Positions 1 to 64,000 of a DNA stretch of 64,000 bases are shown here, one piece after another; position 1 is the stretch's first letter; every line of letters begins with the position of its first letter. The notes under the pieces are model-generated. The model was not told the DNA's origin. It saw nothing but the letters and a program-made list of their open reading frames with translations, and did not search any database. Location of the stretch: assembly GCF_037042905.1 (NCBI RefSeq), contig NC_087251.1:3722001-3786000 (forward strand), read 5' to 3'. Position numbers and translations under genes: made by a program. Origin of the DNA: Lytechinus pictus (lineage: Eukaryota).

Positions 1-149
1 TGTCAAGCCCTTCACAACACCTTAATTCATATTTGTACATGTATAAGCCTAAAACACTGTCAGACAAAATGGCAAATTATTGCAGTACTGAGGCCTGTAT
101 CAATGTTGTTCAGTAAGAATAGTAGTCAATGCATACAATTTCTATTTAA

Positions 150-565
150 AGGGGAAGTTCTCCCTGATGAAAACTTTTGTTGTAAAAATAGAAGAAAAAA
201 ATACAAAAATATTGGTGAGGGTTTGAGGAAAATCTAATAAAGATTAAACAAGTTATTAGAATTTCAAGTTTTTGATTTGTGACGTCCTAAATGAACAGCT
301 GCCCAATATGTTATGTTTGTGTATTGATATACTGAAGGTAAAATAAAAACCATTCCAATTTTCTGAGAAAATGACATTTCATTGATTTTTACCTTACAAC
401 ATGTAAGAAAGCTACCGGCATACATATGAAGTCACAAATCAAATAATTAAAAATTCTAGTAATAACGGGTTCATCCTTTGATTTTCCTCAAACCTTCTCC
501 AATATTTTTTTTATTATTTTTTCTGCTATTTTTACAATAAACTTTTTGTCAGGTGAACTTCCCCT
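150..565. mobile_element. Non-autonomous DNA transposon (Kolobok-like MITE), TTAA TSD
   Basis: TTAA at 146-149 and 566-569; termini AGGGGAAGTTC..GAACTTCCCCT with about 90 bp imperfect TIRs. TTAA target plus AGG termini fits Kolobok (inference). Confidence 0.75.
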
Positions 566-620
566 TTAAACAAGAGGTGCTTCTTTATCTACCAGTATGT
601 CAAAAAAAGTGTTGCATTAA

Positions 621-1572
621 AGGGGTACTCAAGGCGGAAAATATCATTTGAACAGATTAGCGATCAGCGATTAGATGAAAATATCAGAATCAGACAAAAA
701 ATGACTGGTATAACATTCTTAATTTGTGCATTATTTTGGTGAACAGTTCTATGCATGTACATGTATTCATGAATATTCTTTATTGCAATGAGCAAGCTGA
801 TGATGTCATATCCCAACTTGTTTTTTTTTTGTTATGAAATCACATTTTGTCATCCAAGAATGAAAAAAAAATGAATTGACTACTGATTTTATGTCTAAGA
901 AAATCATTGTTGTGAACTTTTTTGTTACAAGGGGAACAAATCTTGGATTATAAAAATACAAATTATGAATTCATGTAACAAATAGTAACAACACAAGAAA
1001 GGAAAGTGAGGACATGACCTCATCATCCCACCTTCTGCATATATTCATGATGGATTGATGGCATGCATATAATTGTACTCACAAAATATTGCTTAACTTC
1101 AAAATTCAATGACTGAAAATAAAAAATGGGCAAGGAATTTTATAACAAAGTTATGACATTTTCATTTTTTATATTAATTATTCAGTAAAATAGTTCTTGG
1201 TATGTCTCCATGAATTAGCAATGAGCGAGCTCATATCCCCACTTATTATTTTGAATTAATTGAAATCATATTTATTCAATTTTTTCCTCGAAGTCTGAAA
1301 AAATTGGATTGACAACTAATTTAACTAATATGTGAGATAATCATGCATGCAAACAAAATAAAAATTAAACAATAATTATTTGATTTCACAAAAAGGAAAG
1401 TGGGGATATGACATCAGCATGTGAACCCATTGCATGTTCATTGCACCGTGCATAAAGGCCTTGCTAAACCTTACATTGCAAAATAACTTTTTTGTTTTGT
1501 TGAAATTTTCAGCATTTTGCTCAGTGGTTTTTGCTCAATTTTAATTAATATCATTTTCAGCCAGAGTAATTA
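621..1572. mobile_element. Degenerate TTAA-AGGGGTACTC MITE (Kolobok-like)
   Basis: Left end TTAA|AGGGGTACTC; decayed right end CAGCCAGAGTAATTAA; a similar element lies at about 55046-56242. Confidence 0.4.
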
Positions 1573-1696
1573 AGAGTTCTTTGCCTTATATGAATACCTT
1601 TCTTTAAAAAGGAATGGGTAGGAGTGAAATACTTATCAAATAAAAAGGGAACAAGAAAAAAAAAGTATTTAGCAATGCTATTCTTAATTTAGAATA

Positions 1697-3062
1697 AACA
1701 AGTGGAATGCCTCTGGCAGTCTCGTCTGCATTACACGATTCGATAGTGCTGACTTTGAAAACAGCTATTGTATAATTATTCACAAAAGAAAACATTCATA
1801 TGATAATAAAATTCTATGTCCATTGACCCAAAATGACCTTTGACTATGATCATGTGATCTAAGATGTGTGCAAAACAATCATTTATACTTGATTACTCTT
1901 ATGTCTGTTTCATGAACTAGATCCATAAACTTTCTAAGTTAGGATCATAAGATGCCAATTCAACAAACTATACCCCCAACATAAACATGTTCATTGACCC
2001 TAAATACATGTAACCTTTGACCTTGGTCATGTGATCTGAAACTCGCACAGGATGTTCAGTGATACTTCATTACTTTTATGCCTAAGTTTTATGAACTAGC
2101 TCCATAAAAATTTTAAGTTACGATGGAAATTCAACAAATACCCCTAACATGCCCAAAGTTCATTAAATGACCTTTGACCTTGGTCATGTGACCTGAAACT
2201 CAGGCAGAATGTTCAGTAATACTTGATTAACCTTATGGCCAAGTTTCATGAATCAGATCCATAAACTTTTAAAGTTATGATGGTAATTCAACAGATACCC
2301 CATTATGGCCAAAGTTCATTGACCTTTGACGCTGGTCATGTGACCTGAAATTCGCACAGGATGTTCAGTGATACTTGATAACTTGATTACTCTTTATGTC
2401 CAAGTTTTATGAACTAGACCAATATACTTTCAAAGTTATGATGGTAATTCAACAAATACCCCCAATTTGGCCAAAGTTCATTGACCCTAAATGACCTTTG
2501 ACCTTAATCATGTGACCTGAAACTTGCACAGGATGTTCAGTGATACTTGATTACTCTTATGTCTAAGTTTCATGAATCAGATCCATAAATATTCAAAGTT
2601 ATGATGGTAATTCAACAGATACCTCCAATTTGGCCAAAGTTCATTGACCCTAAACGACCTTTGACCTTGGTCATGTGACCTGAAACTCAAGCAGGATGTT
2701 CAGTAATACTTGATTAACCTTATGTCCAAGTTTCATGAACTAGGTCCATATATTTTCTTTCTAAGTTATGACATTTCAAGAACTTAACCCTAGGTTAAGA
2801 TTTTGATGTTGATTCCCCCAACATAGTCTAAGTTCATTGACCCTAAATGACCTTTGACCTTGGTCATTGACCTGAAACTCAGGCAGAATGTTCAGTAATA
2901 CTTGATTAACCTTATGGCCAAGTTTCATGAACTAGGTCCATATACTTTCTAAGTTATGCTGTCATTTCAAAAACTTAACCTTAGGTTAAGATTTGGTGTT
3001 GACGCCGCCGCCGTCGGAATAGCGGCGCCTATAATCTCACTCTGCTATGCAGGTGAGACAAA
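1697..3062 (-). mobile_element. Tsp/DINE-1-like (Helentron-associated, HINE) element with internal tandem repeats, copy 1
   Basis: Subterminal IR GTCTC(A/G)(C/T)CTGCAT..ATGCAGGTGAGAC, terminal stem-loop, GCC microsatellite, about 7 central 150-190-bp repeats (GACCTTTGACCTTGGTCATGTGACCTGAAACT), A/T-run flanks, no TSD. Same family as 35638, 44124 and 49230. Confidence 0.8.
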
Positions 3063-4577
3063 AAGTATGTTTTTTAATTTATTGCATTTATTGGTGTCTC
3101 TATTTTATCAAACAATCATTGGAATTGTGCATACAATGAATCAAGAATCTAGTTTTTAAAATACTGACAAGCCAACCGCGTAGCCAGGATTTCATTTTGG
3201 AGGGGGCGGTAAATGCACGCAAAGCGTGCCAACACTTACAGAGCGTGCGTAGCGCATTCCCTAGGGGGTGGGTGCAGGGCGAAGCTTTCGGTGTTTCATA
3301 AATTAAAATGAAAAGGAGCCGTCTCTCTAGTCTCTAGTACCTACATATTAGCCCCAATTCAGTTGACTATATTGTGATTTTGAACCTTGTTTTCGAAAGT
3401 GACTGTGAATGCACAAAAAGGGATAAAATGGAGGAAAATAATATTAACACCGCGCGAGGCGCGGAAGCTAAAGCGTTTTGTCAATTTTTTTGCAAAGAAA
3501 AGGGTCCCGAGAAAAGGGTATTCTCTAAGTTATATTGAATACTTCCCTCGGAAAGATCAGATTTGATTACAAACAATTTAGCGACAGTGCATATCTTAAC
3601 TTGCAAAACAGAGGAGAAGAAGGATATATGCTGGGAGGAAGATATTCCTCCCCGCGCAGAGCAAAGAAACTCTGAAATTTCAAAGGGCGGACGTTTCGTC
3701 AAATGCAGATATCTCTAATACCCCCATCGGCTCTAATTCAATTGTTTTTCCTCTAAGATTATTGAACTTCATTACAAGGAAAATAGTGCGCAAAAATTTG
3801 AAACTTCTGTGATTTATTGAAATTATATAAAACAGGATGATGACTTTGACTTATCCTGATGCGCATCATTTTGAATGATAACGAAATTTAAGTGTCATTC
3901 AAAATTTCAAACTGAGGGCGCAAAACAGGACAGGAGATGAATGTGCAGGGAAATTACATGAAGTTTAGTAGAATTTGATAAAATATATTGTACTTTTTTT
4001 TATTTAATACGACATGAATTTTATACCTTCCTCTTTTTAAATTAGGAACCTGTTTGCCCCCAAATTATGGTTGTTTAGTAATGAGCTGAAAAGCGGGAGA
4101 AGTTGCCTATATGGAGGTGACGGCAGAAATTGATATAAAGATTTTACCCGCCCGGAGACGACCCGACCAGAAGTTGCGCTATCAATTATTAAAAAAAAAC
4201 AAAGATAACTTCATATACTTCGGCCTATCCTTACTCTAATTTCATGCCCTAAATTTATATATTTGAACTTTAACTGGCAAGAAACACATATAGCTGAGGT
4301 GGAAAAACAGGGTTAGAGAAAGGGTGAGGGAAACAAAGGAGAACTGCAATATTGTCATTTAACCGCGCGCAGCGAGGAAGCAAAATTCATACATGTAGAT
4401 ATAAATTTAGAGCGTGAGTGAAGGAGTTTCTTTTTTGAGAAAAAAAAAGAATAAAAAGAAAAACCCACAAAGCTACCTTTCTTCCCTTTCCTTCCTTTGC
4501 TTTTCCTTTTCTCCTCTCTTTCCCCTTTTTTTTTCTTTTTGGGGACGTTTTTTTTGGGGGGCGACCGCCCGGTTCCA

Positions 4578-5041
4578 TGACAATTGCTCCGCCGACATCT
4601 GCTCCGCCGACAATTGCTACGCAAAATACGACAACTGCTCCGCCGACAATTGCTCCGGACAGTTGCTCCGCCGACAGTTGCTCCGTCGACACTTGCTCCG
4701 CCGATATGTGCTCCGTCGACACTTGCTCCGCCGATATTTGCTCCGCCGATATTTGCTCCGCCGACATCTGCTCCGCCGACATCTGCTCCGCCGAAAATTG
4801 CTCCGCCGACAATTGCTCCGCCGATAATTGCTCCGCCGACATCTGCTCCGATTATACGACAATTGCTCCGCCGATATTTGCTCCGCCGAAAATTGCTCCG
4901 ATTATACGACAATTGCTCCGCGACAATTGCTCCGCCGATATTTGCTCCGCCGACATCTGCTCCGATTATACGACAATAGCTCCGTCGATAATTGCTCCGC
5001 CGACATCTGCTCCGCCGTAAATTGCTCCGATAATGCGACAA
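4578..5041 (+). repeat. 15-bp tandem repeat array (left TIR of foldback element)
   Basis: About 30 units of (A/T)TGCTCCGCCGA(C/T)A(A/T) with occasional GATTATAC variants. Confidence 0.95.
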
Positions 5042-5096
5042 TTAATTTACAAAGTAAACTTAAACTATGCTTGCATGATATATTACATGTCATACA

Positions 5097-5260
5097 CAGG
5101 GGCCGCGGGACGGTTTTCAAAGTGAGGGCTGAGTCAAAAGTGGGGGGGGGGGGGGCTGTCCATGCTAAAAATCACAATCATATGGTCATTCTTACGTTTT
5201 TTGGTACACGGCTTTGGAAAATTGGGGGGGGGCTAAAGCCCCCCGGCTCCACGGCCCCTG
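5097..5260. mobile_element. CAGGGGCC MITE with 5-bp TSD ATACA (hAT5-like)
   Basis: TIR CAGGGGCCG(C/T)GG; ATACA at 5092-5096 and 5261-5265. Confidence 0.75.
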
Positions 5261-7439
5261 ATACATGCATATAGAAAGAAATAGAAAAAAAGGGGTAAGC
5301 ACAAAGGAGGGAGAGATATTCTTAATGCTTATTCATGGTGGGGGGGGGGGGGAGCATTTGTGTAAGTTTTATTACGTGCCTGGCGATTAAAATGAAGAAA
5401 AAAAAAACGCGTTTTCATGTAATTATTATAACCATATAGCTCCATGTTATAACAGTAGAAACAAATTAGACATACCCCATTCTTAGCGTCAAAGTCGATC
5501 AGACTGGCGAAATATGCTCCGAAGTGGAGACATTTGCTCCAGGTGAAATTCAACGGTATACCCCACCTTATTTTGTCGAAAACCTGTACTGTAGTCACGC
5601 AAAATGTTTACTGTCGGCAAATTTTGTGCCACACAAACATGACCAAGACATTCAGTAAGTAAAAATTAATATTCAAGAAAATACCAACTTGTGAAAGGCT
5701 ACATGTCATGTCACCTTCTCGACACACCCCTCCACTCTGGTTTCCATATCCTCTCGTACACACAGTGCTCTCAGTCTGGTCTCCACATCCACATCATGTC
5801 ATACACACCGTAGGTTTTAGATTATGATAATATTGTATATAATAGTGAGTTGCTTTTTTGTTTTATGTTGATCATGATTGTTTTCTTCACTGATAGAAAA
5901 AGGATAATTAATTTTTTTTTTTAATCCAAAAATAAAATCCATATGTTCTGTTTTATATAGTTATTAGTCAAGGTTACTTTAGTTCGCATTAGTTCTCATT
6001 GTTTATACGTTCTAATTCCTATGCATTATTCCGATTGATATTGTACTTTAAATTTGACTATGTATTGTTACTTTGATTATGTTGTGCTTTGTGAACGGAA
6101 AATGAATAAATCTTAATCTAAATCTAAATATGGTCCGCCAATAGTTGAATTATATTCATTATGATGTTATAATGTAAGTAACAATTTGTTGTTGATGGGG
6201 GATATAATTTTACAAGTAGTTTCAAAAAATAAAAAAAATCAATCAAACAAGATTTTCTTCTATAAATGATATACCTTCATGTGTATATGGCAGCCTATGT
6301 ATTTTCCAAAAATGAACTATATGAGAAGAAAACGTGTGTTCATGTACTTATTATCATTATCATTGTACCACCATTATCATCATCAGCATCTTCATCATCA
6401 TTATCATTGTCATCGTCGTTTTGCTTATGCGGAAATCAAACAAAAATGATTGTGAAAAGGGTTATGGAGGGAAAGAGAGGGAGAGAGAGAGAGAAAGAGG
6501 GGGAGTGAGTGAGAGCTTGAGGAAAAAAGGAGGTGTATGACTTATTATTTCTGAATATCGCGATTTCTGTTTATTCATGGGATTGAAATAGAAGGATAAA
6601 CTTAACAAGTTCTTGTCATTATCATTTTTTTATTTGATTTACTGATCAGAACATGAGATAAATGAAATCATGAAGACTGTACGTTCTCGACAGTTTTATT
6701 AACGTTTTCCAACCAAAACTACACTTTAATGACTGCAAACACCTTCATTTTCACACACTCGCAACTATGGACACAGTATACATGTAATTGAGAGTAGTGT
6801 CATTTTCAAAACCTTTCTTAGCTGCAAGGAATACTGAATCTCATTTCCACAATGTGCATCTGAATGCACAATGCCTGTGTTTTTAACATGTACCCAAATT
6901 ACCAAATTTAAAGAACACATGTTAAGATCTAATGAATCAGCTAAATAATCCACATTCTATCATGATCAGCAGGCATAACAGCCTATATACTCTTCAATAC
7001 TTCAATTACAGTTTGTCGAAAGAAATAACACAAAGAAAAAGAAATATATAGAATTGTAACTCTGGTAAATATATAAAAAATATTCAATTAACGCATCGTG
7101 CTCTCATTTCTTTTACGAGATATCTCCCCCCCCCCCCCCGAGATATGCTTCATGTTTACAATTTTAAAAAAGGCGTATAAATGTCCCCTTTCCATGTCAA
7201 TAACAGCTCGTGCTTTGTGCTCGCATTATAAATTCAGTGAGATGCGTATTGGGTTTCATGAATTTGTAACTATATTATTGCTGGTATATATATTATTGTC
7301 TTTTAAAAATAACATTATTTGTTTAGACGTAATGAGAGAGATACATACATATATGCATTTATTATAATATATTTATATTGTCGCTATTGCACAGAATAGA
7401 ACAAAAATACAACCGAAGTCTAGTTTAATAGTAACTCAC

Positions 7440-7590
7440 CAGTAGCGTAATGAGCCAACAACAAAAAATGGAGGGGGCGAGACAAGGATGACATTTATTT
7501 TCCTTTCCTTTATTCTTTTTTTTTCATTGGTAGGGAGAATGGGGGGATCCGTGACCCCTAGCACGCCCCTCCCCCATCTGTACGCCAGTG
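7440..7590. mobile_element. Short degenerate CAGTGGCGTA-family MITE
   Basis: CAGTAGCGTAATGAGCC..TGTACGCCAGTG termini, similar to 11620 and 24014. Confidence 0.45.
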
Positions 7591-8146
7591 ATGATCATAC
7601 TTTCGTTTGAAACAAATTGAAGGAAAAAAGTGCCAGGGTAGATAAGGCCGAAGACGTAAATAAAAATTATTGATAAAAATATTAATGATTATAATACTGA
7701 TAAATATACAATAAATCAAGCGGTCACCAATAAAAATACACAACGTGAAAGAACAAAACGAGAAAGAGCCCGCGCGAATGTATGGTGTATAATTTGCTGG
7801 AAAGCAGAAGAGATATTGTGTCCAACACCCCCCCCCCCAAATTCTCTCCCCGCTCAAGACCGGAGTGAAACCAATGATAATAATATAATATATTAAAACA
7901 AAAATCCAGATTCACAATTTCAATGGGGAGTGTGTCATTCCCCTTCTCCGTTACAATTTGTCAAGTGGCAGCGGCAGGGAGAACAATTTGTTTTGTTTTT
8001 TAAGCAGAAAGCTGCGATGATAGGGAAAGAAAAAAATAAATAAAACATTAACGAATAACAAGAACAAAACAACGACAAAACAATTTGTATCAGGATGAAT
8101 TTCTTATCATTTAACCTAGACCAACTTGGAGAAATAAGATGTTCAT

Positions 8147-8594
8147 GCAATTGTCGTATAATCGGAGCAGATGTCGGCGGAGCAAATATCGGCGGAGCAA
8201 TTGTCGCGGAGCAATTGTCGTATAATCGGAGCAATTTCGGAGCAAATATCGGCGGAGCAATTGTCGCGGAGCAATTGTCGTATAATCGGAGCAATTTTCG
8301 GCGGAGCAATTGTCGTATAATCGGAGCAGATGTCGGCGGAGCAATTATCGGCGGAGCAATTGTCGGCGGAGCAATTTTCGGCGGAGCAGATGTCGGCGGA
8401 GCACATGTCGGCGGAGCAAATATCGGCGGAGCAAATATCGGCGGAGCAAGTGTCGACGGAGCACATATCGGCGGAGCAAGTGTCGACGGAGCAACTGTCG
8501 GCGGAGCAATTGTCCGGAGCAATTGTCGGCGGAGCAATTGTCTTATTTTGCGTAGCAATTGTCGGCGGAGCAGATGTCGGCGGAGCAATTGTCG
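8147..8594 (-). repeat. 15-bp tandem repeat array (right TIR of foldback element)
   Basis: Reverse complement of the 4578-5041 array (GGAGCAATTGTCGGC units). Confidence 0.95.
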
Positions 8595-8969
8595 GGTCAC
8601 CGACCGCCCCCCCCCTGGCTACGCACCTGTGACAAGCTGAATTAAGGTTGTGAACTGTATTAGCGCCACCAACGACCTTCCTTTTATTTCCGTGGAAGAG
8701 ACATGCGTAGCCACTTTCCAGGCCGAGGTAAGCGATTTTGCTCTTTTTTGTGTGTCCTTTTTAAATAAAAAAATATGTTAAAAATTGAAAATTGAACGCT
8801 TTTCACCAGAAAAAGCCCTGGTGAGTAGCGGAATGGGTTTCGGCTAACATCATTCACGTTATGAAGCGATGTTAACGACAACTCTAAAATCCATTGCGTA
8901 AACATGTTGGTTGCGCGAGGTTAGTATAGCATAACCTCGCAATACGTGTGAGTGGGTCTAGGTATACAG

Positions 8970-10320
8970 CACTCACACGTATTGCGAGGTTAGTAAGTAC
9001 ACTAACCTCGCACCATGAACCGTGTTTGGCAGTGGATTTCTAACTAGTGGGTCGCGCGTGCTGCGATCCCACTTCTGGTGTCCACAACACACGACTTCTA
9101 TGGCTTGATTTTTCTGTGCGTGGCGGCATGTAATGAACCCTTGAGTGGGTATACAGTAACTATAGATCGGGATCGTTCACAGATCTCGGTCTATAGTTCT
9201 AAAATGAATATTCATAATTTGAGCTGCAATATTTCCGCGCATGCCCAAATTTGCATTTGCGATGTTTTGGAATCAGCAGTGAATTAATGCGTGTGAGGAA
9301 CCCGATACTGGCTCTAACAGGTAACAGGTTAATTTCTAAAAAAGCACCCACGGCTACATCTCTGCCGCCGACTACAGAATAATTGAAGGCACGGCACATT
9401 CAACAAATAACGTTACTTTATGAAAAATTAATACGAGGACTTACAGAATGAAGTCCGCCTACGAAACTTACCAAACGATGTGAAGTCAATTCCTCATAAT
9501 TTGATGAATATCCCTCAGTCAAAAAAATCAAAATGCGTCATTTAAGCGTTGATTTTTCTTCTCATTGACAAAATATGAAAGCCACCTTTCTAGCTCTCAA
9601 TTTTTTTGTCTAATGAGCAAAAGAGGGCGCTCGATTTATCTTCATATCAAAGACACTACAATTGAAAGACTAGACACAAAAATTATCTTACACGTAAATC
9701 GATGCAAAGCGTTACGTAAAATCGGCAAAGTGTTCAATCTTTTTACTGTAAAGACTTTGGTGGAACGTTAATTGACAAACGAACGGTAGCACTTGCGGGG
9801 CTTCGTTCAAGGTACATAGAATTTTCTATATTTTTTGTTTAATTTGTCATCGTTTTGAATATTTTCCAAAAAGTATTATCGTCAGCAAAAATAATAAAAA
9901 GTACATTTTAAAAGTTATATTGCATTTATTGGGGTCTCTATTTTATCAAACAATTATTGGAATTGCGCATACAATGAATCATGAATCTAGTTTTAAAAAT
10001 ACCACCAAGCTGAATTAAGGTTGTGAACTGTATTAGCGCCACCAACGACCTTCCTTTTATATCCGTGGAAGAGACGTGCGAAGCCACTTTCCAGGTGGAA
10101 GTAAGCGATTTTGCTCTTTTTTGTGTCCTTTTTAAATTAAAAAAAATTGAAAATGGAAGCTTTCTACACGAAAAAGCCCTGGTGAGTAGCGGAATGGGTT
10201 TCGGCTAACATCATTCACGTTATGAAGCGATGTTAACGACAACTCTAAAATCCACTACAAAAACACGTTGGTTGTGCGAGGTTCGTATAGCATATACTAA
10301 CCTCGCAATTAGTGTGAGTG
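8970..10320. mobile_element. 1.35-kb element with CACTCACAC..GTGTGAGTG TIRs and subterminal GCGAGGTT/AACCTCGC palindromes
   Basis: TIR CACTCACACGTATTGCGAGGTTAGT vs ACTAACCTCGCAATTAGTGTGAGTG. Its 3' part (9898-10320) is duplicated upstream at 3062-3172 plus 8638-8954. No clear TSD. Confidence 0.6.
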
Positions 10321-11619
10321 TAAAAAAGTAAAATCACAAATTTTGAGACTAACCGGAGGATTATGGAGACTAGTGGCATGACTGGAGTGAAATTAGAAAA
10401 GCAGGAAGATTAGATCTTTTTAAAATCGTGTTGGTGCTAGACCAAAAGCTTCGGTCTCTGTTATGTTGGTTGTTCAGCTGAACTCCGTTGGCTTCACTCA
10501 CCAAATACAGAGACCGAAGTTCTAGCGCGATCTGTACAGGGGACTCAATGGCCATATGTTTATGTACTTAAGATCGGATAAAACGGGGAAGTGAATTTGC
10601 GCGACAGCCGAGGTAATTGTAAGTCACTGTTTTTGTTCCTTTTAACTTGATTTTTCTCCGTTTTTTGGCAATTGATGCCAAGAGGGAATATCAATTTGCA
10701 TTTTGGTCGCGTGAATTTTCAAAATTTTTACTCATTAAAGACAAAAATTGAAGAGCCCCGACGGGGGGATTTTGCATTGCAAGTCCCCTAATGGTGGCTG
10801 CACGCTAGCGAGCCGTCTGTGTATGAGGAGAAATTAAAAAAAAAAAAAAATGTTAAAAAACTCCTCGAAACAGACGGCTGCCAGCTGTCTATGTTGGTGC
10901 ATGAGATTTATATTTCCACCCCCCCCCCCATCATGCCCATAAGACCATAATTCCACCTTTGGCTTTGTCACTCGGATTCGGAGTATTACCTCAACAAGTG
11001 ATGTTCGTGCAGGCTCCACTCCACTTCACTAGTACCGCTACAGTAGGCTACACTAACCGTACTCCGTAGTGTAGCGGTAGTGAAGTAGAGTGGAGGCGCT
11101 AACCCAGGGAGCTCCGGCCCGAGTCTCGCGGGACGGATCTCCCTGACCCTGTCCATGGTTAGACTAGAGTGGAGCCTGCACGAATACCGTATCACTTGAG
11201 CCGTGAGGTATAGTTCACGATAGATTTTGTCTACGTCTGTACTTACTACGACTAGATATCCAGTTAAATGTTGATTCTATAGACCGATGGAATTTTTCGT
11301 AATGAACACAGACACATTATGTAAATCCAAATTAGGTTAGGCCTATCCAGGAAAGACGTTCCTCGCACTCGCACTCGTGATGATGATAATGACAAAATGT
11401 TGTAAACAATGAGACTGAAAATTTCGGCAGAAAATGAGTGTACCGTATCGATACGTACGGTAGCGTTAATGCTTCACAATGATAAAAGAAAGTCGTATAA
11501 TTTATCCGACGTGGCATACTAGTATATGCGCCATCCACTCAAATTGTAAAAGGAAACAACTATTTTTTTTGTTTCAAAATTGATTTTTTAAATTGATTTG
11601 GGATATTTTATGTATGCTC

Positions 11620-12761
11620 CAGTGGCGTAACGATGGGAGGGGGCTGGCTTTTAAAAAAAGAGAGAAAAAGAAAGGAAAGAGCAATTGGGTGAAATATAAT
11701 ATTATTTTCTGAATTGTTAAAAAAAAAAGATATTTGTGAATTTTTGCTGGCTCGCTTCACTCACTCATAACTTTTCAGGGGCCGCGGAAACGGGGAGGCT
11801 GCGGGGGCTTCAGCCCCCTCACTTTGTTTTTTTCAAAACCGTGTATACAAACATAAATATGTCTGATTATTTTTTTTTGTACATAATGGTTAGTCGCGTG
11901 CATTTGAGTGTCCGAAAGTCCACACACACAGCTACAACACAGGGAACAATGGTTTTCGTGAACGTAATATTGCAGAAATCCGGGTATATCTTTATAACTA
12001 TTAATAATCTCACACCAGATTGATAATAGTGTGAAAATGTTATCTTATTCCTTTAATTTGATGTAAATATTATTACAATTAATTCACTATTTACGTCTTG
12101 CTGTTCATTTGAAATTGTCCATGTTTACAACTCTTGCTATGGCAAACGGTCTGAAATCACCCATATATTCAAGACCCTGGCATCTTTGTTTTCCCACTGG
12201 AATATCCCTTAGGGTCAAAGAGGTCGAGATTGATTGTCATCTCAATGCTAAATAGATTACCTATGGTTTGATGTATAATACTTCATGACTGATATAATGG
12301 TTACATCTCATTTTTCTCCCAAACTTTGAGATCGAGCAGGCAAAACATGGCATATTTCTGTGTACAACGTCACGTGACTAACGTATGATAGTTTGTTCCT
12401 AGACCCTTTTTATTTGAAACAATTAATACAGTCCAAACAACGCATTTAATGTTGAAAGTAACAATGTTCTTGACTACAAAGATTTGCCTACTGATATTTA
12501 TAATATAGCTACAGTTTGAGGAAGCAAATATTGAGTCCGGAATTGATTTTGATTTGAAATAGGGTCTGCGTAAGTATACTATATACTAGCAGGCGAACAT
12601 CGTCTGCTACGTAAACCAAATGAGCGAACATGACCGAAAATTATGGGTCAGCCCCCCTCCCCCCACGTTCAAAACTGTTCCGCGGCCCCTGCTTTTTAAT
12701 GAATTTTGCCTGATACACCATCATCTATCCCCGTCCAAATTTTTGCCTCGTTACGCCACTG
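11620..12761. mobile_element. hAT-like MITE (CAGTGGCGTAACGA TIR) with nested hAT5-like element
   Basis: TIR CAGTGGCGTAACGA / TCGTTACGCCACTG; degenerate 8-bp TSD GTATGCTC/GTAAGCTA. Confidence 0.7.
11776..12691. mobile_element. CAGGGGCCGCGG element with 5-bp TSD CTTTT (long version)
   Basis: Perfect TIR CAGGGGCCGCGGAA; CTTTT at 11771-11775 and 12692-12696; about 750 bp longer than the 5097 and 14588 copies. Confidence 0.75.
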
Positions 12762-13108
12762 GTAAGCTATACCTAATTGGAGTCACTTACGTTTTAAAAG
12801 CAATTTAAGTAACTCTAGCATAAGCAATCGAAGTAGGGGGCAGAGGGAGCACTTGCCCATCCCCCCAAAAAAAATGAAGTGGGGGGGGGGGGAACCAGTC
12901 AGTTTTGCCCCTACAGTGCTCCCTAAAAGTAAAAAAATAATTATGTAAAGTCAAAATAAATAATGAAGGCTCTTTTCTTAATTGTCTAAAATTGTCGATT
13001 TTATAAAAGAAAATGTTGTTTTTTTTTGCTCCTCAAGTGGCGCTATAATTAAGTATAAATAGAACATAGAATAGAGTAAAATTTAATGTATAGATGGCAT
13101 ATAGTCTT

Positions 13109-13274
13109 GTGGAGCGTTGTGGCCTGGTGGATTAGTCTCCTTTGAAACAGGGGGTCGTGGGTTCGAATCCCAGCCATTGCGTAATTTCCTTCAGCAAGAA
13201 ACTCATCCACATTGTGCTGCTCTCAATGGGTACCCGGTAGGAAGAAATTCCTTGAATGCTTGAGCGCCTCTATA
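13109..13274 (+). mobile_element. tRNA-derived SINE, 5' part (3' part at 20742-20856)
   Basis: Pol III A box TGGCCTGGTGG (13120-13130) and B box GGTTCGAATCC (13160-13170); interrupted at TA by a Tc1/mariner-type MITE. Confidence 0.8.
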
Positions 13275-13977
13275 CAGTGCGTTAAAAAAAAACGGGACAG
13301 ATTTGAAAAGTCTATAAAATTTTTGTTTCAAATTATGATCTCTATATTTTGGTGTCAATAGGCATGATAGGTGCTCTGGAGTCTTATCCTTCAAATGCCA
13401 TTAAAATAATTTAGTATCGTTCATGTTTGAGCGAACACGGAATGTTTTTGTCTGGGGTTAAAAAGGAGGCTTGCGCCAAAATGGCATAAAATGATAAATA
13501 TGATGGTCGGACTTCTTGCTAATCAGCAGACTTTCTCTCAACCTTTTCATTATCTTTGCCATATTTTTCAAATTATGCGGTCAAAATTCATTTTCAAATC
13601 TATTTATTTGCTCGAATAGTTCTGTTGTTGTTCCTTTTTAATATCTTGTCTTTTAGCTTTGAATATTCCTTCTTTAGGCAAGAACAATTTTTTTTTAAAC
13701 CAAAGTATGGGAGAGCGTGTTTTTTTTCAAATCCTTTCATTGTGTGCTACAAAGGTTATGGTGCCTTTGAACAGTGGCATACTAATGGGTGAGGGCTCGG
13801 GGTACTCCTCCCCCCCCCCCAAATAAAAAATCATGACCAAGAAAAAAAAGTGGAAAGGAAAATAACAGAAAACATAGAAAGTGAAACATAATATCATTTT
13901 CTGAATATTATGGCAAAATCACAAAATTTGATATTTTTAATAAAAAAAGTGGAAATTTTAATTTTTTAAATTTTTAA

Positions 13978-14576
13978 AGGACAAGTCCACCCCAACAAAA
14001 ACTTGATTTGAATAAAAAGAGAAAAATTCAACAAGCATAACACTGAAAATTTCATCAAAATCGGATGTAAAATAAAAAAGTTATGGCATTTTAAAGTTTC
14101 GCTTATTTTCAACAAAATAGTTATATGAACGAGCCAGTTACATCCAAATGAGAGAGTTGATGACATCACTCACTCACTATTTCTTTTGTATTGTATTATA
14201 TGAAATATGAAATATTTTTATTTTCTCGTCATTGTCATGTGAAATGAAGTTTCATTCCTCCCTGAACTCGTGGGATTCCATTATTTTAACATTTTGTGCT
14301 TCAGGCAAGGAGGTCCTAATCGTCAAATTCGTAAAAATTGAAATATTGTATAATTCAAACAATAAAAAACAAAAGAAATAGTGAGTGACATCATCGACTC
14401 TCTCATTTGGATGTAACTGGCTCGTTCATATAACTATTTTGTTGAAAATAAGCGAAACTTTGAAATGTCATAACTTTCTTATTTTACATTCGATTTTGAT
14501 GAAATTTTTAGCATTGTGCTTGTCTGATTTTTCTCTATTAATTCAAATCAACATTGTTCTGAGGTGGACTTGACCT
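13978..14576. mobile_element. Kolobok-like MITE (AGGACAAGTCCACC TIR, TTAA TSD)
   Basis: TTAA at 13974-13977 and 14577-14580; about 200-bp imperfect TIRs; second copy at 51111-51643. Confidence 0.8.
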
Positions 14577-14587
14577 TTAATACATTT

Positions 14588-14743
14588 CAGGGGCCGCGGA
14601 ATGGTTTTCCAAGGGGGGGGGGGCTGACTATGCTAAAAATCACAATCATATGGTCATTTTTACGTTTTTGTACACGGTTTTGGAAAAAAGTGGGGGGGGG
14701 GGGCTGAAGCCCCCCCAGCCCCCCCCTGGTTCCGCGGCCCCTG
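14588..14743. mobile_element. CAGGGGCCGCGG MITE with 5-bp TSD CATTT (hAT5-like)
   Basis: TIR CAGGGGCCGCGGAA; CATTT at 14583-14587 and 14744-14748. Confidence 0.8.
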
Positions 14744-15437
14744 CATTTTACCATATCTGCCATATCTTGCTCCATTGACTCAATACACCATTGCCATTGA
14801 AAAACATGAATCCTTTCCTGTTTGTCCTGTCAAGCACATAATTAAACTTGGTGAAGGATTCAATAACTTCTTGAAAATAGGATTCATGTCTTTTATAGGT
14901 ACCATAACATAATTTGTTTCACATAATAAAACGATTTGAATAATTACAAATTCTCCCAATTGATAATGCAAATCTTCTTACTTGGGTTGACAAAAAGTCT
15001 TCTTTTCTTACTTATGAAGGAAAATTCAAAGGCAAAAGAAGTTTAAATGAAAAACAATATAATTCAGGTAAATGAATAAATTTGTGAATGAAATTTGACA
15101 GCATAATTCGAAAATTATGGCAAAGATAATGAAAAGATTAAGAGGAATTCTGTTGATGAGCCGAAAGTCTAACTCTCTCAAAAATTGTTTTTGAAATTCA
15201 AATTTCGAAGAGTAGAATATCGTTTGGGGCTTAGTTTTTCCGTATATATCGGATTAGGATCGTACTTATTCCACGGATGTCATTTATATGCCATTTTTTA
15301 TGCGGATCGATAGGATTTAGTTGGATTTAAATTGTCGCGGTGAACATCTTTCGCGAGGTGCAACGAGCGCAGTGGACCACCGAACGCAACGTAGAGTTTC
15401 AGCGGGGAGCTAGCCCGATACCTACTCGACGTTCGCG

Positions 15438-17508
15438 ATGGCGTCTGTCGTCAATCCAGCCGCCCGCAACGGGGAATTGACACTACAGGAGGCCATGAAG
15501 CGGCTTTCGCCGAACGCACTCGCAGATGAAGTTTCACCGCCGATCGATTCCACATTAGTTCAAGGAGCGAAAAGGAAAATTCTTCCGAAACGCAAGTCAT
15601 CGGAATCTGAAATCAGCGGTTCGCAGAGATCAAACAAGGGAAACACCAGTATTAAATCATCATCCAATAAAAACAAACAAGGGAAAGCATCAAGAGATAG
15701 GAAATCATCGACTCAAGCAGAAGAGAAAGAATTCCAATGTGAGTACTGTGCCCGGGGGGGCCACTTACATTGACGAGTGGATACCATGCGCGACCAAAAA
15801 AACACGTAAAAAGGATGTCTTTTTCACGATAGGGCACGTTACGTACGTAACGTGATAAGGGTGTCAAAAACACAAAAATAATGAAAAAAGGGTATCTATT
15901 TCGCTAGGAAAATTACGTGTTTAGGGTCGAATTCGCGGGGATGATAAAACAAAATTAAAATGTTTTATAAAGGATGTCCTTTTTGCCCCAACACTTCGTG
16001 TTTAGAGTCCGATTTGCGCGAGGTGTAGAAGGTGGGGTCGTACTAAACCAAATAAGGTAAAGCCGACGACCGAAGGACCCGTAACAATAAAACATTCCTG
16101 TACCTGTTTAGGGGTTCATTTCAGGGAACATTTGCCAAGAGTATCGTTTTGTTACCAATACTTGTTAAGGGTAGGGTTTCACACGCCAATACTTGTTAAG
16201 GGGCGCATTTTCAGAATATGGAAATTACGTGTTTAGGGTGCTTTTCGAGACCCCATGGTCGCGCATGGTATCCACTCGTGAATGGAAGTGGCCCCCCCGG
16301 GGTACTGTGATAAAACTGGCATTGAAATTATGATTGAATGTGAATGCTGCAAGCGGTGGTCATGTTTGTTGTGTCAAGGCATGTCCATGGAAGTGTATGC
16401 TGTACTGAGTGACGAAAATAATCATGCTCATTGGTACTGTTTTTACTGTGAAGAGAAGGCTATACAAGCTATCAAATCAGTTGAATTGAACGAGCAGAAA
16501 ACAGCAAACACTTATATCAATTCTGGCTTTACTGCCAACGGAGAACAAGGCAATAGCCGAAGTGCAGATATTCCCTTCAATCAGTTGGATCAATTTACTC
16601 ATCAAATATGTGAAATTATGCAAGAAATGAAAGGAATTAAGTCGATGCTAGAGTCTTCAGAGATAAATGACAATAGAAATAAATCATACGCACATGTAAC
16701 TAAACAACAAGAAAGAGTGGAGAGTAGGCCTAGAAGTAAAAGCAGTAGGGGCATTGAATCTGACATTAGCCAAAGCCCGAACTACAATTCAGATTCACAG
16801 GCTAGTCATGTGCAACTGCAGCAACAATCTGCACTCATTAACATAGCAACTGTTGATGAAATAGTTGATAGAGAAAGAAGAAAGCTAAACTTAGTTTTAT
16901 TCAATGTACCAGAGTCGACAGGTGATAGTTTTCAAGAGCGACAGTGTGAGGATGCAAAAGAGGCTGAAACTATCTTCTCAACAGGATGTCACGTGGAGGG
17001 AGTTAGGATTATGAAAGTCATACGACTGGGAGGGAGGATCCAAAATCAGAACGCCAAGCCCAGGGTTCTGTTGGTACAACTTGAAGATGCTACACACAAA
17101 AGTGAAATCTTGAAGTCAGCAAAAAACTTGAGAAAAATAGAGAAATGGATGAATGTATTCATTGCTCCAGACATGACTAAACAACAGCGATTAGAGCGTA
17201 AAGCTCTGAGGGAAGAGCTCAAGAGGAGACGCGAGGAGGGTGAAGAAAACTTGACAATTCGCAGAGGAAGATTAGTCACCTACAATATTGATGTGAAACT
17301 CAAGCAGAAGCGTACAGAGAATGTGGCACATTCCTCCTCCCCGCAGACGAAAGACAAGCAGGTGAAAGAGAATGTTCAATCCAGCTTCCAACAATCAGAA
17401 GGCATACAAGAAGTGCGACCCAGCACTCAACCTAAAGATGGACAAGTTTTAACAGATGAGACAAGGTTAGAAGGAGCAATAGGAGGAGTTGACCTCGGTG
17501 AGTGTTGA
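15438..17508 (+). pseudogene. CR1 ORF1 (PHD-like zinc finger, nucleic-acid-binding protein), interrupted by a 551-bp MITE
   Basis: Joining 15438-15750 to 16310-17508 restores a 503-aa frame: CEYC..MIECECCKRWSCLLC..WYCFYC, then ERRKLNLVLFNVPES..RLG..PRVLLV..VFIAPDMT motifs typical of CR1/L2 ORF1. Confidence 0.88.
15751..16301. mobile_element. CCCGGGGGGGCCACTT-TIR MITE, 8-bp TSD GTACTGTG (superfamily unassigned)
   Basis: Perfect 16-bp TIR plus further subterminal IR (ACGAGTGGATACCATGCGCGACCA); GTACTGTG at 15743-15750 and 16302-16309. Confidence 0.9.
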
Positions 17509-20406
17509 CTACAGGAGAGTAAATGTTCAGTTGATGACAATTCAGTGGCATTTGAAACTGGAAATGATTTGAAAGTTCTATATACAAATGCAGACTCTTT
17601 ATCTAACAAAATGATTGAGTTGGAGATCATTGTGCATAACTTGAATATTGATATTATTTTGGTGACTGAAGCAAAACCTAAATCTTCTGTAACAGAATCA
17701 ACTCTGACTTCATTTAACATACAAGGATTTAATATATTTGGAAACCTTGAAAAGGGCAAGTGCAATTCTCGTGGAGTTTTGATATACACAAGGACTACAC
17801 TCAAGGTGATTGAAGTGGAAATGTTTAACGACTTTATTGAATCATCATGGTGTATGATAACTCTACAAGGGAATTCGAAGCTTCTTGTAGGATGTATATA
17901 TCGAAGCCCATCAAGTGCTATGGAAAATAATATATTGTTGAATAATTATATCAGACAACTGTCTGAAAACAAAGACACAGCTATATTTATCGTTGGTGAC
18001 TTTAACTTTCCCGAAATAGACTGGAATTCATGGTACGTCAGAGGGTTAGGTGACAACCAGGCTAAACATTTTGTAGATGCTCTTCAAGACTCGTATTTTT
18101 TTCAACATGTATCTGAATATACAAGATTTAGACAAGGGCAAAATCCCAGTGTTTTAGACCTCGTTATTACAAACACAGAAGACATGATTAAAAACTTGGA
18201 TGTGCTGCCTCCATTAGGAAAAAGTGACCATTGTTGTATTGTTGTTGACTTGAAAGTTTCTGGAGAAAAAAGAGCCAGAACAAAGTCATTAAAGTTGAAA
18301 CTAGACAAAGGAGATTATGAGAAACTCAATTATCTTCTCAGTGATATTAAGTGGAGTGAACTTTTAGTAGACAGGACATGCTGTGATGCCTGGAAACTCT
18401 TCAAAGATATATTCCTTACTTTTGTTCAGGAATGCGTGCCTCCTTGCCAGATAAGAGACTCGAAGCAACGTAGGAGCCCATATATATCGAAAGAAGCATT
18501 GAGGTTATCCAGCAAGAAGAAAAAAGCATGGAAGATGTATGTAAACACTGAAAGTATTATTGATCATGCTAAATACAAAAGGATACGTAATCATTTGAGA
18601 CAAGTTACCAGACAGGACTGTATTGAGTATGAAGGATCACTAGCTAAGGAGGTAGCCTCAAACCCGAAGAAATTTTGGAAGTATGCCAACAGGAAAATAA
18701 AATCAAGACCTGGAATAAGTGATCTAGTAAACTCAGAGGGAAAAGTCATAAGTTCAGACATAGAAAAGGCAAAACTTCTTAATGACTTCTTTTCAAGCGT
18801 TTTTGTCAATGAGAATTTGTATTTTATGCCAGATATAAATTGGCAATACTCTGGTCCACCACTATCTGATGTAATTATTACTAAAGAAAAGGTAGAAAAG
18901 AAAGTTCTTAAACTGAATGGAAGCAAATCTCCAGGTCCAGACGAAATGCATCCAAGACTGTTGAAGGAAACTGCACGTTCCATTTCTGTTCCACTACAAA
19001 TCATTTTTGAGAAGTCATTTGATGAAGGCATGCTTCCTGGTGATTGGAAAGTCGGAAACATAACTCCGCTACACAAAAAGGGAAGCAAGAAGAACATTGA
19101 AAACTATAGACCAATAAGTTTAACATCAGTGGTTGGAAAAGTGATGGAGGGTTTAATTCGTGATATAGTGATGCAACATCTGATGGATCATTGTTTGCTT
19201 TCAAACTGTCAACATGGATTTACTCCAAATCGGTCCTGTATGACACAACTTTTATGTGCAATGGAAGAAATGACAGGCAAACTTGATGCTGGAATTCCAA
19301 TTGATGTCATTTATTTAGACTTTTGTAAAGCATTTGACTCTGTTCCTCATGAAAGGCTTCTCAAGAAATTAATGTCATATGGTATAGTTGGAAAATTACA
19401 TGCTTGGATAAGAGCCTTTGTAACAGGAAGGGAACAGAGAGTGACTATCAACGGTGAAAGTTCTGATTGGAGTCAAGTAAGCAGCGGAATTCCGCAAGGG
19501 AGCGTGTTAGGACCCATTCTCTTTGTCATCTTTATAAATGATTTACCTAATATTTTGGACAATTCTGTGTATATATTTGCCGACGATACCAAAATCATCG
19601 GTGATGTTAGCTCTGATGTTAAACAAAAGACTCTTCAAGCAGATCTTACTCATGCTGTCGAATGGAGTGAAACCTGGCAACTTAAGTTTAATACTAAGAA
19701 ATGCAAGGTTCTACATATTGGAAAGAACAATTCAAGAAGTGTGTATACTATGAATGGAGATGAATTAGAACCATGTAAGCAGGAAAAAGATCTCGGTGTT
19801 ATTATGGATGAAGAGCTCAATTTTCACCAACATGTCTCAGCAGCTGTTTTGAAAGCTAACCAAATACTTGGAATAATACACAGGACTTTTTCTCAAATAA
19901 CCCCTGAAATATTACCAATTTTGTTTGTATCTCTGGTTCGACCTCATCTGGAATATGGGAACATTTTATGGCATGTGAGATTCAAAATGGATGCAGACAA
20001 AGTAGAGAAGGTGCAAAGGAGAGCTACTCGCATGATTCCTGGTCTCCAGAGCTTACCGTATGAGCAACGTCTACAGAGACTAAACCTTCACTCACTGTTT
20101 TACAGAAGACGAAGAGGAGATATGATTACTGTGTACAAACTGTTAAATGGAAAGTTTGGGATCTCGAGTGATATATTTTTCACACCAGCAATCCATTCAG
20201 CAACTAGAGGTCACAAGTTCAAGCTCTTCACAGGACGATCCCGGTTGGAACTTAGGAGCAAATTTTTTAGTCAAAGAGTAATTTCTGACTGGAACAAACT
20301 GCCTACAGAAGTAGTGGAAGCAAAATCAGTGGAAATGTTTAAACATCGTTTGGATAAATTTTGGTGGGGGGAAAGATTTAAAACCTCCATTTCTCAACGC
20401 ACGTAA
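17509..20406 (+). CDS. CR1 ORF2: AP-endonuclease plus reverse transcriptase (intact frame)
   Basis: APE motifs YTNADSL, VTE, YRSP, VGDFN, LDLV, SDH; RT motifs KSPGPD, NYRPISL, QHGF, YLDFCKAFDSV, GIPQGSVLGP, FADD; CR1 C-terminus TRGH..FFSQRV..WNKLP. The frame is open from the ORF1 stop. Confidence 0.95.
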   Translation, partial: LQESKCSVDDNSVAFETGNDLKVLYTNADSLSNKMIELEIIVHNLNIDIILVTEAKPKSSVTESTLTSFNIQGFNIFGNLEKGKCNSRGVLIYTRTTLKVIEVEMFNDFIESSWCMITLQGNSKLLVGCIYRSPSSAMENNILLNNYIRQLSENKDTAIFIVGDFNFPEIDWNSWYVRGLGDNQAKHFVDALQDSYFFQHVSEYTRFRQGQNPSVLDLVITNTEDMIKNLDVLPPLGKSDHCCIVVDLKVSGEKRARTKSLKLKLDKGDYEKLNYLLSDIKWSELLVDRTCCDAWKLFKDIFLTFVQECVPPCQIRDSKQRRSPYISKEALRLSSKKKKAWKMYVNTESIIDHAKYKRIRNHLRQVTRQDCIEYEGSLAKEVASNPKKFWKYANRKIKSRPGISDLVNSEGKVISSDIEKAKLLNDFFSSVFVNENLYFMPDINWQYSGPPLSDVIITKEKVEKKVLKLNGSKSPGPDEMHPRLLKETARSISVPLQIIFEKSFDEGMLPGDWKVGNITPLHKKGSKKNIENYRPISLTSVVGKVMEGLIRDIVMQHLMDHCLLSNCQHGFTPNRSCMTQLLCAMEEMTGKLDAGIPIDVIYLDFCKAFDSVPHERLLKKLMSYGIVGKLHAWIRAFVTGREQRVTINGESSDWSQVSSGIPQGSVLGPILFVIFINDLPNILDNSVYIFADDTKIIGDVSSDVKQKTLQADLTHAVEWSETWQLKFNTKKCKVLHIGKNNSRSVYTMNGDELEPCKQEKDLGVIMDEELNFHQHVSAAVLKANQILGIIHRTFSQITPEILPILFVSLVRPHLEYGNILWHVRFKMDADKVEKVQRRATRMIPGLQSLPYEQRLQRLNLHSLFYRRRRGDMITVYKLLNGKFGISSDIFFTPAIHSATRGHKFKLFTGRSRLELRSKFFSQRVISDWNKLPTEVVEAKSVEMFKHRLDKFWWGERFKTSISQRT

Positions 20407-20741
20407 AGTCTCACAAGTTTAAACTGTCTAGATAATCGTCAATTACCGGAAGTTAAGATCGGAAACCTACAGGAGAAGTCCTTCATTTCCGTACCTGATG
20501 TGATGTGATGTGATGTGATAATCAAATTTTTCATTTCTGCAATTTTGGCGCAAGCCTCTTTTTGAACCCCCGACAAAAACGTCCCGTGTTCGCTCAAGCA
20601 TGAACACAATTTATTTTTTTAAATGGCATTTCAAAGATAAGATCTCAGAGCATCTATTAACATCAAAATATAGATATAATGATTTCAAACAAATTTTTAT
20701 AAACTTTTCAAAACTGTCCCGTTTTTTTTATACGCACTGTA

Positions 20742-20856
20742 TAGGCAGCTCAGCTGAAGCCGGGGTAATAATAAAAGCAGGGCCCGCTGGGAGAACAGTT
20801 TTCAGAACTGAAGACTTCAAGTGTATACCCTGGGTAAATTGTTATATCATTATTAT
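20742..20856 (+). mobile_element. SINE 3' part and tail
   Basis: Continues after the TA TSD; GCAGGGCCCGCTGGGAGAACAGTTTTC..TATACCCTGGG plus (ATT)n tail; the same tail is inverted at 22396-22470. Confidence 0.7.
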
Positions 20857-22395
20857 CTGTAAATGAGTATTCCCCATGCCTGAGTGTCGGTACACTTTAA
20901 TTCCATTTTCTTTTTTTTTCTTTTACTTCTAACATGTCTCATATAAGAGTACTTTTTAATTGCTCGTGTACTTAGTAAGGATAGTTTTTGTAAGTTATGA
21001 TCAGTCCTTCACAGTATATTTGAAATGTTTTGATTCCAAATTTGTTTTTAAATGATCTATAAACATGTTCGTTATATTACATAAAGTCCCTACATAATTA
21101 TATGCCGTAAGTAGGAGGGGGCCTATAGGTAATGGAGGAAGCGCCCCTATTGGTAGCTGCTCAAAAAAAAAACTGGAGGAGACGAGAAAAAGAAGACTGA
21201 GAAAAAATAAGAGGATGAAGAAAATTGAATGAATAATGGATTGATAATTGGAAACAAGAAAGTCCAGTTCATTTAATAAAAACAAAATTAACTCAGCTGG
21301 GTTGCGGTGCTTGCATTAGGTTTAATTGGTCATCTTCATGAATCACCGTCGCAAACACTATATATAGTCAATCCCTTTTCATGTCGGTATATTAAAAATT
21401 TTAGCTCGCACTTTGCGCTCGGATAAATGGTCTGTAGCATCTCGTCAGGGCCCTGTGAACGATTTTTTATTTATTTATTTATTTTATTTCCAGGCAAAAG
21501 ACAACAAGAATATGTACAAGATGAAGAAATTACCAACGACTAGTGTCTGAGGATGACTAAAAGAAAAACTAGTTTCTGTTATGAATCTCTCCTCACTAGT
21601 CGGGGATTACAATATACAAAAATAAAATCGGTATAAAATATGGCAATATATAATGTTAAGATGCATTACTTATTAAAACAAAGAACTTAATAATAATCAA
21701 GAGTGTTTGTTTCCATGTGCCATGTTCCAGTCTGATATGAAATGTTAATAAACAACGTTATGCTATAATCAGATAGTAAAGCCTGAGGAGGTGGAGTTGC
21801 ATAATATTGTGAGAACTTAAATGTTACCATATCATATAATACACAATAGTCGAACATGACAACAATGATCATGCTTAAAAGTAACACAAAAAGCAGAAAT
21901 ATAGTATATCAAAATAATTGTCAGATACATGTATACAATATTCAGAGAGAGAGAGAGAGAAAGAGAGAGGGGTGGGTGGGAAGAAGAAGAAGATATGATG
22001 AAGATGAAGAAGAAGAGGAACAAAGAGTTTAGAGAACTGGGGTAGAATGAAATGAGAGAGAGGCAAAAAAGAGACGAAGCATGACAAAAATGCAAATTCT
22101 ACTACCCAGGCCATCATGACCATGAATTAATAAACTAGCATATAGGAATAAAGTAACATTATGAACAGTGCAAGAGCAAATAATTACATAACAGTAATTA
22201 ACAAAATGCATAGCAAAGGGCACAATATATAAGCTAAGAATAAAAGGCCAAATACATGCCCTTTAGCCTGCACAGAATGAGAAAAACAGAAAAAAGTAAG
22301 ATAAAGGAAGAAAAGGAAAGAAAGGGAAATTTGAGAGATCTAAACGGAGACAGCAAGACGAAAACAATACTGCATGTCTCATTAAAACGCATTTT

Positions 22396-22470
22396 ATAAT
22401 AATAATAATAACGGTATACCCAGGGTAGCCACTACAGTTCCGAAAACTGTTCTCCCAGCGGGCCCTGCTA
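22396..22470 (-). mobile_element. SINE 3'-tail fragment
   Basis: Reverse complement of about 20776-20855 with (TAA)n tail. Confidence 0.65.
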
Positions 22471-22526
22471 TTTTCAATTGGAGGCATGGAGAATAATTGT
22501 TCACATAGAGCATATAGGTATAAATT

Positions 22527-23900
22527 CAGGGGTGGATCCAGCTTTCGCCAATATGGGGGGGGGGGGGGGGGGCGGCGAAAAAAAAATCACTCATATTTTC
22601 CCAGATCGGCCTCTCAAAGATGATTTTTGTTTGTTTCTTCGTAAAAGTAACTTCTTTGCTTTATTCTTATAAAACATAGTAATCTCATAAGCTATATTTA
22701 AATAGTGCGAGCGCGAAGCGCGAGCTAATTTCATGTATTTTGTCCTGAAAATCGAACATTCTGGGCAATGTTTGTGATCCTGAACAAAATCTGTATATAA
22801 CTGATCAAAAAAGGGACCTGTTGAGGACTGTTTGTATATAGTTAGCCATAAAGCGATACATATTCAATAATCAAATAAAGCGAGAACGAAGCGCGAGCTG
22901 GAAATTTTTGGCATTCCAACCTAAAAAATGGAAATTCTATATAAGCATATTTTGTAATCATGGGCAGAATAGGTATAATATAACTAAACAATGCGAGCGC
23001 GAAGCATGAGCGGAAAACAAGAGATTTAGACCTAAAAATGGGTTACTCTATTCCTGTTTGTAAATCATGAAAAGAATGGGTAATTGGGTATCCTAAATCA
23101 ATAATGTGAGCGCGAAGAGCGAGCAGAAAAATTTAAGTCTGAAACTGGATAATTTACGCATGTTTTGAATAAAGAACAAGCTGTGTATCTCAATAAATAT
23201 GCGTGCGTGTGTTAAAGAGTAGTGCCTGGGCATTCTAAATATATATTTTATCTTTTGTTTGTTTTGTAGTAGTCTTTATTATTCATTCAAATAACATTCA
23301 TACATACATGATCAAGGAAATATAAAACAAAATGATAATAATTGCAGCTGTAAAAAAACCACACAACTCAAATTACATGCACTGTAATAGACATAGCAGG
23401 CAAATTGTATCGCGGAACAGTGACATAATCAGAAATTATGCAAAAATAACATTTCAACAATATGCAGCTAAAGCAAAAAAAAATTTGAGCACTAATTCAA
23501 GCACTGTGTAGGAAAATCGTGAAGTGGATATTATGGATCGCTCTTGATAAATGATGTGAGCGCGAAGCGCAAGGTGATATGTTTATTATTTTTATTTTGA
23601 CCCAGGACCTGGAAACTCTAATTAAATTTTGTCATCATATGAAAATAATGACTTAATCTAATCCTCTTACTAAGCGCGAGATATTCCATTCTGAAAAAGG
23701 GACAATTTAATTATAAGTGAAAATGTTATTTTTGTATTTAAGCCTATATAATGACAACTCGAAATTTGTTGATATTAATTCCTGAAAACTGGATATTTTA
23801 ATTAAGCACTTTTGTAATTATTAATAGGATGCATGGGTTAATATATTTTTTTTTAATTAATGAGAGTGGGAAGTTGACGCAGATTAATGGGTAATTTAGG
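22527..23900 (+). mobile_element. CAGGGG(C/T)GGATCCAG-family repeat with internal GCGAGCGCGAAGCGCGAGC motifs
   Basis: Colinear with 62561-64000; motif repeated every 110-180 bp; right end not resolved. Confidence 0.7.
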
Positions 23901-24013
23901 GATAATTAATTTATCATATTCTGAGGAAGCTCTGTACACACGAACTTTGTTCTTTTACAATAATTTGAATTTGGTTTAGGTAATGAAAGTATAAATATAT
24001 TTACATCTTTTGC

Positions 24014-24259
24014 CATTGGCATACAGAAGAGGGGTTGGGGCGCTTGCCCCCCCCCCCCCCAATTTGTCACCCAAAAAAAGAGAAAAGGAAAGAGAGGAGG
24101 GTGAAATATTAATTTCTGAATATTATGTCAAATTACAGACTTTGATTTTTGTAATAAAAATGTCAAAATTTTTGCTCGCTCGCTTGCAGCTTTTTATAAA
24201 TTTGGACCGATACGCCATATCTAACCCCCTCAAAGTTTTTGGCTCATTATACGCCTCTG
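24014..24259. mobile_element. Degenerate CAGTGGCGTA-family MITE
   Basis: CATTGGCATAC..ATTATACGCCTCTG termini; similar in reverse to 62682-62900. Confidence 0.5.
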
Positions 24260-24633
24260 CTCATTTGCATTTCTTGCTCTTGTTACCAAGTGATCTTGGC
24301 TAAAAACAATCCTTGCTGATATTATACAATGTTATAACAGACAACCTCTTTCCCGTACTTTGTTCATGAGATTATTCTCAATAATTTTCAACTTATTGAT
24401 ATTGTACATTCATGAATGAATGTACTGTTCTAATCTTGGTTTTCAGTGGAAATGGATAAATGAACTTGAAATATATGAGTCTGTGCCATAGAGATACATC
24501 TCTATGGTCTGTGCTTGCAGACCATTTTACACCGAATTTACAGACACTCACTCGGTCTCATGTATGTAAGAAACTACATTTATATTCTCATACTGGCCGA
24601 AATGTTCAGTTGGAGGTGTACCTAATTTGGATC

Positions 24634-24711
24634 ATGGCAGAAGATACGTTGTCAACCCTTCTACAAACTTTAAAATTCCCACAAATACCTACCTCTGATG
24701 AAGAACCAAGG
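24634..24711 (+). CDS. STYX: STYX coding exon 1 (MAEDTLSTLLQTLKFPQIPTSDEEPR)
   Basis: Good Kozak context ATCATGG; LKFPQIP resembles STYX LEFPSLP; phase-0 donor GTGAG; candidate acceptor TTTTCAG ending at 24446. Confidence 0.78.
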
Positions 24712-27700
24712 GTGAGATTTATATTTTCATAATTCAATAGCTTCAAGTGTAATATTTTAAACTAGTTACGAATCGTATAATATAAAGGAAATGAGTACGA
24801 GTGTGCCGTGTCTCGTAGGTCGAGTTGATTGTCCGTTTGGCATTAAATAAGTCCCATTCGTCAGCTCCTTGGTGACGAATACTAATATAGTGAACCTCGC
24901 AATACGTGTGAGTGCTACCGTACTCCTTGGTCACCTCCGCCAAGACTTCATAGTAGGATGGGGGGTCGGGTGTCCGGACACTTTATATTGTTGAAGCCTT
25001 CTTTTTTGTCTTAAGATTACACTAAAAATATGAATTCAATAGGCCTAGTTGTAATCATCTTCTATTTTGTTCTCTATAATATTTTCTAACATTTTGTACT
25101 AAAAATTGATGAAACTTCGCTTGTAATTTTTTCCAAATCAAATGACTTTCTAAAATTGATCGTCCGGACACACAACCTGTCCGGACACACAACAACTGCG
25201 TATAATCATACGCAGAGTCGAGGGGCCTGTTGCATGACGAGATGAGCGATACGTAGGAACGTCCTAGGACCATTCTTCCGAGATAGGAAGATCATGAAGA
25301 TTGGCGACAAATCAACGCTTTCCGTTTCACGAAGGCAATTTTGTCTTTCAAGTCCGCAACATCGTTTGATATTGATAGTATCGGAAAAATATTTAGTCTT
25401 CATCGTCACCTGAAGGCTGAACCTTTTATTTCGGAATGACAACTTTTCATAAAATAATATATTTCAATAAAAGGGGATCAAATAATGTTTTAATTTTATT
25501 TATTACTGATTGTAGAATTGATGTATGGAGCGTACTTTATGAGGTAAAAAGAGAAAAAAAATTCAAGATTCACAAACATAACTGGATAAAATCGAAATTT
25601 AGAACACGGTGTCCATTTAGAGACACCTTTCATTGATATTTCAACGAAAGAGACCCTTGACCGACATAAAAATTGATTTAACTAAGTAATTTCGACATTT
25701 TATTAGTTCTATATACTGATTTTTTTATAGAATACATATTTATATAATGATGATTTTGCAAATTATGCGTTAATAATAATATGTTATCTGTTGAGGTAAA
25801 AATAGGGTTTGAATGGAGTAAACAAGATTGTAGTAAACAAGATTGTATGAGACTAAAAAGGAAAATATGATAGGCTGCCTGTGAAAAATCTAATTTATTT
25901 ATTTTATTTGTCAGATATAACGCAAGAAATACAAATGTGAGTGTTTAGAGTATAAACATACCTCAATTGCATGATGAGTAACCGAAGACAAGGAAAATAT
26001 GAAAATTGCTGCAAACATGTCCAAGTGGATAAAGTAGTGCTTTGCAATAACAATTAAAACATAGAAAAAGGTGTGCAATCCGCAATGGAAAAAATACTAT
26101 TTACATAAATAATGCTAAATATCACAATGATCATAAACGTTGGTCATCTTTAAAGTTGATCACTCAATTTATGGAAGCTTATATAAGAATATAAGGTTTA
26201 AGAATATAAAAAAATTATATGTTCAACATTTCAAAGTTGAGGAGTAGAGCCTACATTATTGCTTTAACATTACATAGGGGCCGAAAGGGGCCTACCCAAC
26301 GATTTAAAATGTGCCTCTCCGTATGGACTTTCCATATTTTTTTCTTTAATGAACTAGCTTATCTTCATTTGTAATAATTGTGATGGATTCGTAAGCTATA
26401 GGCCTGATCTGTATCTTAAATTCAATTAGCTATTTTGTTATTGCAGATTTTTTGTTTTGTTTTACTGTTTCACCTCTCAAGTTAGCCCAAATCCGACAAT
26501 TAATTTTCATTGATTAAAATTAATCTCAGCAAAAAAAAAATTATAATGAAAATGAAATAAAAATAAATGAATGATTTACCATGTTTAACATTTTAGTTTT
26601 GTATCGTGTTTTTTTTTGCTGAACGTTATAAACACGTTTTTTACCTTACATAATTTCTTTTAAAGAAATTTGTTTTCATGTTGTTTAATTATCTATAATG
26701 AGAAAGCATGAGGGGTCAGAGAGATAGTGCCGCCCATTTCGATATTTAAAAAAAAATTAATGGAAATGGTGTGGGGATAGGACGGAGAATAAAAGAAAAC
26801 ATATTAAACAAAATATTTAGGCCTACATTACCCCCGGACATAATGCCCGGAGAAGTTAAAATGACATCTGTTTTTGGTCGTCTTGCCGTGCAAAAAGACG
26901 ACCTGAAATTGATGACAACTAGCCCCCATAAAAAAGATAACTTGCCGCCATCCCAGATAAAATGCATCAGAGTGCAACCCCAAAAAATGTTTAAAGGTGA
27001 TAATGACAGTGTGGCTTGCCGTAAACGCATTTTCTCTCAATGCCGACGGTGGCGGGCGGTGTGCAAAGAAGATCATGCCTACGTAGGACGTCTGGAGGTG
27101 TCTTTCCAAGGACCATTCTTCGTATCGCCCAAATCGGCTTTGTGAAACAGTTGAGCGATATCTCGTTCTTACGTAGAATGGTTCTTCGAAAGACCCTTTC
27201 ATGCAACAGGCCCGAGGAGTGTCTCACTGACCACCCAGATTACATGATACATGGACTTGTATACAATTGATGATCCACACCAATTTTTCCTGTGCTACCT
27301 TCAACCTTGGGCCTGTTGCATCATGCATGAAATGGTCTTTCGTAGAACCGTTCTACATAAGAACGAGATATCCCTCAACTGTTTCACAAAGCCGATTTAA
27401 TACGAAGAATGGTCCTTTGAAAGACACCTCCAGTCCAGACATGTCCTACGTATCGTAGGCATGATCTTCTTTGCACACCGCCCGCCACCGTCGGCATTGA
27501 GAGAAAATGCGTTTACGGCAAGCCACACTGACATATCACCTTTAAAGTAGAAATATATTGAAAATCATAAAAATGAAGAATTATATATCGAATTAAAGGG
27601 AAAATAAGAAGAACACGATGGTGTACATCATTTATCATGGAGACCGATGAAACTCACTTAATTGATAGTTTAAAGTTCTCTTTCTGAATGCTTCAAAAAC

Positions 27701-30700
27701 GCTCAATTACGTCCGCGAAATTTGGGTTTTTTATGACGTGTATAAGTGTACGAGAGACGTGATTGGCTCTCCCACATCAAGCTCCACTTGCATGCAAAAC
27801 CTGTTGCGAGGGTACGTTTTCTCCACACTGTCACTGAATACTTCCATCACGAAATGAAAGAAAACCCAGAAGTTTATCTAGATTTTGGATTTTCAAATTG
27901 ATGATTTTGAAGATGAAGAGAATGATGATGAAGTTTCTAGCTCTAGTGACGTGGATGGAGGTAAATTGGGGGAATTACGTCTATGATGATGAGTCGGACA
28001 ATTCAACTTGCATGCCGATTTGCTACCAACTCATGCAGCTGCAAGTGCTAGCTGCACGTAGGCCTACCGCAGGCCAAAATAAATCCATGAAAATTCCAGC
28101 CTGACCATCCATACAGAGTCTCCTCCCTCTGTCAAGGCTCTAAAGAAGGAAAATAATGATATAACTGTACTTACAAACAAGTGAATATATCCGAATCCGA
28201 AGGCAGATCAACTCAACGAATAGCAGCAGACGATATTCACCGACGATAAACTTCACGTGGCCGTGCTGGCTGGGATAAATTGTCACTCGTTCTATTAGAT
28301 ATAATTTCTACCTCATTATTTTGACAAAATTACGAAACTCGGGGAATTATTTATCTATATAAAAATATAGTAACACCTCGTACTATGTTTAAATTACGAT
28401 AAAACCTTTTTTGAAGCAAAAAGTTGAGATAAATTAGAATTAGATGTAAAAGATCATCCCCAACATGCGTAGCTCGTAAGTGATTGTAAACAAACCATCC
28501 GAAATGCCGATTGAGAGTTGTGCAACACGTGCATCTAATCTCTCAGCCAAGGCGAGCAAGCAATGTGTGTTTGTGAAGGTTTGTTTACAATCACATACGA
28601 GCTACGCATCGGCACTACAGTACATGGACGGACGTAAACGAGCGATCGCGAGCCAGTCGACTCTCGAGCTAGATCGCGCTGAATGCATGCAAGCTTCGGA
28701 CTGACTCGGCCAGGACCAGGGTGACCAGACATCCCGTATTTTATTCATTTCTAAAACATTTTTTTTTTATTTTATTTTTTTTAAATATATTTAAAAAACA
28801 CCAAATATCATTAGGATTTTTGTTATATGATTGGATTGTTTTTATTTGCTTGAAGTTTGAACCTTTTCCTCTTTCTTTCTTTTTTATCTTTATATCCTTC
28901 CTTCTTGCCCTTTTTTGTTACATTATCTATTTTTATTTCCTGATCCTTTCTCTCTCTGTTCATTTTCTTTCTTTCCTTCTTTCTCTAAATACTTGCCTTC
29001 TTTATTACATTTCCTTTTTTCATTTCCTTCATTCCTTCTCCCTTCCAATCGTTTCTATTTTCGTTCTTTCTCTCCTTCCATTATTTTCTTCTTTTTTTTC
29101 ATTCTGGCCTCCCTTCATTCTTTCCTCCCTCTCCTCCTTTTTTTCATTATTTATTTCATTTTGTCCTTCTTATTCTTTTCCCTTATACTTTCTTTCCCTT
29201 TCTTCCTTCATTCCTACCCTCCTTCCTTCCTTCCTTTTTTCTTCTTTCTTTGTTTCTTTCTTTCCAAGAATGAAGGAAACATTTTCTTTCCTTCATTCTT
29301 TCTTTCCTCCTCCTTTTTTCTTACTTTCTTTTTGTCTTTCTCTTCACTATTTTGACTTTCACACATTTATTCATCTTTCCTTCTTTTCTTTTTTTTCTTT
29401 CTATATTCAATTCAAATCGAATGACGGAAACCTTTTTATCTATTTTTATTCTCTCTCTCATCCTTCTTTTATTAGAACTTTCTTATATTTTTTATTATTT
29501 CCTTCATTTTCCCCTTCATTTTTTCTTTCTTTCTTCCCAATTCATTTCTTTTCTTTCTCTCCTTCATTCTTTCGTTCACCCTCCCTTCCAATTCTGTATA
29601 TTTTTTTCACAAGTCTAACACTGTGTAGCCTTCTTTCTTGATCTTTTTTTTTGTCGATTGTCCTGTATTTCATTTTGTAAAATCTTGTCACCCTGGCCAG
29701 GACTCAGCTTCAACTTCAAACCAAATAAACAATATCGTCAGACTATTAAAATAGGCGACTTTTGTCGTCGTGATCGGCGACCAGAACAACTTGAACAACA
29801 GTCAAGAAAAAGAAATGCCAAGGGCAGCGCCAGTAAATCAAGTTCAGCCAGGACAGAAAAGAATAATTAAGAGCAAAAGAATTTTTGAAAAAAAATCGGG
29901 CAAGCAGTTTTTTCTATCGGGCAAGCAAATTTTTTTATCACTTGCCCGACAGGGCAAGTGATGATTTTTTTTTGTAGAGGCCTGATATTGAACAAAAAAG
30001 TGTACACAATCATATACTCTTGACCTCCCGTTAAAAAGTTATGACCGGAAATGTCAAAAGGTCAACGAACTTTCGTTATTTGGCAAATTACATTGGGTGA
30101 TTTCAAGTTCGGTGTTGGTGTTGGTGTTGAGAGCATAAAAAGGCCGCTGAACCGAGCTCCAACACCGAGCTGGGTTCAGAGGAATGATACCGATTGCGTT
30201 ATCGATAGCACATGACGTCACGCCTCTGCGCTGCGCTGCTAAATCATCTCAACTTCACGCGAGAAGTCTCGACGACAAAAATGAAATCCGAGAGAAATGC
30301 ATTAAATTCTCATTGTACAGAATACCAATGTTTTAATTAATTAAGGAATTCGAAAGAGTGAACATTATTCTTCATCAAAATATATACAGCTCAAATGATT
30401 TGTACTCATCTTAACTGTAAAAGCTAATTTTACAGGGATGTTTCATCGTGTTCGCCGCCTGTTCACGAGCTTGAGATTGCCAACACCAACACCGAACTTG
30501 AAATCATGATTTTCCCAATCCCTGGGGGTTGGTGTTGGTGAATGGGGAAATTTCACGTAGATCATTAACACCAGCTGCAGTGCTGGGTTCAGCAGACGAC
30601 ATTCAACACCAGCATTCAACACAAACTGTTGGAAATACGTCATATTTTCCGAGGTCAATCCCAACACCAGCCTGATTTCAAGTACGGTGTTGTGGCTGGT

Positions 30701-33700
30701 GTTGGTGTTGTCAACACCAACACCAGATTTCAACACCGTACTTGAAATCACCCACTGAATGTGTTAAGAAATCTGATATTTTCGTTTTTTCTTCTTTTTT
30801 TGCATGTGTGTACCTTTGTTATTTTCGATTTTAATAAGTTCAAAGGTCCTTATCCTGAAGATATTAAAGGTCAAGACAAGGTCAGGGAAAGGTCAAAAGG
30901 TCAATGAACTTTCATTGATAGCCAAAATACACTAAAAGCGGTTAGCATCTTAGAAGTAGGTTCTTCATTTTGAGAATTCTCTAAGAAGACATTATCCATT
31001 AGATAAAAAGGGGGTCAAATGTGCTCATTTAGGAACAAAAAAGATAAACAGAGATAGACATCAAATACATTCAGTGTGGTATCATGGTATTGCAGGAATA
31101 CCTTGAAACGACTTGACAAACCCTAATACCCTTAAAATCGTATCATCTTCATTATGTTGTAAGTGCAACCAGCTCTTTCCGAGTTTCTGATTCAGGAATT
31201 CAATTCAAGTTCAATTCATTTCCAATTTACTAGTCTTTGATTTGTAAAGAAACATTTCATCCATTTGCTTTGTACAGAACATTTTAATAAACATAAATTA
31301 TTTTATGTATTGGGGTATAATTTATGTGTAATAATATGCTAATAGAGTAAACACATCGATTGATCAGCTCCTAAGAAAGATGCCTAACATCTTATTTGGA
31401 TTAACTTACGAATAAGATAATGAGGTGAGGATTGAGGATGATATGATAAGTTGGGCTCCAATTGCTCCTTGATTAATTCTAATGTGTGACAGTTATATTA
31501 TTTCTGACATAGAGGCATCATCGTGCAGACATGCTCATTGTAGTCAGTCATGGGTGTCCATCATGCTGATGTGATATATTCTGACCATTACTCGATCTCT
31601 AGCTGGAGCCCAGAAGGACTACACATTTCTTATTATGTAGTGTCATTAACGGTTCAAGTGTTTATCAATTGTGTTTTTCCAGAGCATACAACGTGAAACT
31701 AAACTTAAACAACATGCAAAAAGGTCCCCGATGATTAGCTCAGAACAGCACAGCACCAGAAATGTATAGTCCTTCTTGGCTCCAGAGATCGAGTAATGGT
31801 CAGAATATATCACATCAGCATAATGGACAATGGACATACACGAATACAATGAGCATGCCTGCACGATGTTGCCTTTTTGTCAGAAATAATATAACCGTCA
31901 CACATAAGAATTAATTAAGGAGCAATTGGGGCCCAACTTATCATATCATCCTCAATCCAAACCTCATAATCTTATTCGTAAGTTAATCCAAATGAAATGT
32001 TAGGCATCTTTCTTAGGAGCTGGAAGCACTGGCCAATCAATGTGTTTATTCTGTTAAAATAGTATTACACTTATACCCTACTATATTACAATAATTTCTG
32101 TTGATTAAAATATCACACATAAGAATTAATTAAGGAGCAATTGGGGCCCAACTTATCATATCATCCTCAATCCAAACCTCATAATCTTATTCGTAAGTTA
32201 ATCCAAATGAAATGTTAGGCATCTTTCTTAGGAGCTGGAAGCACTGGCCAATCAATGTGTTTATTCTGTTAAAATAGTATTACACTTATACCCTACTATA
32301 TTACAATAATTTCTGTTGATTAAAATATTCTGTACAAAGCAAATGAAGGAAAAGTTTCTTTACATATCAAAGACTAGTAAATTGAAAATAAATTGAACTT
32401 CAATTGGATTGCTTAAAAAAGAAACTCGGAAAGAGCTGGTTGCACTTATCACATCATGAAGATGATAAGATTTTAAGGGCCTAAGGGTTTGTCAAGTTGT
32501 TTCAAGGTATTCCTGCAATACCATGATACCTCACTGAATGTATTCGACGTCTATCCAGTTTATCTATTTTGTTCCTAAACAAGCACGTTTGACCCCTATA
32601 TATTTAATGTCTTCTTAGATACAGAAATTTCAAAATAAAGAACCATGAAAAATTAAGACTTCTAAGATTCTAGCCACTTTTAGTGTATTTTGGCTACCAA
32701 TGAAAGTTTGTTGACCTTTTTACCTTTCCCTGACCTTGTCTTGACCCTTTATATCTTCTGGATAAGGACTTCTGACTATGAACTTATCAAAATCGATTAA
32801 TTCTAATGTGTGACAGTTATATCATTTCTGACATAGAGGCATCATCGTGCAGACATGCTCATTGTAGTCAGTCATGGGTGTCCATCATGCTGATGTGATA
32901 TATTCTGACCATTACTCGATCTCTAGCTGGAGCCCAGAAGGACTACACATTTCTTATTATGTAGTGTCATTAACGGTTCAAGTGTTTATCAATTGTGTTT
33001 TTCCAGAGCATACAACGTGAAACTAAACTTAAACAACATGCAAAAAGGTCCCCGATGATTAGCTCAGAACAGCACAGCACCAGAAATGTATAGTCCTTCT
33101 TGGCTCCAGAGATCGAGTAATGGTCAGAATATATCACATCAGCATAATGGACAATGGACATACACGAATACAATGAGCATGCCTGCACGATGTTGCCTTT
33201 TTGTCAGAAATAATATAACCGTCACACATAAGAATTAATTAAGGAGCAATTGGGGCCCAACTTATCATATCATCCTCAATCCAAACCTCATAATCTTATT
33301 CGTAAGTTAATCCAAATGAAATGTTAGGCATCTTTCTTAGGAGCTGGAAGCACTGGCCAATCAATGTGTTTATTCTGTTAAAATAGTATTACACTTATAC
33401 CCTACTATATTACAATAATTTCTGTTGATTAAAATATCACACATAAGAATTAATTAAGGAGCAATTGGGGCCCAACTTATCATATCATCCTCAATCCAAA
33501 CCTCATAATCTTATTCGTAAGTTAATCCAAATGAAATGTTAGGCATCTTAGGAGCTGGAAGCACTGGCCAATCAATGTGTTTATTCTGTTAAAATAGTAT
33601 TACACTTATACCCTACTATATTACAATAATTTCTGTTGATTAAAATATTCTGTACAAAGCAAATGAAGGAAAAGTTTCTTTACATATCAAAGACTAGTAA

Positions 33701-36700
33701 ATTGAAAATAAATTGAACTTCAATTGGATTGCTTAAAAAAGAAACTCGGAAAGAGCTGGTTGCACTTATCACATCATGAAGATGATAAGATTTTAAGGGC
33801 CTAAGGGTTTGTCAAGTTGTTTCAAGGTATTCCTGCAATACCATGATACCTCACTGAATGTATTCGACGTCTATCCAGTTTATCTATTTTGTTCCTAAAC
33901 AAGCACGTTTGACCCCTATATATTTAATGTCTTCTTAGATACAGAAATTTCAAAATAAAGAACCATGAAAAATTAAGACTTCTAAGATTCTAGCCACTTT
34001 TAGTGTATTTTGGCTACCAATGAAAGTTTGTTGACCTTTTTACCTTTCCCTGACCTTGTCTTGACCCTTTATATCTTCTGGATAAGGACTTCTGACTATG
34101 AACTTATCAAAATCGAAAATAAAAAAGTATACACATGCAAAAAAAGAAGGGAAAAAAATGAAGGATAGCTTTCTTAACACCTTCAGTGTACCATTTACCG
34201 AAAGTTTGTTGACCTTTTGACATTTCCGGTCATAATTTTCTAACGGGAGGTCAAGAGTATATGATTGTGTACACTTTTTTGTTCAGTATAACCAGACAAA
34301 CAATTCGATGTATGGCTCGACACAATCGGGGCAATTTTAAAAACTGACCCCTATTGACCACATTTTGACCCCTCACATGGTCAAGATGACCATTAGAAAT
34401 TTGTCACCAAGTTGAAAGTTGTTCCTTGTGATGTCACCGATGACATAAAAGTGAAAAATCAGACTTAGCCAATTTGTCGAAGTAGCCGGTAAATCATGAC
34501 ATATGCTGCCTGACTATTACCATGGACCTATTACGAATGGACATTCAACGAGAGCATTTTATGACCACCACCTGTTTCCAGCTGTCAAAACTGCTGTCTA
34601 ACCCTTAACTTTCTCTTTACGCGGTTTTTACGACGACCGCCCGGGGCGATTGTTTACACAAGCTCCTTTCGGCCGATGATCGTCACCGATCGACAGCTGG
34701 CCCTCTTTCGACCAAAGACGGTCATGTTGTAGCCCCGATTGCCAATAGGGAAAGTCCCTACATTACCAAGAATGCAATGCGCAATTCATATCCGGTTTTT
34801 CAGTACATTATGTTAGGCTGTCTGTAATGTGGGATTGTCGTCTGTCCATCAAAAAAAATCCCGTTAAATTTCATCAATCCTGTGGAATTTTATGCCCAAA
34901 TGAAAATCAACTTCTGACCGAAGGTAAGTGCTACTATCGACATCAATACTGTCCGAAAAAGATGAAATTTTAACGTTTTTCCGCAGATTTTTTCGTCAAA
35001 TTTCAACTGCTTTTTTGCCGTAGATATACGGATCTGCAAGGTGATGTCAATGCATTTCATTTCCGGTTGTTAGCGATGTACGTAAAAAATATGTTTATGC
35101 ACGCCTGTTTTCTTGTTTCTGCTATCATTTTCATAGCGCTTACGTTCGCTGCTGTGCGTTGCTTTTGATAAAGTGAACGAACAACATCGCAATGGGTAGG
35201 AGCAGCGTACAATTGATTTCCGCTGTCCATCAGTGAGAGCGTGTTTTACGACCGGCTTGATGGGTGTCAGCTGCCAGCGCTCTGTTTATAAAAGGATTAG
35301 CGGCGACGGTCTTTGGGTCAAAGGAGGGGATTCGTTGAATGTCCATTCGTAATAGGTCCATGCTATTACGAATCCATCACAATCATTACAAATGAGATAA
35401 GTTCATTAAAGAAAAGATTATGGAAAGTCCATACGAAGAGGCGCATTTTAAATCGTTGGGTAGGCCCGTTTCGGCCCCTATGTCATGTTAAAGCAATAAT
35501 GTAGTCTCTACTCCTTAACTTTGAAATGTTTAACATATATATTTTTTATATTCTTAAACCTTATATTCTAATATAAACTTCCATAAATAATAAGTGATCA
35601 ACTTTAAATATGAAAAACGTTTATGATCGTTGTCATTTTTGTCTCACCTGCATAGCAGAGTGAGACTATAGGCGCCGCTTTTCCGACGGCGGCGGCGACG
35701 GCGACGGCGGCGGCGACGGCGGCGGCGGCGTCAACACCAAATCTTAACCTGAGGTTAAGTTTTTGAAATGACAGCATAACTTAGAAAGTATATGGACCTA
35801 GTTCATGAAACTTGGCCATAAGGTTAATCAAGTATTACTGAACATCCTGCCTGAGTTTCATGTCACATGACCAAGGTCAAAGGTCATTTAGGGTCAATGA
35901 ACTTAGACCATGTTGGGGGAATCAACATCAAAATCTTAACCTAAGGTTAAGTTTTTGAAATGTCATCATAAATTAGAAAATATATGGACCTAGTTCATGA
36001 AACTTATACATAAGGTTAATCAAGTATCACTGAACATCCTGCATCAGTTTCACGACACATGACCAAGGTCTAAGGTCATTTAGGGTCAATGAACTTTGGC
36101 CGAATTGGGGGTATCTGTTGAATTACCATCATAACTTTGAAAGTTTATGGATCTGATTCATGAAACTTGTACATAATAGTAATCAAGTATTACTGAACAT
36201 CCTGTGCAAGTTTCAGGTCACATGATCAAGGTCAAAGGTCATTTAGGGTCAATGAACTTTGGCCAAATTGGGGTATTTGTTGAATTACAGCCATAAATTT
36301 GAAAGTGTGTTGGTCTAGTTCATAAAACTTGGACATAAGAGTAATCAAGTATCACTGAACATCCTGTGCGAGTTTCAGGTCACATGATCAAGGTCAAAGG
36401 TCATGTAAGGTCAAAGAACTTTGGCCACGTTGGGGGTATTTGTTGAATTGCCATCATATCTCTATAAGTGTATTGGTCTAATTCATAAAACGTGGAAATA
36501 CGAGTAACCAAGTATCACTGAACATCTTGTGCGAGTTATAGTAGTTTTCAAAATCAGCACTGCTGCTATATTGAATCGCGTGATGCAGGTGAGACGGCCA
36601 GAGGCATTCCACTTGTTAGCACTATTTCTGTAAATAGTATTTTTTCCATTGCGGATTAATTGATTTACACCCTTTAATTATTATTGCAAAGCACTACTTT

Positions 36701-39700
36701 ATCCACTTGGACATGTTTGCAGCAATTTTCATATTTTCCTTGTCTTCGGTAACTCATCATGTAACTGAGGTTTGTTTATACTCTAAACACTCACATTTGT
36801 ATTTCTTGCATTATACCTGACAAATAAAATAAATGAATTAGATTTTTCACGCGCAGCCTCTCATATTTTCCTTTTTAGTCTCATACAATCAGACACTGTT
36901 GATTTTGTTTACTCCATTCAAACTCTATTTTTACCTCAACAAATAACATATTAACACATAATTTGCAAAATTGTCATTACATATAATATTTCTATAAAAA
37001 TACAGAATATTGAACTAATAAAATGTCGAAATTACTTAATTAAATCAATTTTTATGACGGACAAGGGTCTCTTTCGTTGAAATATCAATGAAAGGTGTCT
37101 CTAAATGGACACCGTGTTCTAAATTTCGATTTTATCCAGTTATGCTTGTGAATCTTGAATTTTTTTTCTCTTTTTACCTCATAAAGTACGCTCCATACAT
37201 CAATTCTACAATCAGTAATAAATAAAATTAAAACATTATTTGATCCCCTTTTATTGAAATATATTATTTTATGAAAAGTCGTCATTCCGAAATAAAAGGT
37301 TCAGCCTTCAGGTGACGATGAAGACTAAATATTTTTCCGATACTATCAATATCAAACGATGTCGCAGACTTGAAAGACAAAATTGCCTTCGTGAAACGGA
37401 AAGCGTTGATTTGTCGCCAATCTTCATGATCTTCCTATCTCGGAAGAATGGTCCTAGGACGTTCCTACGTATCGCTCATCTCGTCATGCAACAGGCCCCT
37501 CGACTCTGCGTATGATTATACGCAGTTGTTGTGTGTCCGGACAGGTTGTGTGTCCGGACGATCAATTTTAGAAAGTCATTTGGAAAAAATTACAAGCAAA
37601 GTTTCATCAATTTTTAGTACAAAATGTTAGAAAATATTATAGAGAACAAAATAGAAGATGATTACAACTATTGAATTCATATTTTTAGTGTAATCTTAAG
37701 ACAAAAAAGAAGGCTTCAACAATATAAAGTGTCCGGACACCCGACCCCCCATCCTACTATGAAGTCTTGGCGGAGGTGACCAAGGAGTACGGTAGCACTC
37801 ACACGTATTGCGAGGTTCACTATATTAGTATTCGTCACCAAGGAGCTGACGAATGGGACTTATTTAATGCCAAACGGACAATCAACTCGACCTACGAGAC
37901 ACGGCACACTCGTACTCATTTCCTTTATAGTCCCACATGTAGACTTCCATGGTGTTGCCATGAAAATCTACATATGGGACTACAATATTTACCGAGTTTA
38001 AATTCAAATTAGAGTCAGGAAAGAGGTGAATATTCTTCATTTTTGTGATAGTTTTCAACTAAATCAAAATAATTTCAAGTAATTATGGAAAATAGATGGC
38101 CATTTCGGTGCCAGCTATACATCTTAAAAGATAGTGAAAGTATGGAGATAAGCACCTACATACATGTATGTACAAAAAAATAAGGTTGAAAAAACAATGT
38201 TAGTAATTCAAAAAGTTAGCTAGAATTTCTCTTTTTTATTTCTCAAACAAAATCAGAGCCTAAATTATTTCCTGACATATGTTTAAAAATATTTATTCAC
38301 TCACTGCAATATTACAATGTATTTTCCATAAAATGATTTGATTTGATTGCATCTGATTGACTCTATACACACGTACTGGCAGCTATTTGCATACTCATTA
38401 ATATTCATCAGTCACATGACCATGGTTTTGAAGATTTTGTTCACAAAATTCAACATTTTTGCACTGAACCAACTTTTTTAAAAATGAATCTAACAAAACA
38501 CAACTTCCAAAGATTACTCTTACAGATCAAACTGTGACATGATGAATTTTCAGATCTAAAGGTAAAAAAAAAGTGAAATTCAAGTCACTTTTTCACACTT
38601 TGTAACTGTTTTTTACAGGGACATATGTAAGTACAAAAGACACGTCAGCAAGGGGGTTTGAGGAGCATAATTTTGCACAAGTTTTGCACTATTTTTGCTT
38701 CTGGAATGCTGTAAAAATGGTTTATACATTTTCTGATCGCGTATTCAACAACCCACAAAATGTCGGGACCCCTGCAATTTGCGAGAAATTCTGTACGCGA
38801 ATATAACAGCTTATACAGTATCTATCTATTGTGTACAAAAGTGGAATGATGATTTGGGAAAAATTTTCATCCCAGTCATCCTCTTCCAAGCCCCCTCGTA
38901 GAAGCCCCAAACATGTAGTTTAACCTTTATTCTCCTTTAATTATGCTTACCATACGTACTCTAAACTACATAGAGTGCATTCCTCAAACATGTCAAAAAA
39001 GGAAGTAACCACGCGCAGTTAATATTCTTAAGTTCAGCATACACAAATAATTTACGGTATTTCATTTACATATATTCATAAAGTTAGCTTTCCTCCTTGA
39101 TTTTGATACCAAAGATGATGTGAGTTGTTCACTCATAGATGAGCAAGAAGAGTTTGAAAATTCAAATCAGAATTAAGTTGCGCAGAAAAATGGATCAAGA
39201 TTTGTTAAGGATACGATGACCTTGCATAAGAGAGGTATGGTTCATTAGCATACATTCCTATTAATTTCTTTCACTTATCTTAAGTGAGAGTAGATGCAGA
39301 TTTAGATTTGTGTTTTTCATTTCATTCTTAATATTAATGTTAATTTTATGATTGAAACATATTCAATGATTTTGATATCTAGCTAAAGATGAACAACCTT
39401 TTTGTGGGGTGAAATGTACAATTTGTATTCTATACTACATTTGGTCTACATCATCATGGCCCATAGCAAAAGAAAAATAATGGAAATTTTGATATCTGCA
39501 TTCTTTTATGTGTTATGTATCATTAACAAGTCTGTATTGTACGAAAAGGTCTCTATATTCTCTAAAGTTATCTTTATTATTATTTCAGGACTGGGTGTAC
39601 ACAAGGAGAAGGGAGATGCAGGTAACTGATCTTAAGAATTTGATTTTAATTTAATAATTAAATTTGTATTTTATGTGTTCAATATTCATTTTGGGGAATA

Positions 39701-42700
39701 TCAGTTTTCAGACCAAAAAGACACCAACAGAATGGTGGGAAAATCTTACATGACTCAACCCCATTTCAGGCTGTGTTTGTTTGTATATTTATCATCATTT
39801 TATATTGATAAATTGCAATGTATAAGGAATAATATCTGTAGATGACAATGGACCCTTTTTTCTGATTTTGAAGGAAATACTCCCTGGGTTGTATTTAGGA
39901 CCATATGCTGCAGCTCAAAGAAGCAAGGTAAGAATATATGCTTTAGGTCTTACTTAATGCTGCACTCTATTTTTTAATCATATAAAGTCCATACTTAACC
40001 CCAAAAAAATAATTACTCTCTGTTCATGAGAAGATTAAAGATATTTATTGGTATAAAACCATCTTAATAATTCATTAGATAAATTCTATGGTACTCAAGA
40101 GAGTAGACAAAATTGATTAAATAATCATTTACATCACTTGAAGACTACTTTAACATTTTGGGATTAGAGGTTCTTAAACTGTTCATGATTAAATGGTGCT
40201 TTGCATAATATATTCACTGTTAATGCACTTGAATTAAGAAAATATTTGAATTGGCTTACTTTGAATTGCAACATTTTTTTTTCAATAATTGATTTTTTAA
40301 TAATTGATCTCTTCTTATGACAGATTTCTTATTTTCCTTCCCCTAGTTACCTGTTCTGTTAGAGCATGGTATTACCCATGTCCTTTGTATAAGACAGGCA
40401 CCGGAGGCAACCATCATTAAACCAAACTTTCCTGACAGATTTCAGTAAGTAAACACACAACTTTAAGGTTTGATTCTTTGTATCATGGAGTGATTTGTAT
40501 TATAATAGAAATAATATGAGACATTACAGCTATGTTGAAAACTATTATGTAAACTGTCTATTTGATAATCATATTGTGTGTTATAAAACTTTATAGGAAG
40601 GTGAAAATACTGACTTTGTGTGATTGCAGTTTACAATTTGCTTACATCGTTCTGCTTGTTATACAAAGTTTTTCTTATATTTACAGGTACTTAGTCCTCG
40701 ATGTAGCAGACAATGCATTGGAAAATATCATCAGACATATACCTACAGTAAGATATATCCTCACTCTACAGTGCATATAAAAAAAAAACGGGACAGTTTT
40801 GAAAAGTCTATCAAAATTTTGTTTCAAATTATGATGTCTATATTTTGTTGTTTATAGATGATCTGAAATCTTATCTTTCAAATGCCATTGAAAAATATCA
40901 GTTTCGTTCATGCTTGAGCGAACATGGAACACTTTTTTGAGGGGTTAAAAAAAAGGCTTGCACCAAACAGTAGAAAATGAGAAAATACTGATCATCAGAC
41001 TTCTTGCTAATCAGCAAACTTCCTTTCAATCTTTTCATTATCTCTGCCATAATTTTCGAATTATGGTGTCAAAATCCATTTACAAATCTATTCATTTACT
41101 TAAATTATTTTGTTGGTGTTTTTTAAATATGATATCTTTTAGCATTGAATTTTTTCATGAGTAAAAGCAAAAAATTGTCAACCCAAGTAAGGGGATAATG
41201 GGATAGCTTGTAATTTTATCATATCCTTTTATTGTGGGCTGCAAAGGTTTTGGTACCTTTGAAAGACATGAATCCTTCTGTTAGAATTAATATTGTCCTG
41301 TCAAGCACACAATTTGACTTGTTCAAGGAATCAATGTCCCCTTGGCAATAGGATTCATGTCTTTCAAATGCACCATAACCTTTGTTGCACATAATAAAAG
41401 GATATGAATAAATTACAAGCTCTTCAATTAATAATGGATATCTCCTTGCTTAGGTTAACAATTTTTTTTCTTTAGCTAATATGAAAGAATATTCAATGCT
41501 AAAAGATAACATATTTAAATGAAACAAGGTGGTTTGCGAATCATAAGTCTCGCCTGATTTCGCGATAATTAAAATATGCAATATAATCTTTTGACCCCTA
41601 GACGACCTTTGACCCCATCATCCTCATAAATACACATGTAGTATTACCCAAGGATCATTATGTACCAAGTATGAACATGATTGATGCAGAAATAAAGAAA
41701 TCAGAGCAAGTTGAACAAAAAAAACTTCAAAAAAGGATGGACATGACCACATATCATTTGACGTTTTGACCCCTAGACGACCTTCGACCTCATGTCCTCA
41801 TGGACAGATATGTAAAATTATCCAATGATAATATTTACCAACTATGAACATAATTGATGTAGAAATAAAGAATTGAGAGCAAATTGAATAAAAACTAGCA
41901 AGAAGTCTGATGATCAATATTTTCTGGCATTTGGCGCAAGCCTTTTTTTTTAACCCCTCACAAAAACGTCTTGTGTTCGCTCAAGCATGAACGAAACTAT
42001 TTTAAAAAAAAGCATTAGAAAGATAAGACATCAGAGCATCTATTAACATCAAAATATAGACATCATAATTTGAAACTAAATTTTGATAGACTTTTCTAAA
42101 CTGTCCCGTATTTTTTTTATGCACTGTATATACACTATAATACAAAGTCAATTTGTAATCAAATATTACACCTTTGACTTGTAACAATAATAATATAATG
42201 TAGGTTTATACTCAAAGTAAAATGTGTCATTTTCTGTAAGGAGTTGTACAATATATATAGATACTTGCATAATATCTTGAGTCATTTTATTTCTTCAGAT
42301 GATCATGCAGACTGCCTAATACCTCTTTCATAGGGAGCTCTTCCCTGTTGAACTAAAGTGGGCAAGGTAGTGAAACAGTGGTAAAAGGTTCAGTTTGAAA
42401 GGAATATCTTCCTCACTAACTTCTTCAGTTCAAAAGGTGGAAAAGGAATAGGTGGTAATGTTACCCATCTAAATTTATCAGTATCAATGAGATGCTACAA
42501 GTTTAGCAGCCTAGTGATGTCATATCCACTCTGGTTGACTTCAGAAAATGAAAAAATGCCCACCCCGCCCTTCTATATTTCCAGCAGAGCTCCATTGAAC
42601 ACCCTGCATTCAGATCATGAGTGAAGAGAAAGCAGTATGAAATGATACACTATTTTCTTCACTGGTGAAATGAAGAATACAAGCTTGTAAAGTTGAGTGG

Positions 42701-45700
42701 TGAACTTTAATAACGGGTGATGAAGGAGAGCTTAATCTGAAATGGGTATATCAATATTAGTCATGCTAATATGGAAATAGAATTGGTTTAATACTTTAAA
42801 AAATGTGCATTTCTTTTTATGAGACAAGTGACATATTCATATGGCTCTTATTTTTGTATTTGCAGGTGAAAGGCTTTATTGACTGTTGTCTGCAATCAGG
42901 AGGAAGGATACTCGTTCATGGAAATGCTGGTATCTCAAGAAGGTTAGAACTAATGAAATGATTGTATCACTTATAAAGTGAATTTAAACAAAAGGAGCAA
43001 ATTGAACAAGCAAAATGATAAAATGAAATTAAAACGAGATGAGAAATAAAGATGTTATGAAAGTGGTATTGTGCACAACATAGTCTGTATTCAAAGTATT
43101 GCCCATAAATGTTCACTTGTTTATTATTATATACAGCCTGTATTGTTTATTATATACAGCGTATATTGTGTATGAAAGTAATGTGACTTAGTTGATTTTA
43201 ATTCGGCTTTGATGGAAATATATGTTTGATTGTATCGTTTTCCTCTATTTGTATAATTCAAAGCAACTATCGGGGTAAATTACTGTATTATCCGGTTTTG
43301 AGTGAAATGATTTGTGCAAATGAATTTATCATAATGTTATGTTAATATACCTGATTGATATTTACAGAAGAAGAACAAATATAATATGTGTATCTCTAGA
43401 ATAAACTCTTGTGGTGAGACATAAATCTGGGTAATATTCCTAGATCACATTACGTTAGTGATTGGTTTAAAGAATCAGCATCATACCCATTCCCAACTAT
43501 TAGCAGCCTTCCTTGCAGTTTTCATAGGAATTCACTGTCTCTGCAGACTGTACACAATTTTAGAAGCAAAAAGTTGAATCATCTTAATCTTGAATACCTG
43601 TGGTTGATGGAAGCTGCTCACTGATATGACTTAGCCTGAAACCACCTGCTCTTCCAAATAACACCACATGGAAATTGAAAAATTGTCTCATAGCATCGTC
43701 TGATTTGAAGGACAGCAATTATCTCTATTTTGTTCATATTCTCGTATTGCATTCAAACATAATGACAAAAATATCTCTCTATTTACAAATATCATGTAAT
43801 GTGGTTTAGTGAAGACTGTTGTCTGTATTCATATGATATGCTCTGATTACATCAATTTGAGGAATTGACATTGATTTGTAACATGTGTTCTATTTTTGTT
43901 TATTCTGTGAACAGTGCTGCTCTTGTTATAGGTTATCTCATGGAAACATATGGACTGAAATACAGGTAAGCTTATCCTTGCTGGTATTTAAAGGCGAAGT
44001 CAAGGTGGTTTTTAGTGAAAGCAGAAAAATGAGAGAAATCTAAAAATGTACATAAAATCAAATTGACTGGATATTAGAAATCAGCACATTTAATTGTCCC
44101 AATTAATTAGCATTCTATTCATTTATGTCTCACCTGCATAGCAGAGTGAGACTATAGGCGCCGCTTTTCCGACGGCGGCGTCAACACCAAATCTTAACCA
44201 AAGGTTAAGTTTTTTAAATGACAGCATAACTTAGGAAGTATATGGACCTAGTTCATGAAACTTGGCCATAAGGTTAATCAAGTATTACTGAACATCCTTC
44301 CTGAGTTTCATGTCACATGACGAAGGTCAAAGGTCATTTAGAGTCAATGAACTTAGACCATGTTGGGGGAATCAACATCAAAATCTTAATCTAAGGTTAA
44401 GTTTTTGAAATGTCATCATAACTTAGAAAATATTTGGACCTAGTTCATGAAACTTTGACATAAGGTTAATCAAGTATTACTGAACATCCTGTATGACTTT
44501 CACGTCACATGACCAAGGTCAAAGGTCATTTAGGGTCAATGAACTTTGGCCAAATAGGGGCTATCTGTTGAATTACCATCATAACTTTGAATGTTTATGG
44601 ATCTGATTCATGAAACTTGGACATAATAGTAATCAAGTATCACTGAACATTCTGTGCAAGTTTCAGGTCACATGATTAAGGTCAAAGGTCATTTAGGGTC
44701 AATGAACTTTGGCCAAATTAGGCATATTTTTTGAATTACCATCATAACTTTGAAAGTATATTGGTCTAGTTCATAAAACTTGGACATAAGAGTAATCAAG
44801 TATCACTGAACATCCTGTGCGCATTTCAGGTCACATGAACAAGGTCAAAGGTCAATGAACTTTGGCCATATTGGGGTATCTGTTGAATTACCATCATCAT
44901 TTTGAAAGTTTATGGATCTGACTCATGAAACTTGGACATAAGAGTAATCAAGTATCACTGAACATCCTGTGCGAGTTTCAGGTCACATGATCAAGGTCAA
45001 AGTTCATGTAAGGTCAATGAACTTTGGCCATTTTAGAGGTAATTAGTAGATTGCTGTCATAACTTTCAAAGTTTAAAGATATATAGTGTATAAAATGTGG
45101 ATATAGGGGTAATCAAGTATCACTGACAAGGTTTAGGTCACATGATCAAGGTCAAATGTCAATGAACGTTGTATTGTATCATTATATGAATGGTGTTTTT
45201 TGTGAATAATTATTTTATAGTAGTTTTCAAAGTCAGCACTGCTGCTATATTGAATTGCGTGATGCAGGTGAGACCGCCAGAGGCATTCCACTTGTTTATT
45301 TATTTATCCTAGTTCTCTAATGGCTATCAATGGGAAAAATACTTACATGTAGATGTACTAATATTTCTAATTTTTAACGGTTCGAATTTGAATTTATTAA
45401 CAAACTTCATTCAATTTGGCATGAACGTTTTGTTTTACAATATATACAATGATAACATAAACAAAAATATTTATAAAAATATATCGTATAAATCAGTAAT
45501 ACATCAATACATTTTCCATAGATTTCCAATTTATATACATATATACCGGTACATTCATATACAAAGAGAAATGACTTTTGAAATTTAACCTAGAGAAAGT
45601 ATAGCATAATGCAATATAATGAAACAAGAACTGAGTAACTAAGTTTATGTTGATAGAGATATACCGTTGGTGTACATTGGATTTTAGATAGCTTGAATGA

Positions 45701-48649
45701 AAGAAAAAAAATGCAGTTGATGTTAAAACTCACCTCTCTTATTTATAATGGCTTGATGAACTTACAGAAATTATCAGTCATGTTTTCATCATCAAGTTTC
45801 ATTATTTAGAAATTTATCTTCATTGCTAAGGTGTTTAAACTGTTGATAAATTTCAGTTATTTTGTCAAAAAATACCCCCCTTTCAGTTGTGTACATTCCA
45901 TTATCGTGTGATACTCATCCCCAACCCTTCCTGAATTACAATTATTGCACGTTCTTAAATGTGAGGGTGTTTTATCTGAGCGTCTATGTCTTCCAGTTTC
46001 AATGGGTAGATTATTGGAACTTATTCTAAATCGACAGATTTTTTTTTTCTTTCTGATTTTTAACAGTTGATAGATATTTCTCTGTTTGTATATTCTGTTC
46101 AAAAAGTTCTCAATTTATTTCGTTCAACATCATTTGCTTGATCATGGCAATGGAAAATATCTTCAATTTTGTTTATTATTTCTTCTTCTACTATACTCTA
46201 TCACTATCGACTATATCACCTAGTTCTAAACAATTCTTATTCACATCCAAATACATGTTAAATTTTTAATATAGGCCTAATAGTATGTGTATTTTATATA
46301 TCATTTCAGGATTGCATACCGTTTTGTGCAAGAAAGACGTTTCTGTATCAGTGTGAATGATGGATTTGCCAGCCAGTTGAAGGTAATTAGGGTTTTGTTG
46401 TAGTTCTTATCTAAATTTTTCAATTTCGCTCACATGTTATGAGCTTTATTTCCACTACATGTACTTTGATTTACTTATTGTTATCTACTGGTATGTACCA
46501 TGTTTTAACCATTCCATATTTTTTTTAATGCACAACTAGATAAAACTGTCCTTAATTCTATATTATTAGCTTTTCTAAACTTTATTTGTTTTTCCTTTTA
46601 TTCTCTGCATTATACATTATACTTGCATATGCATTATCTCCCACACATTAGCTTTCATGTACTTCAATTTATTTCTTTGTTCATTATGTTCATACACATT
46701 ACCTCTCACACATTTGCTTTACATACTTCATGTAGTGCTCTTTCCCACACATAATAACACACTCATGATGAAAACTTATCATTATTTGATTACAAACTAC
46801 TGCGTCAGCGTTAATTATTTTATGAGAAGATTTATTCACCAGACAATTGAATTGAATAATTTGTCCTTATTCTGCGAACATGGTTTGAATAAAAATGCTA
46901 TTTGTTGGATGGTAATGTGAATGTATAACATTATAAAGTTGTGTTTTGGGGGGTAGTATTTGGTTATAATAGGTATTATATCCTACATAGATTAAATCCT
47001 GTATAGTGAATGTCATGTCATTATTTCAGAAAACTGGATATTTAGCTAAACTCTTGGGCACACCAGTCAGCTAGCTGTCTCTCCCGGGCAAGTCCCGTGA
47101 TGCATCTGCGCAGGCACTAATCAACGTTTCGCTCAGGGAAAAGTGGGTCATTCAACAGAAATAACCGGACTCTGCAAGCTTAGCGCATAGATTTTGGGTC
47201 TAAAGTAGGATAATAAAACAAATATATCAAGTGTTTCCTTCGAAAGCATAGTGGGAATGATTAATCCTCGGTTGGACTGGCAAAACTACTATAGTAATTG
47301 CCAGTCCAACCTCGGATAAATAATTCCACTATACTTTCTCAAAGCCTGATATATTTGATTACTGTAAGATTACATTGCCCCATCTACACGCAAGTAATGT
47401 TCCCAAGCTTCAGAGAAGGGGGGAATAAATGAAGAAAATGTGAATCCAAGTAATGATCAATTAAGTTATAATAAAGTTTTCACAATTTAGATGAGAGGAT
47501 GATACAAAAATTATCTTATTTTACAGGAATATGAGGCAATATTCACTGCAAGAATGCAAGTTCCTTCTGGTATGACAGAAAGATTAGGTGAGACAATCTT
47601 AAATTTTTTTTTTAGGTTTTCTGATTTCTTGTTACCAGTATAGTTCTTTCAAATAATTGCTAGGCCAGATTGATAGCTTTGTTGGTCATTTGCTGTTTTG
47701 TAAATGATTGAAAACACAATGGCCTGAATTCATCTAGTTTGTTTAAAGTGTACCATGATACAAAACCATGAACTATGCAGATTTCTATTAGCACCCATTG
47801 CCCCATTTATATTTGGACTTTTTTATTGTATGCATTGAATTGATAATAATTCTACTTGCTTATGTAGGGCTTAACACTTACTTTATGAAGTCTGTAATTA
47901 CTCTACAGTAAGGCAGCATACCTTCCATGGGTTGATCAGTGTAGCACTTTGTTGAACAATTTCTTGCTGAGGTAAGCACAAATATGTAAGCACAGATCAG
48001 AATAGTTCATGGTTTTGTACAATGGTACAATTGAAACTACCTTTGTGAATTCAGACCCAATGTGGCATTTGCTATTCAACTTGGAAGAGCTTTAAACATA
48101 GTAAATTTTCTCAATTCTTTGCCCACTTCTCCTCTTCACACATCATTTGGTTTTCAGTCCTTATCAGTATTTCCCTCTATTTTATTACTCTGCCCCCTCC
48201 CCTTCTCTCACTCTTTTACTTTTTTACATTTTTAATTTCTCCACTTCATCTCCAGCAACCCGACTGTCCTTATATATACCTCTACCAAGCTATCTTTCCA
48301 TTTATGCATAATCTTTAAAGATGATTCATTTTGTCATTCAGTTCCGAAAGTTTTTTTTTACTCCTGACATTTTGTCTTCCATTTTTAATGAAACCTTATA
48401 CTAGGGTATACACTTATGAATTGCCTTTGAGGATGATATTTATTCAACTCATATGTTTTATAAGATATTTTGCTCATGAAACTTTATTAAAGTCACTTTA
48501 AATGATTTTACCTACAATCTTTGAATCAAATTAACATACTATAATTTGATTTCCCTTTCTTTTTATAAAATACTAAATCATTTTATCTTGTATTTTGATG
48601 TTTAGATCTCAAAAGACCATTGGATGATGAAGAAATGGAACCAGATTAA
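24634..48649 (+). CDS. STYX: Serine/threonine/tyrosine-interacting protein (STYX pseudophosphatase), 10 coding exons, about 209 aa
   Basis: Exons 24634-24711, 39589-39621, 39874-39927, 40347-40444, 40687-40747, 42866-42942, 43915-43965, 46310-46382, 47527-47587, 48606-48649 (630 nt). All introns are GT-AG and phase-compatible. Translation includes DWVYTRRREMQEILPGLYLGPY, YLVLDVADN, LVHGNAGISRSAALV, FVQERRFCI, QLKEYEAI and LKRPLDDEE, colinear with vertebrate STYX as recalled. Confidence 0.93.
25223..27213. mobile_element. PIF/Harbinger-like non-autonomous element, 3-bp TSD GAG
   Basis: TIR GGGCCTGTTGCATGA; GAG at 25220-25222 and 27214-27216. An inverted, disrupted second copy spans 27309-37498. 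Confidence 0.75.
28717..29695. mobile_element. hAT-like element with pyrimidine-rich filler, 8-bp TSD GCCAGGAC
   Basis: TIR CAGGGTGAC(C/A)AGA; GCCAGGAC at 28709-28716 and 29696-29703; interior 28860-29650 is CT-rich low complexity. Confidence 0.8.
30095..30753. mobile_element. Harbinger-like MITE with (GGTGTT)n subterminal motifs
   Basis: TIR GGGTGATTTCAAGT(T/A)CGGTGTTG; TSD ATT/ACT; the empty site TACACTGAA is present in the opposite arm (about 34183-34191). Confidence 0.78.
31471..34116 (+). repeat. Near-identical 1324-bp tandem duplication, each unit containing a 215-bp tandem duplication
   Basis: Units start at 31471 and 32795 (identical ORFs at 31646 and 32970); inner repeat 31899-32113/32114-32328. 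Differences seen: one substitution and a 4-bp deletion near 33545. Confidence 0.92.
34521..35362. mobile_element. P-element-like non-autonomous transposon, 31-bp perfect TIR, 7-bp TSD CTATTAC
   Basis: TIR CATGGACCTATTACGAATGGACATTCAACGA; CTATTAC at 34514-34520 and 35363-35369. CAT terminus with a 7-8-bp TSD fits the P superfamily (inference). Confidence 0.75.
35638..36617 (+). mobile_element. Tsp/DINE-1-like HINE, copy 2
   Basis: TT-GTCTCACCTGCATAGCAGAGTGAGAC, (GGC/GAC)n, 4 central repeats, ATGCAGGTGAGAC..CCACTTGTT; empty site in the left palindrome arm (about 26112-26125). Confidence 0.85.
39589..39621 (+). CDS. STYX: STYX coding exon 2 (DWVYTRRREMQ)
   Basis: TTTCAG| and |GTAACT boundaries. 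Confidence 0.92.
39874..39927 (+). CDS. STYX: STYX coding exon 3 (EILPGLYLGPYAAAQRSK)
   Basis: GAAG| and |GTAAGA boundaries. Confidence 0.93.
40347..40444 (+). CDS. STYX: STYX coding exon 4 (LPVLLEHGITHVLCIRQAPEATIIKPNFPDRF)
   Basis: CCCTAG| and |GTAAGT boundaries. Confidence 0.93.
40687..40747 (+). CDS. STYX: STYX coding exon 5 (YLVLDVADNALENIIRHIPT)
   Basis: TTACAG| and |GTAAGA boundaries. Confidence 0.93.
40769..42126. mobile_element. Tc1/mariner-type MITE (TA TSD), paralog of 13275-20739
   Basis: TA|CAGTGCATAT..ATGCACTG|TA; contains an unrelated GACCTTTGACC-type fragment at about 41530-41890. Confidence 0.82.
42866..42942 (+). CDS. STYX: STYX coding exon 6 with inactive signature HGNAGISR
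   Basis: TTGCAG| and |GTTAGA boundaries; VKGFIDCCLQSGGRILVHGNAGISR. Confidence 0.95.
43915..43965 (+). CDS. STYX: STYX coding exon 7 (AALVIGYLMETYGLKY)
   Basis: AACAG| and |GTAAGC boundaries. Confidence 0.93.
44124..45296 (+). mobile_element. Tsp/DINE-1-like HINE, copy 3 (STYX intron)
   Basis: Same termini as copy 2, with about 6 central repeats. Confidence 0.85.
45780..46110 (-). pseudogene. Decayed 3' fragment of a non-LTR retrotransposon ORF2 (C-terminal CCHC zinc finger)
   Basis: ICRFRISSNNLPIETGR..RTCNNCNSGRVGDEYHTIMEC, the C-terminal motif of RTEX/L2-group LINEs. Confidence 0.75.
46310..46382 (+). CDS. STYX: STYX coding exon 8 (IAYRFVQERRFCISVNDGFASQLK)
   Basis: TTTCAG| and |GTAATT boundaries. 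Confidence 0.93.
47221..47357. repeat. Imperfect palindrome (MITE-like remnant)
   Basis: AAATATATCA..GGTTGGACTGGCAA-loop-TTGCCAGTCCAACC..TGATATATTT. Confidence 0.6.
47527..47587 (+). CDS. STYX: STYX coding exon 9 (EYEAIFTARMQVPSGMTERL)
   Basis: TTACAG| and |GTGAGA boundaries. Confidence 0.9.
47721..48058. mobile_element. Old Harbinger-like MITE
   Basis: GGCCTGAATTCA..TGAATTCAGACCC with about 60-bp imperfect TIRs; AAT on both flanks. Confidence 0.55.
48606..48649 (+). CDS. STYX: STYX last coding exon (DLKRPLDDEEMEPD*)
   Basis: TTTTAG| acceptor, phase 1; resembles STYX C-terminal LKRxxEEE; TAA stop. Confidence 0.85.
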
Positions 48650-49229
48650 TGGTCCTGTGATTACCAGCGAGATTGTGCAATCATTCCCTTTAAGGATTCT
48701 ATATCAGCAGAATCTAGTCCTGCACATAGACCTGTTCCTAACCCTATTCATGGACTTGAACTTAGTCTTGGACCTGCATATCGACCCATTTTGAACCTCT
48801 GTTTCTGGGACCTGAATCTGATTCTGGACCTGCATAAAGACATGTTCCTTGTCCAGGTATTGACAACTTGTTCTACTTCTGAGATAGTCTATAGAAGTTT
48901 GATTAGAATATAATAGCAACTTGAAATTTAATTCATCATGAGGATGAATTATATGATCTGTCTCTTGATTCTCACAATCATTATCATAGTGTGATAGTTG
49001 TGTCCAAACGATCACAATTATTTCTTTTATTGCCATTAGATCTTAGTATGGTTTATCAATGGCTGAATTTGAATTCAAACCCCCCCCCCCCTATCCTGTC
49101 TTCTCTCCATCTCCCTTTGATTATTCCTTTTCTCCATATATAGTATGACTTTGACCATTCCTTTTGCATACTAAAACATTCTATAACTTTACATTAATAA
49201 AATACACCAAATTGTGTGAAAATGAATTT

Positions 49230-49857
49230 GGCAGCGTCGTCAACTTCAAATCTTACCTGAAGGTTAAGTTTTTGATGTGTCATCATAACTTAGAAAGTAT
49301 ATAGACCTTGTTCATGAAACTTGGACATAATGGTTATCAAGTATAATTAACACCCTGCCTGAGATTCAGATCACATGACCAAGTTCAAAGGTCATTTAGG
49401 GTCAATGAACTTAAGATTATATGTTGGGGGAATCAAAACAAAATCTTAACCAAGGTTAAGTATTTTGAATATCATAGCTCTGAAAGTATATGGATTAGGG
49501 ATCTAGTTCTTGAAACTTGGACATCAGTGAACATCCTGCGTGAGTTTCAGATCACATGATAAAGGTCAATGATCTTTGGCTGTATTGGGGGTATTTGTTA
49601 AATTGTCATCATAACTTTGAAAGTTAATGGATCTAGTTCATGAAATGTGGACATAAGAGTAATCAAGTATCACTTATAGTCTTGCACAAATCTTTGGTCA
49701 CATGATCAAGGTCAAATGTCATTTAGGGTCAGTGAACATAGCATTTTATCAAAATATTTTTTGTGAATGATTATTCTAAAGTTGTTTTCAAAGTCAGCAC
49801 TGCTGCTATATTGAATCGCATAATGCAGGCGAGACTGCTAGAGGCACTCCACTTGTT
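49230..49857 (+). mobile_element. Tsp/DINE-1-like HINE, copy 4 (5'-truncated, more diverged)
   Basis: Central repeats and 3' end ATGCAGGCGAGAC..CCACTTGTT. Confidence 0.75.
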
Positions 49858-50356
49858 TTTACTTGTTATGAAGATTGAAGAATGAAGGCCAAAAAATGTG
49901 TGTTATTAACATTTTATATGTGTCAATGTTCTTCATGTTGCATACATCTTTACTGGTATGTCTTTAAAAGGAGAATAAGTTTGAATGGATTAAAAGAAGA
50001 AATGGTAAATTATGATGATGATTTACAGCATCCGATTGTCAAGCAGAAAATAAGAGTAACTGGTAATTGCAAATTTTAGCAAATTTTTATTCAAGCTTAA
50101 AAGCCAGTTGTGACAACAATCTCAAAATTATTTCAAACAGAATTATATAAAATGAATACCCAAGTGTTTGTGTAAATGTACAAAAAAGAATATGTACCAA
50201 ATTATTCTGATAGACAATGTAAAGATAAATCAGCAAAATAAGCATGAATTCCTGGCGGGTGACAGGTCTTTCTGATGCACATCTACAATGGTATGGTTAC
50301 AATTGACCAGTTTCTCATGAAATTATTGTTTGTTGTGACTTCTCAAGTGTAACTTA

Positions 50357-51106
50357 CCCTATCTAGGCCGGGGGGGGGGGGGCCTCGGAGGTCCCCCAAT
50401 GATTGGCGCTATATTTTCGCCGCGCAAATTTTTTTTACCGTGCCGATCGCTGACTTTTTACTTTCAAGTCTGCACATCTTTTGAGACCAATTTTGGGACG
50501 CCCGGGTACACGGTTTCAAGATTACGCAATATTTTGTAAGTGCATGTCGGACCAAAAATTGCTCAAAAACGTGATTTCTTGTACAAATTCAATTGATGTA
50601 AATTGTGTTTTCAACCAAAAATCATAAATGCATGATTATTTTTAGTTTTGCTGGTCTAAATGGATTTACTTTATGCTGTTTATGATCTCAAAAGAGTCCC
50701 CAATTAAGTTTTTTTTAATGAAAAACAAAAGGTGAAAAAATAAATACATAAGAAATTGCAAAAAAAAATATAATAGGAAATTAACCTGATATCGCAATAT
50801 TTTTCATGTACATTTGCTAAAAACACTATAAAGAGGTTCTATACCTGAAATTAGAACATTGGAATGTATATTTAGGGAGTTAGAGGAAAAAGTATGATTT
50901 TACATACTAATTACGCATAAATTAGCATAATCACTTAAAAGCAATTTGCATGCAATAAATTACTATACAATTTTGTAGATTATGTCCCAGACAATCTGCG
51001 TGCCAATTTTTGGCGCAATCGACGGCCGAGATCTCAAGGGGGGCCTGCAAAGCCCCCTCCCGGCCACATTATCTCCCGAAATACTAGTACCCCAGACTAG
51101 ATAGGG
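50357..51106. mobile_element. piggyBac-like MITE (CCCT..AGGG)
   Basis: TIR CCCTATCTAG; right flank TTAA at 51107-51110, left flank degenerate (CTTA). Confidence 0.7.
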
Positions 51107-51110
51107 TTAA

Positions 51111-51643
51111 AGGTCAAGTCCACCCCAGAAAATGTTGATTTTAATCAATAGAGAAATATCAAACAGGCATATCACTGAAAATTTCATCAAAATCAGATGT
51201 AAAATAAGAAAGTAACAACAATTTTAAGTTTCGCTTATTTTTCACAAAAAAGTAACTCCGTGACGTGCAATTGAGAGAGTCGATAATGTCCCTCACTCAC
51301 CATTTCTTTTGTTTTTTATTGTTTAAATTATTATAATATTTCAATTTTTACAGATTTGACAATAAGGACCAACTTGACTGAACCATATAATGTTAAAACA
51401 ATCATGGTAATACTAATACCACATGTTCAGGGAGGATTAACACTTTGTTTCACAGGACAACAAGGAGAAAATTTGAATATTTCACATTTCATATAATAAA
51501 TTACGAAAGAAATTGTGAGTGAGTGATGTCATCAGTTCCCTCATTTGCATACCAACCAGGATGAGAATATAACTTTCTTTTTTTATTAAGCGAAACTTTC
51601 TCTTTTTATTCAAATCAACTTTTTGTTGGGGTGGACTTGTCCT
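51111..51643. mobile_element. Kolobok-like MITE, paralog of 13978-14576
   Basis: TTAA|AGGTCAAGTCCACC..GGTGGACTTGTCCT|TTAC. Confidence 0.75.
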
Positions 51644-53724
51644 TTACAGTGATAGTCAACTGGCATAATAAATGGTGCCATCTTAGGCGTGATTCATATG
51701 AGTGCCTATCCCATAATCCATTTTGCCCTGTAGAAGAGTAAAGGTGCTTGTTGTGTATCAGTTTATAGGCTAATTAAGGCTAAATGTTAAAGGGGTTCTT
51801 TATTGCACTCTTCCAAATCTCACATGAGAATGGAATTTCTGAGTTGAGCATACTTTGATATCTGAAAACTCTGAATTATATAGCAATTTATGCAGCAAAT
51901 TGTGTGCTGACCATGAATGCCTTCCATTTGCCATGTTCATTTAATTAAAAAACACTTTATTCTTTGTCCCAAGTAACAAGAAATATTTGTTTCAAATATT
52001 TGTTTCTATGCTTTTCATTATCATGTTGAGCTGCATCTCTGATTAGAGAAAAAGTAATGAATGGAAATCAAAGTTCATCATTTTAGTACTGAGTAGATTG
52101 CAGTAGAGTTTGTATAATATACAATATATTGTTTTTACCTGGAGAATCCATTGCTTTCTTGTTTCTCTGCTTGTTCTAATTTATCTACTTTTATCCAAAC
52201 AAAACTCTATAAAGGATTAACTATCCTTCAACAAAATTTAGAGATGTTGTTTTAATGTATTAAGCACTACATGCAGTATATGAAAGATAAAAGCATTGTT
52301 ATTACGTTCATCGTTGTGGAAATATAGTGCCATGTGTATTGTTCAATTATATTTATTTGTACAGTATTAAAAAAAAATCATGTTATCTTATTGGATAGGA
52401 TTACAGCAAACAGCTGGACACTTTGGTTGACTTCCTTTTTTGAGGGATTCAATGTAAAAAAAGGTGTTTTAATTGATCATTTTCTAACCTCTCAGAATGA
52501 ATAATTTCATGAAAATACAAATGCTGTTGCACTAGTTGTATGTGAGCAGTCAGTTGACAATGTGGATATTGCCTTTGATTTACTTAAGTTTTGTATTTTA
52601 CAATGAGATACTGAAAGATTTCTTTTATAGCTTTAGCTTGTAAAATTATATAGATTCTATGTATTGATATTCCTTTAAATGCAGCTTTTGAATTGTGCTT
52701 CCATTTTTTGTTCAGTATGTTGGTTTTGTATACTTTTTTTTACAAATTGTTGACAGGGGAAAACAATTTTCCCAAGAGATCACTGTAAAGTTTAACCAAC
52801 TGGAGAATTATTCAGATTTTAGCAAAATAAAATGTTTGTGCATACTGTTTATCTCTGCATAGGGGGATATGGTATCTATTTATCTCTTTTTAACTTCTCT
52901 ACTTTTCCTCTTCTCTTTTTTTTCTTCTCTTCTTTTTCTCTTCCCCTCCTCCTCTTTCTACTTATACTCCCCATTTTCAATCTCTTCCTCCTCCCCTTTT
53001 TTCGGTTTCTTCTTATTTATTTGTAGTTCAGCAATATTTCTACCAAGCCTTTCAAATTCATTATAATGTAGACAATAATTCATTCACAAAACATATATAC
53101 GGTACGAGAAACAAAAGTCAATAATTAAGGTTTACACGTCCATTCGTTGTTTATTTGTAAATCCTTATTAGTAGTATGCCGCTTCGTATCAAATACAATT
53201 TTGTTGAAAAGACCTGTAATGTTCACATTGTACTAAGTTTGTATAGAAGTGTTGGTCATGTCCAAAATATTTTTGTACTTTTCAAATTCATCTTGTACAT
53301 GTATTCTCTTTTTCAAAGATCAGCAAAAGCAAGTATTGAGAAAGTAAGTTACTTCATAGTTTAGCCTATCTTCATGTTTGAATTTTGATATCATATTATT
53401 ATCTTTGGCAAGTTAAGGTTATATATGTATCAGTTTTGTCAGATTATTTTTGGTACATTTGGCATTAGTGTTAATATATTGTGCACTGTATTTATGAGCA
53501 ATACAGAGCCATACATTGTTGAGGGCAATATATTTTGTATTAATAGTAATACTAATTTTCAAATGTCAAATGATGTTCCTGGTTCTTGCCATTTACCATT
53601 CACTGCTATAATTATTTACATATTTTTGTATTGGTAGATGAAAGAGTTTATGATTGAATAAAATAGTGGAAATAACTATGAAGACATATTATTTTTTTGT
53701 CTAAGTACAATATGGTTATGGCTA

Positions 53725-54395
53725 ATAGTGATAATGATGTTGCATTGAGGATATTGTTGGTGAATGTAATAGTGATGGTGAATGTAATAGTGATGGTGGA
53801 GGTATGATGATGAGAATGAATCATGGAGATGATGATGTTGATGGTGGGTATTGTGATGATTATGATGATGATAGAGGATGTGGTGTTGATTGTGGTGGTG
53901 ATGAACTGATGATGATGGCAATGTCAAGCTCTTAGCCATGGGGGGGGGGGGGGTTCAGTGGGTTCATTCAAACCCCTCAAATTTCAAAAGCAGGAAAAGC
54001 AGACGAAAAGGAAAGGAATTGAACCCCCTAATTGAAAACCCTTGCTACGCTCCCAAATTTGGTGATGATCATGGTTGTGGTGATGGTTGTGATATTGGGA
54101 GTGATGAAGATGATTGTGGTGGTGCTGGTGGTGGTGATGATAATTGTGATGGTGATGGGACTTATGTTAGTGATTGACAAGAATCAAGATGGATAATGTG
54201 AATGATTATGTTGGTGGTGGTGCGGTGATGACCGGGGTGATGATCATGTAATGATGGTGGTACTGGTGGTGATGACCATGATGATGTTCATATTGTGATG
54301 GTTGGTATTTATGGGGCTTGTGCTAGAACTGATGATGATGGATCAAGATGAATAATGGGGATGATTGTTGGGTTGGTGATGGTGGTGGTGGTGGT
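53725..54395. repeat. Degenerate (GAT/GGT)n simple repeat region with a small poly-G insertion
   Basis: Runs of GAT/GGT triplets; source of the His-rich spurious ORF. Confidence 0.8.
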
Positions 54396-55057
54396 GTTTT
54401 ATAAAATGGGAGCGAGTACTAGTACCATTTTACTTACTGACTTCAAAGTCTCGTCGAATCGATACCATTATGATGACATTTCTGCATACTTTCACAAGTG
54501 TACAGCAAAATTATTTTGGATGGATTTTGTCAATGACGTGACACTTAAGGGGGAGGAGGGAATAATTAAAACAGTTTCACTTTTATTTTATTCATTGTTC
54601 TCAATCACAAAAACATATATTTAATACATGATGGGCAAACTAGCAAACACTAACAGAAGGAGAAATAAAAACGGAAACTACAAATAATCTTGTCAAAACC
54701 TGAATAAGGTAGTTCCCAATAAAAGAGAGAATATGGTATATAGTATATCAATAATGCATGATCACGTAGGAACAATGTTAATAACAACAATACAAATCAA
54801 GTTATCCTAGCAACACCTCCAACAATTGTACAAAGAAGGGGCTCATGATAAGCCTAAAAAGAGTAAGTTGCTTTTATTATTCGTCAATATGTTTTTAAAC
54901 CTCGCTTTGATGTAGTTTATATATGGGCCTACTTATTTATATATATATATAAGTATACTTTAGTTCGTCTAAGAATATTCCAAAGTATTGTGTAGAAATT
55001 CGTTTTAATGGCCTACGGGGTATGAAAAGTACGTAATGTACTTTGAGGGGTACTCCT

Positions 55058-55562
55058 GTGGCCCGTCTTGTAAAGAGTTGCGGTTGATCCTATCAATCGC
55101 ACCTATGGAAAGCCAGCAAAGTCAACATGTAAAAATGCATGTTTGTTCAAAAAAATTCTAGATATGAATGTATTTAGTATTCCGTTTTTCAACATGCAAT
55201 ATTTGGTGTAAGAGTATTTATATATTTTATTTATGTCTTGGGAGCGGCATGTGTGGGGGTTCATGCCTTCGGGCAACAGTGATGAATTTCGCTTTTGTGC
55301 CCCCTGACCCACATGCCGTTCCCGCCTTTCTTTTCTTTGCAAGCGCATGTACTGTAATTGTTTTTTTTTTCTGATGTAATGTGTATGTACTGTTTATATT
55401 GGTCGAATAAATAATAATAATATATCCATAAATTTATTGATTTCTTGATGTGTTCTACTGTGTTTACAAAGGACATTCTGCAAATTTCCTGTAGAAAAAA
55501 GATGGATTTCCATAGAGTTACGATTGATTGGATCAATCGTAACTATTTGTAAGACGGGGCCC
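55058..55562. mobile_element. Harbinger-like MITE nested in a decayed AGGGGTACTC element (about 55046-56242)
   Basis: About 55-bp imperfect TIR GGCCCGTCTT(G/A)(T/C)AAA..GATCC(T/A)ATCAATCG; TSD not clean. Confidence 0.6.
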
Positions 55563-55874
55563 TTGCTTAAAAAATTACCTGAACAGATAAAAAAAATCAG
55601 ACAAACGAAACACCAAAAATTTCATCAAAATCGGAATTACAAAGTTCTGACATTCTTACGCTTTGCATTATTTCGGTGAAACGGTTTTTTGCTTGTATGA
55701 GCAAACTAATGATGTTATGCACATCTCCGCCTATTCTTTTGTATTTTATCAAATAAATTAAGTCAGATCTTGTTTTCCAAGAATGAAACAAAAATACACT
55801 GACTGCTGATTTGATATGTAAGATAATAATTGCTGTACTTTATCTTGTAACAAGAGTGACTATTCATGTACACA

Positions 55875-56000
55875 CAGTAGCGGACCGTGACCCGGAGGAG
55901 ACAAAGCATTGGGGGGGGGGCACTGCATTGTCTGTGAACAATGCTGTGCCCCCCCCCCCCCCCCAATGCTTTGTCTCCTCCGGGTCACGGTCCGCCACTG
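55875..56000. mobile_element. 126-bp near-perfect hairpin hAT-like MITE
   Basis: CAGT(A/G)GCGGACCGTGACCCGGAGGAGACAAAGCATTGGGG arms; 8-bp TSD TGTACACA/AGTACACA. Confidence 0.82.
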
Positions 56001-57328
56001 AGTACACATGTATATAAAAAAAATTAAGTAATTATGATTTCATGTATTAACATAATAAGGAAACTGGGAACATGACATCATATCAGCCTACCTAGCTATT
56101 TCATATTCATAATGACACGCTTATAACTGTTTTTTTCAAGCAATATTGCTATAGTTTAAAATACAATAACTTCGCTATTTAGTTGAAATTTGATGAAATT
56201 TTCAGCTTTTTGCTATATATTTTTTTAGCACGGAAAACAACTTTAAGATAAAACAAACGTGTGAAACGTAATAAATATCCAAAGAAAATGTTGATTCATA
56301 TTAGTTGAGTTTGATTACCTCATGAAGCGTTTTGACAAGTCACTATTTAAAGATAGATTGTTTGAAACAATGAAAAAGGTCATCTTAATTAATTCGGACT
56401 TGCCAAATTCTCCACAATCATTTCAAATTTCATTTCGATATATATATTAAGTCATTCTTTCAATTTTTCTTTCATTCTCTCCTCCATCTTTCTCTTATTC
56501 CATCCATCAGTGCTTTTCTTATTATGAAGCAAATTATAACGAATTCGTTGTAAACTTCCCACACCCTGGCGTCTGACTATAGCTACTATGCAATGCCGCC
56601 GTATCTATGACGAGTTTATCAGATAGTTACGTAATACATGATAAAAAACTGTTAATCAACATTTGGTGCAAATATTGTAAACTTGCAATTTGCCACATCA
56701 CTACAACTATTTGGTCCTTGAAACTAGTGTGCAAATAATTGAATACATGTACTGACATAACTTTGTTGCATTGAGAAAGACGTGGACCTCTCCGTGAATG
56801 AAGGGATTCACCATGCATGGGGCATTAAAAAGAACTTGATGTTGAAATCCGGACATAGCGGTGGAGGCTAATTTCTCATTTGCTTTTTAGGGCTCAAAAA
56901 GCCCCGCTTGAAACATTTTTATAATAAAACTTGTTTGCTTCAGTACCTCTATCATTTCAAACGGATATCTCGTAAACACGCAGGACTTTGGAGATTGATG
57001 ACCTTCTTATAGAGTTGAAAAGAATATTTTACTGATCTCGGGAACTTCTTTTAGTGACAGAAACATTTGTGAAATATAACATTGAAGTCACTTTGATTTT
57101 TGGAGTCACCAAGAGCTCACACAAGTTTATATAAATGACTTTTTATATTTCACTTAAAAAAACGACAGAAAGTGGAAGTGCTGGAACAAAACTTGACTCC
57201 ATTTTCGAGTATCAATATGATGGGCATAATCGATGTCATTGGAAATACCAGAGCAGATGTGATAAGTGAATTATCAAGCTCAGTATCGGTGATTCCTTAC
57301 TGACAATATTGGGTTTGTATCAGTCGCG

Positions 57329-58498
57329 ATGTATCAGAAAGAGATACGAAAACGAATCTCAGATCACTCTCAAAGAGTCATCCAGAATAATGAATGCGAG
57401 AGACGTCTACTAGATGGGAAGATGGTCTTAATGAACAAGGAACATCTCCGACAGTTACGTAACCATGACATCGAAATGCTACAACTTAAACATGAAATTA
57501 AGATGTTCAATAATATCAAAAGGGAACTCGCCAACGAAACACACGACGGAATCAAATTGAGAAATCGACCAAGCACTGTCGAATTGATACGTCATGTTCC
57601 AAATAAGATGACGAGATCGCGGACTTTCGCGCCAGAAGTTGTGGCAAAAGAAGATGAAACTAAAAGAAAATTATTATTCCCGCAGCTTGATGAAAAAATG
57701 CGCGATAATTCTAAACAAACCGAAACCTTGAAATACGAGCAGACTGGCGAACAACAAGGTGATTATCAAGAAGGCAATCGTCGAAAGGGTTTCATTAAAG
57801 AAGATAAATTCGCACTTAAAAGTGATCGACGAAACAGTGTCTTCGACAGATCGGCGGGAAATAATAATTCAGGACAACATGTTCTTCCAGAATTACCAAA
57901 ACATCTTCAAAGATATGATCATCGGCGACCAACAGATGACTCAAGGATGAACGGAACTTTCAGAACTCACGGAACCTCAGGTACGCAGCTGTCGATGGTG
58001 CATAGTATTGCTTGGTTAAGCTTCCGAGAAAGACAACATGTCATGAATCCTTCATATACACCAGACAACAATGACGAAGTAGATGAAGACGATGATGGTG
58101 ATGATGATGGTGACGTAGATGACGAAAATGAGAAACAAAATTACTTAAATCAATCTTCAAACAGTGCATCCAAAAAGGTTGGGGAGAAATCCAATTTGAT
58201 ATCTGCATCCGATTCGGCACTCTACCCATCACGCTTCAATAAACTTATGATAGACGAAGGTGACGATGATAACGATACACCGGCATACCGTAGTCAATAT
58301 CTTTCTTACTATAATCTTAATCGCACGAATTTCACCGAAGTGAAAAAGACTGAGAATGACTTGATGAACATAATGACTCGCTCTCAGATTAAGTTTGGTC
58401 AAGGACGTCATATTGCAGCTCGATTAGAGCGTCGACGTCTCCTTCGTAGCTGGAATGCTCGATCTCTTCCAACATCACAAAACATCGACGAAGACTGA
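57329..58498 (+). CDS. Uncharacterised 389-aa protein with N-terminal coiled coil and acidic tract
   Basis: 1170-bp open frame in unique, non-repeat DNA; helical heptad region NNECERRLLDGKMVLMNKEHLRQLRNHDIEMLQLKHEI; no TE motifs recognised. Confidence 0.75.
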   Translation: MYQKEIRKRISDHSQRVIQNNECERRLLDGKMVLMNKEHLRQLRNHDIEMLQLKHEIKMFNNIKRELANETHDGIKLRNRPSTVELIRHVPNKMTRSRTFAPEVVAKEDETKRKLLFPQLDEKMRDNSKQTETLKYEQTGEQQGDYQEGNRRKGFIKEDKFALKSDRRNSVFDRSAGNNNSGQHVLPELPKHLQRYDHRRPTDDSRMNGTFRTHGTSGTQLSMVHSIAWLSFRERQHVMNPSYTPDNNDEVDEDDDGDDDGDVDDENEKQNYLNQSSNSASKKVGEKSNLISASDSALYPSRFNKLMIDEGDDDNDTPAYRSQYLSYYNLNRTNFTEVKKTENDLMNIMTRSQIKFGQGRHIAARLERRRLLRSWNARSLPTSQNIDED

Positions 58499-59047
58499 AA
58501 ATAATACGTATATGTAATCTTAATAGCACTCAATAGCGTATCACACATAGCAGATTGTATGCCCAATGCAGACCCTCAAAAGGTGAAATTAAACCGTTAT
58601 GATTACCATTAAATGAAACAATGACACCTAATAACTTGATAATGTTATTTATAATACGTTTTCCTTCCATGATGGGTATACAGTATAATTTAATTTCATC
58701 AGATGCATTGATTTATACATTATTATATCGGTTGTGTATATATGGATACTGCCTTTCATTTTTGAGAGCTATATGTTCCGTTTTCTTTTAAAATCTATGA
58801 TTGTATTCAATAATGAAGGATGATCTATGACAGCATGAAGCAATTCAGTATTAATATAAGTAGTGTGTGTTTCCCAAAGTTATGCGAACGATGCATGACA
58901 GCGGATACACTTTAAAGATCACAGTTTGTGAGATTTGAACAAAATTATATCTTTTAACTTATCTCATAACAAAAAAAAACAAAAAACTGCAATCTATTTC
59001 TGGAGAGTGGTGTTATTGATTGTAATTTGACTACGGTAGATGAGCTA

Positions 59048-60284
59048 CCCACTGGGCAATTTGTACGCGATTACCAATTTTACCGGTTATTACCGGTAAT
59101 ATCACCCGGAAATTTGAGTAACACCAAATATTACCGTTATTACCATGTTATTACCGAAATTATAATTCCTGTTGATACCTGTTACTGTTATCACCCTGAT
59201 GAAACCTACATTTACCTAGTTACAACAGGGTGATGGGGGGTATTAAGGGTAATGTTGAATGACTTTGATTGGTTATAACATTGCAAACTTTAGTAATAAG
59301 AGCAATCTTACAGCAATCCCAGCGAAATTTTCAAAGTCCAAAAAATTACTGTTATCACCCTGATGAAACCAACATTTTACCCAGTTACAAACAGGTTGAT
59401 AAGGGGTAATGGGTAATGTTGAAACGCTTCCATTCCCAGACAGCAAAGTATCTGGATCGCATACGGTTCTTATCTGGGATATCTGGGTCCCATATGGGCC
59501 CACATGGAACCCAGATGAAAACATATACTTGAACCCACATGGTGCCCAGATAGGACTCAGATGGAAACGAGACCTCCAACCCATGCGGAACCCATTAATA
59601 TTGGGTAAATGGAGTAATATCAGATGGTAATATCAGGAAAATTCTGGGAATATTAGTTACTCATGAATATTCATTACTACAATAAATGGCCAAAATTTTA
59701 GCTAATATAGCTGTAATAATTAATGTGTTTATGTTTATGCAATTATTCCACCCAGAAAATTTTCAGAAAAATGTGTAGTTTATATATTATTAGTCATAAT
59801 CATGACATTAATTTTAGAAAAATGTTTTAGGGTTGAATAATTGTTAACCATAATTTGTCAAGTGTTGTAAACTCGCTCAATATATAGAAGTAAATGACAG
59901 GGTTTGGTGGATAGGTGTAGGATAGGATTAGGATTAGGATGTAGGATTTTAGGATAGGATAAGATGATATGGCTTAGAGTATGGAGTTGTAAAAATGTGC
60001 TTCAATGACCCTAATGACACTAATTGTTTTTTTAATGAGCCGACATTAATTGGGTAATATTGGGTAAACAGAGTAATATGAGGTGGTGATATCATTAAAA
60101 TGCTGGAAATAGTAGTTACATCATACTGAGAAATATTGGGTAAATGGAGTAATATCAGGTCCAGGTATAATAAGAGGGAAGGATTGGTCTACTATTTCCC
60201 TGTTATTACCCACTGTTGTTACCGTAGTAATATCCATGTTATTAACATACAACCCGGGTAATGTCAGGTAAAATGCCCAGTGGG
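59048..60284. mobile_element. CCC-terminal EnSpm/CACTA-like non-autonomous element, 2-bp TSD TA
   Basis: TA|CCCACTGGGCA..TGCCCAGTGGG|TA with many subterminal TTACC/GGTAA repeats; contains a CCCAGACAGCA-type fragment at 59435-59594. Confidence 0.7.
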
Positions 60285-62560
60285 TAATTCCACATACATG
60301 TAACTATGTAAGTTAGCCAGTACTTCGGTCACATATTTACAGTTTCATATACGATATTGTAATCTAACTAAAATCCCTTTTAGTGTAGTGATCAATGATA
60401 AGAGAAAAACGGTAAGATGTGAAATGAAGATTTCATTAAAAATCCGACAACAAATAACGAAGTTTTAATATGCTCGTCGCCATGAATATTCATTAGATGG
60501 GCTGATGATATCTCATCCAGTGTTGTAGTCAAGGCTCAAACCTCCAAGAACAAGAACGGCAGAACATATTTTTGTTCGGGGGTGGTCAAAACCAAAAATG
60601 GCACTTATATGTCAAAATGGGCATTTTTGGTGCAAACATATATTTTCAAAATGAGATTATCAACTGCGTGAAGTAGTTGTGTGTTTTGTAGAAACTAAGT
60701 TGAGTAAAGCCTTGTTTAAAGTGATTTCTAATTGATGAGATAGATATTTTTATTTAGGCTTTACTTTTCCGCGAGCAAGCGGTTTAAAAAAAAAATCTAT
60801 TCTGAAGTTGTAAAACTCGATTTTGGTCAATGACGGCGCTAATCACTGTTAAATAGGCATCCTTGTGAGATGTTGCCAGCACGAATCATGAGCTCGAACT
60901 TTTGGACTTTTCTTGTAATAAGACATGAAAATGAAATATTCCATTTTTTTTTGTAATCAAGAAAAAGATATGTATCTAACTAAAGAATTAACGCGCGCGC
61001 AAAGCACAAGCTAAAATTTTTAGTATAGGCCTACTGACCAGAAAAGGAAGCTGTTATAGGGACTGCATTTAGTGACTCATAAATAGGATACATATCTCAC
61101 CAATCAAATAACGCGAGCGTAAAGCGCGAGCTAAAAAATTTGTGATATTCCAACCTGAAAACTGGACATTCTAAACATTTTTGTAACCATGAACAGGATT
61201 AGTACCGTATACTAAAAAGTAATTGATGCGAGCGCGGTCCAAAATTGGTTGATTTTCGAACCTAAAATGTATTATGTTTAACTCTAAAAAGGGTATTTCT
61301 TTTTGACAAAGGGCATATTTTATTTGGAAAAAAGGGCATTTCGACTTTTGAAAAGGGGCATTTTTTCCTACAGGGAATTTTTCGGGGGGGGGGTCAAGAG
61401 AGCACAAAGTGCAAGTTGTGATTTTCAAATGCTGACCTGAAAAATGAGTCATTTTAGGACTCTTGTCAGTTTTCATGGTTTTTTCTGCTTACAACCACTT
61501 TTAAATTTCAATTTTCATTATTTGTATCTTCTCTTCACTTATTTTACCTCAAAACCAGAATAAAGAATACTAACAAAATAAAGTTATATTCAAAAGTATA
61601 TAAAAATAAACAGGGCACATCCCATACCCTTAGTTGGGGAGGGTAAATCTTAATTTATTCTTGAAACAGTGAAATAGAGTTCTCTAGTGACGCAAAAACA
61701 AATATTTTGTTTATTTCATTGAAACTGCAGTGAAATGAAATTCACTGTCGAACCATATGAATAAAAAGAAGTAAACATTTTTTTTACTTTGTTTTGTCCA
61801 TCTGAGACACTAGACCCAAAACAAAATAAATACAATTTAGAAAAGATGTACTGCCTATCAACATATTAACTGATATTGCAGTATATTCTGCCTAGAACCA
61901 GCCAAATGTATCACCCCCCATCTTTCTTACGCCCTCACACTTTTTACCACTTCTCCTCTCTCTTTCTCTCTTCCAATTCCTCTTTCTCGCCTGTTTAAAA
62001 ATATCAGCCCCAAAGAGAGAGGGAGAGAGAAGAAGAAGTTCCACCACCGAGAATGAAATTAGAAAAGGAAAAACGGAAAAGAAAAGGAGTAAATGTTATA
62101 TTATTTTCCTAAATATATTGTCACAATCTATCACAAATTTAGCTTTTCTTATAGTAAGAGGGTGAAAATTTTGCTCGCTCGCTTCAATCCCTTTCAACTT
62201 TTTTGGCAGAAATTTTGCTTTATATGCCATGTTTGGCCCCTCATCATGACACTGACATAGCCCATTTCGATATGAAAAAATCGAAGATTATGTTCAAGTT
62301 TACCAAATCTTTCAAAACATTCTTGTTGCTAAAGAAAATAATACAAGGAAAATTCTGGCTAATGGAATAGAAATCAACCTTTCTTTAGAGTTAGCTATTT
62401 CTTAAGTATGAAAATTGTTGTCAAAATTGCAGTCAGATCTGTCAGAATTATTCCTGTCATCAAATCATTATTATAAATATTGTCATTATCATCATCAGTC
62501 ATGATTACAACACATTACCAAATAATGCTATTTTCATTACTGTTTTCTTTGTTACATACA

Positions 62561-64000
62561 CAGGGGCGGATCCAGCTTCCGCCAATAGGGAGGGGGGGGG
62601 GGGCCGAATTTTTTTTTCACCCATATTTTCCCCGATCGGCTCAAAGTTGATTTTTGTTTTTTTCTTTGAAGGGGCTGTCCCAGTGGCGTAATGATCCACA
62701 AATTTTGAGGGGGCTCGATACGGGGTATTGCGCAAAATTAATAAATTGCGAGTGAGCAAGCAAAAATGTTAATATTTTTATTACAAAAATAAAAGTTTGT
62801 GAGAAAAAAATAGGCCTATATTTCTTTCTTATCCTTTTCCTTTCTCTTTTTTTCTTGGTCGTGAAATATTGGGGGGGGGGGGGGGCGAAACACCCATGTC
62901 CTAACAGTAATTTCTTAGCTTTATTCTTATTAAACAACATAAGAGTGTAATAATCTCTATAAGCCCTATTTTAGACATTTTTGGAGTTTCATGTATTTTG
63001 TCCTGAAAATTGAACATTCTGGGCAATGTTTGTAAACCTGAACAAGATGCGTTTGTTACTAGATAATTACTGCGAGCGCGAAGCGCGAGCCGAAATTTTT
63101 AATATAGGTTCTGGCTTGATCGAAAAGGGACCTGTTAAGGACGTTTTGTAGTTGGCCATTAAGACGATGCATATTTTAACTATTAAATAATGCGAGCGCG
63201 AAGCTCGAGCTGAAAAATTTTGACATTCCGACCTAAAAATTTGACATTCTAAATTTTGTAATCATTCCCGGTTTAGGTAAATAAAATACCAAACAATTGA
63301 TGCGAGCGCGGAGCGTGAGCGGAAAAAAAAGAGATTTCAGAACTAAAAATGGGACACCTTATTCATGTTTTATTAATCATGAAAAAGAATGGGTAATTTG
63401 GTATATTGCTACATTAATAATGCGAGCGCAAAGTGCGAGCAAAAAAAATTTATGTTCTGATCTGAAACTGGACAATTTAAGCACGTTTTGAATAAAGATC
63501 AAGCTGCGTATTTCAATAAACAGGTGTGCGCGTGTTTTAGAGTTAGACAGAATCTTGGCATCCTGAATACATTTCATTTTTTTATCATGAAAATCAATAA
63601 TGCGAGCGCGAAGCGCGAGCGGAAAATATTTGATCCGGTATGAAAAGGGTGAATTTAAGCACTATCTTACGCACTGTGTAGGGGAATTGTAAAGTGGATG
63701 TGGATAGCACTTAATAACTGATGCGAGTACGAAGCGTGAGCTGATATTATTATTATTATTCTTTTGACCTAGGACCTGGACATTCTAGGCATAAGGACAT
63801 TTTTTAATCACATGAAAATGATGACTGTCTTCCTATTCCTCTTCCTAAGCGCGATATGAAACTTGTCGATATTCCTTTCTGAAAAAGGGGCAATTATAGG
63901 AATTCATGAAAATTTCATTACCATATTTATCAATGTGATGAGAGAGTGAAATTTGTTGACATTGAGGCCTGAAAACTAGATACATTAGTTTAAGCACTTT
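62561..64000 (+). mobile_element. CAGGGGCGGATCCAG-family repeat, paralog of 22527-23900, with nested MITE fragment (62682-62900); runs off the window
   Basis: Colinear similarity with 22527 onward; six GCGAGCGCGAAGCGCGAGC-type motifs. Confidence 0.72.

Follow-up and report, generated by a model that had tools for sequence, protein, structure and literature searches.

A CR1-type LINE with ORF1 and ORF2 in one frame across a single TGA-CTA: a candidate for programmed stop-codon readthrough

ORF1 and ORF2 of a CR1-type LINE in the window (the whole stretch of 64,000 nucleotides that was analysed) share one reading frame and are parted by a single TGA-CTA. We consider it probable, at roughly three in four, that the endonuclease and reverse transcriptase of this element are made by programmed readthrough of the TGA-CTA as an ORF1–ORF2 fusion. 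This was the interpretation of the original prediction, and it is supported by the conservation of the junction and by the enrichment of its context in distant families; the fusion itself, and its rate, are what we infer. For the translation of ORF2 in LINEs, reviews give restart as the model (L1 and SART1), and a conserved, putatively leaky stop would allow a sharp and cheap test within a widespread animal LINE group. No readthrough proposal for animal CR1 was found in the literature searched.

The junction and the element

As predicted, ORF1 ends in GAG TGT TGA (17500–17508) and the frame continues through CTA CAG GAG AGT uninterrupted to 20406, a length of 965 codons (Table 1). UGA followed by CUA or CGG is the type II readthrough context, and the description of UGA-CUA as a classic case is borne out by the alphavirus replicase (PMC3542737); in the window the UGA-CUA has an in-frame ORF downstream and its context is conserved. 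The chance of the same frame with no stop across 20 codons is 0.061 and that of CTA is 0.010, with a product of ∼6e-4 that was calculated post hoc. The linker had been put at 12 codons, which holds as the distance from the stop to GTG 17545, but the distance to the APE motif is 20 codons. Similarly, a fusion of ∼1469 residues is obtained (503 + 1 + 965) if the 551-bp insertion is excluded, but in this copy ATG 15438 opens 111 codons. A 2A-like motif (as given in PMC13405545) is absent from the junction on reading the sequence.

Table 1. Features of the LINE and its junction, in window coordinates.
Feature	Positions	Strand	Remarks
Apparently full-length CR1-type LINE	15171..20519	+	5' end approximate; sits inside another dispersed repeat
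ORF1	15438..17508	+	503 codons without insertion; start context has G at -3 and +4 of the ATG
ORF1 PHD finger	15738..16460	+	Cys pattern; split by insertion; profile matches PHD structures
551-bp insertion	15751..16301		∼46-bp terminal inverted repeats; interrupts ORF1 within PHD finger
RRM and C-terminal domain, predicted L1 ORF1p-like fold	16888..17325	+	AlphaFold model, Foldseek
ORF1 tail, predicted disordered	17326..17505	+	pLDDT about 50
TGA CTA	17506..17511	+	Lone in-frame stop; type II readthrough context (class from PMC3542737)
Linker without ATG	17509..17568	+	20 codons; separates stop from APE motif
Predicted hairpin	17548..17591	+	z -1.88, weak support
APE endonuclease	17569..18240	+	Pfam PF03372, PF14529; profile matches L1 EN, ExoIII
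Reverse transcriptase domain	19087..19731	+	Pfam RVT_1, E 2.7e-32
ORF2 stop TAA	20404..20406	+	
3' tail (TGATG)4.8	20496..20519	+	

Both flanks of the LINE match one repeat, at 40911–41164 and 13424–13672. The insertion in ORF1 is bounded by an 8-bp target duplication (15743–15750 and 16302–16309), and from the length of this duplication we take it to be a hAT-like MITE; with its ORF1 interrupted in this way, the window copy is unable to yield the complete product. ORF1 proteins of the CR1 group have a PHD finger and an RRM, and the 3' ends of the group carry short tandem repeats instead of poly(A). The window element has all of these, and its ORF2 has the CR1-group order of APE endonuclease followed by reverse transcriptase. 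It is thus apparently of the CR1 clade, a name set by these features. A PHD finger is found in 13 of 40 aligned relatives, the best ten Foldseek matches to the RRM and C-terminal domain are all human L1 ORF1p (top E value 5e-6) and two of the four best ORF1 matches carry sea urchin names. The window APE sequence alone had no match among the PDB sequences, whereas its profile did. No RNase H is among the four Pfam matches to ORF2 (E up to 0.1, at which a weak domain could escape), no protease domain was found in the LINE by Pfam search and no relatives were found in the viral collection.

Conservation of the junction

In a second species (organism B; two runs, ∼96% identical) the TGA-CTA is bridged unchanged. 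Contig X10 spans the stop in one piece without indels and with 13 differences in 301 nt; X11 and X2 likewise span it unchanged and without indels, and TGA CTA is also unchanged in X1 and in X5, the latter being identical across 16975–17539 (X14 excludes the stop). At the junction none of the covering contigs shows an upstream ATG, an indel or the sense codon that a private nonsense mutation would require. The linker has one nonsynonymous change in organism B (17542), and the ORF2 differences are mostly synonymous (four of the six listed from 17559 on). The run of 80 invariant nucleotides about the stop falls short of significance (p = 0.086), and two raw RNA runs have depths of 0.32 and 0 at the junction, which is neutral as to expression, splicing and editing.

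ORF1/ORF2 junctions in other LINE families

Putatively leaky stop contexts are enriched at in-frame junctions across distant LINE families. Of 140 such families, 28 have ORF1 and ORF2 in frame, 75 have them out of frame and 37 are unclear; leaving out the window element, the comparison is between 27 in-frame and 75 out-of-frame families. CTA follows the stop in 9/27 versus 1/75 (p = 1.7e-5), TGA-C occurs in 11 versus none and TAA in 2/27 versus 46/75. The stops of the other in-frame families are mostly TGA-C or TAG-G, which are likewise known readthrough contexts. In a metagenome-only set with an ORF1 profile match, CTA was found at four of five in-frame junctions versus one of 49 out of frame, and the two loci fetched later, the sole new ones with such a match, both read TGA CTA CAT in frame. 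After the stops of ORF2 itself CTA is not found (0/42).

No DNA match was found between the window junction and any other in-frame junction, and the APE identity between the window and the CTA families is 28–43% where measurable. On a quick tree, from which L170, L111 and L129 were left out, there are 13 changes of frame state and the in-frame junctions are scattered. Once relatedness is taken into account, p is 0.125 for CTA/TGA-C by itself, and only for a wider definition that includes TAG-G, which joined it after the data had been seen, does the median p reach 0.016 over eight pairs. One family of seven members has an invariant TAG and linkers of 89–178 codons, all in frame; four Cys and one Asn after the stop are kept via synonymous codons, and the first ATG ranges from codon 22 to codon 196. 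Genome samples of 301 and 176 gave matches in four and three, respectively.

Structure after the stop

The original prediction had proposed folding the 150 nt after the stop. Type II signals have an extended 3' stem-loop (starting ∼8 nt after the stop); long helices are predicted in the window, but the fold is no better than shuffles (z of 0.62 and −0.07). Predicted pair 17559–17580, in the 17548–17591 hairpin, has both sides changed in organism B, and predicted pair 17536–17635 is broken there by one change. No 3' structure is seen for the in-frame junctions as a class (mean z of 0.01 for CTA and −0.15 for TAG-G, against 0.34 out of frame), and long-range pairing with z < −2 is seen in 2/15 of the CTA class, 0/12 of the TAG-G class and 8/75 out of frame. 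On these values 3' structure is not supported as a general stimulator. In the L209 family a small putative hairpin lies 7 nt after the TAG. The readthrough signal seems to be mainly the linear UGA-CUA context.

Start codons and alternative explanations

The first in-frame ATG (17611) is codon 35 after the stop and lies 3' of the LKVLYTNADSL motif (17569–17601), as predicted, and of the codon for the conserved Asn of the endonuclease (17587–17589, codon 27). In the APE profile match to L1 EN it aligns at about L1 residue 24; the L1 mutation N14A reduces retrotransposition to 1% (PMC1965478). If readthrough is true, ORF2 annotations made from the first ATG lose a catalytic residue. There is no ORF2 AUG of the L1/SART1 type, near the ORF1 stop and before the endonuclease; ATGs do occur 5' of the motif at 17523, 17534 and 17564, but all three are out of frame, with 3, 12 and 2 open codons.

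Readthrough does not follow of necessity from the missing ATG, since in human L1 ORF2 can begin with any sense codon (PMC1965478). Also counting against readthrough, the fetched loci included no intact single-ORF fusion; a weak search of 5418 candidates gave no long ORF1-containing protein. The main rival, which we consider unlikely, is termination followed by a separate non-AUG restart, as proposed for mammalian L1, at a codon just after the stop, at GTG 17545, which is present as predicted, or at TTG 17569, a second near-cognate codon that had been overlooked. Both near-cognate codons are possible starts 5' of the Asn and stay the same in organism B, post-termination ribosomes restart on non-cognate codons in vitro (PMC5972666) and slow termination might also promote restart. 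However, position −3 of GTG 17545 is a pyrimidine in the two species alike, and the UGGGA motif is absent from 17400–17508. Restart requires no common frame, yet the leaky contexts track the in-frame state, and in eight of the 28 in-frame junctions none of ATG, CTG, GTG, TTG and ACG occurs ahead of the motif (in L112 and L156 every codon there differs from ATG at more than one position).

Splicing or an internal transcription start that removes or bypasses the stop and provides a start is very improbable. The stop lies between a donor-like G|GTGAGT (17500/17501) and an acceptor-like CAG|G (17514/17515), and TAG-G resembles an acceptor as well, but the two sites together would make an intron of 14 nt (17501–17514), which is out of frame and too short for animals. 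The pyrimidine fraction upstream is 0.5, and no joint at either site is listed in the contigs, which show presence only and whose origin in RNA is guessed.

An origin of the stop by nonsense mutation, in a dead lineage whose element had one ORF, or by chance is largely refuted. The window copy is disabled, deleted or decayed copies exist and three predicted proteins carry ORF1 and APE in one chain, but the stop is common to two species with mostly synonymous ORF2 differences and its context is enriched over distant families. Of the three proteins, P0101 has a junction resembling that of a frameshifted copy, whereas the remaining two appear to be annotated gene models. Least probable of all is recoding by A-to-I editing to Trp, selenocysteine or an altered code: a Cys codon directly precedes the UGA, and TAA, which needs two edits, is rare in frame, but among relatives the same CTA also follows TAG and TAA, no A>G is listed at 17508 in the contigs, there is no SECIS (an Rfam scan of 15300–20700 gave two chance matches) and ORF2 holds 17 TGG and zero TGA in its 965 codons.

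Proposed mechanism

Under programmed readthrough, most ribosomes would stop at the UGA and release ORF1p, while a few percent would insert an amino acid and go on through a predicted disordered tether of ∼80 residues into the APE and reverse transcriptase. This would set a high ORF1p:ORF2p ratio, as in gag-pol readthrough; LINEs would then control this ratio as retroviruses do, and ORF2p would begin fused to its RNA chaperone. More tentatively, and at somewhat less than even odds, many invertebrate LINEs of several clades may make gag-pol-like ORF1–ORF2 fusions, with repeated switches among UGA-CUA, UAG-G and +1/−1 frameshifting. If so, restart of the mammalian L1 type would be one option among several and not the rule, and either an ORF1p subunit would be tethered to the enzyme or the fusion would be cut near a conserved GA(V/I)GG, present in the ORF1 tail as GAIGG (17473–17487).

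Comparison with known systems

Among the closest precedents is Group 3 of the Paramecium tetraurelia non-LTR elements, APE-RT LINEs with ORF1 and ORF2 in frame across one stop, for which PMC5405496 suggests read-through from consensus sequences. According to that source Group 3 is a separate ciliate clade, with TGA TTC at the RT46341 junction, whereas the window element is an animal CR1-type LINE with UGA-CUA and was compared across families. The alphavirus replicase has the same six letters and a polymerase behind the stop, but the extended stem-loop ∼8 nt after its stop (PMC3542737) has weak support here and the carrier is a LINE and not a virus. In gammaretrovirus gag-pol, with UAG-G, and in Schizosaccharomyces japonicus Tj1, a structural protein comes first and the reverse transcriptase lies behind an in-frame stop, as here (PMC3542737, PMC5009743, PMC5911963), and LINE junctions of the TAG-G class are similar to the gammaretroviral one; both are LTR elements, however, whose fusion is cleaved by their protease, a domain that the window LINE does not show. 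Mammalian L1 and Bombyx SART1 are likewise bicistronic LINEs with an L1-like ORF1p fold and an ORF2 dependent on ORF1 translation, but are described as restarting at an ORF2 AUG, which either follows a 63-nt spacer or overlaps the stop (PMC5972666, PMC2881922, PMC1965478), unlike the window element, which has no ATG before the first APE motif. In Dictyostelium, the LINEs TRE5-A and TRE3-A are also said to need recoding for ORF2, by −1 frameshifting and not by readthrough (PMC5911963).

Anatomy of the element

Features of the element in the window
Feature	Position	Remarks
Whole element	~15171 to 20519	Sits within another repeat
3' tail	ends 20519	(TGATG)4.8
ORF1 start	15438	ATG
ORF1 domains		PHD finger; predicted L1 ORF1p-like RRM and C-terminal domain; predicted disordered 60-residue tail
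ORF2 domains		APE and RT
MITE-like insertion	15751-16301	551 bp; inverted ends; 8-bp target duplication; divides the ORF1 PHD finger

By its domains and tail we take the element to be a CR1 LINE, a label drawn from these features rather than from a reference tree. As the insertion lies inside the PHD finger, the window copy is disabled; the right end of the insertion supplies an in-frame ATG (16282) opening a shortened ORF1 of 408 codons, and the window holds no second copy of the insertion. Two of the four best ORF1 protein matches are named from Lytechinus pictus. A close ORF1 relative (P0129) and the best ORF2 relative (P0001) each stem from an ENA contig of 4647 bases, and the two contigs may be identical; P0001 is called from a Met directly past the first APE motif, like the first in-frame ATG of the window. 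No protease is evident in the element. Close to the end of ORF1 is a GA(V/I)GG or TVIGG motif (17473-17487 in the window; proteins P0121-P0124, P0129 and P0148; loci L081, L115, L126 and L141), present in all four best ORF1 matches, in six of 150 matches overall, and in 5/18 in-frame versus 2/67 out-of-frame loci; it is possibly a binding or cleavage site. Elsewhere in the window are an open frame of 401 codons (57293-58498, + strand), perhaps a large host exon, and two related short-repeat arrays with several frames open (4355-5274 and 7935-8760).

The ORF1-ORF2 junction

Rereading the sequence confirmed that ORF1 ends GAG TGT TGA, with the stop at 17506-17508 followed by CTA CAG GAG AGT, and that the frame then stays open, as claimed, over 965 codons as far as 20406. 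Counting from the stop, the first in-frame ATG (17611) is codon 35 and does lie past the first APE motif, the conserved Asn of which is codon 27. The APE profile aligns L1 EN from residue 23 and places this Asn on ExoIII residue 7; a start at ATG 17611 would therefore lose the part holding L1 N14, bearing out the truncation that had been proposed for an AUG start. According to PMC1965478, L1 retrotransposition falls to 1% on loss of N14. The GTG at 17545, noted originally as an alternative start, is present in frame, and with TTG 17569 makes up the near-cognate codons before ATG 17611. UGA-CUA is indeed a known readthrough context, classed as type II in PMC3542737. Donor-like and acceptor-like splice motifs lie either side of the stop (17500-17515), and no splice joint was seen there in the contigs examined.

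Copies were compared in eight of the 23 listed sequencing runs. In organism A, one contig (run X5) is identical to the window over 16975-17539, a second (X2) bridges the stop, and a third (X1), which begins with foreign sequence and ends 24 nt past the stop, has seven differences, none of them at the stop. In organism B, a second species, an unbroken X10 match covers 17390-17690 with 13 differences, and X11 also bridges the stop; a check for indels or a changed stop found neither an indel nor a listed change in X10 or X11 over 17462-17541. Two unplaced differences per contig are likely to fall at 17394 and 17402, positions seen in X1. Run X14 ends short of the stop, and raw RNA runs barely cover it. 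The TGA-CTA junction is real and conserved: it is unchanged in the contigs of both organisms that cover it, and the in-frame stop is thus a family trait in two species. The unchanged 80 nt around the stop did not reach significance. The organism A contigs (X1, X2 and X5) also include internally deleted forms (window 17619-18742 and 16498-19309), skipping 1122 and 2810 nt with ends that are not GT-AG; these are possibly non-autonomous derivatives.

The suggested fold downstream of the stop was no better than shuffles, and neither was 3' folding in the in-frame junction class. Organism B has changes on both sides of the predicted pair 17559-17580, a break in the predicted pair 17536-17635 and four changes at unpaired sites, which together give no more than a hint of structure.

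Survey of distant junctions

Using the APE alignment as query, we obtained the best 80 of 461 metagenome loci in the 17 of 64 parts scanned, 34 loci in genome bins and further loci from those bins. Bins labelled bacterial or archaeal (G001, G002, G006, G013 and others) were rich in LINE contigs, with up to 49 matches (G002); the fetched contigs probably represent DNA of host animals. The first motif was present in 225 rows, of which 18 lacked an upstream stop and the other 207 formed 142 families at 70% identity, two of which resembled bacterial exonuclease III and were dropped. The remaining 140 comprise 28 in-frame (including two doubtful members, L170 and L022), 75 out-of-frame and 37 unclear families, 'in frame' meaning an ORF1 profile match ending at the stop, at least 150 open codons upstream, or 75 to the contig end.

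With the window excluded, CTA, the context named in the original prediction, follows the stop in 9/27 in-frame versus 1/75 out-of-frame families (p = 1.7e-5). TGA-C shows 11/27 versus 0/75 and TAA 2/27 versus 46/75; TAG-G, a class added post hoc and drawn from two bins only, shows 11/27 versus 9/75. UAG-G is the type III readthrough context of PMC3542737. In the metagenome-only set (from the best 80 of 461) CTA follows 4/5 in-frame versus 1/49 out-of-frame stops. It follows none of 42 terminal ORF2 stops and none of the 37 stops in unclear families, and the two later loci that have an ORF1 profile match both read TGA CTA CAT. In three families the CTA or CTC is itself the codon for the conserved Leu of the endonuclease; without the two of these present in the table, CTA still stands at 8/25.

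A tree built from 100 rows by a quick method has 13 changes of frame state, and its starred branches require at least four changes within the CTA/TGA-C group. Over eight independent pairs the wider context (CTA/TGA-C plus TAG-G) accompanied the in-frame state 6.7 times and never opposed it (median p = 0.016); CTA/TGA-C alone gave p = 0.125. The window's junction has no detectable DNA similarity to the other in-frame junctions.

Where ORF2 is in the +1 frame, 5/16 junctions (L006, L035, L086, L122 and L138) have an in-frame TTT and then C or T at most three codons from the ORF1 stop, versus 2/59 and 2/28 in the other classes. These are possible +1 frameshift sites. For ORF2 in the -1 frame (53 loci, for example L007, L010 and L078), slippery heptamers occur in the right phase in 25 loci (3 and 4 in other phases). 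Their density is 29 per 2439 codons across the overlap versus 17 per 5327 upstream, but conserved Lys-Asn and Thr-Pro-Leu codons confound this excess. The -1 junctions showed no 3' structure, and many of these ORF2s also have their own ATG.

Readthrough or restart

We regard programmed readthrough giving an ORF1-ORF2 fusion as the best reading of these sequences, with a probability of roughly 75%. In one seven-member family TAG is invariant and the next codon variable; its linkers, of 89-178 codons, are all in frame, four Cys and one Asn past the stop are kept through synonymous codons, and the first ATG lies anywhere between codons 22 and 196. In all seven members (L209, L208, L210, L211, L212, L213 and L217) GGC and GCC within codons 3-6 after TAG are invariant. 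They form a predicted 4-bp hairpin, its first base 7 nt after the stop, which is a candidate type III stimulator; the seven members show no covariation in it, and at this distance from the stop related loci have GGC or TGTTTT.

The main rival, restart of ORF2 at a non-AUG codon, seems to us improbable, although L1 ORF2 can begin without AUG according to PMC1965478 and PMC5972666. Ahead of the motif, eight of the 28 in-frame junctions lack any ATG, CTG, GTG, TTG or ACG, and in two of them every codon differs from ATG at two or more positions. For these eight families ORF2p must thus start no later than the first codons past the stop, which fits readthrough; restart directly at the stop is also compatible with families lacking near-cognate codons. 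No intact one-ORF fusion occurs among the fetched loci.

Readthrough would place a known signal where restart is the accepted model. Among the papers listed, our literature search found no account of readthrough in animal CR1/L2 elements; one may exist in Repbase reports, subscription-only journals or the supplements of bioRxiv papers, all beyond its reach. For the Group 3 LINEs of Paramecium, readthrough of an in-frame stop is suggested in PMC5405496; one of their junctions is TGA TTC, whereas that of the window is TGA CTA.
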